DNA of 54,727 nucleotides from Candidatus Bathyarchaeota archaeon (GTDB lineage: Archaea > Thermoproteota > Bathyarchaeia > Bathyarchaeales > Bathycorpusculaceae): the NCBI GenBank assembly GCA_963815095.1, contig CAWFFH010000009.1:1-54727 (forward strand). The letters run 5' to 3'. The notes beneath the pieces are model-generated. The model was given only the letters and a program-made list of their open reading frames with translations, ran no database searches and had not been told where the DNA came from. Positions 1 to 54,727 of the stretch are shown in pieces. How positions within the stretch are numbered: position 1 is the first letter of the stretch; each line of letters starts with the position of its first letter. The position numbers and the translations under genes were made by a program.

Positions 1-73
1 GGGGTGGTGTAGCTTGGTAGCATAGAGGCCTGTGGAGCCTTTCGCCCGAGTTCAAATCTCGGCCCCGGCCCCA
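1..73 (+). tRNA. tRNA-His(GTG), first ~3 nt cut by the window edge
   Basis: Anticodon loop CTGTGGA; T-arm CCGAG-TTCAAAT-CTCGG; acceptor CCCCGGC, discriminator C, encoded CCA. Confidence 0.92.
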
Positions 74-77
74 CCAA

Positions 78-650
78 TCAATAATGCTTTTCGATTCCCC
101 CAAAACCGAACTGCTTGTTTTTCTCTGTCATTTTTACGAAGTTATTTAGCCGCTTCTTAAATTCTTCCGGTCGGTTCCTTGCGCCCTCAATGTAGGCTAA
201 GCGGATTCTCTTGTATTCAGGCGAGAACTTTTGAAAGTTATCCCACGCCTCTTCGTTGGCTTTTATGGCTTCTATAACGTCGGGTGCCGCAGTATATTCT
301 TCTTCGAGAAAATTTTTGGCTGCTTCTTTCACGGAGGGGATAACCTTACCCAGTTTGACAAGCGTTCTTAGCCGCTTCTTGTTAGATTCTGAATAAGGAG
401 TTTTTAGGCGCCTAGGAGTAAAGCGTTGGGCATAGCTGTTTTCATCGATTTTCTTAGCTGTGCTATCAATCCAGCCAAAGGAAAGCGCTTCTTCGACTGC
501 GTCGTTGTAGAGTATGCGTGGTTTGCCGCTTACTTTTTTGGAGTAGATTAACCAGATTTCCTTTTCTTTATCGTAGTTTTCTGAAAGCCATTTTCGCCAT
601 GCTTTCCTATCTGATACATAAAGCGTTTTGCCAATGTCCAAAAGAATCAC
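78..650 (-). CDS. YdeI/OmpD-associated (bacteriocin-protection) family protein
   Basis: WRKWLSEN, AVEEALSFGWID, RFTPRR and C-terminal helical motif typical of YdeI. Confidence 0.85.
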   Translation of the reverse strand: MILLDIGKTLYVSDRKAWRKWLSENYDKEKEIWLIYSKKVSGKPRILYNDAVEEALSFGWIDSTAKKIDENSYAQRFTPRRLKTPYSESNKKRLRTLVKLGKVIPSVKEAAKNFLEEEYTAAPDVIEAIKANEEAWDNFQKFSPEYKRIRLAYIEGARNRPEEFKKRLNNFVKMTEKNKQFGFGGIEKHY

Positions 651-1403
651 TCTGCAACAAAGTAGATAGATGGATCTCTCTAAAATAGGACTTTTCTGTC
701 TGTGGAGGATATGTTGTTTGATTCTGGCTTAAATTGCCTTGCCTGAGAAGTTGTTGGTGCAATTGCACGTTGTGGACGGGTTGCAACTTCGCAGATTATT
801 GATTCTTTGAAACTGAACTGAATGTCCGAGAAGAATTTTTCTGGAGATAAAACCAGATGACAACCATAACAACATTTAACCAACACCTCAAACTATCATA
901 GTTTGCCAAACCAAAATTGAGCACCCATAACGACGGACTCAACAGAGGAACGTAAGAAACACAAATCTTGCACCTATGACGATCGAGTTCTACCCAATTA
1001 TGGAACAGGTGAGGCAAAGGGCAAAAGTCCCACGCCGAGAGAACTTAGCCAAGCTAAAAGCAACGCTCAGCAATGAGGTTAAGTGTTTGGTTACGTGGGA
1101 GACATCTAGCCCGCAAAAACGGGGAGAAAAAAAACGTTGGAATCGGTGACTTTTGAACCCCAAAACGCGTCCGACCTCAAACTGTTTTTTGAAAAAAACA
1201 AAGAGAAGTATTATGAAATTTGGGTTGTAATAACTAAAAAGACAAATCCTCATAGATAGCCGCACAAAAACCATAGACGAAAAAAATACAAGATACGCTT
1301 CACCAAAAAAGTAAACCGTAAACATTAAAATTAAGAAAGCCAGACTAAATTTTTAAGTTCAACACCTCTATTAAAACTATTAAAACGAAGAAGCTGAGCT
1401 CAC

Positions 1404-2492
1404 TTGGACATAGAAAAGAAAATTGAGTTAATCTGCAGACCCCCAACTGAAGAAGTTGTGACTCCTGAAGATTTACGAGCGCTTTTTGAGGCAGAGGAGC
1501 ATCCCATTGCTTACAACGGTTGGGAACCCTCTGGCTTAGCGCATTTGGGAACGGGAGTTATCTGCGCTTACAAAATGAAAGACTTCGCTGAAGCGGGCAT
1601 ACGCTTCAAAGCATTTTTGGCTACGTGGCATGCATGGTTAAATAACAAACTCGGTGGCGACCGCGAACTCATCCGTAAAGCAGCGGACCTATTTAGGCAT
1701 TCATGGCTGGCTCTTGGTGTTCCTGGTGACAAAGTTGAATTCATCTACTCTGACGAGCTATACAAGGATATTGATTACTGGGCAAAAACGGTCATAATCG
1801 CCAAAAACCTCACTTTAGCCCGAACCACACGAACTCTGGAAATTGCGGGCAGAAAAGAAGGCGAAGCCCACTATGTCTCCGATTACCTCTATACGCCCAT
1901 GCAGGTAGCAGACATTTTCCAGATGAAAGTCAAGATTTGCCAGTTGGGCATGGACCAGCGGAAAGCAAACATGGTTGGTAGAGAAATCGGCGAAAAAATC
2001 GGCTGCTGGAAACCCGTCTGTGTACATCATCATTTACTCCAGGGTTTAGCGAAACCGGGAATTTGGCCGATTCCTGAGGGACAAGAAAGAGAAGCAGTTG
2101 CCTCCGCAAAAATGTCCAAAAGCAAACCCGACACATGCATTTTCATCTATGATACTCCCGAAGAAATCAAACAAAAGATGAGCAAAGCATTCTGTCCAGA
2201 ACGAACCGTAAAATTCAATCCCATCATCGATATCTGTAAATACATTGTTTTCCGCGAAAAACCAGTCTTTACGATTGAGCGTCCAACCAAGTTTGGTGGA
2301 AATGTTGATTTCCAAAGTTTCCAAGAGCTTGAAGTCGCCTATTCAGAAGGCAAACTGCATCCGATGGACCTCAAAAACGGAGTTGCAACTGAACTTGGAG
2401 AAATTCTTGAGCCCGTCCGCCGGTACTTTGTGAACAACAAAGAAGCCAAAGACTGCTTGGAGACCGTTCGCAAAGCAAAAATTACAAGGTAA
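1404..2492 (+). CDS. tyrS: Tyrosyl-tRNA synthetase (archaeal type)
   Basis: YNGWEPSG, HLGT (HIGH-like), YTPMQVAD, GMDQRK, KMSKS, LHPMDLK. Confidence 0.95.
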   Translation: MDIEKKIELICRPPTEEVVTPEDLRALFEAEEHPIAYNGWEPSGLAHLGTGVICAYKMKDFAEAGIRFKAFLATWHAWLNNKLGGDRELIRKAADLFRHSWLALGVPGDKVEFIYSDELYKDIDYWAKTVIIAKNLTLARTTRTLEIAGRKEGEAHYVSDYLYTPMQVADIFQMKVKICQLGMDQRKANMVGREIGEKIGCWKPVCVHHHLLQGLAKPGIWPIPEGQEREAVASAKMSKSKPDTCIFIYDTPEEIKQKMSKAFCPERTVKFNPIIDICKYIVFREKPVFTIERPTKFGGNVDFQSFQELEVAYSEGKLHPMDLKNGVATELGEILEPVRRYFVNNKEAKDCLETVRKAKITR

Positions 2493-2496
2493 AAGC

Positions 2497-2910
2497 TTGT
2501 CAACACACCTTAAAGAAAAACTGGAAAAAATCGACCAAGTCATTGTCAAGTTGGCTGAAGAGTCAGCTAAAGGCAAACTAATCGTTGTTGAGGGCAAAAA
2601 AGATGCCCACACGCTCCAAGAGTTAGGCATAACGGGATCAATCGTAACTGTGAAAACTGGCGACAAATCTTTCCTTTTAGCCGCCCAAGAGATTGAAAAT
2701 CTCAGCGTCGTTGAGGTAATTCTTTTGTTAGATTTTGACCGAAGAGGAAAAGAAGGAATCAAGCGGCTTCAGGAGAGCTTAGAACGGGGAAAAATTAATG
2801 TAAATGTGAAGTTTTGGCGTGAATTGGGTGGGCTGGTCGGTCGAGAAATTCAGTGTATAGAGAGTTTAACTTCGTATTTGCGTACGTTGCAGGAAAAAGC
2901 CCAGTTGTAA
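2497..2910 (+). CDS. Small TOPRIM-domain protein
   Basis: IVVEGKKD and LLLDFDRRG TOPRIM motifs. Confidence 0.88.
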   Translation: MSTHLKEKLEKIDQVIVKLAEESAKGKLIVVEGKKDAHTLQELGITGSIVTVKTGDKSFLLAAQEIENLSVVEVILLLDFDRRGKEGIKRLQESLERGKINVNVKFWRELGGLVGREIQCIESLTSYLRTLQEKAQL

Positions 2911-2977
2911 AAGTGTGAGTTTGTTTTAGAATAAACTTATAAACAGCTCCAACTTTAAGCCTCTTGGAGAAAAGAAA

Positions 2978-5707
2978 ATGCAAACTAAAAACAAAATTCT
3001 AGCGATAGCAATTTCGTTATTATTAATGATTTCAATTGCAACTTCAATAACTCTTTCACCAACTGCGACTGCGCACACACCTCCATGGCAAATTCCAACA
3101 TTTGCTTACGTGATTGCTCTACCTAATCCGATAGGAGTCGGACAATCAACAACCATTTACATGTTCCTCGGAAACCCGCCTTATCCATCTGCAGCCATAA
3201 ACAATGACTACAGATATCATAACTACGAACTCACCATAACCGCACCAGATGGAACTAACACAACAAAAACTTATCCAACCATCCAAGATACAACCAACAG
3301 CCAATACTATATCTTCAGCCCCAACCAAATAGGCACCTACACACTCTCTTTCGCATACTTAGGACAAAATGTTAATGACTATCCACATGACCCCTCAACA
3401 GCAACAACCTCATACACAAACGATACCTTCCAAGCAAGTTCCTATACATCAACATTGACGGTACAACAAGACCCTGTTTCAAACCTTCCCAACACCCCAC
3501 TTCCAACTGAATACTGGACACGTCCAATCTACGGCGAAAACACTAACTGGTGGTCCATTTCATCTAACTGGCTTGGCTCAGGCATAACTGGCTATGGTGC
3601 GATGCCTGGTCCAAACGAGCAGATGTTCTCAGGCGATTCCGTTGGACCCCAAACAGGTCACATCATGTGGACTAAGCCTATCCAAAGCGGCGGAGTAGCT
3701 GGAGGAAACAACTATCAAATCCAGGGAAACGGCATCTTTGAAGGTTCAGCATATAACCAAAGATTCGTAAATCCCATAATACTCAACGGAAAACTCTACT
3801 TCACTGAAACCGTATCCTACACTGGCGTCAGCAGTGGACCAACAGATTGCGTTGACTTGCGAACAGGCCAAGTTATTTGGTCTCGCACCGATGTTCCAGC
3901 GCTATCATTCGGTCTAGTTTGGGACCACGAAGACCCTAACCAACACGGTGTTTTTCCAGCGATGCTTTTTACAAGCAGTTTTGCACGCGCTTTTGATGCA
4001 GACACAGGCAACCAATTGTTTAACGTAACTGGTGTTCCCTCGGGCACTTCAGTCCTTGGTCCAAACGGCGAAGTGTTGAGATATACCTTAACGGACTTGG
4101 GCAATTCTACATTACATAACTATGTTGTGGCAGAGTGGAACTCTAGCAAACTCTGGAATTATGTTGTGAACCCATACTCTGGCGCAAGCCTACTTTCACC
4201 ATCAATCATCAATGCCTCCAACGGAGCTCTTATAACAACTATTCCACCACCATATACAGGAACAACTGGCACACTTCCTAACGGCACAAGCATCTCAGTA
4301 CCATACAACTCAGCAATAACAATTGATGCAAGCGGCTTCAACTCTACAAGTCCACAGAACCGTTACGACTGGAACTATTCGATAAACTCTTGGCGCAACA
4401 CCATGACCGCAGCACCCAGCATTCTATCAGTTTTCCCAGGTAACCTGCTACTCTGTAGAAACGGCTCTTATCCAGCATTAGGCGCATATACTCCATATAC
4501 CTACTTTGCAATCAACCTAAATGCATCCATAGGAACAATCGGCAACGTATTATGGTGGAACACAGTGCAGCCACCATCAGGCAAAAACATCACCACTGTA
4601 ACATATGCTGGAGCTGACCAAAATGCAGGCGTATTTGCTGAATCGTACAGGCAAACATCTCAGTTCGTTGGATACAGCCTTGCGACAGGTGCCCAAATAT
4701 GGGGTCCAACTGCAGGTCAATCGCCCATGGACTACTATGGTAGTCAAGGTCCAGGAACATTAGCCAACCAGATTGCTTACGGCAACATCTACAGCGCTGC
4801 ATACGGCGGAGTACTCTACGCCTATGACATGAAAACTGGAAACATAATTTTCACCTATGGAAACGGCGGAGAAGGCAACAGCACTCACAGTGGCTTTGAA
4901 GTACCCGGCAACTACCCAACCTTCTTAAACGCGGTTGGAAACGGAGTAGTTTACTTGCTTACTTCTGAACACACAGTAGAAACCCCAATTTACAAGGGTG
5001 CATTAATGCGAGCTGTTAATGCTACAACTGGACAAGAAATCTTTACTCTTTCAAACGACAACAACGAATTCGCAGCATCAAGCTTTGGAATAGCTGATGG
5101 CTATGCAACCACATTTAACGCATACGATAACCAAATCTACAGCATAGGCAAAGGCCCAAGCACAATGACAGTTTCAGCACCCGACGTCGCGGTACCATTT
5201 AACACACCCATTGTCATCAAAGGATCAGTCACAGATGTTTCTGCAGGCACAAAGCAAAATGAGCAAGCAGCACGCTTCCCCAATGGTGTCCCAGTTTCAT
5301 CTGATGCCAGCATGCGGGAGTGGATGGGTTACGTTTACCAGCAGCAACCATTGCCAACAAACTTTACAGGCGTCTCAGTGACCTTAAACGTCGTGGATTC
5401 TAACGGCAACTACAGAAGCATAGGAACAACAACAACCGATGCAAGCGGCACATTCAAGTTCACATGGAAACCAGATATTCCAGGCGACTACACACTAATG
5501 GCATCTTTTGCTGGCACCAACGGATACTGGCCATCAACTGCTGAAAACAGTTTTAACGTAATGCTTCAACCAACAGCAACCGCAACGCCTACATCAACAC
5601 CAGCATCAAACACTGACATGTATGTTCTCGCTTCAGCAGCGGCCACAATAGTTGCAATAGCAATTGTCGGCGCAGTAATTGTGATGATATTAAGAAAACG
5701 ACAATAA
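2978..5707 (+). CDS. Large secreted, membrane-anchored PQQ-like beta-propeller surface protein
   Basis: Signal peptide; repeated D/N-x-x-TG-x-x-x-W/F blades; Thr/Pro linker; C-terminal TM helix plus RKRQ tail. Confidence 0.8.
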   Translation: MQTKNKILAIAISLLLMISIATSITLSPTATAHTPPWQIPTFAYVIALPNPIGVGQSTTIYMFLGNPPYPSAAINNDYRYHNYELTITAPDGTNTTKTYPTIQDTTNSQYYIFSPNQIGTYTLSFAYLGQNVNDYPHDPSTATTSYTNDTFQASSYTSTLTVQQDPVSNLPNTPLPTEYWTRPIYGENTNWWSISSNWLGSGITGYGAMPGPNEQMFSGDSVGPQTGHIMWTKPIQSGGVAGGNNYQIQGNGIFEGSAYNQRFVNPIILNGKLYFTETVSYTGVSSGPTDCVDLRTGQVIWSRTDVPALSFGLVWDHEDPNQHGVFPAMLFTSSFARAFDADTGNQLFNVTGVPSGTSVLGPNGEVLRYTLTDLGNSTLHNYVVAEWNSSKLWNYVVNPYSGASLLSPSIINASNGALITTIPPPYTGTTGTLPNGTSISVPYNSAITIDASGFNSTSPQNRYDWNYSINSWRNTMTAAPSILSVFPGNLLLCRNGSYPALGAYTPYTYFAINLNASIGTIGNVLWWNTVQPPSGKNITTVTYAGADQNAGVFAESYRQTSQFVGYSLATGAQIWGPTAGQSPMDYYGSQGPGTLANQIAYGNIYSAAYGGVLYAYDMKTGNIIFTYGNGGEGNSTHSGFEVPGNYPTFLNAVGNGVVYLLTSEHTVETPIYKGALMRAVNATTGQEIFTLSNDNNEFAASSFGIADGYATTFNAYDNQIYSIGKGPSTMTVSAPDVAVPFNTPIVIKGSVTDVSAGTKQNEQAARFPNGVPVSSDASMREWMGYVYQQQPLPTNFTGVSVTLNVVDSNGNYRSIGTTTTDASGTFKFTWKPDIPGDYTLMASFAGTNGYWPSTAENSFNVMLQPTATATPTSTPASNTDMYVLASAAATIVAIAIVGAVIVMILRKRQ

Positions 5708-5716
5708 ACCAACCAA

Positions 5717-5746
5717 GGAAAACTTCCCTTTTCTTTTTTATTTTTG
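5717..5746 (+). terminator. Putative terminator (short hairpin plus T-tract)
   Basis: GGAA-AAC-TTCC followed by TTTTCTTTTTTATTTTT right after the stop codon. Confidence 0.5.
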
Positions 5747-5828
5747 AATTCCAGTTTCTCTAACACTAATTTTAATTTGGGAAATTGTTTTTATAAATCA
5801 TTAATTCCCTAAAGCGACTGTGATTTAA

Positions 5829-6570
5829 ATGGATATCAAAGGGAAAGTCGCCATCGTAACAGGTGAAGCAATGGGAATAGGATTTGTCACAGCGAAGCTG
5901 CTTTCACAAAAAGGCGCCAAACTTGTTTTGGTTGCCCGCTCAAAAGATAAACTGGACAAACTTGCAAAGCAGCTTCCTGACTCCATCGCGATTTTTGCTG
6001 ATTTTTCCAAAGTTGATGATGTCAAAAAAAATGGTTAACCACGCCTACGAACATTTTGGGCGAATCGACATTCTGGTTAATAATGCTGGTCAAGGGTACG
6101 ATGCGCCCGTTATGAAGATTGATTCCAAGGTTTTCCGTTACCTTTTCAACTTGGATATTTTGGGGCAACTTGTCGCTATCCAAGAAGTAGCACCTTTCAT
6201 GCAAAAACAAAGAGCAGGCGCAATTGTTAACATAAGTTCAGGACTTGCATTGATGCATTTAGAGCATATGGGTGCATACGCAACGTTAAAGGCAGCATTC
6301 GCGCATCTGAGCTTAACAGCTAGAGAAGAACTTAAAGGCGACAACATATCAGTCAGCGCACTCTACCCATACATAACGTTAACTGACTTTGAAAAAAACA
6401 CCATAAAAGACTCTTCCGAATCCCATTGGGACGAAGACTCAGAGGGCGGCGAGCAAGCCTGGGCAAAAGCCGACCCACCAGAACACGTTGCAAAACAGGT
6501 TGTTGAAGCCATCGAAAAAGGACCTGCTGAAATACTATCGCATGACTGGATGAAAAAAGAATCCGCTTGA
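5829..6570 (+). pseudogene. SDR family oxidoreductase, frameshifted in an A8 run
   Basis: Rossmann TGEAMGIG in ORF 5829-6038; NNAG and YATLK in ORF 5884-6570; removing one A at 6024-6031 joins them. Confidence 0.85.
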
Positions 6571-6671
6571 ACCTATTAGAAATAGAGTGCTTTTAACAGT
6601 TCCAGGCCTTTTTCGGTTTGGTTTTAGGTACCTTTAAAGCATGCTTTTTGCTTTTTTATTACTGACTTTTT

Positions 6672-7349
6672 ATGGAGAAGACTAATCAGTCTCAGAAGGT
6701 AACTGCGGTCTTTTTAATCGCTATACTTTTAGCACTTGTTTTCATAGTAGTTTATTATAGTGAGAATCCGCCAAAACAGCCACCTAAGATGCTTTATCCT
6801 GGAGAAGTTAGAAATTATCAGGGCGAAAACCTCTCGTCAATTGCTGATGTCTACGAAAACGCCATCAAAGGCACCCAATATATCAACGTTTCAAATTACC
6901 ATTTGCAAATAACAGGTTTAGTCAACGATCCTTTGAATTACACATACGACCAAATAATCAATGATTTTCAGACCTATCAAAAAGTGGTAACTATCTATTG
7001 CGTGGAGGGATGGTCAGCTAAGATTCTCTGGGAAGGCGTTTTGGTTAGCGATTTACTTAAGGAAGCAAGCGTCAATTCCAGCGCTGTAGCTGCAATCTTT
7101 TATGCTTCAGACGGTTACTCAACTGAGCTTCCACTTAGTTACTTATCAAACAACGACATAATCTTAGCTTCCAAAATGAACGGGCTTGTGATTCCTCCTG
7201 AACGCGGTTTTCCTTTTCAACTTATCTCTGAAAGCCAATATGGCTACAAATGGATAAAATGGGTAACAAAAATTGAGTTAACAAATAACCCGAATTATCT
7301 TGGTTACTGGGAAAGCCGAGGCTACCCCAACAATGCAACTCTAAGATAA
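6672..7349 (+). CDS. Membrane-anchored molybdopterin-dependent oxidoreductase (MsrP/sulfite oxidase-like)
   Basis: CVEGW, DGYST, RGFP, GYKWIKWV, GYWESRGY; N-terminal TM helix. Confidence 0.88.
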   Translation: MEKTNQSQKVTAVFLIAILLALVFIVVYYSENPPKQPPKMLYPGEVRNYQGENLSSIADVYENAIKGTQYINVSNYHLQITGLVNDPLNYTYDQIINDFQTYQKVVTIYCVEGWSAKILWEGVLVSDLLKEASVNSSAVAAIFYASDGYSTELPLSYLSNNDIILASKMNGLVIPPERGFPFQLISESQYGYKWIKWVTKIELTNNPNYLGYWESRGYPNNATLR

Positions 7350-7799
7350 TCTACCTAAATACTTCTTCCTAACTTTGCTTATACATAAGTAAACTATAAT
7401 CAATATGCTATACCCTATTTCTGTGAATCCAGGAAACTTGGGGATTCCTGGGATGCTGGGTAAATCAAGAAGCGTTAAAGAATCCGCAACTGTCACAAAC
7501 AGTGAAACCGCAATCGTTCCAACCCACCCGGTTTTTTTACCCTGCCAAATTAGAATGGCGAAAACAACGGTCAATGAGCCGAAAATAATTGTGTATACGT
7601 CGTAGGCTAATGTTGCTTGGATGAAGTTCAGGTTTTCGAAGGCAAGAAGCAGGAACCCGAAGAAAACGTGAATAGCGCCGATTAAAAGCTGTGCTGCTAC
7701 AAGAACTGCGAGACCTATGTTTCTGCCCTTGTATGTGATGGTTGGGGGTTGCTTGTTACTCATCAAATTGCCCTCAACATTACTGCAATCATAGAACAC
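7341..7799 (-). CDS. Hypothetical membrane protein (~4 TM)
   Basis: Hydrophobic segments; likely start at the internal ATG 7763. Confidence 0.6.
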   Translation of the reverse strand: MFYDCSNVEGNLMSNKQPPTITYKGRNIGLAVLVAAQLLIGAIHVFFGFLLLAFENLNFIQATLAYDVYTIIFGSLTVVFAILIWQGKKTGWVGTIAVSLFVTVADSLTLLDLPSIPGIPKFPGFTEIGYSILIIVYLCISKVRKKYLGRLS

Positions 7800-7834
7800 A
7801 AATATCTTTTCCTGCCAATTAAAATTAAAACGAG

Positions 7835-8800
7835 CTAGGCGTAATCAAGTCTTTTTGATGTAAGCCATTTCTTTCTCCATAGCCAAATGAACGGCAAAAT
7901 TATGGACACCAATATGGCACCGCTTATTATGATGATGTTGGTGTTGCCGAACTGTGAAATTCCAAAGAAAGTAGCCACGGTGTTTGGAAAAGAAGTAACA
8001 GTAGTAACGATGGTTAAATAGAATATGACAATTGTTAGGCCTTTTATCGAGAGATTGATTTTGTTTGAAATAGCAGACAAATGCACATTTATGGCGTCTG
8101 AAAGGATTTCGCGGTAAGTTTCAACAATATCTACTTGCCGCGTCAATTCCTCATGGGTAGTGTCAAATAATGCTTGTGATTCAACATCCATGCAATTGCA
8201 GTTGCATTTTTTAAGGTTAAAAACTAAACCTCGCTCATACCACAAGACCTTGTTGAAGCTAATCATGTTCGATTTAAGCTTAAATATTTTCTTTAAAATA
8301 TCGGGGGAAGTTTTCTCAACTACCTCCTCTTCCATCTTTGCAGTAAGGCTCTCCAGCTTTTCAATCTGCAAATAATGGTTGGCGACGATTTCATCTATTA
8401 TGAAATAGATAACTTGCGTTGGAGTATCTACCTTTGGTTTGCTCATTCGCTCTTTAGCCGTATTAATTACGGGTTGAAGTTCCTGTTTGGCAACCGTTAC
8501 AAGAAAATCCTTTGCAAAAGCCATAACAATAGGATAAGCTTTTTTGGTTGACGTAGGATCCTGCATAAAAAGGAAATTGATTATTCCAAAATCTTGTTCT
8601 AAACGTAAATCAACAACGCCACTGGTTGGGGGAAGCCTCAAAAAATTTATTGGCAACTGAGTTGCATTTGAGACCTCTTGTAGCTCGTTTTCGGTTGGGT
8701 CAACAAGCTCCAGCCAAATATTTGAGAAGCTTAATGTTTTTACTTCTTCAATCTGAACTTTTCTTTCTGTGTTGTCACCCAAGTTGACAGCGCGAATCAT
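7835..8800 (-). CDS. CorA/ZntB-like divalent cation transporter
   Basis: WLELVDPT N-terminus, long helical stalk, two C-terminal TMs; the GMN motif position reads FFGIS. Confidence 0.8.
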   Translation of the reverse strand: MIRAVNLGDNTERKVQIEEVKTLSFSNIWLELVDPTENELQEVSNATQLPINFLRLPPTSGVVDLRLEQDFGIINFLFMQDPTSTKKAYPIVMAFAKDFLVTVAKQELQPVINTAKERMSKPKVDTPTQVIYFIIDEIVANHYLQIEKLESLTAKMEEEVVEKTSPDILKKIFKLKSNMISFNKVLWYERGLVFNLKKCNCNCMDVESQALFDTTHEELTRQVDIVETYREILSDAINVHLSAISNKINLSIKGLTIVIFYLTIVTTVTSFPNTVATFFGISQFGNTNIIIISGAILVSIILPFIWLWRKKWLTSKRLDYA

Positions 8801-8853
8801 AGGTAATCAAGCGTTGCTAAACATATTAGATTTTTGGCTATCCTAAAAGGCGT

Positions 8854-9198
8854 CTATGTTTTCTTTTTTTCCATTTGCTTAGCTAAAATTTCAATGAACT
8901 GCCCCATTCGATCTCTTGTTCTGCCAAAATCAATAATCGAGGTTATGGTGGTCACCGGTGTTTCCGCGCTTATACTCATACGGGTTGTTTTCTCATCCAC
9001 CGATGTAACCTCAATGGAGAGCGTTGAGCCATATGCCATGAAGCCACCTTTTGTTTTCACTTTGGCTTTGTGGATTGCGTCGTCTTTTTCTTCAAGTTGC
9101 CATTCTAAAATCGTGATGACTTCTGGAATGGTTGCCCAAATCTTTTCCAGTGGATAATCTATTTCGAGGTTTTCATCCTCGTTACGTAGATAAGCCAT
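8854..9198 (-). CDS. Hypothetical protein
   Basis: 114-aa ORF with normal composition, co-oriented with neighbours. Confidence 0.65.
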   Translation of the reverse strand: MAYLRNEDENLEIDYPLEKIWATIPEVITILEWQLEEKDDAIHKAKVKTKGGFMAYGSTLSIEVTSVDEKTTRMSISAETPVTTITSIIDFGRTRDRMGQFIEILAKQMEKKKT

Positions 9199-9277
9199 TT
9201 TTCTTCAAGAATGGTTTGTTTGGGTTATACTTAACTCTTCATCTAACACTTTCGTGATTAAGCCGATTTAGACGGGA

Positions 9278-9748
9278 CTAGTTTGTGCCTTGAGTAATTG
9301 GAAAACTGCCGAGCATTGTTGTGTTCACCATCAGGTATAGCACGAAACCCATTATCAATGAAACCAGCCAAAGTGTTAAGACAACCCGCATGATGCGTTT
9401 ATTCAGTTTGCCATAGCATCGCAATTTTGAATTTTGCATAAGAAACGTTGGCACAAGCCATGTTCCCAGAACCCATAGGCTCGAAAGAATAGTTAAACCG
9501 CCAAACGTAACGTGCAACATACCAACAGTCGATAACCCTCCACCACCTTCACCGACATTATCCCAAGCAGGAGCCATAATAGCAACAAAAGAAACAAGGT
9601 TCAAAACAACCGCAGCCAACATTAAATTTGCATGCACCTTAACTTTGCGTTTCCTCTCAACCGCAAAACCAGCAATTAAGAAAATAAAAATTGAAATCTG
9701 AAAAAATAGGTCTACTTGAGTTGCAAGAAAAGAGACCATAATTATCAA
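9278..9748 (-). CDS. Membrane protein, DUF420-like
   Basis: 4 TMs with HANLM and LH motifs. Confidence 0.55.
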   Translation of the reverse strand: MIIMVSFLATQVDLFFQISIFIFLIAGFAVERKRKVKVHANLMLAAVVLNLVSFVAIMAPAWDNVGEGGGGLSTVGMLHVTFGGLTILSSLWVLGTWLVPTFLMQNSKLRCYGKLNKRIMRVVLTLWLVSLIMGFVLYLMVNTTMLGSFPITQGTN

Positions 9749-9796
9749 AAAAGAAAAGATGCAATTTCTAATTAAGCTTTGCTTGGAAAAGATAGT

Positions 9797-10168
9797 TTAT
9801 TTGAGTGATTCTTTTAACGCTGAAAAGTAAGTTAAGACCTGTTCAATTTGGGGTTCAGCCATGGAAAGGATTGCTTGAACTGCAGCTTTCTTTGGAGTCG
9901 TTGACAATGTCGCTAATGCATAGTCTATACTAGTAAAGAGGGGTTCCCATGGAATGTTCACCCGTTTACCTTTCAGATTGTATAGGGCTAAAACGAAGGC
10001 GCTTGCTCGGCTTAAGCTGTCTTTGAACGACTGAATACTTGAAGCGATAACTGTAACATCGTAATCTTTTCCTGCGACAAAACCTCTAATAACCATGTAA
10101 TTTTGCTCTAAATTCTGAATTTCAGCAAGAAGGTCTTGCTTAATCCTGGTTTCTGCGTCGTTTTGCAT
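9797..10168 (-). CDS. Hypothetical helical protein
   Basis: 123-aa ORF with ATG start. Confidence 0.65.
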   Translation of the reverse strand: MQNDAETRIKQDLLAEIQNLEQNYMVIRGFVAGKDYDVTVIASSIQSFKDSLSRASAFVLALYNLKGKRVNIPWEPLFTSIDYALATLSTTPKKAAVQAILSMAEPQIEQVLTYFSALKESLK

Positions 10169-10262
10169 ATTGCATCAAGTTCCTGTATGTTTCCCAAGTA
10201 CATAAGACTTGTTTTCACTTCAATGAGAAGTTAAAGTTAAAAAGGGAGTCCATTAAAAAAAA

Positions 10263-10988
10263 TTAACCTGAGTTCCCATCGTTGAAAGGAGAGGTATCTG
10301 GGGAGCCGTCAGGCAGGGTTATTGCGTCGTATACAGTTGAAGCGATGAGGGTCGCGCCGTCATTGTTCGGGTGAACCCCATCGAGGTAAGCATCTGTATG
10401 ATTTATGAATACACCATACATGTCTACTGTTGGTAAATTTAGATTGTTTGCCAAATCGTCAATTTGAGGAATCACTGTGTTTGCAAGAATTGTATTGTTG
10501 TAGCTGGAATTATTCGTGACAATTGGTGGTGATTTTAAAATCCAAACTAGTTGCCTACCTTGAAGCTGTTCAAAATCCGAAATTAGTTGATTATAATCTG
10601 TTGTAAAATTGGTTTCATTTGGGCTAATTTGTGGGTTAGCATCGTTTGTTCCCAACATTATTATAATAATATCTGGACCAAAATCCTTGGCTTTTTGAAA
10701 TTCTGATTGGTTCATGTAGGGCAATATGGAATCACATGAAACTGTAGCTCCGCTGACCCCAAAATTACCGACTGTATAGTTAGGACCGAGCATCTGATGT
10801 AGTTTAAACGGGTATCCACTTCTCTGGGTGATGCTGTCGCCGACGCATGCAACCCGAATTGGCTGAACGGTTGTGGTCGTGTTTGATGTTACATTGCAGT
10901 ATGCCGCTATGCTTGCCAAGAAAATCAATACGACAATTCCGAATGCCAGATGCTTGATTTCCGTATTCATAGCGTTAGCCTTGACCAT
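10263..10988 (-). CDS. SGNH/GDSL hydrolase (secreted or membrane-anchored)
   Basis: GDSIT, NFGVSG, LGTND and DGVHP blocks; N-terminal hydrophobic helix. Confidence 0.92.
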   Translation of the reverse strand: MVKANAMNTEIKHLAFGIVVLIFLASIAAYCNVTSNTTTTVQPIRVACVGDSITQRSGYPFKLHQMLGPNYTVGNFGVSGATVSCDSILPYMNQSEFQKAKDFGPDIIIIMLGTNDANPQISPNETNFTTDYNQLISDFEQLQGRQLVWILKSPPIVTNNSSYNNTILANTVIPQIDDLANNLNLPTVDMYGVFINHTDAYLDGVHPNNDGATLIASTVYDAITLPDGSPDTSPFNDGNSG

Positions 10989-11282
10989 CCAGAGTTTGAG
11001 TACCTAAACAAGTGAACTGTTGGTTGCTAGTTAACAGTTTGAAATGCTAAGGTTCTCCCAAAAGATGGCTTCTTAGAATATATGATTTTAGGTAGAAACT
11101 GTTTGTTCTTCTTCATACAACGAGAAATTCAGTGCTGGCTGTTGTCGAAATGAACTTCCCGCTTCTTTGTTGTGAGATTTTCTTTTAACATCAACGACCT
11201 ACTTATGATGTTTCCTAAACCGCCAACTGCGAACATATTGCGAACGTAATCATCTAAAAATAGTTGAACTTCATGTAGCACT

Positions 11283-12566
11283 TCAGGCAGATTTGTACCT
11301 TAAAAGAGCTGCAAAGCCGCCCAAAGCCGAAAGATTTGCTTTTTCTTCTGACGTTGTAGAAATTACCTCGACAGTTGCATCAGTTTGCGAAGCCATATCT
11401 TCTAAAACATCAACTATATCTCGCTCCCGAACCTCAAAAGCGACAGAACCGCATTTCTCACATGGGCTTGCTATCATTTCTTGTGCAATCTGCGTCTTCT
11501 TATTCACTATCTTCGTTCTTGAATGCCCACATCTTTTGCAAACCACAATATCTTCGATTATATCAGTGGAATCGGTTACTAATGCAACTTGCACTTCACC
11601 CTTCTTAAGCGCGGCTAATACTGAATCTAAACCGTAAGTAGCCAAACCATCCTGTTTACTCAACGAAGTCATAAAGCGTTGCACGATTCTTTTCTCTTCG
11701 GGTCCACACATGTTGCTGAGTATTTCCGATGATTTATCAAGTACCTCTTTTAGAGCTTCTTTACTTGCGGATTGGGTGTCAACACTGTTGAGGAGCATGT
11801 TGGTTAGTTCATAGTGAAGAAAATCACCCTTTAGGAAATCATTTTTTGTTTGGCCAGGTCCCCCCGCAATGAGCACGTTAACTTTGTTTTCGAGAAATTC
11901 TTTAGTTGCATGTTCGGCTATCCTGTGGAAAAAACCTACTACTGCCATGTCGCGTTCTCTTTCATAGCGTCTTTGGCTTGAACCGCCTTTTCCTGATTTT
12001 CCCGAAACGCCTGACGAAATATTCTCTATTTTTTCGATGTGTTCACCGTTGAGTACCCCAAAGCTAGCCTGCTTAGAATCCAAAACGAGAATCCCAACAA
12101 TTTTTTGGTCTCTGAGCATTTCCCTTAGCGGCTCTAAGTGAAAATGGTCATCAACCGCATAGAAATAGTTGGTTACTGGCTCAGGTGGAATCAGCTCTTC
12201 AACGCTTAAAACTTCTTTGCCGGCTTCGTCAGTGAGGAATGTTCCAGCAAATACTGCTAACCCATTCTGTGGAATTTCCTTCTGCTGCTTCAAATGCTGT
12301 ATAACAGCCTTAAGAGCGTTTTCAAAACGTTCCTTAAATCGCTCAGATTCTCTGAAAGATGTATCTGATTCCTTCTTGAGGGTCGCAACTACTCGATCAA
12401 TCGAAGTCGTAGAAGGTATGTATAGAGATATGAATTCCTTACTCATTCCCTCTTTATTAGATAACCAAGCTATGCGCTTTCGGAGTTTGTGCTGTTTCAC
12501 CGAATTAGTGGTTGCCATTTGACAGGCAGAGAAATGGGTGGCTTTTTCAGTAACCAAATTTGGCAC
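11283..12566 (-). CDS. Peptide chain release factor aRF1 paralog with degenerate motifs
   Basis: eRF1 three-domain layout (FISLYIP, NGLAVFAG, GGPGQTKNDF, LGGFAALLRY), Zn-ribbon insert; GGQ reads GGS. Confidence 0.85.
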   Translation of the reverse strand: MPNLVTEKATHFSACQMATTNSVKQHKLRKRIAWLSNKEGMSKEFISLYIPSTTSIDRVVATLKKESDTSFRESERFKERFENALKAVIQHLKQQKEIPQNGLAVFAGTFLTDEAGKEVLSVEELIPPEPVTNYFYAVDDHFHLEPLREMLRDQKIVGILVLDSKQASFGVLNGEHIEKIENISSGVSGKSGKGGSSQRRYERERDMAVVGFFHRIAEHATKEFLENKVNVLIAGGPGQTKNDFLKGDFLHYELTNMLLNSVDTQSASKEALKEVLDKSSEILSNMCGPEEKRIVQRFMTSLSKQDGLATYGLDSVLAALKKGEVQVALVTDSTDIIEDIVVCKRCGHSRTKIVNKKTQIAQEMIASPCEKCGSVAFEVRERDIVDVLEDMASQTDATVEVISTTSEEKANLSALGGFAALLRYKSA

Positions 12567-12635
12567 CTATGATAGCTACAATTCATTATGATTTATTGAT
12601 TTCTTAAAATTAATCCAGTTAGTTTATATTGAATA

Positions 12636-12818
12636 ATGATGAATGAAAAACCTGAACTTCAAATGTCAAAGAAGAATCAACTGGAAAAAACATGCCCTGA
12701 ATGCGAAGAAGAAATGAATTCTGTCTATGACAAAAACAAAGGTCTTATTTGCTGGGAATGCACGGAGTGCGGCACACGTGTTTCAGTGGAAAAAGATACA
12801 AAAAAAGAAAAACCTTAA
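12636..12818 (+). CDS. Small Zn-ribbon protein
   Basis: CPEC...CTECG. Confidence 0.55.
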   Translation: MMNEKPELQMSKKNQLEKTCPECEEEMNSVYDKNKGLICWECTECGTRVSVEKDTKKEKP

Positions 12819-12836
12819 CCAGCATATTTGAAAAAA

Positions 12837-13328
12837 TTAGTCCTTGTTTTGTTTTTTATCGGCCTTAAACTCGATTTTGCCACATGTGGGACAAAGGTAA
12901 ACTATTACTGGCAGTACTTCTTCCCTCAGGTTACCTGAACCACCAGATCCTTCCCAGCCGTCAATCTTAAACTTGGTTCTTGTTTGGGACATCTCGATGC
13001 TGCACAAAGAACACAAAGTCACTTCCGCCTCTTTTGTTTCTTCCACTTTGGGTTTTTCTTCATTGACAAGAGCGTTATCAACTTGACTTTTTTCCGTGTC
13101 AACTCGTTGGGGCACACTTTCGGTACCACTCAAAAATCGGCAGGGAGTAGCGCAGTCTAGTACAAACATACAAAGGTAGCAACACGTCATCTTCTCGTCA
13201 TTTTTGCATCGAACTTCCCTAGCCGATTTTGCTTTCTCACTTTCAGAAACAGCTAAACATAATTTCTCACTTGTTAAATATTCACAGCTACTGGCTAAAT
13301 CTGACAAGTTGCTTTCTTCCTGTTGCAC
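12837..13328 (-). CDS. Cys-rich Zn-binding protein
   Basis: N-terminal Cys cluster; C-terminal CSLC...CPTCGKIEF. Confidence 0.65.
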   Translation of the reverse strand: MQQEESNLSDLASSCEYLTSEKLCLAVSESEKAKSAREVRCKNDEKMTCCYLCMFVLDCATPCRFLSGTESVPQRVDTEKSQVDNALVNEEKPKVEETKEAEVTLCSLCSIEMSQTRTKFKIDGWEGSGGSGNLREEVLPVIVYLCPTCGKIEFKADKKQNKD

Positions 13329-13777
13329 AATCTAATTTGCTGATTTGCCTATTTGTTTTTTGGTTAGAATTTTTGGAAATGTTTAAGTCAGTACTCTAAA
13401 TTCTCAACTTTCAGAAATTCTCGATAGATTAACAGAAGAACAAAAGCCGTAGCAAATTGGATTATTTGTCTATAAACTGAAAGAAGAAGAAAGTTGAAAA
13501 TTTGCGCTTCTTCTTCTAAAGTTGAGAGGTTACTTCATTTGGTCGGTACCAAAGGATAAAATTGAAAACATAAGAATAAGGAATATGATGTCCGAAATTT
13601 CGACCGATAACCCTATTGAATGGCTTGCAATGTTTTTGACAATCCTCGATGCGTTTGGTGTTGTTTGCCTTATTGTGTACTTGCTTAACAGGCGTAAAGA
13701 TAAGCATAAACATGCGGACATTTGGAGATTATGCCGTTCCTTCTATTCGCGTTTTCAGAACTGCTTAACAACTCTAT

Positions 13778-14128
13778 TTATTTACTTATATGTGCGGATA
13801 TCAATTGGTTTATCTCACTTTCAAGCGGCACAAATGGCATTTTTTGCACTACATGGTATTTCTTAATCAAAATAACTTCTAAGCAATGCATAAGTTGAAA
13901 ATCATGATATGCTTGAACCATAATGTTTCTTTTGCCATTCTTCGACTTACTTTCGTTAAGAAACTTTACAACCTTACCATTATCAAAAAGGTCAACGTGG
14001 CTACTTAGCTGATTGATAGCCTTGCGCCTTCGGTTGATGGTTTCTAAAGTCAAAGAGGTTTTTTTTAAAAGAAACTCACGGAATACAATGTGTTCTTGAG
14101 TGGTGCAGAGGGTTAGATCTAAACCCAC
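13778..14128 (-). pseudogene. Tyrosine integrase remnant (N-terminal part, no catalytic domain)
   Basis: Ends in MPFVPLESEINQLI, resembling the linker before the catalytic domain of archaeal integrases; ORF starts inside the tRNA-Leu 3' copy. Confidence 0.55.
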
Positions 14129-14129
14129 G
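14101..14129 (-). repeat. att-like degenerate copy of the tRNA-Leu(CAG) 3' end
   Basis: TGGTGCAGAGGGTTAGATCTAAACCCACG vs 37431-37459 TGGTGCAGAGGGTGGGATTTGAACCCACG: 25/29 identical, same orientation. Confidence 0.85.
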
Positions 14130-14307
14130 TTTAAATTTCACGCGCACCGACCTAAATCACTTTAAGTTTTATATCCGTTCACCAACTTTTAAAGGTAAAC
14201 CCGCCAGGGCTTAAACCCGAACGGTTCAAGTCCCGAGCATGGGCAACGCTTTCAGAAACAGTCGTTTTTTTCCCTTATGGCGAGTCCGCTGGGTCTCAAA
14301 CCCAAAT

Positions 14308-15939
14308 CAGACTGTGTGAAAAGTCTCTTTTTATGCTCGCTACTTACCGTTAAGCTTAAAGCTAGCTTTAGAACAACTGAAAAGCCATGAGCGAACATGT
14401 AAACGGACCACACAGAGACCAAACAGTGCTGTTCCCAGACACCATCGACAAGTATGTCGACAAAGAAAATCCAGTAAGGTTCATCGATGCCTTCGTAGAC
14501 AGCCTCAACATGGAAAAGCTCGGCTTCAAACACTCAATCCTAGCAATCACAGGAAGACCATCTTACAATCCCTCAGACATATTGAAGCTCTACATTTATG
14601 GTTACCTTAACCAGGTGAGATCTAGCCGAAAACTTGAGAAAGAGTGCCATCGTAACGTTGAAGTCATGTGGCTCATGAAGAAACTTGCTCCAGACTTCAA
14701 AACCATCGCTGACTTCAGAAAAGACAACGTAGACTGCATCAAAGGAGTATTCAAAGAATTTGTTTACCTATGCAGAAGCCTAGATCTTTATGGAGCTCAA
14801 CTAGTTGCGATTGATGGAACCAAATTCAAAGCGGTCAATTCCAAGAGCAACAACCTCAACGAGAAAACAGTCGCTCAAAGACTCAAGCAGACAGAGGAAA
14901 AGATAGCACAATATCTCAATGAATTGGACCACAATGATGCGGACGATTCAGCTGAAGATGAAACAGTCAAGACTGATGAGCTCGAGGAAAAAATAAGCCA
15001 GTTGGAAGACAAGAAGCAGCAGTACGAGCATATTCAGGAGCAGATGAAGACCACAGGCCAAAGGGAGGTTTCTCTTGTAGATCCGGATAGCCGCTTGATG
15101 CGAGTGGATAGTCAACGGCTTGAAGTTAGCTATAACATTCAAGCGTCAGTTGATGCAAAACAGCACTTAATCGTTGATTATGACGTGATAAATAACTCAA
15201 CTGACCATCATCAACTCACAAAGGATGCTTTAGTGGCAAAGGACACTTTGGGTGTGGATACGCTTGATGTTTTGAGCGATAAGGGCTTCTACGTTGAGAA
15301 AGACATCGCTGACTGTGAAGATAATGGCGTAACAGTGTTTATGCCCATTCCTAATGTTTTTAGCCCATACAAAAGCATTGGAGTTCCCGAGCCTGAGTTC
15401 TATTCGGACCGATTCGTTTACAATGATTCTAAAGACGTGTATGTTTGTCCCGTAGGCAAAGAATTGACGTTTTGTAAGTGCGTGTACAGAAATGACCCTC
15501 TGCGAGGCAGGGTTTACAGGACGGTTGGTTGTGCTGTCTGCACTTTCAGGAGCAAGTGCACGAGGAACAAACGTGGAAGGACAATGGTTAGGTCCAAGTA
15601 TGATGGCGCTGTTGAACGTCTCAGATTAAGGTTGCAGAGTTGTGAAGGTAGACAGAAGCTTGGTTTGAGGAGGCAGATAGTTGAGCATCCGTTTGGAACC
15701 ATGAAGCGGGCGTTCAATCAGGGTTACTTGCTTTTGAAGGGTCTGCGGAAGGTTAAGGGAGAGGTTGGATTTACGATGCTTGCTTACAACATGAGACGAG
15801 TCATCAACATTTTCGGGGTTGGAACGATAATAAATTTGATGAAGAAGTAGAAAAGAGAAAATAAGTAAAAAAGACTTGCAGGCAATAGCTCTAATTCTAA
15901 ATGCCCTTAGGATTTAACTCTGAGTTTTAATACAGTCTG
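14308..15939 (+). mobile_element. IS1182-family insertion sequence
   Basis: IRL CAGACTGTGTGAAAAGTC and reverse-complemented IRR CAGACTGTATTAAAACTC (15/18); 4-bp TSD AAAT at 14304-14307 and 15940-15943. Confidence 0.92.
14387..15850 (+). CDS. IS1182-family DDE transposase
   Basis: GRPSYNP, SSRKLE, PDFKTIADFRK, IDGTK, DPDSR, DKGF, VEHPFGTMK. Confidence 0.95.
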   Translation: MSEHVNGPHRDQTVLFPDTIDKYVDKENPVRFIDAFVDSLNMEKLGFKHSILAITGRPSYNPSDILKLYIYGYLNQVRSSRKLEKECHRNVEVMWLMKKLAPDFKTIADFRKDNVDCIKGVFKEFVYLCRSLDLYGAQLVAIDGTKFKAVNSKSNNLNEKTVAQRLKQTEEKIAQYLNELDHNDADDSAEDETVKTDELEEKISQLEDKKQQYEHIQEQMKTTGQREVSLVDPDSRLMRVDSQRLEVSYNIQASVDAKQHLIVDYDVINNSTDHHQLTKDALVAKDTLGVDTLDVLSDKGFYVEKDIADCEDNGVTVFMPIPNVFSPYKSIGVPEPEFYSDRFVYNDSKDVYVCPVGKELTFCKCVYRNDPLRGRVYRTVGCAVCTFRSKCTRNKRGRTMVRSKYDGAVERLRLRLQSCEGRQKLGLRRQIVEHPFGTMKRAFNQGYLLLKGLRKVKGEVGFTMLAYNMRRVINIFGVGTIINLMKK

Positions 15940-16481
15940 AAATGGGTTCAGAGCCTAATGTTAAGAATCACAAAATATTGCGGTTTAGTTTGGCTTCTCG
16001 GCCTGAAGAGCTCTTTCAGTTTTGAAAAGTCACTGATTGAACGGATAGCTTGTAAAGACGAGGTTGACCAGGAAATCCTGCGACTGCTCTTTGAGGCAGG
16101 GTATCTGGGGTTTGTTGCCAAAGGATTTGGCTGTTAAGATTGAGCGATTTAATGTACTGCGGCATCAGGTTAGTCGCAGAATCCTACGGATGAACAAGCA
16201 AATAGAAAAAGAGTTTGGAGAGCGTGTTCGGAGCAAAGAGGATGGCATTGGGCACTTACAGGGTTTGCAGTAGAAGTCTGGAACGAAGGTGAAAAGGAAA
16301 ACTGAGAGTTTTAGCCGAATGCCAAGATATAAAAATTGTAGACAAAATCTTTCTTGAAAAACTTGCTGACATCAATAGCACTATTCTATTTTCAGTTTCA
16401 ATTTGAAGAACCAAACTACAAGATATTAATGAGAAACGATTTTTAGGAAAGTCTTATCCGTTATTCTTCTTAAATTCATTC

Positions 16482-17288
16482 GTGATTGATACTTTGCCAA
16501 TCGAGATTACTTTAGAACTGAAGTCAGATAAAGAAATAATTCTGCCACACTTTACAGGTCATATAGCGCATGGTTTGTTTTTAAATATCGTTAGCGGTGT
16601 TGACCCTGCGGCTGCAAAAATCCTGCATGAGTTAAATGTTACAAAACCGTACAGTGTTACACCTTTTCATTTTAATAACAGTTGTCAATTGGAGAAAGGT
16701 TCCTTGGTAAATCCTGCTTTTCCCGGTCATGTATGCTTTAGGTTTTTGAAAGATGAAGACTCTGGGCTGTTTTTTGATTTCTTTCGCAAGGGAAATGAGT
16801 TGTTAATTTTTGATTCGATATTCAGAATTACTTCTTTGAAGGTAGTTTCAAAAAGTTATAACGAATTGGAGAGAGAATCGGAGCCAGTTAGCACAATTAA
16901 ACTTACTTTCAGATCACCAACCTATCTTGCAAATTTGGGGAGTGATTCCCACTGGATGTTTCCTGATCCATCAAGGGTTTTCACAGGATTAATGCGTCGC
17001 TGGAATTTGTTTACTGATGGAAAACGATTTTCTAAGGACGATTATTTTGAGTACAAAAACTGGTTGAGCAAACATTCCTATGTTGGCCAATATGATTTAA
17101 GGACTATATTTGTAGCTACAAAGACAAAGAAAACAATAGGATTTGTTGGCTGGATAAAATACGAGTTCAAAGATAATGAATACCGCTGGAAAAATACAAC
17201 GAGCATGTTGGCAAAATATGCTGAGTTTGCAAACGTCGGAGGAAATAGAACAAGCGGTTTTGGCGTTACGAATTACGCAAATCACTAA
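16482..17288 (+). CDS. cas6: CRISPR-associated endoribonuclease Cas6
   Basis: LHE...KPYSVTP, FRSPT, GFVGW, C-terminal G-loop VGGNRTSGFG. Confidence 0.92.
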   Translation: MIDTLPIEITLELKSDKEIILPHFTGHIAHGLFLNIVSGVDPAAAKILHELNVTKPYSVTPFHFNNSCQLEKGSLVNPAFPGHVCFRFLKDEDSGLFFDFFRKGNELLIFDSIFRITSLKVVSKSYNELERESEPVSTIKLTFRSPTYLANLGSDSHWMFPDPSRVFTGLMRRWNLFTDGKRFSKDDYFEYKNWLSKHSYVGQYDLRTIFVATKTKKTIGFVGWIKYEFKDNEYRWKNTTSMLAKYAEFANVGGNRTSGFGVTNYANH

Positions 17289-17345
17289 AATGAAAAAAAA
17301 TTAAAGGGAAACGAGAGCACCTAAAAATTAAAACTAACAATTCAG

Positions 17346-19278
17346 GTGAAAATGAATGGACGATCTGATTCCCGAATTACACGACATAGGGAAATTAGTC
17401 GATATGCTTTTACTCAAAACGTTAATTGCAAAAAAACGGGATATCCTTCCGAAAGATTTTTTTTTAAACACGATTGGCGTCTAATTATTGATGGAAAAGA
17501 ACAAAATTACGACTTTAAGACAGTATTTGGAATTAGCGAACCAAATAATTCTACATGGAAATGCATCAAATCACATCACAAAGAAACATGGACTCCTGAA
17601 GTTGGTATTCTTCGTATTGCAGATAGGCTGGCATCCGCTTTCTCACGTTCATTGACCCCAGACGAGATAAGAAGACAAAAGGTAATGCCTGTGAAGAAAG
17701 GAGTTCACAAGCTTTGGAATCCAGATTATGAAAAAAGCGGTTTAAATTTATTATCATCGCCTGAAGAAATTCAAGGTTTAATTAAATTTGTGAATCTTGG
17801 GGACTTTGAATCCTTTGTAAAGGTTCATGATCCTTTATTGAATATGCGCCCTGAAGATTTTTCTCCACCTAATAATATAGTCAGCTTAAAGACTCATCTT
17901 ATTCTCGTAGGAAAATTTTATAGAATATTTGAAAACAATCTTAAAATCGAGGATAATTTCCCTTCATTTGAAGGAAAAAAAGCAAACAGCCTTAAAGATG
18001 CAGAAAATAAGTGGAAATTAAAAATTGTAAGATGCAAAGTTGGCTTTCCTCAGAAACCAGTCAGAGTCAAAGATCTAAAAATACTTTTGATTTTAAAAGA
18101 AAAAATGGACGCTATTAAAAAAAGGGATCAAGCATTCCCATTTTCATCTGATGAATTCTTGTTGGTACTCCCTTCAAAGGATAGGACAGAAGATATTTTG
18201 AAGATTTTTACTGAAGCAGGTTTCTTCGTTGAAATCACATCAGTTGAGGCTTCAATAGGAACCTTAAGTCCAAACCCGCAGAAAATAATTGCCAAATATT
18301 TGGAAGAATTGAAAACAGATACCGAAATTGTTGAATATAAAAAAGAAATACCTGAACACAATCGAAAAAAGCTGATTTTTGAGCTGCAGCAAGAAACTTT
18401 CCAGAAATTTGACGAAACGAGACTATATTGGGATTTAAGCTCGCAGATCACGCCAGAAATTTGTGAAGTTTGTCAAATGGCGCACGCTGACGTTTTGTGG
18501 AGTAATGAAAACGAACAAATTACAGAAAATATCTGCGCTCGATGTTCTCAAATAAGAACTTCGAAAGAAGTGCTGAAGAAACTGGCGTCATGGAGTGACG
18601 AACCCGAAATTCAGGTTTACTGGTTGAAAATTAGACTGGTGTTTGATGAATTATTGAAGATTCTCGAAGAACTGTACTCGGGGTATCTTAATAGTATCGG
18701 TCTTTCGAATTTAAGTCCTAATCTCACCTTTTCAGTTTTTGAAGAATTCCATCAAGATTTCAATAATTTCTTGGTAGATTTTAATGAAAAATTGAAACTT
18801 CAGTTTTCCGAACTTAATGTGGAACGCCCAATAGACGATTTATTCATAATTAAGAGAGAGAAATCTTCCGTAATACTTAGCATTCTCGCATCATTCAATG
18901 ATTGCTTTAACCGCCATTTTCCAGAATTTAAGCGGATTAGAAAATCCCCAATAAGACTCGCCATCACTATTTCGGGAGTGAAATTTCCATTTTTGGAGCA
19001 TTGGAGACTTCTAAACAATTCTGAAAAAGAAATATCGGTTATTTTTGTCACGGGTGGACAGCTATCAATGAACGTTGACAAGCTAGATGAACTTTTAAAC
19101 AAAACAATCAAAATAATATTACCCAACAGAACACTTCTACATCGGCTATCCGACATGGCAAACGTTTCAGAAGCACTAGGCAAGAATCGAATTGTTTGAA
19201 CACGAAGAGAAACTTCGCCTTCCGGCAGATATAGATTTTGAAAGCATCAAAGCTCTAGTAAAGATTTTGGATGATTAA
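17346..19278 (+). CDS. cas10: Cas10-like large subunit (HD motifs present, palm lacking GGDD); C-terminal frameshift
   Basis: H...KHD...SHH...ADRLAS HD motifs; CEVC/CARC Zn finger; SSDEF and PIDDLF at the palm positions; ORF stops at 19199 while another frame continues to 19278. Confidence 0.75.
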
Positions 19279-19280
19279 CA

Positions 19281-20201
19281 ATGTTTCTTGAATATAAAAT
19301 AGAATCCAAAGCACTAATTATGGGGGAACGAATTAAAGAGGGCACATTCAGGCCATCTTGCTCAACTATTCCATACAGCCAAATCAGCGGTGCCTTGAAA
19401 AGTTTACTGGGTTATCCTGATATACACGCCACTGGAGTAATTGACAATTTTAAAATCGATTACTTTACCTATATGCCACTTGAAAAGATTACAAAAATAA
19501 ACAAAAAATCATTAACCGCCGAAGTTCTCACCCAAGTTATAGGACGAGTATACATAATCAAAAATGAGTATGTAAGTACTAATTTACCGAGGAAATTTGA
19601 ACTTTCTTTGGGAGGGTTACGTACGAAGGGTTTTGGTGCTTGTGAACTGGAATTAATAAAAGAAGTTAGCAATCCCAAAATTAGCAGAGGAATATTAGCC
19701 ACTAGACTTCCGTGTTCTTGCCTTGATTTGTTTATGATAAAACCTGATTCCATTATAAAACCCTTTTTTGGATATGTCTTTAAACCAATTACCGATGCAT
19801 CTGGAATTTATGTTAAGTCAATTTTCGAAGGCTCCGAAGTAATATGTCCTCAGTTTTTGTTAAAAGAAACTATTCTCAGTAAAGCACTACCCTCAATGGA
19901 TAACATAGAAAAAATATTGAAAGAGATTCAATTCAACAAGAAAGTTAATGAGACTAGATTTACGAATAGATTCTTGAGTGCAGTTAGTTCTATTTATGAG
20001 AAGAAAGGTTATGGGGCAGTTTGGGTTTTTTTGCAGAACAAAGCGAGGCTTCATGAAAAGAGTAGTGAAGCTGAGGCACTATTAGTTATAGTTGATATGG
20101 TAAAAAGGGCTGAGTTACCTTCAGGTATAGGAGGTTATATAATAAAAAAGATTCCACTAATATTGAAACTGGGAGAAGCGGCAAAAGATGCTGAGAACTA
20201 A
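19281..20201 (+). CDS. Cas5-group RAMP fused to a Cas11-like small subunit
   Basis: TIPYSQISGAL and G-loop LGGLRTKGFG in the first ~200 aa; ~100-aa helical tail from the internal ATG 19896. Confidence 0.7.
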   Translation: MFLEYKIESKALIMGERIKEGTFRPSCSTIPYSQISGALKSLLGYPDIHATGVIDNFKIDYFTYMPLEKITKINKKSLTAEVLTQVIGRVYIIKNEYVSTNLPRKFELSLGGLRTKGFGACELELIKEVSNPKISRGILATRLPCSCLDLFMIKPDSIIKPFFGYVFKPITDASGIYVKSIFEGSEVICPQFLLKETILSKALPSMDNIEKILKEIQFNKKVNETRFTNRFLSAVSSIYEKKGYGAVWVFLQNKARLHEKSSEAEALLVIVDMVKRAELPSGIGGYIIKKIPLILKLGEAAKDAEN

Positions 20202-20934
20202 GAAAATTAAGGTAGTTCTTGAAACTCAAGGACCTTTCAGAATTGGAGGTAGAAAAGATCCGTTTTCTGGACCGGAACTGCCAGTTATTAAACTTGGAAA
20301 TCAGGTCGTTATTCCAGGCACATCTCTCAAAGGCGCGCTGAGAGAACAAATAGAAAGGTATCTAATTACCGAATTTGCCAATAATCCAGATATGAAACCC
20401 TGTGTTCCTACTAGTGGAACAAGTTTGTCTTTAGACGAACGCTATTTAATAAATAGAGGGACTTATAGAGGACCAACTTGTCACTATCCATGTTCCCATG
20501 AAGACAGTATATCACCTCATGGAATTTGTCCAGTTTGTTACTTGTTGGGCGCTCAGGGACTTGTAGGTTTTGTTACTATACCTTTTCTTTATACTAATAC
20601 TGTTTATGGTGAATTGCCTGCAAATCGAATCGATAGGGCAGCTAAAGTGGTGGCTGCAGGTAATCAGCGCTTCTATCAATTAATTCCAAACGGCACGAAG
20701 TTTGAAGGAATTCTGAAAATTTTGATAGAGGATCCCCTTAGGGATTGGAAGTTTGGAAAAAAAAGGCCTCTTCAAGAAAATACTTTAGGAGATTTATGGT
20801 TGTGCAAAAATGATCTTGGTATTGAAGAAATCATAGGAAATTTCATTTTGGACCGGCTAAAAAGTATAACAGTATTGGGTGGACTAAAGTCCAGTGGTGC
20901 AGGGGAGGTTACTATAGACTGTAAAGAAATATAG
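20188..20934 (+). CDS. Cas7-group RAMP (Csm3-like)
   Basis: PFRIGG, IPGTSLKGALR, CPVCYLLG, NRIDR, LGGLKSSGAG. Confidence 0.9.
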   Translation: MLRTKKIKVVLETQGPFRIGGRKDPFSGPELPVIKLGNQVVIPGTSLKGALREQIERYLITEFANNPDMKPCVPTSGTSLSLDERYLINRGTYRGPTCHYPCSHEDSISPHGICPVCYLLGAQGLVGFVTIPFLYTNTVYGELPANRIDRAAKVVAAGNQRFYQLIPNGTKFEGILKILIEDPLRDWKFGKKRPLQENTLGDLWLCKNDLGIEEIIGNFILDRLKSITVLGGLKSSGAGEVTIDCKEI

Positions 20935-20940
20935 TTGCCA

Positions 20941-20957
20941 AGAAATATATTTAATAT
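20941..20957 (+). promoter_or_regulatory. Putative BRE/TATA promoter of the mini-array
   Basis: AGAAATATATTTAATAT ending ~17 nt before repeat 1. Confidence 0.45.
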
Positions 20958-20973
20958 GAAGTATGCGATAATT

Positions 20974-21071
20974 GATTTTAATCCCATTATCGGGAATTGC
21001 AAGTAGTTAGTTGACGACCATCAGGGTCAGTTTAATAAATATTAGTTAATCCCATTATCGGGAATAGGAAA
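20974..21071 (+). CRISPR. CRISPR mini-array: two 30-nt repeats, one 38-nt spacer
   Basis: GATTTTAATCCCATTATCGGGAATTGCAAG (20974-21003) and TTAGTTAATCCCATTATCGGGAATAGGAAA (21042-21071); 20-nt identical core, TCCC/GGGA hairpin, ATTGCAAG 3' handle; 39 nt after the cas7 stop. Confidence 0.85.
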
Positions 21072-21453
21072 AAAATTTTGTTTGTTTGCCATTTATCTTT
21101 TTTCGATTTTTGTTTTATCCGCTCTTACTGCATACTCGCTCTTTGATCAGTTTTTTCAACTAATAATTTTTCAAAATGCAATTCTATTTATTTCCTTTAT
21201 GGTCTTTTTGGTCGCGTGGCTTAGGTCGATGAGAATGTTTATCTTATTTAATTTGAATTCCATCAGGAAAAACAACATTTTCAAACCGCAATTCGCCTCT
21301 CTCCTTCGATAATTAGTAAATTGATATGCAGATAAATTTTCTCAATAACCCCTTGTCTTAATATGCGGACAATAAAGACAATTCACCTGAGTAAATAGAG
21401 AAAAGAGGGTATACCCATAGGTAACTCCCGGAGTAATCCCCCCAATGCCTCCT

Positions 21454-21491
21454 TATAGGCACCGTTACCTATATAGGCATGGTTCCCTATG
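21454..21491. promoter_or_regulatory. Iterated palindrome TATAGG-N8-CCTATATAGG-N8-CCTATG (copy 1)
   Basis: Read directly; same pattern at 22801-22838. Confidence 0.65.
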
Positions 21492-21507
21492 TTTTGATGG
21501 CGAAAAT

Positions 21508-22743
21508 ATGCAAGAACCCCCATTCATAGTCGGTAGGCCAGTCACAGGGGAGTACTTTGTAGACAGAGAAGACGAACTACATAGGCTTCAGACACTTGTT
21601 GAAGGAGTCCAAAAAGGGGCATCCAGCAACATAGCTTTAATTGGTTTAAGAAGAACAGGGAAAACATCCATTTTAGAAAACCTTGGCGTTCTGCTGAAAC
21701 CGAATACAAAACTTATTCCAGTAACTGTAAATTGCTATGGAATAGCCGCGAAGAGTCGCCTTGCCAAAGTACTAGTCGACACAACAATCGAAAGCTACGT
21801 TTTTAAAACAGGTGATAACGCCTTTCTAACACGAATAAAAAAGGCAATTGGTGAATTTAAGAAATCGGCACTTGCCCAGATAAGTGAAGTGAAATTTGCC
21901 GAGTTTTCTTTAAAGCTTCAAGACAGGAACACAGAGGAAGACATCCTCCTTGAGGACGCTCTGCAGTACATAGAAGCTCTGGCTTTAGAAAAGGAAGTAT
22001 TCTTTGTAGTAATGCTCGACGAATTTCAAGATGTTACCAGATGGGGAGAAGACACTCTCAAGAGGATTCGTACAGTCGTGCAATCACAGAAGAGAGTATG
22101 CTATGTCTTGTCGGGTTCTGCAACAAGTATAATGCGCGATCTAGTTTACAAAAAACGATCTCCATTTTACAGGCAACTAGTCGAAATCCCAATTAAGAAA
22201 CTTGATAAAGTGATTGCTATTGCTTTTCTTAAAAGAAGGTTCGCATGCGTGAAAATGGAAGCAACCGATGCCATTGTAGGGAAGATAGCTACTCTTTCTG
22301 ATGGTTACCCTGATTACATGCAGCGCCTTGGACTCGAACTTTACCTCTTGATAGGACCTGGGCACTCGATAGTCGAGGAAAAAGTCGATAAGGCCTATGA
22401 AGATATGGTCGTTAGTCTAGACGGAGAGTTCGATGATTACTTCAGTAATTTTTCGCCTTTAGAACGGGAAATCCTTGTTGCTCTCGCAATTGGGAATATC
22501 CAGCCAAGTGAAGTAGCGCGGGCTGTGAGAAAACCAATCGAAAACATATCAAAGACTATTACAAAGCTTATGAACTACAGTGTAATCGAGAAACCAATGA
22601 AGGGGCAGTACAGGATAACTGATCCAGTATTCGCAGACTGGCTTAACCGCCGTTTTAAGACCTTTACACTGAAAGTCGAAGCAGTTGATGAAAAAGGCAA
22701 TCAATTGAACGTTCCCTTCAAGATAGAGCAAATTGATCCTTGA
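21508..22743 (+). CDS. Archaeal ATPase (P-loop NTPase with C-terminal wHTH)
   Basis: PFIVGRPV, FVDREDEL, Walker A GLRRTGKT, Walker B MLDEFQ, LSGS, DGYP, Y-x-I-x-DPVF; start placed at ATG 21508. Confidence 0.9.
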   Translation: MQEPPFIVGRPVTGEYFVDREDELHRLQTLVEGVQKGASSNIALIGLRRTGKTSILENLGVLLKPNTKLIPVTVNCYGIAAKSRLAKVLVDTTIESYVFKTGDNAFLTRIKKAIGEFKKSALAQISEVKFAEFSLKLQDRNTEEDILLEDALQYIEALALEKEVFFVVMLDEFQDVTRWGEDTLKRIRTVVQSQKRVCYVLSGSATSIMRDLVYKKRSPFYRQLVEIPIKKLDKVIAIAFLKRRFACVKMEATDAIVGKIATLSDGYPDYMQRLGLELYLLIGPGHSIVEEKVDKAYEDMVVSLDGEFDDYFSNFSPLEREILVALAIGNIQPSEVARAVRKPIENISKTITKLMNYSVIEKPMKGQYRITDPVFADWLNRRFKTFTLKVEAVDEKGNQLNVPFKIEQIDP

Positions 22744-22800
22744 ACAGATTGATTGCTGTCTAAAGTCATCGGAATCGAAACGAGACGGCTATCACATAGA

Positions 22801-22838
22801 TATAGGCGTTTTTCCCTATATAGGATATCACGCCTATG
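22801..22838. promoter_or_regulatory. Iterated palindrome (copy 2)
   Basis: TATAGGCGTTTTTCCCTATATAGGATATCACGCCTATG. Confidence 0.65.
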
Positions 22839-23447
22839 TTTCAAGCAGCAAACCCACTGCGTTGGCGCGCCTAATTTTACTTAAGTCTTGGATATCTACT
22901 GCGCCAGATATTTGGGCAAGCGATAGCTCCAGTCTATTCCTGTTTTCGCCCCCTTCACCCAAAAGTCGGGGTGCGGTTCGTCTGTCTGAAGTACAAACTT
23001 GGCGGAAGAAACCTTGAAACTCCCGTAAATAGACCAATGAGATGAGAAATTTATGATTGGATTCAAGCCTGAAGCGGTTTGAGTCTCTATGGACTTGAAC
23101 CCTGCAGAATTCGAAGCGCATTATGGACGTGAAGGTTTGAACCCTACCAAAGTGAATACATCTTATCCTTTCTTTGCAAAAAGCCAGAAAATAGTAAGAA
23201 ACACGCAGAAAATAAGCAAAAATGTGCAGGGGGTTAGCTTGGCACCGTCGTTTAAACCGTTGTTACAACATATTGTTCAGAATAAAAAGTTTTTACTATT
23301 ATCAGAGATGGTTGGCTTTAATAGTAAAAAATATTTAAGCATCTAAAAGAATATTAAATTTGCTGGAATGGTGTTTGCCTCTCATAAGAGTCCGCCTGCT
23401 TGCATAAAAAGAAAGTTTTAATTAAAGAGTTTTGTGAAACGATACTC

Positions 23448-24035
23448 TTATTGTAGTATCTCGTCCAGTCTACTCTTTTGTATAACGAAAACATTTCCGA
23501 AAAGGTCTTTCTCTGCTTTTTCCTTTCTCTTTGCAAATGCAAGATAAGAGAGCAGTCGTTCCGCAAAATCTATTTTATCATCGAATATTACAACCACCCC
23601 GATCTTTGAAAGAATTGAACAGTTTGTAATGGAACCTAGAACATGTTTGACGTCCTTTGCGGTTGAATTTTCAACCTCAAAAGACATTAGACACCTTGGA
23701 TTTCGGTTTAAATCCAGTACTCGGTTGTACCCATCCCCTAAACTACCATTCTGCAGTTCCTCAACAAAGCGTGCGAGTTCCCTAATGTTCAGTAGATCTG
23801 AAAATAATTCTGCAATGTTGCCTCGACTAAACGAATAAGGTCCGATAGCAACATCACACGCAGGAGAATACAATGGCTCCATTCTCATTTGCTTCTCATC
23901 GCGGATTAATGGATTATTACAATCCATTGATAGAATGTCTTCCGGAATGCTTCTGCTCAGTGGGTCAAAAAACCGTTCATGAAGCCTTTCTCTAAGTTGC
24001 CCTAAATACACGCGAGTTGGATTTGGAGTTGACAT
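23448..24035 (-). CDS. Putative PD-(D/E)XK restriction-endonuclease-like protein
   Basis: CDVAIGP...FEVENSTAKDVKH; probable start ATG 24035. Confidence 0.6.
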   Translation of the reverse strand: MSTPNPTRVYLGQLRERLHERFFDPLSRSIPEDILSMDCNNPLIRDEKQMRMEPLYSPACDVAIGPYSFSRGNIAELFSDLLNIRELARFVEELQNGSLGDGYNRVLDLNRNPRCLMSFEVENSTAKDVKHVLGSITNCSILSKIGVVVIFDDKIDFAERLLSYLAFAKRKEKAEKDLFGNVFVIQKSRLDEILQ

Positions 24036-24337
24036 TTTTTCACAACTTACTTTTCTACAAAACTTGTACTTGACACTTTCCCCTTTGCTACCGCTGTGTT
24101 CCTGCTGGGGTGATGACACGGGGGGATACCAAGAAGCCCAGATGCTCAGGCACTTGCATAAATGGCAAAATGTAACATCCAATAGGGGACATAACTATCT
24201 CTTACTTGAACATAAACCCCAACTTTTCTTTCCTTGTAAAAACTTATATGTCAAATAAACCCCTTTGAATTAACAATCGCCAAATCGCTAAGGCGTATAA
24301 TCTTTCAAAGAGGACCGCAAATAGGAGTAACTGACGG

Positions 24338-25600
24338 TTGTCTGGTAATCTGCCAAACACAAAAGTGGACACTAAAGATCCAGGGGACATAGTTCAAAAC
24401 AGGTTTAGATTCCAAGCAGCCTTCGCTGGATATACTTCACTACGACTTCTGGGCAACAATTCGGAATACGAATGTGTTTACTGCGAACAGCTTGAAGACG
24501 TCTTGGTTAAGCTAAAGAATGGGTTGTTTACAGGCATACAGGTCAAAACCAAAGACAAGTCTCAGGGACCATTCAGGTTTAATGACGATGAAATAATGCA
24601 AAGTATAAAACGTTTTGTTAAACACGAACTTGAATTTCCCGATTCTTTTTCAAACTACATCATCAGCACAAACGCAGGGTTTACATCAGGAACAAATGAT
24701 GACAATCTAAAACTAATTTTGGAAACTGTAAAGAAGCATAAAGCTTCAACCAAATGTCTAAAAGAATTAGACTTTTCACAGAAATTGGAAAAGTTGAGCA
24801 AATTAGCGAACTGCAAAAAAAGCCTATCTCTTTCTGTTCTCAACAAACTTGGCGTAATCGATTGGGCAGATTTAGATAACTATAAGACCATTCTTGCGCA
24901 CGACATTGGAGTTATAACCGGAAATGCCCACCAGCCGTCTTTTATTCTTGAGGCAATTGCAGAGGAGCTTATTACCCTAACCTCAAAAGCAGCCTGCCGT
25001 TCAACTGATTTAACAGAACCATCCTACTACAAATTACTTAGAGCACCTGAAGCCGCAATTTCCGATTCGGTCTTAGCAAATAAACGAATCTCGTTGGACA
25101 TGGTTGATGCATGTTTAAACAAGCATTTGCACTCAGTCATTACATTGCAAAGCATTGGTCCCAGCCCAATTTTGCTTAAACCCAAAGGCACAAAGATAAT
25201 GGAAATTAAAATGAAAGAGGGTTGCGTCAGCGCCGAAAACATTGAATTAATGAAAGACAACAACTATTCTGCTCGCAGACTTTTTATTGGCTGGCTTTAT
25301 AAATGGGGAAAGACTGAAGCTGAACGCCAAGCTGACCATCTTTCACTTCTAGTTAGAAATGATTGCCAAGAAGCAAAGGATTCAGCTGAGAATGAAGCTT
25401 CCAAAAGAGGCGCCGCTGCTTATGGGGCTGAAATGTTACAAGATATCCGTGAGAGATTGAGAAAAAGTCATTCCACATTATTGAGTGGCTATGAAGACCT
25501 CCAATATCCACACTTATTAGGAATTGCGGGGGTTCTTACCGAAGAATGCAAACTGTGGTGGAGCAAACAATTCCCTATCGAGAAACAGGAGAATTCGTAA
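24338..25600 (+). CDS. Lamassu LmuA-like effector: Cap4/DUF4297 endonuclease plus ABC-3C C-terminal domain
   Basis: RFRFQ, CEQLEDVLV, GIQVKTK nuclease motifs; C-terminal GIAGVLTEECKLWW. Confidence 0.82.
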   Translation: MSGNLPNTKVDTKDPGDIVQNRFRFQAAFAGYTSLRLLGNNSEYECVYCEQLEDVLVKLKNGLFTGIQVKTKDKSQGPFRFNDDEIMQSIKRFVKHELEFPDSFSNYIISTNAGFTSGTNDDNLKLILETVKKHKASTKCLKELDFSQKLEKLSKLANCKKSLSLSVLNKLGVIDWADLDNYKTILAHDIGVITGNAHQPSFILEAIAEELITLTSKAACRSTDLTEPSYYKLLRAPEAAISDSVLANKRISLDMVDACLNKHLHSVITLQSIGPSPILLKPKGTKIMEIKMKEGCVSAENIELMKDNNYSARRLFIGWLYKWGKTEAERQADHLSLLVRNDCQEAKDSAENEASKRGAAAYGAEMLQDIRERLRKSHSTLLSGYEDLQYPHLLGIAGVLTEECKLWWSKQFPIEKQENS

Positions 25601-26154
25601 TGGATCTTTTCAAAACATTAGCTGATCTTGAAGAAAATCCGAAATTACACCTATCTCGGCTCTTAGTGTTGCTCAGGGCATTTGAAAGCAAAAAAGGCGG
25701 TCAAGGTATCGACGGTAAAACTAAGCTAGTTAAGCTCGATTTTCTACTTAGGTACCCTGTCTTTTTAGAACGTGCGCTCAAAGAAAAGGAAATTCCCGAA
25801 AACACTATTGCAGTAATGGATTATGAGCGCAACAGCATTGAGTCGACAATGATACGCTATCGCTTCGGCCCATGGGACCCCCGTTACGACACCTTTATCA
25901 ATTTGCTCATCGGGTTGGGACTGTGCGCTCTGACCAAGGAGAATCGCATGGTTTACATTGGTCTAACCCAGAAAGGATACGAAGTGGCGACCCAACTATC
26001 AAAAGCTGAGGAATTTGAGAATATAACCAATCGAGCGCAAGTATTAAAAAAGCACTTTGACCAAGGCGGCACCAGCCTCATGCACTTTATTTACGATACG
26101 TTCCCAGAAATTGTTTCGCTAAAATCCGGGGAGACTATAAAGTATGAATATTAA
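25600..26154 (+). CDS. Lamassu LmuC / ABC-3C middle component
   Basis: KLDFLLRYP, RYRFGPWDPRY, wHTH-like LTQKG; TAATG overlap with the upstream gene. Confidence 0.78.
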   Translation: MDLFKTLADLEENPKLHLSRLLVLLRAFESKKGGQGIDGKTKLVKLDFLLRYPVFLERALKEKEIPENTIAVMDYERNSIESTMIRYRFGPWDPRYDTFINLLIGLGLCALTKENRMVYIGLTQKGYEVATQLSKAEEFENITNRAQVLKKHFDQGGTSLMHFIYDTFPEIVSLKSGETIKYEY

Positions 26155-28090
26155 ATTTAAGACGCTTGCCTTAACTTGCAAGCAATCTAAAGAGATTATA
26201 GATTTCTCACCAAGATTATCACTTTTCTATGGAAAAATGTCGTCAGGTAAATCCACTATCGCCCGTCTAGTGGACTACTGCCTAGGCGGTGACCTGCAGC
26301 GTACGACAGCAATTGGTAAAGAGCTTACTTCAGTCCAACTTGAAGCAACGATAGGGCAATATGACGTGATTTTTGAGCGACCTGAATCCGGTTCAGACCA
26401 AGTCCAAGTAACATGGACGACTAAAGATGGGCTATACGGTAGCGTGTCGGCACCCACAGGAAGTTCACAAACGCCGATATGGGAAGGAAACATCTGCAAT
26501 TTGAGCGATCTCCTCTTTTACTTCTTAGGTGTTGAACCTCTAAGAATACCCAGTTCCCAATCTTCTGAGCAACAACAACCGGTACGTTTGAGCTTCCGAA
26601 ACTTTATGTGGTATTGCTACCTCCAACAACACCTTTTAGATTCATCATTCTATTGGCTTAAAACAGAATACAAGCAGAGAAACAGTCGCTATGTTCTTGA
26701 TTATATTGTAGGTGCATATAGCGACAAGCTATCAGCCCTCAAAACAGAGATAGGGAAAATCAAGGACGAGAAAAGTAGGAAAAAAACGGAGATCGAAAGC
26801 ATAAGACCGTTTTTGGAGAAATTTGGTTATAGCTCCGAGGATTTGCTGTTAAAGGAAATAAAAACTGAAGAAGAGACCCTATTCCAAGTCAACGCGGAAT
26901 TAGCGCAGATAAAAAAAGGGTACACCAGTGAAACACATTTTGTAGATGAACTCAGACATCAGCTTAGATTATTGGAAAGCGACCTGTCTGATCGTGAGGA
27001 AGCGTTAGGAGACATACGAAAAAGAATCAATGAGCAAACGACTTTGAAAGCTGAACTTATTGCCACCAAATTCAAACTCGTACGTTCGGTATCAGCTACA
27101 AACATTCTTGATAATGTTAGCTTCGAAATATGCCCTTCTTGCGGAGCCAAAATTGAAGAGACAATTGATACCGAAACGGATACTTGCCATTTGTGCAAAC
27201 AAACGCATCCCCAGCAAAGCGAGGTGAACGCTGCAAAGGCTGATATAGTTAAGTTGGATCTCGACGCTAGGATTTTCGAACTTGAAGATTCTATCAATCG
27301 TCAGACGAAGGAGCAAGAAAAACAAAAACAAGAGTACTCAGAACTTAGAGTTAAGAAAAATGCTATGGACTCAAAACTTGCTGAGGCACTAAAAACATAT
27401 GATTCCAACTTTCTGGCGGCATCTCGCCAAATGGAGCGCAAAATAGCAGCTTCCGAAGAAAAAATTCAGAACCTAAGAAAATCAGCAATGATGCCAAGAG
27501 CGGTAAATGCTCTCGAAGACGAGATAATGAACTTGGACGCCAAAGAACAAAAACTTAACTTGGAATTCGAGAGAGAGAAAGACACATTTATCACCGCCGA
27601 AGAACTGATAAAAGAAATCGAAAAAAGCTATTTGAATGCTCTAATCGCTATTGGCCTTCAAGGCGTTAATCCAGACGACAAAGTAGAAATTGACAGAACC
27701 TCTTGGATTCCGTATATTTTAGAGCATGGAAACAAAGAACATGCCTGGGATTTCTTCAACGCGGGAAGCGGTGGAAAAATGACAATTCTCAATGTGTGCT
27801 ATGCGCTTGCAATACACAAAGTAGCTGCCGAAAAGAAATTACCACTTCCTAATTTCCTTATAATCTACTCCCCAATGAAAAACGTTGGAAAGGGCGTAAA
27901 CCAAGAGGTCTTTGAAGCTTTCTACAAATATCTCTATAGTCTTGCCTTGGGTCCATTGGCTGATACGCAGTTGATAATACTAGAAACTGATTATGTTGAA
28001 CCTCCTGAAGAGCTTCCAAAAATGGTTAGAAAAATGACTCCTGATGACCCTAATTTTCCGCCGCTGATCCGGTACTACCGAGGCCCCTAA
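26144..28090 (+). CDS. Lamassu LmuB-like SMC/Rad50 ABC ATPase
   Basis: Walker A GKMSSGKS, YLQQ, coiled coils with CPSC/CHLC, signature GSGG, Walker B region FLIIYSP. Confidence 0.85.
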   Translation: MNIKFKTLALTCKQSKEIIDFSPRLSLFYGKMSSGKSTIARLVDYCLGGDLQRTTAIGKELTSVQLEATIGQYDVIFERPESGSDQVQVTWTTKDGLYGSVSAPTGSSQTPIWEGNICNLSDLLFYFLGVEPLRIPSSQSSEQQQPVRLSFRNFMWYCYLQQHLLDSSFYWLKTEYKQRNSRYVLDYIVGAYSDKLSALKTEIGKIKDEKSRKKTEIESIRPFLEKFGYSSEDLLLKEIKTEEETLFQVNAELAQIKKGYTSETHFVDELRHQLRLLESDLSDREEALGDIRKRINEQTTLKAELIATKFKLVRSVSATNILDNVSFEICPSCGAKIEETIDTETDTCHLCKQTHPQQSEVNAAKADIVKLDLDARIFELEDSINRQTKEQEKQKQEYSELRVKKNAMDSKLAEALKTYDSNFLAASRQMERKIAASEEKIQNLRKSAMMPRAVNALEDEIMNLDAKEQKLNLEFEREKDTFITAEELIKEIEKSYLNALIAIGLQGVNPDDKVEIDRTSWIPYILEHGNKEHAWDFFNAGSGGKMTILNVCYALAIHKVAAEKKLPLPNFLIIYSPMKNVGKGVNQEVFEAFYKYLYSLALGPLADTQLIILETDYVEPPEELPKMVRKMTPDDPNFPPLIRYYRGP

Positions 28091-28333
28091 CACCACACGT
28101 AGAAAAGCTCAACGATAAGTAAAATTGCAGTCCGACACTTCTCTCCTATTTGCTACACAAGAATGCTTTAATTGGCATAAAACCACAGCAGAAAGCTGGT
28201 GGTAACGTGATAGACCCCTTGCAAGGCAACCCTGTTAAAGCCATTTTCCTCAAAGGCGATCCGTGCTGAATGCGATAGGATCCGCCTCCCGCAATCCTTT
28301 CGATACCTTACCTTAGAAAGTATAGGATTCCAA

Positions 28334-28555
28334 TCAAGCTAATTTTAGAAATCTTAAATACCTAAATGACCAAAAAAATTGGCTGGTACCATAAAATTTG
28401 CTGTTTGTTCTGGGTTTCAGAAACTCTTCGAAGAAAGTACCTTGTTGTTTGTATGACAAACCAAAATCAAAGAAAATTGACGATTTCTCTGACTTCGCCA
28501 AAATTTTGTTACCGCCAATTTCGTTTACTCCGCCATAAAACGTAAGTTCGACCAT
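28334..28555 (-). pseudogene. Truncated MBL-fold hydrolase (RNase J-like N-terminus)
   Basis: LTFYGGVNEIGGNKIL...FDFG; ends before the HxHxDH motif. Confidence 0.75.
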
Positions 28556-28954
28556 GGTTTCTGCGCCTATTAACCATTAGAGTAAAGTCGCTATTTGAGT
28601 TTTCTGAACTTTGGCTCCCTTCAAATTAGTGGCGTGACTTGAGTTGAGCCCAAACTCGTAGTGTAAGGTCCGATTGTTTAATCTTCATTTTTTTCTAAAT
28701 CTTCTTTAAGCAATTCTTGCAATAGAATGAAAAAGCGAATACTTCTTGAGACATACAGTTCTTGATCGTTTTGCCATGACCAGTATCTAAGTAAGCTTCT
28801 TCGAAAGGGAATTTATTTTTGCAGTTTGCGCAGGAAAAAACTAGAGTTATTTTGGGTCCTCGTTGTGAAGACTGCGGGAAGTTGACGTTTTTCGTTTTAA
28901 AATCTTTTTTTACCAAAAGCAAACGCTCGCATTTGCTAAGACATCGAGAATCAT

Positions 28955-29155
28955 CTACTTTTCCGAAACATACATTTTTGCTCTTCCAACTGTCCTCGAA
29001 ATCTTCACTTTTCCACACTTTTCTAACCCAAAAACGTATTTCGAAATGGTGTTCCGGTGAACGCCGGTTTTTGCGGCTATTTCTTCTATAGAGAAGTCTT
29101 TTGGATACTCTTTCTGAAGGAATTCCAAGACTATTTTTTCGATATCTTGGCTCAT
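28955..29155 (-). CDS. Small winged-HTH regulator
   Basis: SIEEIAAKTGVHRNTISKY...GRAKMY; probable start ATG 29155. Confidence 0.8.
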   Translation of the reverse strand: MSQDIEKIVLEFLQKEYPKDFSIEEIAAKTGVHRNTISKYVFGLEKCGKVKISRTVGRAKMYVSEK

Positions 29156-29244
29156 TTTGTTGTGCACTGGTGAACATCGTTATCAAACAATGCTTATATA
29201 GTTGGTTGTTTATTAATGTTGTGCATTAACGCACAGCATTAAAG

Positions 29245-29667
29245 GTGACGAAAATGGAGAAAAAACATATGGAGAATATGGAAAAAAAGAGTATAGACCA
29301 TATAATAAAAGAAGAAAATGATCGAAAAAAAACTATGAATTTAGATGAAAGCTCTCAATTAGCAGCTATTTACGTTTCCGACGAAGCAAAAAAAGAAGTC
29401 GCCATTTCGAGACAAGTGGAGGAATGTCAAAAGTTTCTGAGTGACAGGGGGATGCTGTTTTCTGGTGATTTATTCATCGCAAAGGAAGGAGCTGAATGCA
29501 TAAACGAACTGATAAGAGCTCGAGCTACATCTGGACGATTTCAGTATATGATTTCTTATCTTCTTTATCCAAGTAAATCAAAAGAAATTTTCCTCGGGGT
29601 AATCATCGCTTGGAACGTTAAAAACTTCTTGGGAACTATTCATTCAAAAATCGCTTTGAAGGAATAA
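29245..29667 (+). CDS. Degenerate serine-recombinase (resolvase)-like protein
   Basis: AAIYVS...ISRQVEECQKF resembles the resolvase N-terminus; the YxRVS and DRxxR motifs are absent. Confidence 0.4.
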   Translation: MTKMEKKHMENMEKKSIDHIIKEENDRKKTMNLDESSQLAAIYVSDEAKKEVAISRQVEECQKFLSDRGMLFSGDLFIAKEGAECINELIRARATSGRFQYMISYLLYPSKSKEIFLGVIIAWNVKNFLGTIHSKIALKE

Positions 29668-29668
29668 T

Positions 29669-30805
29669 ATGACAGCGGAAAAAGAATTCAACGAAAGTAC
29701 CATTTGCCCTTTATGTGGAAACAGAGCAAGCAACTTTAGCGTTGGTGAATCTAATCTCAGATTTCTTCGTTCACGGATTCAAGAAAAAAATGTTAACGAA
29801 GCTCTCAACATATGTGCTACCGCTTGGAACATGTTTCCAGAGTTAAGGTTGCACTCGGATTCCAAAGAAATTGTTGACCTTCTTCTTGACCATATTCAGC
29901 AACAGCTAGCTAAAGCATTGGTTCCACTCGAAATGATCGCGAAATTAACCTCTCCGCTAAATGAGAAGCTAGAAGGATTAATTGAAAAACTTCCCCAAGA
30001 CGTTAAGAAACAATTCCAAGAGATAACCATTCAACTTGCAAAGGAAACAAAAACAGTTCAAGAGATTGCAAAGAATTCGGCCGAGCCAATCCAAAGAGAT
30101 GTGAGGGAACTTTCCCTTACTATTAACAGTTTGCTGAATAAGCCCAATCTCAGTGGATTAGTGAAAGAAAAAACCCTTGAGTTGAGTTGGAATGAATCTT
30201 TCACCAAAGATAAAGTTACCAGAAAAGGAGGGGCAGGTCAGCCTGATTTGGTTATCGAGCCATTCGTTGATTTCAGCGGGGGAAAAATTGGTCAAAAAAT
30301 CGTGGTGGAAAGAAAAGGGGGAAAGCAAAAATATTGTGGCATCCATCTCCAACAGACTATAGAGCATGCAAGGGTTGAGGGTGCTCATTTTGGGTTACTT
30401 GTTTATGATTCATCCGAGAATCTTGTTGAAGCACATAAACCGTTATTCCTAACCACCATTCAAGAAATAACTTTGGCTGTAACCGACGCCGAGTCGGGGA
30501 CATGGCGAGTAGCTAGAGAAGTTTTCGAAATTTTCCAGAATATTTTGCCAGTTGGCGTCCCAGGACAGCATATCGATTTTAAAGAGTTAGAAAGGACCAT
30601 AAATGAAATGGCATCAGTTAATCAAGAAATTGAAGCTTTAAGGAAATGCAATAATTCTACAATCACAAACTTGGAAAAAACCAGAAATCTAATCAACAAA
30701 CTCGAAGAATCGATAAACGGGTACCAAGAGAAATTGAGATACTTAGTTCTTGATCAAGTTGCCTCAAAACGATTTAAGACACACATACCAGCGCCTATAA
30801 ACTAG
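29669..30805 (+). CDS. Coiled-coil plus PD-(D/E)XK-like protein (RmuC-like architecture)
   Basis: N-terminal CPLC; G-x-x-KE, PDLVI, VVERK; coiled coils on both sides. Confidence 0.55.
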   Translation: MTAEKEFNESTICPLCGNRASNFSVGESNLRFLRSRIQEKNVNEALNICATAWNMFPELRLHSDSKEIVDLLLDHIQQQLAKALVPLEMIAKLTSPLNEKLEGLIEKLPQDVKKQFQEITIQLAKETKTVQEIAKNSAEPIQRDVRELSLTINSLLNKPNLSGLVKEKTLELSWNESFTKDKVTRKGGAGQPDLVIEPFVDFSGGKIGQKIVVERKGGKQKYCGIHLQQTIEHARVEGAHFGLLVYDSSENLVEAHKPLFLTTIQEITLAVTDAESGTWRVAREVFEIFQNILPVGVPGQHIDFKELERTINEMASVNQEIEALRKCNNSTITNLEKTRNLINKLEESINGYQEKLRYLVLDQVASKRFKTHIPAPIN

Positions 30806-30812
30806 AAACTTC

Positions 30813-31985
30813 GTGGTTTTTAAAAGACATAATGGAGCGGCAATATTGGCAGACAAACGAGAAGTAAAAGCAATCCAACTTTTGGCAAAAGGAAACAACA
30901 TAAAGATAATCAGCCAGGCACATTATGCGATACGTTCTCAAACGACACCTAATAAGTGGTATGACATTATTTGGCAAAGAGATCGTTGGTCTTGCCAATG
31001 CCCCGACTATCAAAAGAGATCAGGGCGTTGTAAACATCTTCATGCATTAGAATACTTTCTAATGATCCGAGACATAACAAAAGGCATGCAAGAGCAAGAT
31101 GACCAAGTCAAGTGTAAATACTGTGGATCCAGTGAACACTTGGTAAAATATGGACCTAGATATAGGCAGAGTGCGACCACTCAAATGTTCAAGTGTAAAA
31201 CCTGCGAAAAATATTTCACTAACAGAAAAGGCTATGAGCGAATGAAAAATCAAAAAATCTCGATCCTCAGTGCCCTCGATTTATATTTTAGAGGCATAAG
31301 CCTAAGAGAGATACAACAACACCTAAAGTCAACTTTTGGATGTGATGTTAGCTACGTTACAATATACAATTGGCTAAAGAAGTACGTCCAGCTTGTCAAA
31401 TGCTTCACAGAAAACCTTAGATTTAATACGTCTGACCGCTGGCATGCTGATGAAACTTTGATCAGGGTTGAAGGTAGAAAAATGGTACTTTGGAACTTAC
31501 TCGACTCAGGAACCAAGCAATGGATTGCGAAGCACATTTCTGAAACTAGGGGCAAAGAAGATGCAGTTATTTTGTTTAAGAAAGGGAAGAAAAGATCAGA
31601 AAATCCACCTAAAGAAATTATAACGGATGGGCTGCCAAGTTACCCTTTTGCAATTGATGACCAATTTGGCGCTAATCAAAATTCCGATTCAAACCAAAAA
31701 ACTATTCACATAGTAGGTCCCTTAGTCGGAAAAATCAATAACAATAGAGTTGAAAGATTCAACGGTTCCGTTAAAGGTAGGCTTAAACCAATGGGGCATC
31801 TAAACAACAATGTAGGCGCAGACTTGTTTACAGATGGTTATGAAATTCACTACAACTATATACGAGAGCATCTTGCTTTAAATGGAAAAACTCCTTATGG
31901 AGCGTCTAAAGGTTCTGATGAAGGGTTGAATTGGCGACAGCTTATTGATAAGGCGTCAACTAAAGATTCCAACGAGCAACCTTAG
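30813..31985 (+). CDS. IS6/IS240-like DDE transposase with N-terminal SWIM and Zn fingers
   Basis: CQCPD...CKH (SWIM), CKYC/CKTC, SLREIQQHL HTH, HADET, ITDG, NNRVERFN, GKTP. Confidence 0.85.
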   Translation: MVFKRHNGAAILADKREVKAIQLLAKGNNIKIISQAHYAIRSQTTPNKWYDIIWQRDRWSCQCPDYQKRSGRCKHLHALEYFLMIRDITKGMQEQDDQVKCKYCGSSEHLVKYGPRYRQSATTQMFKCKTCEKYFTNRKGYERMKNQKISILSALDLYFRGISLREIQQHLKSTFGCDVSYVTIYNWLKKYVQLVKCFTENLRFNTSDRWHADETLIRVEGRKMVLWNLLDSGTKQWIAKHISETRGKEDAVILFKKGKKRSENPPKEIITDGLPSYPFAIDDQFGANQNSDSNQKTIHIVGPLVGKINNNRVERFNGSVKGRLKPMGHLNNNVGADLFTDGYEIHYNYIREHLALNGKTPYGASKGSDEGLNWRQLIDKASTKDSNEQP

Positions 31986-33114
31986 CTCTGGCAATTTCGC
32001 TTTTAACGTATTGCGTTAACTTATAAGAGAATTTTACCAGAGGCAGAAAGTCTAGGCCATTGTTAATATCCTCAGGCAATGCGAGTCCAAGCAACTCTGC
32101 AGGGGTCTTACCAAATGCAGGCGAGCTTCTATCACGTGGTTTACGCGGCCAAATATAGTTGCGATACCATCTGTAAATATTAAAACTACTCTGTTGAGTC
32201 CAAAGTCTGCGATGTTGGCAATGCCGTTTATTATCACGTTGACCGAAATCGGAAAACCACCGTTCAACTCCATTCATTTTCGGATTTTTCCAATAATCTG
32301 GATCAGACTTGTTTAGTATCTTAATCTCGTCAGGAGCGAGCAGTGAAATAACAGCTTTATCCAAATCTGACGCGGCATCAATCTTTAAAGGTCTAGGCCT
32401 GGCGCCTGTGCGATCCAGCGCCAAGGTTAACGCTGATAGAGCACTAAACCACGACTTGTTTGCGCTAACCTCTCCCGAGTAGTCATAATCGGTTGCCTGA
32501 TCTGTAACAATCGTTTCGTACATTTTAGGATGACCAGAACTCTTGTCCAACTTTCTTCCAAGAGGAGAGACTCTACGAAAAGGAAGGTTATTATGACGCA
32601 CATCCATGAGCCAAGACCCCTTAAGAAGTAACGGCTCCTTTGCCAAATACCTGAGAATTATTGGCTCTGCTTCTTCCAATATAACGTTAACCGATTCTCT
32701 GATACGATAAATAGTTGGGACATTAATGGTAAGGGGTTTTAGATGATCTTCTCTACTCTTCAATTCTATTTCTCTTATAATGTCTGTATCTTTGTGGTTC
32801 AATGCAGACCAGAGAAGAACATGCCGATAAACCCATTCTGGAACACGAGAGCCGTGATTAAATGCGGGGGTCGTATGCTTACCGCACTTTGGGCAATGTT
32901 TTTTTTGTCTTTCCTCTATGTCATTGTGCCTAGTACCATAGGTACTTAATGGATGCCCACAATCCATACAACAATCTTCATCAAAGTGAGCTGGAAACCC
33001 ATCACCATTCCTAATAGAAGCAAGCAACCCCGCTAGATTAATTTGATCATACGGGTTTGGAAAAACGGCAGAAATCCGTCTATGAATCAAGGGCAAAGTT
33101 ATTGTAACAGGCAA
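31960..33114 (-). CDS. Divergent DDE transposase-like protein
   Basis: CMDC/CPKC Zn finger, LMDV, KIDAA, NGVERWF, GKTPAELLG. Confidence 0.6.
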   Translation of the reverse strand: MPVTITLPLIHRRISAVFPNPYDQINLAGLLASIRNGDGFPAHFDEDCCMDCGHPLSTYGTRHNDIEERQKKHCPKCGKHTTPAFNHGSRVPEWVYRHVLLWSALNHKDTDIIREIELKSREDHLKPLTINVPTIYRIRESVNVILEEAEPIILRYLAKEPLLLKGSWLMDVRHNNLPFRRVSPLGRKLDKSSGHPKMYETIVTDQATDYDYSGEVSANKSWFSALSALTLALDRTGARPRPLKIDAASDLDKAVISLLAPDEIKILNKSDPDYWKNPKMNGVERWFSDFGQRDNKRHCQHRRLWTQQSSFNIYRWYRNYIWPRKPRDRSSPAFGKTPAELLGLALPEDINNGLDFLPLVKFSYKLTQYVKSEIARAKVARWNL

Positions 33115-33149
33115 ACTTCAGTTCCACCAAATCATTCAAATAGACATCC

Positions 33150-33269
33150 ATAAAACGAAACGTTAACAGCCCTCCAAACAAACGTTAACTTAACAACACC
33201 GCTACGGGTGTTCTTAAGTTGTCGTTTGAAATTGGGGGTCGATTGCTTCTTGTTAATTAAACGTTTTAT
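33150..33269. other. ~120-nt imperfect long hairpin (candidate ncRNA or cis-element)
   Basis: Nested pairings ATAAAACG/CGTTTTAT, TTAACA/TGTTAA, CCTCCAA/TTGGGGG, CAAACG/CGTTTG, AACTTAA/TTAAGTT, AACACC/GGTGTT. Confidence 0.7.
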
Positions 33270-33271
33270 TT

Positions 33272-34006
33272 TCAAGTGTTGTCACCGTTGGTTAAGTTGG
33301 GAGTTTGATTCATTTGGGCTGCCGATTTGTCTTTGGAATAGTATGCTTTTTTCACCCAGCTCATATGACTGAGAGAGAATTTGGGCACATTCAGCTTTGC
33401 ATACTTATCTTGTGACCAAAGTCCAAGTGAAAATTCTGGTTTGATTCGTGTTCCGTTTATGTAATAGGCAATTTGTTCTTTGAGTGTAGGTATTTCCACA
33501 TTGAAGGTTAGCTTACCTACTGATAGAATATCGCCCCATGGAATTTCTTGAGGGTCTATGACACCCTTATTCACGGTTCGCTGGTCCAGTTGCTTATCCC
33601 CCGAATATGACTCTTCGCGAGCTTTGATGCCTAGGAGTTCGTTACTTGGAGTTCTGTAGAATTCAACGTCCCACTCGCCGATCACATTTAAGAGCTTAGC
33701 TAATACAGAAGATTCAACAACTAACCCATCTATATCGACATACCTGCTGTGAACTCCTGGAACTGCTCGTAAGAATGCTTTTGAAGGAACCCACGATTCG
33801 GTCCAAAAAGGAGTACCGCATAAATTGGAACGTTTGATTACTTCCTGCGCTAAATCTGTTGTTTCATCTTTTATAATGCAGCAGAAATCGCCCGTGTCCA
33901 AGACTAAACCATCTTTTTCTCTATATTTTTCCCCCTCAAATGGCCCTGAGCTTGTGTATCGCCAATGATTCCTGATTATATCAGATTTGAGTTTTTGATT
34001 AGCCAA
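33272..34006 (-). CDS. Hypothetical protein
   Basis: 244-aa ORF, no recognised motif. Confidence 0.65.
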   Translation of the reverse strand: MANQKLKSDIIRNHWRYTSSGPFEGEKYREKDGLVLDTGDFCCIIKDETTDLAQEVIKRSNLCGTPFWTESWVPSKAFLRAVPGVHSRYVDIDGLVVESSVLAKLLNVIGEWDVEFYRTPSNELLGIKAREESYSGDKQLDQRTVNKGVIDPQEIPWGDILSVGKLTFNVEIPTLKEQIAYYINGTRIKPEFSLGLWSQDKYAKLNVPKFSLSHMSWVKKAYYSKDKSAAQMNQTPNLTNGDNT

Positions 34007-34012
34007 TTTAGA

Positions 34013-34285
34013 TCAAGTCTCCTCTGTTTGTTCAAAAGCTTTCAAGCGTAGAGTTTTCAGTCGCTCATCCAACGCTTTTTGATAGAGCACACCTATTCCT
34101 TGGCACACTAAATCTGCGTTATTTCTTACTGCACCAGATTGTTTCAGTTCCTTCGCTTCTTCTGCAGGCTTGCCGCATATCTGGACGTTGATTCTGAGGT
34201 AGTCCTTTTTCTTTTTTTCATACATTTCTTTTGCCTCTTTTCTATAAAAAACAGACCAATTTTTTGCCTTAAAATAATAGTTCAA
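34013..34285 (-). CDS. Small protein, possibly ribbon-helix-helix DNA-binding
   Basis: RINVQI strand followed by two helices (NNADLVCQGI). Confidence 0.45.
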   Translation of the reverse strand: MNYYFKAKNWSVFYRKEAKEMYEKKKKDYLRINVQICGKPAEEAKELKQSGAVRNNADLVCQGIGVLYQKALDERLKTLRLKAFEQTEET

Positions 34286-34402
34286 AACTTTACGGGTAAA
34301 TTTTGAATTTCAAATGATGCAAGTGATTTTAAATATTGTTTTGTAGGAAACAAAATTTAATAGCAGTGACATCCATTAATTTGGTTCTAAGGGCCATTTA
34401 CA

Positions 34403-35638
34403 TTGGAATATACTGTGGATCTCGGCAAGTTATCATTGATCTTGAAAACCTTTTCTCCAGTGGATGGTCTAAAGTATGGGGAAAATGTTTATCGCGTCGC
34501 AGAAGGCGTTTACATTCTTAGCGATAAGGCCTCTTTTTCTGTTGAAGAACTAATTCATTACATTAATGAGGAATCAGTTCATCATGATAAAAAGCCTCTC
34601 AAAAATGAAGACATTCAAAAGATATTCGATAAGATAGTTGAAGCTGGACTATCGAAAGAAGCAACCGGTGAATCCTTAAGGTCTAATAAATGCTTCAAGT
34701 CAGATAATATTTCCAGAGCGATTCTCAGCGATTTTTTTACAATTGATTGGGTACCGCGAAACGGCAAGAGTGGTTTTGGAAGTTTTTTATTTCAATGTCA
34801 CCTAAGGACAGTCGAGTGGTGTTGCATCTATTTAGCTGGCAAGACTTTTAGTGTAGAAGAAATATCCGCGCTTTCTGGTTTGAAGCATACTGTTTGTGTA
34901 AATTCGCTACATGAGTTGAGTAAAAGTGACCGAGCAGAAAATGGGCAACTCGATTATGTTCTAGGTAAGTATAGACTAAAAAACGGCTCGGGTATTCCAA
35001 CCGAAGAAGAAAAGATGTTGGAAGAGTTGTCCCGTGGGTATCAAGATCATCAGAATCATAGACCTACCAAAAAAGACTACATAATCGAAATCCTCAAAGA
35101 GCATGAGAGTCTTTCAGGCGCCGAATTGCACAGACACTTGATAAAGCTCGGAATAAATTGCACAGATAAAGCGGTATATCATCATCTTGGAATTCTAAAA
35201 CATGCGAACAAAATTGAGGATGACCCTAAAAAAGTTAATGATGGACGTACACAAAAAGTTAGATTAGTTGAAGAAAACGAAAAGTTAGCCAAAACTGTGC
35301 TGTTGAAAAATATCAGAAAAGCCTTTAACCAAGCCGAAATTAATGTCGAGGAGGAATTTTTCAATAAAGCTAAGAAAACCACAGTTGCTAACTTAAGAGT
35401 CTTTTACAGACAACTTAACGATGTAGTTCTAGCAAAAGACAAGCATGAGTACTCATCATACCAGTTGTGGACTGACTTGTTTAGCCAAATGGATCCAACG
35501 AAAGGCTTTGCGGAGAACGTTTCGAAATTTGTTTCATCCAAATCAAATTTAGAGGCTGAAATTAAAAGAACCACTGAAGAATACAATATTTCGCCCGCAC
35601 TTTTGCTTTTATTACACTTCTCCAAGATAGATCGCTAA
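34403..35638 (+). CDS. Multi-wHTH hypothetical protein
   Basis: SVEEISALSGL and LSGAELHRHL...KAVYHHLGIL HTH-like segments. Confidence 0.6.
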   Translation: MEYTVDLGKLSLILKTFSPVDGLKYGENVYRVAEGVYILSDKASFSVEELIHYINEESVHHDKKPLKNEDIQKIFDKIVEAGLSKEATGESLRSNKCFKSDNISRAILSDFFTIDWVPRNGKSGFGSFLFQCHLRTVEWCCIYLAGKTFSVEEISALSGLKHTVCVNSLHELSKSDRAENGQLDYVLGKYRLKNGSGIPTEEEKMLEELSRGYQDHQNHRPTKKDYIIEILKEHESLSGAELHRHLIKLGINCTDKAVYHHLGILKHANKIEDDPKKVNDGRTQKVRLVEENEKLAKTVLLKNIRKAFNQAEINVEEEFFNKAKKTTVANLRVFYRQLNDVVLAKDKHEYSSYQLWTDLFSQMDPTKGFAENVSKFVSSKSNLEAEIKRTTEEYNISPALLLLLHFSKIDR

Positions 35639-35684
35639 TAAAGTTAGACTGTTCCAGCGTTTTGCGTTATTCAATCTGAGTCCA

Positions 35685-37283
35685 TTACTTCTTCGGTTTT
35701 TCATTTTCAAGCATTTTTTCAAATTGATATATATCTTCGTTATTTCGGAATGCCTTCTCCAACACCTCTTCTGACTTTGTAGGATTTTCCCAAATAGCTT
35801 CCAACAATTCCCGGACTTGTTTTTCATTTCGGGCTGCTCTGCAAGTTTTTTGCACACTTATAGCCTTACAACATCCTCTTTGCTGCAATTTGACATTGAA
35901 GTCTGCAGCCGTCAAAAGTTGAACATTCATTCTTGCAGCATATGAAGCCAAACTTATCTTATCCTCGTTCTTGAGCTTCACGTAATCTTTTGGGTCGAAA
36001 GCTTGACCTGCAAATACTCCGGTAATACCTTGTTTTATTTGCCTTCCATCCGAAGTGTCAACGCCGAACTCTTTAGTCCAACGCAAAACTTCAAAGAAGT
36101 CATCAACATCCAGTTTCCTTACTAATCCCCATTTGCATGAAAGCACGTATGTAATATCTGGGGCAAAAATGCCCGGCGTGACCTCCCAGACTCGGTCCAC
36201 TTCTGCAGCTGTCCTTCTTCCGCCAACCCCCTTGAGTAAGTGAAGCGTGATCCTTCTGGAGTCCATTTTCTTCGTTCGATGATTTTGTGTCCAGAAATGA
36301 GCACCCGTCGTGAACCTATCAATAAACCATTCTGAGACCGCCTCCCAATTGTGTCCGATGCGATGTCTCTTTCCCTGAGTTAATCGTATGTAATTCTCTT
36401 TCATCGAAATCGCCGCTCTCAAATCTTCGTCTGAAAGGGACAAATGATAATAATATGAGTAAGCATCAAATAGCTTGATTTTCTGAAGCTTCGGATAAAG
36501 TTGCAAGGCCCTCTTCAATGCGTGTTTAGCTTCATATTCACTGCATTTAAGCTTCTCTTGAATATAGTTGAAGCCTACTAGGTCTTTGAGTTTAGAATGC
36601 TCAACAATGATGTCGGCTATGCGATGAACTCTCTCCATCGTCGGGTTCATGGAACTCCTGCCTTCTAAAGCAAAATCTGTTCGCTCAACTGCCTCAACGA
36701 TAGCTTGTTCTCTCGACTTTTTCTGGTCAATCCAAGTGATTAAGTAACCTTCTTTAAAGGGCGTTTGTCGCTCTTCTAATTTGTAGCCTCTAACATAGAC
36801 TAGCCCTTTCTTTTCGAACCTGCGGATGTTAGCCATAATATCTCTTGGTCTCACCGATTCGTTTTGAAGATTAGAGACGATTTCAATTGAGAACCATGCC
36901 TTTTCTCCATGTTTTTCAAGAAATTCTAAAACCGCGGTTGCTTTGCTCTTGATTCCTCCGCCTCTTGCATCTAGGTATTTCTTATCGTATCCAACAAACG
37001 CTAAATCGCCTTCTCTAATAACATTTTTATTATTTGGCTGAAAAAGGTACAAATGATAAGGTCTAGTATTCCTGCTGACCCCAGCTCTTCCTTTGAATAT
37101 CCTTGCTGCCTCAAATACGGGAGATTTTGTGCGCAGAATAATGCCCCGTACCCAAAGCCTCTTCAATGCATTCTCGGTTGCTCCTCTGCTCAAACCCGTA
37201 AGTTTAGCAATATCTCTTGAACACTTCGCCGTGCCATCACTCAAGATAACTAACACACGGTTTTGAGAGGGAAATTGTTCCAT
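35685..37283 (-). CDS. wHTH-repeat protein with a C-terminal PD-(D/E)XK (Mrr-like) domain
   Basis: SRDIAKLTGLS HTH; GHNWE...EVDRV...LSCKWG...VDDF; start placed at ATG 37283. Confidence 0.65.
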   Translation of the reverse strand: MEQFPSQNRVLVILSDGTAKCSRDIAKLTGLSRGATENALKRLWVRGIILRTKSPVFEAARIFKGRAGVSRNTRPYHLYLFQPNNKNVIREGDLAFVGYDKKYLDARGGGIKSKATAVLEFLEKHGEKAWFSIEIVSNLQNESVRPRDIMANIRRFEKKGLVYVRGYKLEERQTPFKEGYLITWIDQKKSREQAIVEAVERTDFALEGRSSMNPTMERVHRIADIIVEHSKLKDLVGFNYIQEKLKCSEYEAKHALKRALQLYPKLQKIKLFDAYSYYYHLSLSDEDLRAAISMKENYIRLTQGKRHRIGHNWEAVSEWFIDRFTTGAHFWTQNHRTKKMDSRRITLHLLKGVGGRRTAAEVDRVWEVTPGIFAPDITYVLSCKWGLVRKLDVDDFFEVLRWTKEFGVDTSDGRQIKQGITGVFAGQAFDPKDYVKLKNEDKISLASYAARMNVQLLTAADFNVKLQQRGCCKAISVQKTCRAARNEKQVRELLEAIWENPTKSEEVLEKAFRNNEDIYQFEKMLENEKPKK

Positions 37284-37430
37284 AACCGAGCTGCTTCCAA
37301 GAAAATTTGTGACAACGTTAAATTTAAACCTTAATGCGAAATAGGATACTACTGCAAAATCAAAGCAGAAATAAAGCAAGCTATTTGCGTAAAAGGGGCA
37401 AAAAACAGGCTTGAATGCACGGGAACTAGA

Positions 37431-37518
37431 TGGTGCAGAGGGTGGGATTTGAACCCACGAACCTCTGGAGGATAGGCTCCTGAAGCCTACGCCTTTGACC
37501 ATGCTCGGCGACCTCTGC
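37431..37518 (-). tRNA. tRNA-Leu(CAG)
   Basis: GCAGAGG acceptor, TAGGC-TTCAGGA-GCCTA anticodon arm, long variable arm, GTGGG-TTCAAAT-CCCAC, ACCA end. Confidence 0.96.
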
Positions 37519-37623
37519 ACAAAGTGGCTTCTCGTTAGTCAAATTGCCTTTAATGATAAATACATTACCACGGTTGGGGATTTAGACTCAATTGCCCAAA
37601 GATTAAAAATAGTGTGAAAAAAA

Positions 37624-38038
37624 CTATGTCTCAGCAGTTGTCTGTTGGGCTATTAGTTGTTTTACCTTCTGCTCAATTTCATCTCGGATTTCTCTTACTT
37701 TTTCTATAGGTTTGCCTTTTGGGTCTTCAAGATTTCCATCCGATTGTAGGTTTGAAGAATGGCCCATAGCATATACCGTGGTCATTGCAACCCATTGTAA
37801 CAATCAAGTCTGCGTCTATAGCCATATTTGCTGTTATCAGTTTTGGCTGGTTCATTGATAAGCCGATACCCTTTTCCTTCAAAACCTCAACCACCATAGG
37901 GTTCACGTGTTCAGCAGGTTTGTTGCCAGCACTAGAAGCGATTAATGTATCGGCGCCATATTTTTTTCCGAACGCTTCAGCCATTTGGCTTCTGCCAGCT
38001 TTTTCGACACAGACAAACAAAATCTTCTTCACGATCAA
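37624..38038 (-). pseudogene. arsC: LMW-PTPase-type arsenate reductase, frameshifted
   Basis: CVEKAGRSQMAE P-loop; the C-terminal LEDPKGKPIEKVREIRDEI lies in another frame from ~37733. Confidence 0.8.
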
Positions 38039-38044
38039 TCTTCT

Positions 38045-38332
38045 CTAGCTTAATGCGGCTTCTTGAAGTTTTTCAATAGTCTTTCGGGTTTCCTCTTCCG
38101 AAGGATGGGAAATGGCGCCAGCGGGGCAGATATCTTCACAACCTCTGCAGAAAACTACGCACTTGTTTGGGTTTACTATGGTTCTTTTTTTTCCATCTTT
38201 CTCTTCCAAGTTGTAAGCGGTCATGTGACAGAAGTCGACGCATTTTCCGCAAGATATACATTTTTCATAGTCGATTTTTGGGTTCCAGGGAATTTTGTTT
38301 CGGGGAATTCCTTCGTATGTTTCTTCAGACAT
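38045..38332 (-). CDS. 4Fe-4S ferredoxin
   Basis: CISCGKCVDFC and CVVFCRGCEDICP. Confidence 0.9.
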   Translation of the reverse strand: MSEETYEGIPRNKIPWNPKIDYEKCISCGKCVDFCHMTAYNLEEKDGKKRTIVNPNKCVVFCRGCEDICPAGAISHPSEEETRKTIEKLQEAALS

Positions 38333-38341
38333 TCAATTCAC

Positions 38342-38710
38342 CTATTTTTGTGTTGTCCAAAACGGGTAAATTTCCAAGTTTTCAGACAGGCTTTTCAGAT
38401 AAGCCTTAACCTCAATTTCGTCTAAGTTGGGGATGCCGTTTTTGTCTTTGTGAAGGGGGATTTTTGTTTCTCTTAGTGCATCGCCTTTTGGGAAGTCGTT
38501 GAAGATGTAGTAGCGTTTGTCGTGGAGCATTATTATTTTGATGGTGGAGAATTCTTTGTTTTTTGAGAAGCCGTTTTGTTCAAGGATGAAAACTATTGAG
38601 GCGTTCTTCTTTTCAGTAACTATGTGTTTAAAATCTTGCCAGCTTCGGATTTGTATGTGTCCTTCAGTCAATGTTGTCACTTGGTGGTTTTGAGTATGTT
38701 TAATTAACAA
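38342..38710 (-). CDS. Hypothetical protein
   Basis: ORF co-oriented and closely spaced with ferredoxin and arsC. Confidence 0.55.
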   Translation of the reverse strand: MLIKHTQNHQVTTLTEGHIQIRSWQDFKHIVTEKKNASIVFILEQNGFSKNKEFSTIKIIMLHDKRYYIFNDFPKGDALRETKIPLHKDKNGIPNLDEIEVKAYLKSLSENLEIYPFWTTQK

Positions 38711-38758
38711 GCTATTAATGTAAATATTTAAATATTGTTATATATTCTATTTGAAATC

Positions 38759-38884
38759 ATGAACCCACCAACAGCGCAATAACAAAGATTCAAAGCACAA
38801 GTCTTTCATGCACTCTCAGACCCCGACCGACTTGAAATCCTTGAATTTCTACATGTCCACTCATCGAGATTCCATTTATGCTAA
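38759..38884 (+). pseudogene. ArsR/SmtB regulator remnant
   Basis: MNPPTAQ*QRFKAQVFHALSDPDRLEILEFL: internal stop and truncation; divergent from the ars genes. Confidence 0.7.
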
Positions 38885-39484
38885 CGTTAGTTTCGTTGGC
38901 GCAAAGGCGTAAAAAACACGCAATACATTATCCTGAGAAAGGATCGAACAAATGGCTCTAAAAATTAATCCCTCCTTTTGTTGCAAATGGTACACTTTTT
39001 TTCGCTTTTGTACCATAGATGTCGCTAAATTTATAATTAAGCTAATTCTATCTTGTTTGTGTAGGTCAGGGAGCAAGCTTTAGATGCAATGCATTGAGGC
39101 ACAGAAGCGTGCTAATTGAAACAGCGAAAAATTAGTACGCGTTCAAGACTTTGCCTCTATGGGCTGAACATGCATAGTGTTGTGGCATCTGAGCTGTGAA
39201 GCAGCAGGTTCCAAACGGCGCAAGAATCTGCAGCGGTTAAGACACCACTTAGGTGGGCCGTATACAACAATAAGGCTCAGACTTGACCTACTACAAATTG
39301 AGTGGAAGAAAAATTAAAACGGAAAAACCGTAAAACTCCACTTTTTTAAATGTATTTAATTCCCTGATTTTATATTTTTCTTCGAGCAGTGGGCACCATA
39401 TTTTTGTTCTTTGAGCCTTTGGAGCAAGGAAAGTGAAGGCTGAACTTCTGTTAAGCCTTTACATAAAGGGCTAAAAAAAGAGAA

Positions 39485-40456
39485 CTATAGTCCAACAACA
39501 TAAATTCGCAGAGCCAAAACTGGAACAACCACAACCAACCCAAACAAAACAGCCGTTACAGTCATCACTCGCAAAGCCTTCGTAATATGTTCCGCAGAGA
39601 TTCCATGATCATCGCCCAACATGTAGTAGCCCTGTTTTTCTAGTTGTATATTTAGTGCTCCCGCCATGGCAGAGATGGTGAAGCCTGCATTGGGACTTGC
39701 GGTTTTGTGTTTGTCACGCTGCAGAATACGCCACGATTCCCGCCAATCTTCGCGCAACACAAAAGATGCAGCCACCATCAAGTAAGCTGTTAAACGTGCT
39801 GGAATATAGTTTGCTATAGTATCCAATTTGGCTGAGAACCAGCCGATATTTCGGTTTTCAACGTTCTTGTAGCCAACCATGGAATCCAAAGTGTTTACAA
39901 CACGATAAGCAAACGCTCCTGGAACTCCAAATAATGCAAAAAAGAAGAACGGGGCGGTTATCCCATCAGTAGTGCTTTCCGCAATGGATTCGACCGCTCC
40001 AGAAATAATCTGACGCTCATTGAGGCTGTTTGGGTCACGCCTAACAATGTAAGGCAACCATTTTCGTGCCCCAGCTAAATCGTTCTGTTTTAGGGCTTTT
40101 GCAATGGGTTTGGTATATTGTCCCATGCCTCTGATAGCGAAGGTGGCTTTGAACAAGATGGCACCCACGATGATGTAGAGTATTTCGCCATATGGTAACG
40201 TTCTGAGCCAGAAAAGGAGCAGAAAAACTGGAAGCGCAACAACCAACATAATGGTTATCGCCATTAAGATACCATTTACTTTCTCAACTTTTGGATTAGG
40301 GTTTTTTGATTTGCGTTTGAGGTACGAAATCATTTTGCCTATACCTATTGTTGGATGAATCCTGTCCGGATACTCCCCCAAAACCATGTCAATCAAGAAA
40401 GCTAACGCAAAAATCAGAACAGAATCAACGAGCAATGAGAGGTCAAGCGAAAACAT
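39485..40456 (-). CDS. cbiB: Adenosylcobinamide-phosphate synthase
   Basis: GEYP...HP, ESIAESTTDG, YRVVNTLDSMVGY, SPNAG. Confidence 0.93.
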   Translation of the reverse strand: MFSLDLSLLVDSVLIFALAFLIDMVLGEYPDRIHPTIGIGKMISYLKRKSKNPNPKVEKVNGILMAITIMLVVALPVFLLLFWLRTLPYGEILYIIVGAILFKATFAIRGMGQYTKPIAKALKQNDLAGARKWLPYIVRRDPNSLNERQIISGAVESIAESTTDGITAPFFFFALFGVPGAFAYRVVNTLDSMVGYKNVENRNIGWFSAKLDTIANYIPARLTAYLMVAASFVLREDWRESWRILQRDKHKTASPNAGFTISAMAGALNIQLEKQGYYMLGDDHGISAEHITKALRVMTVTAVLFGLVVVVPVLALRIYVVGL

Positions 40457-40466
40457 AGGTCACTAC

Positions 40467-41633
40467 TCAAACTGCCTTTACTATCCGCTTGAATGCGTCA
40501 ATCAAACGCACATTCTCCGCATGAGTTTTGACAGCAACGCGAATGTAGTATTCGTCTATTCCCTTGAATGAGGTGCAATCGCGAATCAGAATTCCCTGCT
40601 TAAGCATTTTGTTTTTTATTTCTGCAGCTGTTAAGGCTGACTTTTGTATGTTGATGAAGAAAAAGTTGGCATCTGGTGAAGAAAACTTAAACGAGCCAAA
40701 TTTTCCTAACTCGGCCTGGAGCCATGCTTTTTCTGTTTTGATGAGTTCACGCGTCAAACTAAGATGCGCTTCATCTTTCAAGGCAGCCACTGCAGCAGCC
40801 TGCGCTAAACAGTTAACGTTCCAAGGAATCTTGGCACAAGATAGCACGTTGATGATTTCTTCGTTGGCTATGCCATAGCCGACCCGTAAACCTGTCAAGC
40901 CAAAAATCTTGGTAAAAGACTTCAAAATGAACAGGTTAGGGTACTTGTTGATTTTGCCAATCATGGTGAGGGCTTTTTCGTCTTCTACAAACTCTAAGAA
41001 GTCCTCGTCGAGGAAGACAAAGGTATTATGTTCCAAAGCTATCTCGATTATGTCTGTTAATGTTTCTTGAGGTATGAGCATGCTGGTTGGGTTGTTTGGG
41101 TTACATAGGAAAACAAGTTTTGCCCCAACCATTTCACGTTTAAACGCTTCCAAGTCAATCGCAAAGTTTCTTCCTAATTTTGAGAATTTGGGTGTTTCCC
41201 CTGTTTTACTAACTGCACTTTCATATTCGCCAAAAGTTGGCGCTGGCATGAGCGCTTTTTCGCCTTTTTTTAGAAAAACTTCCGCAAACAGATACATGAG
41301 TTCGGTGGAGCCGTTGCCGACAACAACATTATCCTTGGTGATTCCAAAATTACTTGCAATTACCTGCCTAAGTTCATTTGAGTTTGAATCAGGATAGGCA
41401 GCGATTTGGCTGAAGGCTTTTTTTGCGGCGTCAAGCGCTTTTTTTGACGGACCCAGTGGATTTACGCTTGAGCTAAAATCTAAAATGTCCTGGGGCAAAA
41501 GCCCACTTTCCTCTGCGGCGCCTAAAACCTCTGCGCCGTGAACGCATGGCTTAAGATTTTTAACGTTATCTCTAATTAGGCTCTCAATGGGCTTCATTAT
41601 GTTTTTTCCTTCAGCTAAGCCGCTAAATTCCAT
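40467..41633 (-). CDS. cobD: Threonine-phosphate decarboxylase (class I/II PLP enzyme)
   Basis: DFSSSVNPLG, GNGSTE, CNPNNPT, SFTKIFGLTGLRVGY; adjacent to cbiB. Confidence 0.85.
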   Translation of the reverse strand: MEFSGLAEGKNIMKPIESLIRDNVKNLKPCVHGAEVLGAAEESGLLPQDILDFSSSVNPLGPSKKALDAAKKAFSQIAAYPDSNSNELRQVIASNFGITKDNVVVGNGSTELMYLFAEVFLKKGEKALMPAPTFGEYESAVSKTGETPKFSKLGRNFAIDLEAFKREMVGAKLVFLCNPNNPTSMLIPQETLTDIIEIALEHNTFVFLDEDFLEFVEDEKALTMIGKINKYPNLFILKSFTKIFGLTGLRVGYGIANEEIINVLSCAKIPWNVNCLAQAAAVAALKDEAHLSLTRELIKTEKAWLQAELGKFGSFKFSSPDANFFFINIQKSALTAAEIKNKMLKQGILIRDCTSFKGIDEYYIRVAVKTHAENVRLIDAFKRIVKAV

Positions 41634-41759
41634 GGTTTCTTTTTAACGTAAATCATATAAATGTTTGGTTGGATGTTCCATCCAAACCAACTTATCAGTA
41701 AAAGGGTTTTTGAATAAGCAAAACAATGCTATAAGATAACTTACGCAAGGACGATTCTT

Positions 41760-41942
41760 ATGAGCGACAAATTAGACAAACACAAAATCGAAGAACTAAG
41801 ACAAATGATAAAAGACAAAGACCCAAAGCAACCAGTAGAGGAGCTCCTCACAATATTTTGCGAGCGCCACGGACTTACCTCCGGAACATGCAGATATTAC
41901 TACAATATTTTGGTTGAAAATGGCGATATCAAAGAAAAATAG
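41760..41942 (+). CDS. Small hypothetical protein
   Basis: 60-aa ORF with ATG start filling the intergenic gap. Confidence 0.55.
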   Translation: MSDKLDKHKIEELRQMIKDKDPKQPVEELLTIFCERHGLTSGTCRYYYNILVENGDIKEK

Positions 41943-41983
41943 CTTTAAGTTTTAAGCCCTCAATTACTCTGCAAGGGCTCACA

Positions 41984-42781
41984 TTGAATGAACTTGTCTT
42001 CGTAGGTTTAGGATTAAATGACGAGAAAGGCATCACCGTCAAGGGTTTAGAAGAAACCAAAACGGCAGACGCTGTTTTTATGGAAAACTACACAAGCCTC
42101 ATGCCAGACTTCAGCATGCAACGGTTTGAGACGTTATGTGGAAAAAAAATCCAAATAGTTTCCAGACGTGACCTTGAAGAAGAAAACGGAACCCAAATTC
42201 TCCAATCCGCCAAAGTGGGGAAAGCTGTGTTTCTCGTTCCCGGCGATCCCTTCATTGCAACAACCCATGTTACTTTGCGGATTGATGCTGAAAAACAGGG
42301 TATTAAAACCCGCATAATCCACGGCATATCTATTATGTCAGCAATCGTGAGCCTATCAGGTTTACATAATTACAAGTTTGGAAAAACCGTCACCGTGCCT
42401 TTTCCCGAGAATTTTTCGGAAACACCCTACAACGTTATCGCCCAAAATAAGAAGTTGGGGTTGCATGCGCTTTGCCTTTTAGATTTGAAGGCTAAAGAAA
42501 ATCTCTTTTTAAGCATTAACCAAGCCATCAAGATGCTGAGGGAAGTTGAAGAAAAAAAGAAACAAAATGTAATTACGACAGACACAATTGCGGTCGGAAT
42601 TGCAAGAGCAGGAGGTAACAGCCCAACCCTTAAAGCCGACTTCGTAAAAGACTTGGCAAGTTTTGATTTCGGTGAGCCACCCTACAGCCTGATTTTTCCA
42701 GGGGATTTGCATTTTATGGAGGTTGATTCTTTGATTGCTTTTGCGGGTGCGCCATCGGAGTTTCGGAGGCTTGCAAAATAA
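41984..42781 (+). CDS. dph5: Diphthine synthase
   Basis: FVGLGL, ENYTS, GDPFIATTH, YKFGKTVT, GLHALCLLD. Confidence 0.95.
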   Translation: MNELVFVGLGLNDEKGITVKGLEETKTADAVFMENYTSLMPDFSMQRFETLCGKKIQIVSRRDLEEENGTQILQSAKVGKAVFLVPGDPFIATTHVTLRIDAEKQGIKTRIIHGISIMSAIVSLSGLHNYKFGKTVTVPFPENFSETPYNVIAQNKKLGLHALCLLDLKAKENLFLSINQAIKMLREVEEKKKQNVITTDTIAVGIARAGGNSPTLKADFVKDLASFDFGEPPYSLIFPGDLHFMEVDSLIAFAGAPSEFRRLAK

Positions 42782-42813
42782 GCTTAGAAACACTCACTGC
42801 CAAATACATTTCC

Positions 42814-43062
42814 ATGGCCGAAAAAGTATTCAGTGAACTCAAAAAAACTCAAACATCCATCAATTTGACTGAGGAGATGGTGGCTTCTGTTTTGAGTTAC
42901 GCGAATGATTACTTAGAGGATGCAAAGTATTATAAGGCTCAGGGCAACCTTGAAACCAGCTTAACCTCGGTAGCTTACTGTGAAGGGCTGCTTGACGCTT
43001 TAAGATTATTGGGTGCTGTGAACTTCGAATGGTCAACAAACCCGGAAAAAAAATTGTTTTAG
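42814..43062 (+). CDS. DUF357 family protein
   Basis: YLEDAKYY...YCEGLLDALRLLG; next to dph5. Confidence 0.85.
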   Translation: MAEKVFSELKKTQTSINLTEEMVASVLSYANDYLEDAKYYKAQGNLETSLTSVAYCEGLLDALRLLGAVNFEWSTNPEKKLF

Positions 43063-43487
43063 CTTCAGGCGTTTTTGACCTGCTGCATTTGGGTCATGTG
43101 CGGTTTCTGGAGGATGCAAAGAAAGCAGGCGGCAAGAATGCTAAACTTGTGGTTGTTATCGCCAGAGACAGCACTGTAGAGAAAACTAAAGGTAGAAATC
43201 CCATAATGTCTGAAGACCAGCGCTGCGCTTTGGTGGAGTCATTGAGAGTTGTTGATGAAGCAGTCTTAGGCTACGAAAACTTCGCCATCGGTGAGATAAT
43301 TGAAAAAATTAAGCCAGACATAATCGCCTTGGGATATGACCAATCAGATATGGAAAACGAAGTCAAAGCATACATTGCTTTGCATAAATTACCCGTTGAA
43401 GTTGTCAAGATTAGCAAGTTTGGGGAGAATGCTTTAGATAGTTCGTCCAAGATTAAGCAGAAAATAATCGATAAACTCTCTAAGTAA
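43029..43487 (+). CDS. ribL: Archaeal FAD synthetase
   Basis: GVFDLLHLGH, VIARD, PDIIALGYDQ, SSSKI. Confidence 0.88.
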   Translation: MVNKPGKKIVLASGVFDLLHLGHVRFLEDAKKAGGKNAKLVVVIARDSTVEKTKGRNPIMSEDQRCALVESLRVVDEAVLGYENFAIGEIIEKIKPDIIALGYDQSDMENEVKAYIALHKLPVEVVKISKFGENALDSSSKIKQKIIDKLSK

Positions 43488-43500
43488 CGGTTGTACGCTT

Positions 43501-44109
43501 ATGGGTTGCGAGAAGTATAAGCCAACGTTCATTCTTATCGGGGTAATGGTTGCTATCTACATTTACGGTGCAATCGTCGGCGGAGATGCTTTCATCACAG
43601 GCGACAACGTCATCTTTCAATGGGGGCAAGTAAATTATTCTGTTTTTGAAGGAGCATATTATCAACTTTTCACTTCAATGTTTATCCATGCCTCAATAGT
43701 TCACCTCGTCGGTAACATGCTCTTCCTTTTCATATTCGGTTTGCGTGGAGAAGAAATGTTTTCGTTACCTGAATACCTCGGAATCTTCCTCGCAGGTGGG
43801 TTTGTCGGCAACGTTCTCACTTTAGCTTTTGGGCCCAATTTTATTTCTGTGGGTGCCTCAGGAGCAATTTTTGCCCTGTTCGGTGCATGCGTAATTTACA
43901 GTAGGCGTTCAGTGCGGCAATCAATTGTGGGAGCGTTAGTTTACGCATTCTTCCTGTTTTTCATCAATACAGGTGCAGGCGTCAACATTTTGGCTCATTT
44001 AGGCGGGTTAGGTTTCGGTTTAATTGTGGGCTACTTAATTGCTACAAGACGCAAACCAGACCATGTGGAAAAAGCGAGAAATCCATATTCAGTCGCGATG
44101 CCGTTTTAG
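43501..44109 (+). CDS. Rhomboid intramembrane serine protease
   Basis: HLVGNM, GASGA, AHLGG. Confidence 0.93.
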   Translation: MGCEKYKPTFILIGVMVAIYIYGAIVGGDAFITGDNVIFQWGQVNYSVFEGAYYQLFTSMFIHASIVHLVGNMLFLFIFGLRGEEMFSLPEYLGIFLAGGFVGNVLTLAFGPNFISVGASGAIFALFGACVIYSRRSVRQSIVGALVYAFFLFFINTGAGVNILAHLGGLGFGLIVGYLIATRRKPDHVEKARNPYSVAMPF

Positions 44110-44801
44110 TTGCTCTGAGTGTAGACTTCAACTTTAACTTTGTTACCGTCTTTTAAGCTCAACGCTTTTCTTAGACAAACGGGCGCAATTATTTCTAAAA
44201 CTGAAGCATCATAGTGACTGCGGAGAGCCGTTACTAACGCACCCTTAACTGTCCCTCCAATGATTACTGGATAGCATTTTACTAGGCCAAAGGTCCGGTC
44301 TTCATTCTTGAAACCTTTAACTTCAATTGCTGGGTACGCATCAAGTTCCATGCGGGTTTTGACGTCATAGTCAGTATTCAATTTGAGATTGAGTGTACCT
44401 GGATAAGGTTCAAAACCCATTTTCTCTACAATTTCTTTCCGATACTCCTCTTTTGTGATATAGTAAGCTCCTTCGCCTAAACCCGTAAAAACAGTGCCTT
44501 CTAGCGTGACCGAAGGTGGATAAGATTTCTCCATCAAAACCTTAAGACCCGAATACAATTTCTGAAGCTCTTTGGTGCCTTGCTCTTCAATTTTGATTAG
44601 GCTGCCGTCTGGAGTAATGTTGCGTTGTATCCAGCTTTTGCGTTCAAGCTCGATTAGGTATCTTGAGGCTGTTTGCTGGGAAATTCCAAGTTTATTTGCC
44701 AAGTACTCTGTGGATATTTTGGCGATTCTCCTGTATGCACCCATCTCCGCGAGTTTTAGGAGCATATAGAGATGTTGCCACTCTTGTTTCTCAGTCAACA
44801 C
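44106..44801 (-). CDS. ribK: CTP-dependent riboflavin kinase with N-terminal wHTH
   Basis: SQQTASR HTH; GLGEGAYY, PYPGTLN, LEIIAP. Confidence 0.92.
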   Translation of the reverse strand: MLTEKQEWQHLYMLLKLAEMGAYRRIAKISTEYLANKLGISQQTASRYLIELERKSWIQRNITPDGSLIKIEEQGTKELQKLYSGLKVLMEKSYPPSVTLEGTVFTGLGEGAYYITKEEYRKEIVEKMGFEPYPGTLNLKLNTDYDVKTRMELDAYPAIEVKGFKNEDRTFGLVKCYPVIIGGTVKGALVTALRSHYDASVLEIIAPVCLRKALSLKDGNKVKVEVYTQSN

Positions 44802-44917
44802 AAGGACCTCAAGTAGTTTAGAAAATAAGAGGTTGCATATTTAAGCGGCTCGAAAGACCAAACCGCTAAATCTGAGCCAAGCTTAATGTTTTATTGCTGA
44901 CTGGATAAATCGAGGCG

Positions 44918-45652
44918 TTGATTAAAGTGAACGTTTTTGATGAAATGGGTATTTACTGGGCAGAGATAGCGGACAAAAACCAAACGGAACAGCAGATTAA
45001 ATTCCTAAAAACCCAGCTTAAGTCAGATGGTTACGTTTTGGACCTTGCTTGCGGAACGGGCAGACACTCAATTCCCCTAAACGAAGCTGGATATGGCTTG
45101 GTGGGTTTTGATGTTTCAACTAAACTGCTCCGAATAGCCAAGCTTCGGCATAAAAAGGTCGAGGTAGTCAGGGGTGATATGCGGTTTTTGCCTTTCAAAC
45201 CCCAAGCGTTCAAAGCCGCCATTAGCATGGATACAAGTTTTGGGTACTTGCCGTCTGAGGCAGACGATATTTCAAGTTTATCTGAAGTGCAAAGGGTACT
45301 GGTTCAATCGGGCATTTTTATTCTTGACGTCTTTAACCGAGAAGAATTAACCCTAAAATACCAAGGAAAAAACAATTTTTCCAAGTGGAAAGAATACCCT
45401 AGCTTTTTCTTAAAACAAAAAAGAACAATAAGCAACAATGGTGATTGGCTCTGTGATTCATGGACTATTAGGGATAAGAGAGATCAGCAAGTTAGTTTTT
45501 TTGAACACTTAGTGCGTTTGTATAAGCTGGATGGACTGAAGAGTTTGCTGAATAAATCAGGTTTTGTAGTTAAGGAAGTTTATGGCGGTTATGAAGGGGA
45601 AAACTTTAGTTCTAATTCTTTGCGTCTCATCTTATTGGCTAGGGCAAAATGA
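44918..45652 (+). CDS. Class I SAM-dependent methyltransferase
   Basis: VLDLACGTGRH, GDMR, TSFGY. Confidence 0.9.
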   Translation: MIKVNVFDEMGIYWAEIADKNQTEQQIKFLKTQLKSDGYVLDLACGTGRHSIPLNEAGYGLVGFDVSTKLLRIAKLRHKKVEVVRGDMRFLPFKPQAFKAAISMDTSFGYLPSEADDISSLSEVQRVLVQSGIFILDVFNREELTLKYQGKNNFSKWKEYPSFFLKQKRTISNNGDWLCDSWTIRDKRDQQVSFFEHLVRLYKLDGLKSLLNKSGFVVKEVYGGYEGENFSSNSLRLILLARAK

Positions 45653-45748
45653 ACACCATGTTATTGTATTTCAAGAATGGATTTTTTGTATTTTCGCACA
45701 AAAGTTATAAGCGCCCATAGGAAACTGTGAAGAATACAGTGACATAGT

Positions 45749-46735
45749 ATGAACACTTGGAAACTTCGTTTTTCAATGATTGCAACATTAGCTGCCATCT
45801 TTGGTTTAACCACATTAGTTTTCTCAGCTGTATTACTTTATGTCGGATACTTTGACTTAATAAGCGTCGGAATACTCGTCGTAATCCTCAACGTTGCCCA
45901 GTGGCTCCTGTCGCCTTACCTTGTAGGTTGGATCTATAAAGTTAAAGAAATGTCTCCGACCGAAAACCCAAAGGTTCACCAGATGGTCAGCGACTTAAGC
46001 AAGAAAAGCGGAATATCCACCCCAAAACTCATGCTTTCACAAATCCCATTACCCAACGCATTCGCTTATGGTTCACCTCTAACTGGCAGTCGAGTCGCCG
46101 TAACTCAGGGTCTTTTAACCCATCTAGACGAAGGAGAGGTTGAAGCCGTCTTGGGACATGAACTGGGGCACTTAAAACACCGAGACGTACAGGTTATGAT
46201 GGTTGTTTCATTCTTGCCTGCATTATTCTACTATATTGGGTACTCAATGATGCTATCAGGTGTCTTCGGCGGAGGAGACCGAAAAAACAGCGGCGGAAAC
46301 AACGCAATATTTGGCATTGCATTCATGGCCTTCTCCTGGGTCCTAACCCTCTTCACTCTTTATCTAAGCCGCTTAAGGGAATACTACGCGGACAGACACA
46401 GCGCCGCAATCGTTGAAAACGGTGCAACAAAACTCTCTACTGGACTAGTAACAATCGTGCAAGAAAGTAAGAATCCAACTAAACAACAAAAAGACCACCA
46501 GAAAAGCACGAGTTCCTACAAAGCCCTCTTCATTGCAGACCCGGAACGTGCAACAGCAGACGCGGCAGACCTAAACGCAAACCGAATAACAAACAAAGAA
46601 GACCTGCTAAGGGAAACTCTAGCAAAGCAACCTTCATCGGTTGACAAGTTCGCTGAAGTCTTCTCCACCCATCCAAACATAATCAAACGATTACGGGCGC
46701 TAAAGGAACTCAACGAAAACCCAAGCAACTACTAA
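45749..46735 (+). CDS. htpX: Zn metalloprotease HtpX
   Basis: PNAFA, HELGH, SRLREYYAD, STHP. Confidence 0.93.
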   Translation: MNTWKLRFSMIATLAAIFGLTTLVFSAVLLYVGYFDLISVGILVVILNVAQWLLSPYLVGWIYKVKEMSPTENPKVHQMVSDLSKKSGISTPKLMLSQIPLPNAFAYGSPLTGSRVAVTQGLLTHLDEGEVEAVLGHELGHLKHRDVQVMMVVSFLPALFYYIGYSMMLSGVFGGGDRKNSGGNNAIFGIAFMAFSWVLTLFTLYLSRLREYYADRHSAAIVENGATKLSTGLVTIVQESKNPTKQQKDHQKSTSSYKALFIADPERATADAADLNANRITNKEDLLRETLAKQPSSVDKFAEVFSTHPNIIKRLRALKELNENPSNY

Positions 46736-47364
46736 AACAGAATACCCTCGCGTCTATTATTCAAAAATGGGTTCATCCTTTTTTCTTCGCGAATCATTGA
46801 CGTTTCACCGTGCCCAGGATAAACCAGCAAGCTATCGGGCAAACGCACAAGTTTCTTCAGAGAAGCCCGCATATCGCTCATTGAGCCGCCTGGAAAGTCG
46901 GTTCTTCCTATGCTACCCGCAAACAATGTGTCGCCCGTGAAAACAAATTTTTCTCCTACAAGACATATACTCCCTGGTGTGTGCCCTGGTGTATGCACAA
47001 CATTGAGGGTTTCATTACCAAATTGGACTAAGCTACCGTCCTCCAAGAGAACGTTCGCTGGGAACTTGCTGGTTCCTACAGGTTCAATGTAGTGTTCGTC
47101 AAGTGAGTGGATACATAAAGGAACGTTGAGTTTTTGTTGGAAAATTGTGTTTCCTTTGATGTGGTCGTCGTGCCCATGTGTGTTAATAATAAATTTTACT
47201 TTTAATTTGCCTTTGGTTATTTGGTCGAATATTGGTTTGGCCTCATTTGCAAAGTCCAGTCCGGGGTCAATTAGGATTGCTTCTTTTGTTTCTTTGGAAA
47301 TAGCCATGTAACAGTTGGTTGATAACATACCAACCGTGAAGGTTTCAATAAGCATACGAATCAA
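46732..47364 (-). CDS. MBL-fold metallo-hydrolase (glyoxalase II-like)
   Basis: THGHDDH, HTPGHTPG, GDTLF, PGHG. Confidence 0.92.
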   Translation of the reverse strand: MIRMLIETFTVGMLSTNCYMAISKETKEAILIDPGLDFANEAKPIFDQITKGKLKVKFIINTHGHDDHIKGNTIFQQKLNVPLCIHSLDEHYIEPVGTSKFPANVLLEDGSLVQFGNETLNVVHTPGHTPGSICLVGEKFVFTGDTLFAGSIGRTDFPGGSMSDMRASLKKLVRLPDSLLVYPGHGETSMIREEKRMNPFLNNRREGILF

Positions 47365-47477
47365 GATGCAAATAAGCTAATGATAAAATAAAGGATTTGC
47401 CTTGGACATATCAAATTGGACAGTATAACCTTTAGTGTTTGTCATAAATGAAAAATTTCTTTTAACAGCAAAAGAAA

Positions 47478-47729
47478 TTAAACATCCAAGATTTGCTGGA
47501 AACCTGTAAGCTTTATAGTACTTCCGCATTTACCGCAGCTTATGACTAACTCAGCAAGCTCGTCGTTGACAACTTTAGTGTCTAAGATTTGGTAGTTGTC
47601 TTCCGATTCATCATCAGGGGATATCGACAAACCGCATTTTGGGCATTTGAACGAGCCGTCACTTTCAGCACTAGCCAAGTCTATTTTAAATGCCGAAACT
47701 TTTTTGTTTTCCAGCTTTTTCATCATCAT
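47478..47729 (-). CDS. Zn-ribbon protein
   Basis: CPKCG...CGKCG. Confidence 0.75.
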   Translation of the reverse strand: MMMKKLENKKVSAFKIDLASAESDGSFKCPKCGLSISPDDESEDNYQILDTKVVNDELAELVISCGKCGSTIKLTGFQQILDV

Positions 47730-47872
47730 GTATTTTCACTCTTCTTTTCTTTAAATTTTCATTGAACGTTTTTATTAATTAACGATTATGAATTTCTATT
47801 CCATATGTGGAATCCATTTAAAAGGTTGACGCAAAAAAAGGGAAAAATTACTGATATATTCACCATTTTTTC

Positions 47873-49780
47873 TCAGGCATCTGCTTCTTTTTCAAAATTT
47901 TCGGGTGAAATATAGTCGCCGTACTTCTCTTTCGCTTGGAGCAAACGTTCGCGCTGCATGTAGAGTATTCCGAACATTTCTAGAGGTGTATCTGTGACGT
48001 TTTCTTGGTAGAAACGTGAGACCCGCTCGATTTTTGCCAAGTTTTCTGGAACACGTATGGTGAATTGTTTAATGTAGTCTTCTTTGACGTAGTTTTTGCT
48101 GAGCACTTGTTTGAAGAGCTTGCGTAGATCTTCATATTTTGGTATGTATCCCGTTGGTGTTTTTAGAGCGCCGACTTCGTTGTGGACGCGAAGTTCCATC
48201 CATTTTATCCAGACATGTTTGTCTTGTGGGCTGTTTAGGTATTTGTCGTTGCCGACTTCTTTTAAGAAGTAGTTGACCCCGAATACTATGGGTTGTTTTT
48301 TGAGTTTGCGTCCGAAATCCAAGTTGTTGTGAACGTTTTTGCCCATTGGAATCGAGATGAAGTCTTGGATGCTCATCATGTTGATTTCTGGGACGCCTTC
48401 TTTGCCGATGGTTGCGAATGTGGTTTCTGTTTCTAGTGAAGCGCCGTATGCGACTATGCCGTGGTCCCAGCTGAAGCTTTGCTGCACAGGTACGTAAGCT
48501 TTAGTGTCACGTCCACCATACATTATGCCGCCCAATTCGACACCGTTAGGATTGTCTAGTTCTGGGTCAACGTTTTCCATTGCTTTGAGGGCTACTGCGT
48601 ATCGTGCGTTTTTGTTGGCGGCTGGAACATCGTTACCAGCTTCGTCTTTTTTGCCTTCATACCATGTTCCAGTGTAGTTACAGCCTTCTTTGGGGAGTTC
48701 TTGTCCCATCCCAAGCCAGTATGGTTTGCCATCCTTCACTAGAATGTTGGAGAACACTATTTCTCCCGGAGCCGTTAGTACTTTCCAAATCAAGGCATCA
48801 TCTTTTGGTTTGACATCCTGTATTATACCGAAGATGCCGGATTCAACGTTCACAGCACGAGCCGCAGAGTCTATGTCTCGAATGTAGGCGATGTCGTCGC
48901 CAAGTATGGATTCGCCTGGAAGCATCGCTGTTGACGTTTTGCCGCATGCGCTGGGGAAAGCGCCTGCAAAGTAGGTTTTACGTCCGCCTGGACCGAAAAC
49001 GCCCATAAGCAACATGTGTTCAGCTAACCAGCCTTCGCTGCTAGCTTTGCGGATTGCTAAACGGAAAGCAAGTTTCTTGAATCCCACGGAGTTTCCGGCA
49101 TACTGGGTGTTGACGCTATAGATTGTGTTATCCATGTGGTCGATGTAAATTCGTTTTTTGTTGTAATCTACACTGACCATGTCGCTGTTAAGTTTTCCAG
49201 CGGAATGCAACACGCGGAGGAAATCGCTTTTTGTTCCTGCCTTCACGAATTGTTCGTATCCAGATCGGTAAAGTAGTGATTCAGAATGGGCGACGTACCA
49301 GGAATCAGTGCATTGTAAACCCAAAATCGTAAAAACCGAGTCAGCGGGTCCAAGAGCAATAAATCTGACGATCATGGTTTTGTCAACCATGGAACCTCGG
49401 AGTAACCCCATAACTTCTAGGAGTCCTTCTTGGCGGTCCATCTGATTGAGGGCTTTGCTGAGTGTGACGCCCTTGGGTACTAGGTATTTGGTAGCTTGGC
49501 GGTCTCGACCTTGGTCTTGTTCGCCATCAAAATGTACAGTGTGCCCGGGTATTGTGAGTATTGCTTGTTCTTCGCCGGTAGCGATTGATTGCTTACGCAC
49601 GTAAGCTATGTCTTCGGCTGAGTCGCTGCAGATAAAGATTTTTTCAGGGTGACATAAGTCGCTTTCTTTAGCTATAAACTCGTGAACGTTTGGGTTGTCG
49701 ATAGCACTTAGTTTTTTGAAGTCTGCGACGCTTAGTTTGGGTTGTAATGCTTCAAGGTATGGATTCATTGTGTTTATCAA
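47873..49780 (-). CDS. pckG: Phosphoenolpyruvate carboxykinase (GTP)
   Basis: GWLAEHM, FPSACGKT, GDDIA, NARY, YGGRD. Confidence 0.95.
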   Translation of the reverse strand: MINTMNPYLEALQPKLSVADFKKLSAIDNPNVHEFIAKESDLCHPEKIFICSDSAEDIAYVRKQSIATGEEQAILTIPGHTVHFDGEQDQGRDRQATKYLVPKGVTLSKALNQMDRQEGLLEVMGLLRGSMVDKTMIVRFIALGPADSVFTILGLQCTDSWYVAHSESLLYRSGYEQFVKAGTKSDFLRVLHSAGKLNSDMVSVDYNKKRIYIDHMDNTIYSVNTQYAGNSVGFKKLAFRLAIRKASSEGWLAEHMLLMGVFGPGGRKTYFAGAFPSACGKTSTAMLPGESILGDDIAYIRDIDSAARAVNVESGIFGIIQDVKPKDDALIWKVLTAPGEIVFSNILVKDGKPYWLGMGQELPKEGCNYTGTWYEGKKDEAGNDVPAANKNARYAVALKAMENVDPELDNPNGVELGGIMYGGRDTKAYVPVQQSFSWDHGIVAYGASLETETTFATIGKEGVPEINMMSIQDFISIPMGKNVHNNLDFGRKLKKQPIVFGVNYFLKEVGNDKYLNSPQDKHVWIKWMELRVHNEVGALKTPTGYIPKYEDLRKLFKQVLSKNYVKEDYIKQFTIRVPENLAKIERVSRFYQENVTDTPLEMFGILYMQRERLLQAKEKYGDYISPENFEKEADA

Positions 49781-49784
49781 TCTC

Positions 49785-50750
49785 TTAGAGTTCGTTTACT
49801 GTTCCAGGTATACGTGGGAATGGTTGACATTCAGCGATATGTTTGACGCCTGCAAGCCAGCCGACTAAACGTTCCATGCCTATGCCTCCGCCAGCGGTGG
49901 GTTTGAGTCTGCCTTCCTTGGCCATTTTCAGCACTAGGGCGTAGTTTTCTTTTTTGACTTGGTCGCGTTCAATCTTCTTTAGGATTTTAGTGTATTCATA
50001 TTCGCGTTTTGCACCTGAGAGGACTTCGCCGAATTGAGGCAGGAACAAATCGTAGTTGTCCCATTTGCCTGTCTTGAAGTCTTCAAAGTCATAGAATTCT
50101 CTTGGAATGTTGGTTACCCAGACAGGTTCTTTCGTTTCTTGAGATATGCCTGCTTCCCAGTCTGCACCGTATTTGGCTTCAAGGTCTACGCGGTCGTAGA
50201 TTTTGAAGGGAGTCTTGGGTGCTTTGAGGGTATCGCAGCGGCACAGAGTAGTTAATTCACCTTTCATATCTTTCTTTAAGTCTTTGACAAGGGTGCCTAT
50301 GGCTTCTTCAACCAAAGCGAAAACGTCTTGTGAGGATGCACCTTGAGCTTCAAAATCTAATTGGGTAAACTCGTAAATGTGCTTGCCAGTTTTTGCACGC
50401 TCCGCTTTCTCAATACGTATGTTGGGTGAGAGTATGAATAGTCTAGGGTAAGCGGTTGAGGCGGCGACGAGTTTGTGGATTATCATGCTGGCGGTGGTTC
50501 GGACTGGTTTGCCGTATATGTCGACTTCGATTCGTTTCTCGATGGATGCGCCTGGATCGGGCCACAGAGGGTCAGTACTTTGGCTTAACGCTACGGGTAG
50601 AAGCCATTGGAATCCTTTGTTAACAAAAGTTGTTGAGAGACTTTTTAGGGTATAAGTCATGACTTTGCCTATACAGGCTTTTCTTTCTATTTCCGTTGCA
50701 GTTAGCTGGTCTAACGGTTTGGGCATTTCGATTAATTCTTGTTTTGGCAA
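49785..50750 (-). CDS. asnA: Archaeal asparagine synthetase A (AsnRS-like, no anticodon domain)
   Basis: TDPLWPDP, SMIIHK, SPNIRIE, EFTQLDFE, GEVLSG, GGIGMERL. Confidence 0.88.
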   Translation of the reverse strand: MPKQELIEMPKPLDQLTATEIERKACIGKVMTYTLKSLSTTFVNKGFQWLLPVALSQSTDPLWPDPGASIEKRIEVDIYGKPVRTTASMIIHKLVAASTAYPRLFILSPNIRIEKAERAKTGKHIYEFTQLDFEAQGASSQDVFALVEEAIGTLVKDLKKDMKGELTTLCRCDTLKAPKTPFKIYDRVDLEAKYGADWEAGISQETKEPVWVTNIPREFYDFEDFKTGKWDNYDLFLPQFGEVLSGAKREYEYTKILKKIERDQVKKENYALVLKMAKEGRLKPTAGGGIGMERLVGWLAGVKHIAECQPFPRIPGTVNEL

Positions 50751-50874
50751 TTTAGATCACTTGGAGTTGTTTTGGTGTACATTGTGCAGGGAAGGTAATA
50801 AATTTTCTACAATAAAACATGATTAATTTACAATAAATACAACTTTTTATAGTTGGAACCTGTAATATTTACAT

Positions 50875-51384
50875 ATGAGCATTAAACTAGACGAAAAAGA
50901 CCTCGCAATCCTAACTCTCATCCAAGATAACAGCAAACTAACAGCCAACCAAATAGCCAAAAAAATTAACATTCCAATCACCACTGTCTTCGCCAAAACC
51001 AAACGCATGGAAGAAATGGGCATAATAAAACAGTATCGAGCTATCCTCTCAGCTGAAAAACTTAACCTCGGCACCGCCGCTTTCATCTTAGCAGCTGTGT
51101 CCTACAGTGCAAAAAACGATGACCAAACCCCAATATCCCAAAGGCAGGTTGCAGAAGAGATTTCCCGCTTCCCTGAGGTGCAAGAAGTGCATATAATTAC
51201 TGGTGATTGGGATTTGCTTGTAAAGTTGCGTGCAGAGAACGTGGAAGCCATCGGCAAGTTTGTGGTTGATAAGTTGCGGTTGATTAAAGGCTTAGACAAG
51301 ACCTTGACATGCATGGTGTTTGAAACGGTAAAAGAATCAACGAGCCTGCCTCAAACATTCAGAAAAACCCTTCTGAAGCCATAG
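50875..51384 (+). CDS. Lrp/AsnC transcriptional regulator
   Basis: LDEKDLAIL HTH; ITGDWD RAM domain; divergent from asnA. Confidence 0.92.
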   Translation: MSIKLDEKDLAILTLIQDNSKLTANQIAKKINIPITTVFAKTKRMEEMGIIKQYRAILSAEKLNLGTAAFILAAVSYSAKNDDQTPISQRQVAEEISRFPEVQEVHIITGDWDLLVKLRAENVEAIGKFVVDKLRLIKGLDKTLTCMVFETVKESTSLPQTFRKTLLKP

Positions 51385-51843
51385 TTAGGCTGAGCTTGAA
51401 TAATACAGCAAAGGCAATGCCAATAGAACGGTGTTTTTTCCTTTAGCAGTCAGAGCATATTCTACCCTTAGGGGGGGACCATCAGTAACGTTTCTGGTTA
51501 TGTATCCATGTTTCTGCAGCATCTTAAGTTTGTCAGAGAGCGTACGAGAATTGACGGTTAAGATTTTCTTAATGCTTCCAAAACCGATGGCGTCTTTAAT
51601 AAGCAATGTATAGAGAATTTCCAAGCTCCATTTCTGGAACAGAAAGTTGAAACTTTCCTCGAGACTTTCGAGTTCATCCTTGAGTTCTGTTGGCGTAATT
51701 TTTTGTTTTTCTATGATTTCATTGAAGGTTACTTCTACGCCTTTTAACACTTGATTCATTCTGGCTTCAACGAGCTTGCGGAATTCCGCGCTCAAAGTTA
51801 GTGGGGCACTCATGCACTCTACACTCGGTGTGGTTTTGCTCAC
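51385..51843 (-). CDS. HxlR-family wHTH regulator
   Basis: KWSLEIL, RTLSDKLK, PLRVEYALT. Confidence 0.88.
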   Translation of the reverse strand: MSKTTPSVECMSAPLTLSAEFRKLVEARMNQVLKGVEVTFNEIIEKQKITPTELKDELESLEESFNFLFQKWSLEILYTLLIKDAIGFGSIKKILTVNSRTLSDKLKMLQKHGYITRNVTDGPPLRVEYALTAKGKNTVLLALPLLYYSSSA

Positions 51844-51913
51844 TTCATAATTTATTAAGCTTTACATATACAACAAGGTATACAAAGTAAAGTTAACTGG
51901 AGGAAACAATCAC

Positions 51914-53275
51914 TTGGAAAAATATGACGCAATAGTTGTTGGCGCAGGAACAGCAGGCTGCCTTGCAGCAAAAACCATCGCTGAAAAAGGCTTAAAAGTC
52001 TGTATCGTTGAAAAGAAAAAACGCGAAGAAATCGGCGAAAAAATCTGCGGCGACGCCCTAGGTGAACACCACCTAAAGTTCCTCGGATTAGAAAAACCAA
52101 CAGGCGGCGAACTCGAAAGTAAAATTGATGGCATAAAAATTTACTCCCCAGACGAAAACACCGTCTTCACTATCGCAGATAAAGACTTTATTGGCTTCCT
52201 TCTTAACAGACGTCTTTTTGGTCAGTGGCTTCTTAACAAAGCCATAGACAAAGGCGCCCTTTTACAGGACAACATGAACTTCCGTGCCCCGATAATTGAA
52301 AAAGGCGCAGTCGTAGGTCTTACAGCAAAGAATATGAAAACGGGCAAAGTCACAGAGATGCGCAGCAAAGTTGTAGTTGACGCAAGCGGCTATTTTGGTA
52401 TGGTACGCAAACAATTACCTCCAGAAATGGGAATCGACCGCGACATAGCAAACGAAGACGTTGAAGCATGCTACAGAGAAATCCGCCAACTCAAACAAGA
52501 AAACGAAAACACAAACTTCTGCGAAATCTACCTAAACCAAAAAGCATCCCCAGGCGGTTACATATGGATTTTCCCCAAAGGCGGCGCACGCGTAAACGTC
52601 GGCTTAGGCATCTGCATGCGCAAAAACTACCCCAATCCCAAAGAACAACTCTATAACACAGCCTTCAAAAAACCAATCTTTGATGGCTCCTTAGTTTTGA
52701 CTGGTGGCTCATGGTTTGACCCTGTCCGCAGACCTTTAGACAACATGGTTTCAAACGGAGTTATGTTGGTCGGCGACGCTGCCTCGCTAGTTAACCCGAT
52801 TCATGGCGGCGGCATAGGACCCTCAATGCTAAGCGGCTACTTTGCGGGGCAACAAATCGTTGAAGCACTAAACAAAGGTGAACCAACAAAAGAAGCACTC
52901 TGGGGCTACAACAAGAAATACATCGACACCTACGGCAAGAAACAGGGTACGCTTGACATCTTCAAAATGTTCCTCTTATCATGCAGTGATGAAGACCTCA
53001 ACTATGGCATGAATGAGAAACTCATGACCGAAGACGACGTACTTAAAGCAGGCATGGGCGACGACTTCCACCTAAACATCACCGAAACAGCAAAACGCGT
53101 CTTTAGAGGCCTCCGCCGAGTTGGGTTCCTCAACAGATTGCGCTTGACGGTTACAATGATGAAGGGTCTGAGAGCACACTACAATACCTACCCAGCCTCG
53201 CCTGAAGGGTTTGAGCCATGGCGCCTCCAAACCATAAAATTGATTGAGGACGCAAGAAAAAAACTCGTAGATTAG
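51914..53275 (+). CDS. Geranylgeranyl (DGGGPL) reductase family flavoprotein
   Basis: VVGAGTAG, KICGDA, PGGYIWIFPK, VGDAA, PIHGGGI. Confidence 0.9.
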   Translation: MEKYDAIVVGAGTAGCLAAKTIAEKGLKVCIVEKKKREEIGEKICGDALGEHHLKFLGLEKPTGGELESKIDGIKIYSPDENTVFTIADKDFIGFLLNRRLFGQWLLNKAIDKGALLQDNMNFRAPIIEKGAVVGLTAKNMKTGKVTEMRSKVVVDASGYFGMVRKQLPPEMGIDRDIANEDVEACYREIRQLKQENENTNFCEIYLNQKASPGGYIWIFPKGGARVNVGLGICMRKNYPNPKEQLYNTAFKKPIFDGSLVLTGGSWFDPVRRPLDNMVSNGVMLVGDAASLVNPIHGGGIGPSMLSGYFAGQQIVEALNKGEPTKEALWGYNKKYIDTYGKKQGTLDIFKMFLLSCSDEDLNYGMNEKLMTEDDVLKAGMGDDFHLNITETAKRVFRGLRRVGFLNRLRLTVTMMKGLRAHYNTYPASPEGFEPWRLQTIKLIEDARKKLVD

Positions 53276-53371
53276 CCCTTAGCTAATCTTTTCTTTTGCT
53301 TTTTTTATCTTTTAGTTTTTATAAACGCTTAAATTCCAAGTACACGTGTGTGGATACTTACTGGTGAAAAG

Positions 53372-53719
53372 ATGGTTTACTGTTCTAACTGCGGAACAAA
53401 AATAGAAGATGGAGCATATTTCTGTTATAAATGCGGAACAAAAACTCAAGTAGGAAAAAATGCAAAAGCTATGTATCCTTCTGATGAGTTACGGGACGCG
53501 TTTTACCAAGTTGGACTTGAACTCGAAAAAGCCTTCACCGTGGCGGCAAGAGAAACGCAATCAGCATTTAAGAAAGTTAGCGAGAACATGCAGCAAAAAA
53601 ACGCCACCTCAAGTACCCAAGAAAATGTTGTATGTACTAGCTGCGGAACAAAGAATAGTTCTGGCGCGGTTTTCTGCCATAACTGCGGAGAAAAAGTAGC
53701 ATCTGCTGGAAGCACCTAA
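53372..53719 (+). CDS. Double Zn-ribbon protein
   Basis: CSNCG..CYKCG and CTSCG..CHNCG. Confidence 0.85.
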   Translation: MVYCSNCGTKIEDGAYFCYKCGTKTQVGKNAKAMYPSDELRDAFYQVGLELEKAFTVAARETQSAFKKVSENMQQKNATSSTQENVVCTSCGTKNSSGAVFCHNCGEKVASAGST

Positions 53720-53722
53720 AAA

Positions 53723-54196
53723 ATGAGCACAGGCAAGACGCTTATTGCGTATGAAAGTAAGCTTGGAGCTACCGCGGATTCAGCGAGAAAAATAGCAGAA
53801 ACCCTTCGCTCAAAGTTTCAATTAGAGGTTGATTTAGTTGACCTCAAAGTGCAGAAAACCGTTGATCTTTCGTTGTACCAAAACGTCATTGTCGGCGGCG
53901 GTGTGAGAGGCGGAAGAGTTTACAGTAAAACATTAAAGTTTCTTGAGAACGATTTAAGCGGCAAAAATGTCGCCTTTTTTGTTTCCTCTACTTGGGCTGG
54001 TACTCCTGGAAGCTATGATAACGCAAAAGCCAAATTTGTAGAAAAAACATTAACTAAATACCCCAAAATAAACGCCGTCAGCACAGAAGCCTTCGGCGGG
54101 CGCATAAGATATTTTAGAAAAACCATGGTAGATAACACAGATTTGGTCAAGGTTGAGGTTTGGGCAGAAGAACTTGGAAAGAAATTCACCCAATAA
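53723..54196 (+). CDS. Flavodoxin-domain protein (HemG-like)
   Basis: IAYESKLGAT, VGGGV, AFF, FGGR. Confidence 0.85.
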   Translation: MSTGKTLIAYESKLGATADSARKIAETLRSKFQLEVDLVDLKVQKTVDLSLYQNVIVGGGVRGGRVYSKTLKFLENDLSGKNVAFFVSSTWAGTPGSYDNAKAKFVEKTLTKYPKINAVSTEAFGGRIRYFRKTMVDNTDLVKVEVWAEELGKKFTQ

Positions 54197-54398
54197 GTCA
54201 AAGGGCACTAAGGCAGGTGCTTTGCTTTGCCCTACATGCTGCATTGAATATGTTGAAGTTGAGTTTGACTTGGAAATCGACGGTGTAATACTGCATGATG
54301 TAAAGGCGCTCCGGTGTCCCGGATGCGAAGAAGAACTGTTCACGCCAGAACAATATGAAAAAATCAAAAAGAGAATTTGCGATTCAACAGAGATGTAA
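54153..54398 (+). CDS. YgiT-type Zn-finger protein (start uncertain)
   Basis: CPTC...ALRCPGCEEELF. Confidence 0.55.
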   Translation: MRFGQKNLERNSPNKSKGTKAGALLCPTCCIEYVEVEFDLEIDGVILHDVKALRCPGCEEELFTPEQYEKIKKRICDSTEM

Positions 54399-54727
54399 CA
54401 TATGTCTATTTTAAAAGCCAACTCAAATTTGTAAATGTGTTTTGACTAAAAAAAATCCTTCTAAAGCTCAAATCGACAACTTTATGGAGAAGTTGCTGCT
54501 AATGCTGCTGCAATAATAGAATTTTGCAAATCGATTGTTGCATCTTTCAAAACTAAACACAAATACACCGTTTTTTCACTGAAAGTTTTTCGGTTGAGCC
54601 GACAGAAGCCAGAGAAGTTGTTGTTGTTGCAACTGCGTTCCGCACAATGGGTGCAACAACAACCCATCTTTGGATTGGACAAAGTTCTAACCCAGTGATA
54701 AAGCCTCGATCCCTATTCTTACTTTCG

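Follow-up and report, generated by a model that had tools for sequence, protein, structure and literature searches.

The window, by which we mean the whole stretch of 54,727 nucleotides that was analysed, carries four open reading frames on the + strand (cas6, cas10f, a cas5-cas11 fusion and cas7f) followed directly on their 3' side by a repeat-spacer-repeat unit. This arrangement agrees with the preliminary description of the locus, in which cas6-cas10-cas5/cas11-cas7 preceded a one-spacer array. The locus is located inside an island of about 23 kb, which extends from a tRNA-Leu(CAG) gene (37431-37518, - strand) to a degenerate copy of the 3' end of that tRNA, and the mobile-island setting proposed earlier is thereby upheld. 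The features of the locus and of its upstream flank are as follows.

14101-14129, - strand: degenerate copy of the tRNA-Leu 3' end, distal edge of the island (25/29 bases matching tRNA-Leu(CAG))
14387-15850, + strand: gene for an IS1182-family transposase, 630 nt upstream of cas6 (NCBIfam NF033551, 5.2e-116)
16482-17288, + strand: cas6, 268 aa, GTG start (Pfam CRISPR_Cas6 PF10040, 5.5e-16; PADLOC Cas6d, 2e-25)
17346-19199, + strand: main ORF of cas10f, 617 aa from the GTG, 615 from the ATG at 17352 (PADLOC Cas10a|Cas10f, 2.7e-82)
17356-17484, + strand: 42-aa ORF in the +1 frame, Cas10 N-terminus with the HD dyad PELHDIGK (from the translation and relatives)
17430-17436, + strand: run of seven A residues (A7), 5' frame break in cas10f (A8 in contigs of runs X1 and X5)
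19180-19278, + strand: displaced 3' tail of cas10f, 32 aa, out of frame through an extra G at 19179/19180
19281-20201, + strand: cas5-cas11 fusion, 306 aa (Cas5_IIIf at residues 2-197, Cas11f at residues 206-295)
20188-20934, + strand: cas7f, 248 aa (PADLOC Cas7_IIIf, 1.5e-55)
20974-21003, + strand: repeat 1, 30 nt, ending in the handle-like ATTGCAAG
21004-21041, + strand: single spacer, 38 nt
21042-21071, + strand: repeat 2, with a 20-nt core identical to that of repeat 1, degenerate ends and a T-rich tract after it

The transposase gene is present in a single copy in the genome. A Lamassu system adjoins the locus.

Subtype assignment and gene content

A search with PADLOC profiles, which stand in this comparison for the III-F reference proteins themselves, gave strong and III-F-specific matches for all four effector domains (Cas10f 2.7e-82, Cas5_IIIf 4e-51, Cas11f 1e-21 and Cas7_IIIf 1.5e-55). 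Cas10a|Cas10f was the sole profile matching the window Cas10 at E <= 0.1, III-D profiles scored far lower on the window proteins, and the best Csm3 model reached 1.4e-17 on Cas7. In a tree of 33 Cas10f proteins, built without reference III-A, III-D or III-H sequences, the window protein forms a long lone branch within one of the two main clades. The order cas10-cas5-cas11-cas7 is the same in 30/30 other loci in which both Cas5 and Cas11 domains were found.

Subtype III-F is already classified and is predicted to cleave DNA without signalling, according to the available portions of PMC8036902, PMC11229360 and PMC12669027. Judged from its sequence, the locus is a real member of this known and rare subtype rather than a new kind of system; the earlier suggestion of III-F-like affiliation is confirmed, and that of an undescribed system is not supported. 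It shares with the described III-F systems the four profile matches, a single Cas7, the loss of the cyclase motif, an encoded HD domain and the lack of adjacent adaptation genes and of a detected CARF effector. It differs from them in its fused Cas5-Cas11, its one-spacer array after cas7, its cas10f broken in frame in the assembly and the presence of cas6 in the operon, given that one review (PMC8616872) states that a cas6 homologue had not been reported for III-F. Subtype III-H, a distant relative of III-F, also has an inactive palm, an HD domain predicted to be active, an archaeal distribution and no adaptation module, but its Cas10 has a diverged Cas11 in place of the C-terminal domain (PMC12669027, available portion). 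The window does not share this III-H feature: its Cas11f domain occupies residues 206-295 of the Cas5 ORF and the C-terminus of Cas10f aligns with the III-F family up to the final residues. The III-Dv effector of Synechocystis, as far as the available part of its description goes, provides a precedent for a fusion containing Cas5 and Cas11 in type III, but its subtype is another one, in which several Cas7 domains are fused.

The genome holds one RAMP (PF03787) locus, one Cas7 and no cas6 match other than that of the window. As had been reported, cas1 and cas2 are missing from the window; no cas2 was found in the assembled genome, and cas1 is represented there by one fragment only, outside the window. 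The reported lack of a CARF/SAVED effector could be probed only in part: a PADLOC scan of 18 window ORFs gave no match, and Csx1_HEPN gave none while its controls responded, but the controls of the SAVED and Cas_APE2256 searches were silent. The window has 59 ORFs that are 80 aa or longer, and the Pfam scan took in 28 of them.

The cas6, cas5-cas11 and cas7 genes are intact in the window. Alignments with 8bmw_G, 4qts_C and the family place a Glu in the window Cas7 at the position of the catalytic Asp of Csm3, which makes RNA cleavage by this subunit uncertain. Comparison with strain L006 gives a dN/dS of 0.16 for cas7 (dS 0.27), and this gene is thus under purifying selection.

Reading frame and catalytic motifs of cas10f

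The window Cas10f has 244 relatives at E <= 1e-3. As noted earlier, the GGDD position reads PIDD (PIDDLF) in the alignment; in 50 aligned sequences it is mostly ILDDF or a close variant, and the GGDD cyclase motif is absent throughout the aligned relatives. This agrees with the inactivated polymerase/cyclase attributed to III-F in the available portion of PMC11229360.

The HD motifs require a more qualified statement. The conserved second histidine H40, HH75-76 and D91 are retained in the main ORF, in keeping with the preliminary description. The tripeptide "KHD" was rejected as the catalytic motif, its H being H40; the true dyad is PELHDIGK, which aligns to LHDIGK of S. thermophilus Csm1 and is a motif carried by 49/49 aligned relatives. 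This dyad is encoded from the ATG at 17356 in the +1 frame, behind the A7 run, and is severed from the main ORF, so that the HD domain described as intact is interrupted in the assembly. The main ORF, without the dyad and the C-terminal tail, keeps 35 of the 40 columns conserved at >=90%. Because the main ORF retains H40, HH75-76 and D91, and the +1 frame supplies the dyad, all 40 columns are still encoded in the DNA.

Two frame breaks affect this gene of 1.9 kb, whereas intact ORFs of up to 909 aa occur elsewhere in the window. The 5' break is common to three sibling assemblies (P0005, P0006 and P0007), which all begin with MNGRSD; contigs of runs X1 and X5 have A8 at this position, and the related fragment P0134 is in frame throughout. 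The 3' break is a 1-nt insertion at 19179/19180, through which the last 33 residues present in the 641-aa forms of siblings P0005 and P0006 are lost; an X5 contig has a single G there. Each X1 or X5 comparison, including the spacer loss described below, comes from one contig with a depth below 5. The sibling assemblies P0005, P0006, P0007 and P0008 differ among themselves by indels only. The dyad and the tail each lie one base out of frame, which leaves two possibilities: assembly errors at both points, or a recent loss of the nuclease in this copy.

The one-spacer array and other III-F loci

The two repeats share their identical 20-nt core at a spacing of 68 nt, and the chance expectation of an exact 20-nt direct repeat at 55-85 nt spacing is about 1e-6 in 54.7 kb. 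With its 30-nt repeats, spacer of typical length, Cas6-type handle and orientation on the strand of the cas genes, the unit qualifies by its features as a CRISPR array. In a genome of the same family (L059), a III-F-linked array has a repeat similar to repeat 1 (20/25 bases), and in 16 arrays adjacent to other III-F loci the repeats end, as in the window, in GATTG, AATTG or ACTG plus a handle of the AAAC/G type on the cas strand. The core does not occur elsewhere in the 2.69-Mb assembly, and no second array was found in the assembled genome.

The spacer is shared by three strains (that of the window, L006 and X1) whose cas genes differ by about 6-9%. That of L006 has 4/38 changes, a rate about equal to that of the cas genes, and the part at 21010-21041 is unchanged in the X1 contig. 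An X5 contig joins 20978 to 21047, leaving one repeat and no spacer, while its cas10f sites are still in frame.

No target of the spacer was found in IMG/VR, metagenome contigs, 331 genomes of the host family or phage and plasmid records, and a defence role is for this reason an assumption. In regulatory or addiction mini-arrays of the CreTA type, the spacer is partly complementary to a nearby or own-genome target. The spacer does not fit this pattern: its matches to the own genome are at chance level, the longest exact one measuring 13 nt and the best ungapped one covering 24/38 positions against 24-26 for 20 shuffled spacers. The mini-CRISPR arrays of archaeal viruses resemble that of the window in having one or a few spacers on a mobile-looking element without adaptation genes, but they borrow host Cas proteins and target rival viruses, whereas the window array follows its own effector genes (PMC6858448, available portion).

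Among 42 III-F loci from other species, arrays of at least three repeats are present in 17 and cas1 in 15, and in the host's own family, where three III-F loci were found, two are adjoined by cas1/cas2. The survey for single-spacer arrays that the preliminary description had proposed returned no complete stand-alone two-repeat array (0/42). The Cas5-Cas11 fusion recurs in four of the 30 loci with both domains: L019, L031 and L010, from Candidatus Methanoperedens MAGs, and L007, from an uncultured archaeon. These four loci have the same gene order, belong to the same major Cas10f clade as the window and share the overall layout of Cas7. Unlike the window, they have cas6b, of a different Cas6 family, as well as cas1-cas2-cas4, and upstream of cas10 lie arrays of 57-63 repeats, each 37 nt long (in L019, cas6b-cas1-cas2-cas4-array(63)-cas10-cas5/11-cas7-cas6b). 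Their Cas10 proteins are only 30-34% identical to that of the window, and the Cas7 Asp, in whose place the window has Glu, is present in them (DNP).

Interpretation of the locus

We consider it likely that the locus is a genuine III-F interference module with a frozen one-spacer array, reduced from complete III-F loci and apparently eroding in this lineage. It is probably decaying: lesions are spread across strains, with the spacer lost in X5, cas5-cas11 frameshifted in another strain (P0009 and P0010) and two indels in the window cas10f. Array loss that has reached its last stage explains the single spacer better than a new mode of action does. This outcome comes close to the eroded ordinary locus that the preliminary description had named as refuting its own reading, although the long arrays were found in relatives and not in the host genome.

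In an intact copy, Cas6 would be expected to cleave the transcript within repeat 1, 8 nt from its end, and to release one crRNA, on which Cas7 subunits, Cas5-Cas11 and Cas10f would assemble. Pairing with a complementary transcript would then activate the HD nuclease of Cas10 against nearby single-stranded DNA. No cyclic oligoadenylate should be produced, since the palm motif is lost. These steps of crRNA processing, complex assembly and DNA cleavage are predictions from gene content and motifs.

A dead relic, with cas10f a pseudogene, the array a fossil and the selection signal a trace of the past, is possible but clearly less probable. The concentration of two frame breaks in cas10f amid long intact ORFs, the 5' break common to three siblings and the IS element directly upstream speak for it, as do the missing adaptation module and the independent lesions elsewhere, since X5 has lost its spacer and the cas5-cas11 frameshift lies outside any homopolymer. 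Set against these are the other three cas genes intact in the window, the low dN/dS of cas7 and the 3' indel of cas10f, which varies among sibling assemblies and looks like a consensus error. Moreover, 40/40 of the most conserved Cas10f columns are still encoded apart from the indels, and any inactivation would thus be very recent.

The proposal of a dedicated fixed-target module appears unlikely. In this reading adaptive immunity would play no part, and the effector would be retained against a single unchanging RNA target, for example a persistent mobile element, a rival island or a regulatory target. Purifying selection on cas7, one spacer in three diverged strains and the lack of another array to provide guides would also fit a maintained single-guide function, and the locus has its own cas6 and an island location. 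However, no target was found in any of the collections searched, the spacer evolves at about the rate of the cas genes, the X5 strain has in-frame cas10f sites without a spacer, and the other-species loci, often with long arrays and cas1/cas2/cas4, include no complete array of this kind. It is slightly less probable still that this archaeal lineage, with no other CRISPR array and no adaptation genes, maintains the four-gene effector under purifying selection for one vertically inherited guide. The locus would then act as a hard-wired RNA-guided module directed against a single transcript, and A7/A8 slippage could toggle its HD nuclease. Given the dead palm and the Glu at the catalytic site of Cas7, the form lacking HD would amount to a natural type III complex that binds only.

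Least credible is a switch between HD-bearing and HD-less Cas10f, through slippage or phase variation between A7 and A8 or through -1 recoding at A_AAA_AAA: the break falls exactly in a homopolymer (A7 in the window, A8 in relatives), a weak hairpin follows the run (17437-17451) and the main ORF retains its ATG at 17352, which precedes the HD-frame ATG by 4 nt, so that an HD-less protein could be made, but the relatives are simply in frame, so that recoding is not conserved, the hairpin has only 5 pairs and abuts the run, where -1 frameshift signals usually have a 5-9 nt spacer before the structure, and an A7/A8 difference is also the commonest sequencing error.

As a genuine but probably eroding III-F module, the locus itself opens no new question. 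The survey of III-F loci refines the textbook picture of the subtype: in metagenome-assembled genomes these loci are often accompanied by arrays, cas6 and adaptation genes, and the Cas5-Cas11 fusion marks one archaeal branch. Predictions describe III-F as an HD-only type III system without signalling, and no experimental study of any III-F system was found in the literature searched. The locus and its in-frame relatives offer cas6, three effector genes and a single guide as a compact natural set that could be used in a first reconstitution.

Effector genes and subtype assignment

The assembly comprises 2.69 Mb in 9 contigs with a marker-gene completeness of 98.45%, and the window is the entire contig C9. 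Four co-directional ORFs followed by a repeat-spacer-repeat unit make up the locus.

Predicted features of the CRISPR locus
16482-17288, same strand as the other three ORFs: cas6 (PADLOC Cas6d, 2e-25; recognised by Pfam/NCBIfam)
17346-19199, co-directional: cas10f ORF (PADLOC Cas10a/Cas10f, 2.7e-82)
19281-20201, co-directional: cas5-cas11 ORF (PADLOC Cas5_IIIf, 4e-51, residues 2-197; Cas11f, 1e-21, residues 206-295)
20188-20934, co-directional: cas7 ORF (PADLOC Cas7_IIIf, 1.5e-55; best Csm3 model, 1.4e-17)
20974-21003: repeat 1 (30 nt), ending in ATTGCAAG
21004-21041: spacer (38 nt)
21042-21071: repeat 2, with a 20-nt core identical to repeat 1 and both ends degenerate; a T-rich tract comes next

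Among the four ORFs, Pfam and NCBIfam recognised only Cas6 and a RAMP/Csx7-like Cas7, and the PADLOC profiles are the decisive predictor of the subtype. By these profiles the locus is assigned to subtype III-F. As sub-features it has Cas5 fused to Cas11, a cas6 of its own and an array with one spacer. A full HMMER scan returned 244 Cas10f relatives at E <= 1e-3, the nearest with 36-41% identity; a single-protein search of genome contigs recovered no close Cas10f locus, and a word-indexed protein search with the window Cas10f found nothing beyond its own cluster.

In a contig of sequencing run X1, which samples a related strain, an extra G after 16490 (window 16482-16492) would give cas6 an ATG start, two codons inside the GTG-started ORF of the window. 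The two strains thus appear to have an intact cas6 that differs in its start codon.

The cas10f reading frame and active-site positions

As assembled here, the predicted cas10f has a disrupted reading frame. Its protein was aligned with relatives in a set of 50 sequences, consisting of 49 relatives and P0005, a 641-aa form of the window protein from a sibling assembly. All 49 relatives begin with PE(L/M/I)HD(I/V)xK, where the window ORF has unrelated residues. Since the alignment profile matches Streptococcus thermophilus Csm1 at LHDIGK, this motif is taken as the HD dyad. It is encoded in the window DNA in the +1 frame, within a 42-codon ORF from the ATG at 17356, and the two frames meet in an A7 run at 17430-17436. 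Contigs from X1 and X5 (related strains from different studies; one contig each, depth 3.1 and 4.6) carry one more A in this run, and P0134, a related 98-aa Cas10f fragment, reads in frame straight across the site. An additional G at 19179/19180 causes a second slip that puts the last 32 codons out of frame; P0005 and P0006, the sibling proteins, have them intact, as does an X5 contig.

Apart from these two indels, cas10f is pristine: of the 40 columns conserved at 90% or more among Cas10f proteins, 35 are kept in the window ORF, and the five lost are exactly the out-of-frame motif. The four near-identical Cas10f proteins of sibling assemblies differ from one another by indels only, a pattern that suggests errors of the consensus in a region where strains vary; the 5' frame break, however, is common to three of the four. 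Contigs of X3, a run with the identical strain (100% identity), reach neither 17430 nor 19180, and stretches of 18700-20100 are bare in most runs.

The preliminary description had Cas10 keeping its HD motifs. In the alignment this holds for SHH and ADRLAS; its KHD turned out to be the conserved H40 with an Asp after it that is not conserved. In Cas7, Glu30 occupies the position held by Asp, the catalytic residue, in the DNP motif of a III-D Cas7 (8bmw_G) and a Csm3 (4qts_C). Among 30 aligned Cas7f sequences, the nearest clade, to which the Methanoperedens loci belong, has Asp there, and the others have His, Glu, Asn or Lys. The claim that the GGDD position of the Cas10 palm reads PIDD was borne out: the window has PIDDLF, and the aligned relatives likewise lack GGDD, with ILDDF or a close variant in most. 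This is in line with PMC11229360, which describes III-F systems as devoid of cyclase motifs and effectors.

Array, spacer and genomic setting

The first repeat begins 39 bases past cas7, and its core has no other occurrence in the assembly. K-mer scans detected no array of at least three repeats in the assembled 2.69 Mb, a result confined to assembled sequence because arrays are often left unassembled. Genome profile searches found no Cas2, no second RAMP locus, no second cas6 and no Csx1_HEPN. Cas1 is represented by a single fragment of 147 aa on contig C3 (1319456-1319698; 1477-1920 in the record L003), which matches no more than the last third of the protein (positions 199-282 of 283, 6.6e-11), with no array or other cas gene seen around it; it looks like the remnant of a lost adaptation module. 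A long array with the same repeat, together with cas1 and cas2 elsewhere in the genome, had been envisaged as the mark of an eroded ordinary locus; the assembled genome has no such array, no Cas2 and only the Cas1 fragment. Rfam gave no match on 20900-21500, and a 76-aa ORF at 21082-21312 was not accepted as a gene, because L006, a metagenome contig from a related strain with the same locus, has a 1-nt insertion within it.

The spacer has no self-target: its longest exact match in its own genome (13 nt) is at chance level and its best ungapped match is 24/38, against 24-26 for 20 shuffled spacers; self-targeting and CreTA-like partial matches were rejected on these results. In IMG/VR, neither the complete spacer nor pieces of it matched anything but one 19-nt stretch in the giant-virus MAG L056, which ends mid-spacer and was taken as chance. 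The single match in metagenome contigs was the same locus in L006, none was found in 331 host-family genomes (up to 3 mismatches in a 30-nt core), and phage and plasmid records gave only matches with E >= 1. L006 has the same array, with the spacer changed at 4 of 38 bases, three of them the first three, and in an X1 contig across 21010-21200 the spacer part is unchanged; the spacer is evidently old.

Predicted features surrounding the locus
14101-14129: degenerate direct copy of the tRNA-Leu(CAG) 3' end (25/29 bases)
21445-22743, after the array: archaeal ATPase, 432 aa (PF01637, 1e-09), with a C-terminal winged-helix region
24338-28090, 3.3 kb downstream of the array: complete Lamassu (LmuA, LmuC, LmuB)
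37431-37518, - strand: tRNA-Leu(CAG), one bracket of the island

The roughly 23 kb between the tRNA gene and its 3'-end copy hold defence and transposase genes, namely an IS1182 transposase, the III-F locus, the ATPase-wHTH gene, the Lamassu system (its LmuA carries a Cap4-type nuclease, Pfam 1.3e-23 and PADLOC 1.2e-19; LmuC 1.1e-15; LmuB 1.3e-88) and a DDE transposase; housekeeping genes are located outside. No integrase was recognised among the ORFs scanned. The IS1182 copy is single in the genome, so that its ends are not definable by comparison. The ATPase-wHTH gene and five other neighbouring ORFs were not counted as accessory genes, as they have no counterparts beside 42 other III-F loci. 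Just beyond the island, 11283-12566 (-) encodes a full-length aRF1/eRF1-type protein (TIGR03676, 3e-104). In the window as a whole Rfam recognised two tRNAs and nothing else, and positions 1-70 hold a tRNA gene cut at its 5' end (44.3 bits); the contig begins within this gene, so the assembly breaks at a tRNA.

Other III-F loci and the state of the locus

A scan guided by profiles, with each species represented by one genome, yielded 42 III-F loci in archaea and bacteria, with a constant gene order cas10-cas5-cas11-cas7. Arrays of at least 3 repeats within 8 kb accompany 17 of them, some at contig ends, and one further locus (L026) has three repeat copies by k-mer count. Near the 42 loci, cas1 was found in 15, cas2 or cas4 alone in 2 more, and cas6 in 12 (Cas6b-type in 8, window-type in 4). 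The Methanoperedens locus L019 reads cas6b-cas1-cas2-cas4, 63 repeats, cas10, cas5/11, cas7, cas6b. Repeats of these and three further III-F loci are mostly 37 nt, ending in GGATTGAAAC. A survey of homologous loci for single-spacer arrays had been proposed; among the 42, no complete stand-alone two-repeat array was seen, all two-copy matches being at contig edges or not CRISPR-like.

The Cas5-Cas11 fusion recurs in 4 of the 30 other loci in which both domains were found, three in Methanoperedens MAGs (L010, L019, L031) and one in an uncultured archaeon (L007), so that the window has it in common with a small archaeal branch. In the Cas10f tree the window forms a long lone branch (1.21) in the same clade as the fused Methanoperedens group, and the fusion may have a single origin. 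Cas10f relatives were found in none of 10 genomes of the host's genus and in 3 of 200 other sampled genomes of its family (33-35% identity). In two of these three family loci cas1/cas2 adjoin, and one has an array repeat resembling that of the window (20/25 bases). For the locus's own cas6 and for its one-spacer array, the best explanation is that complete III-F loci were reduced.

Related strains carry different lesions. An X5 contig fuses 20978 to 21047, leaving one repeat and no spacer, in a strain whose cas10f has the in-frame A8 and only one G at the second site; in another strain (P0009/P0010, a 2168-nt Logan contig) a 1-nt insertion after the R142 codon, outside any homopolymer, splits cas5-cas11 into 148-aa and 155-aa ORFs. 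Such scattered lesions point to ongoing erosion. Between the window and L006, cas7 has dS 0.27, dN 0.044 and dN/dS 0.16, and this selection, together with the clean conservation of the coding sequence, shows that the locus worked until recently; it may still do so. A dedicated single-guide role is also possible, the positive evidence for it being the retention of the spacer and nothing else.

The non-coding sequence after the array (21072-21470) is 96.5% identical to L006 (504/522 bases) beside the cas7 dS of 0.27, and the X1 and X5 contigs diverge by 2-4% in cas6 and downstream against 6.6-9.3% from mid-cas10 to cas7. By this uneven divergence, either the locus would be a mosaic or its flanks are constrained.

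In the literature searched, III-F occurs in classification and review texts only (PMC12669027, PMC11229360, PMC8036902, PMC8616872, PMC11127173, in their accessible parts). Within these, PMC8036902 gives the target as 'DNA?' and names a reference locus, and PMC12669027 treats III-H as a distant relative. PMC8616872 states that a cas6 had yet to be described for III-F; the window locus has its own. The term 'Cas5-Cas11' occurs, in the text accessible, in five papers, every one on III-Dv or Synechocystis; the Methanoperedens-type fusion loci may already be among the III-F loci listed for PMC12669027 and PMC11229360. According to the accessible part of PMC12669027, most III-F loci lack arrays, with exceptions; the MAG loci surveyed here have arrays, cas1 and cas6 more often than that statement suggests.
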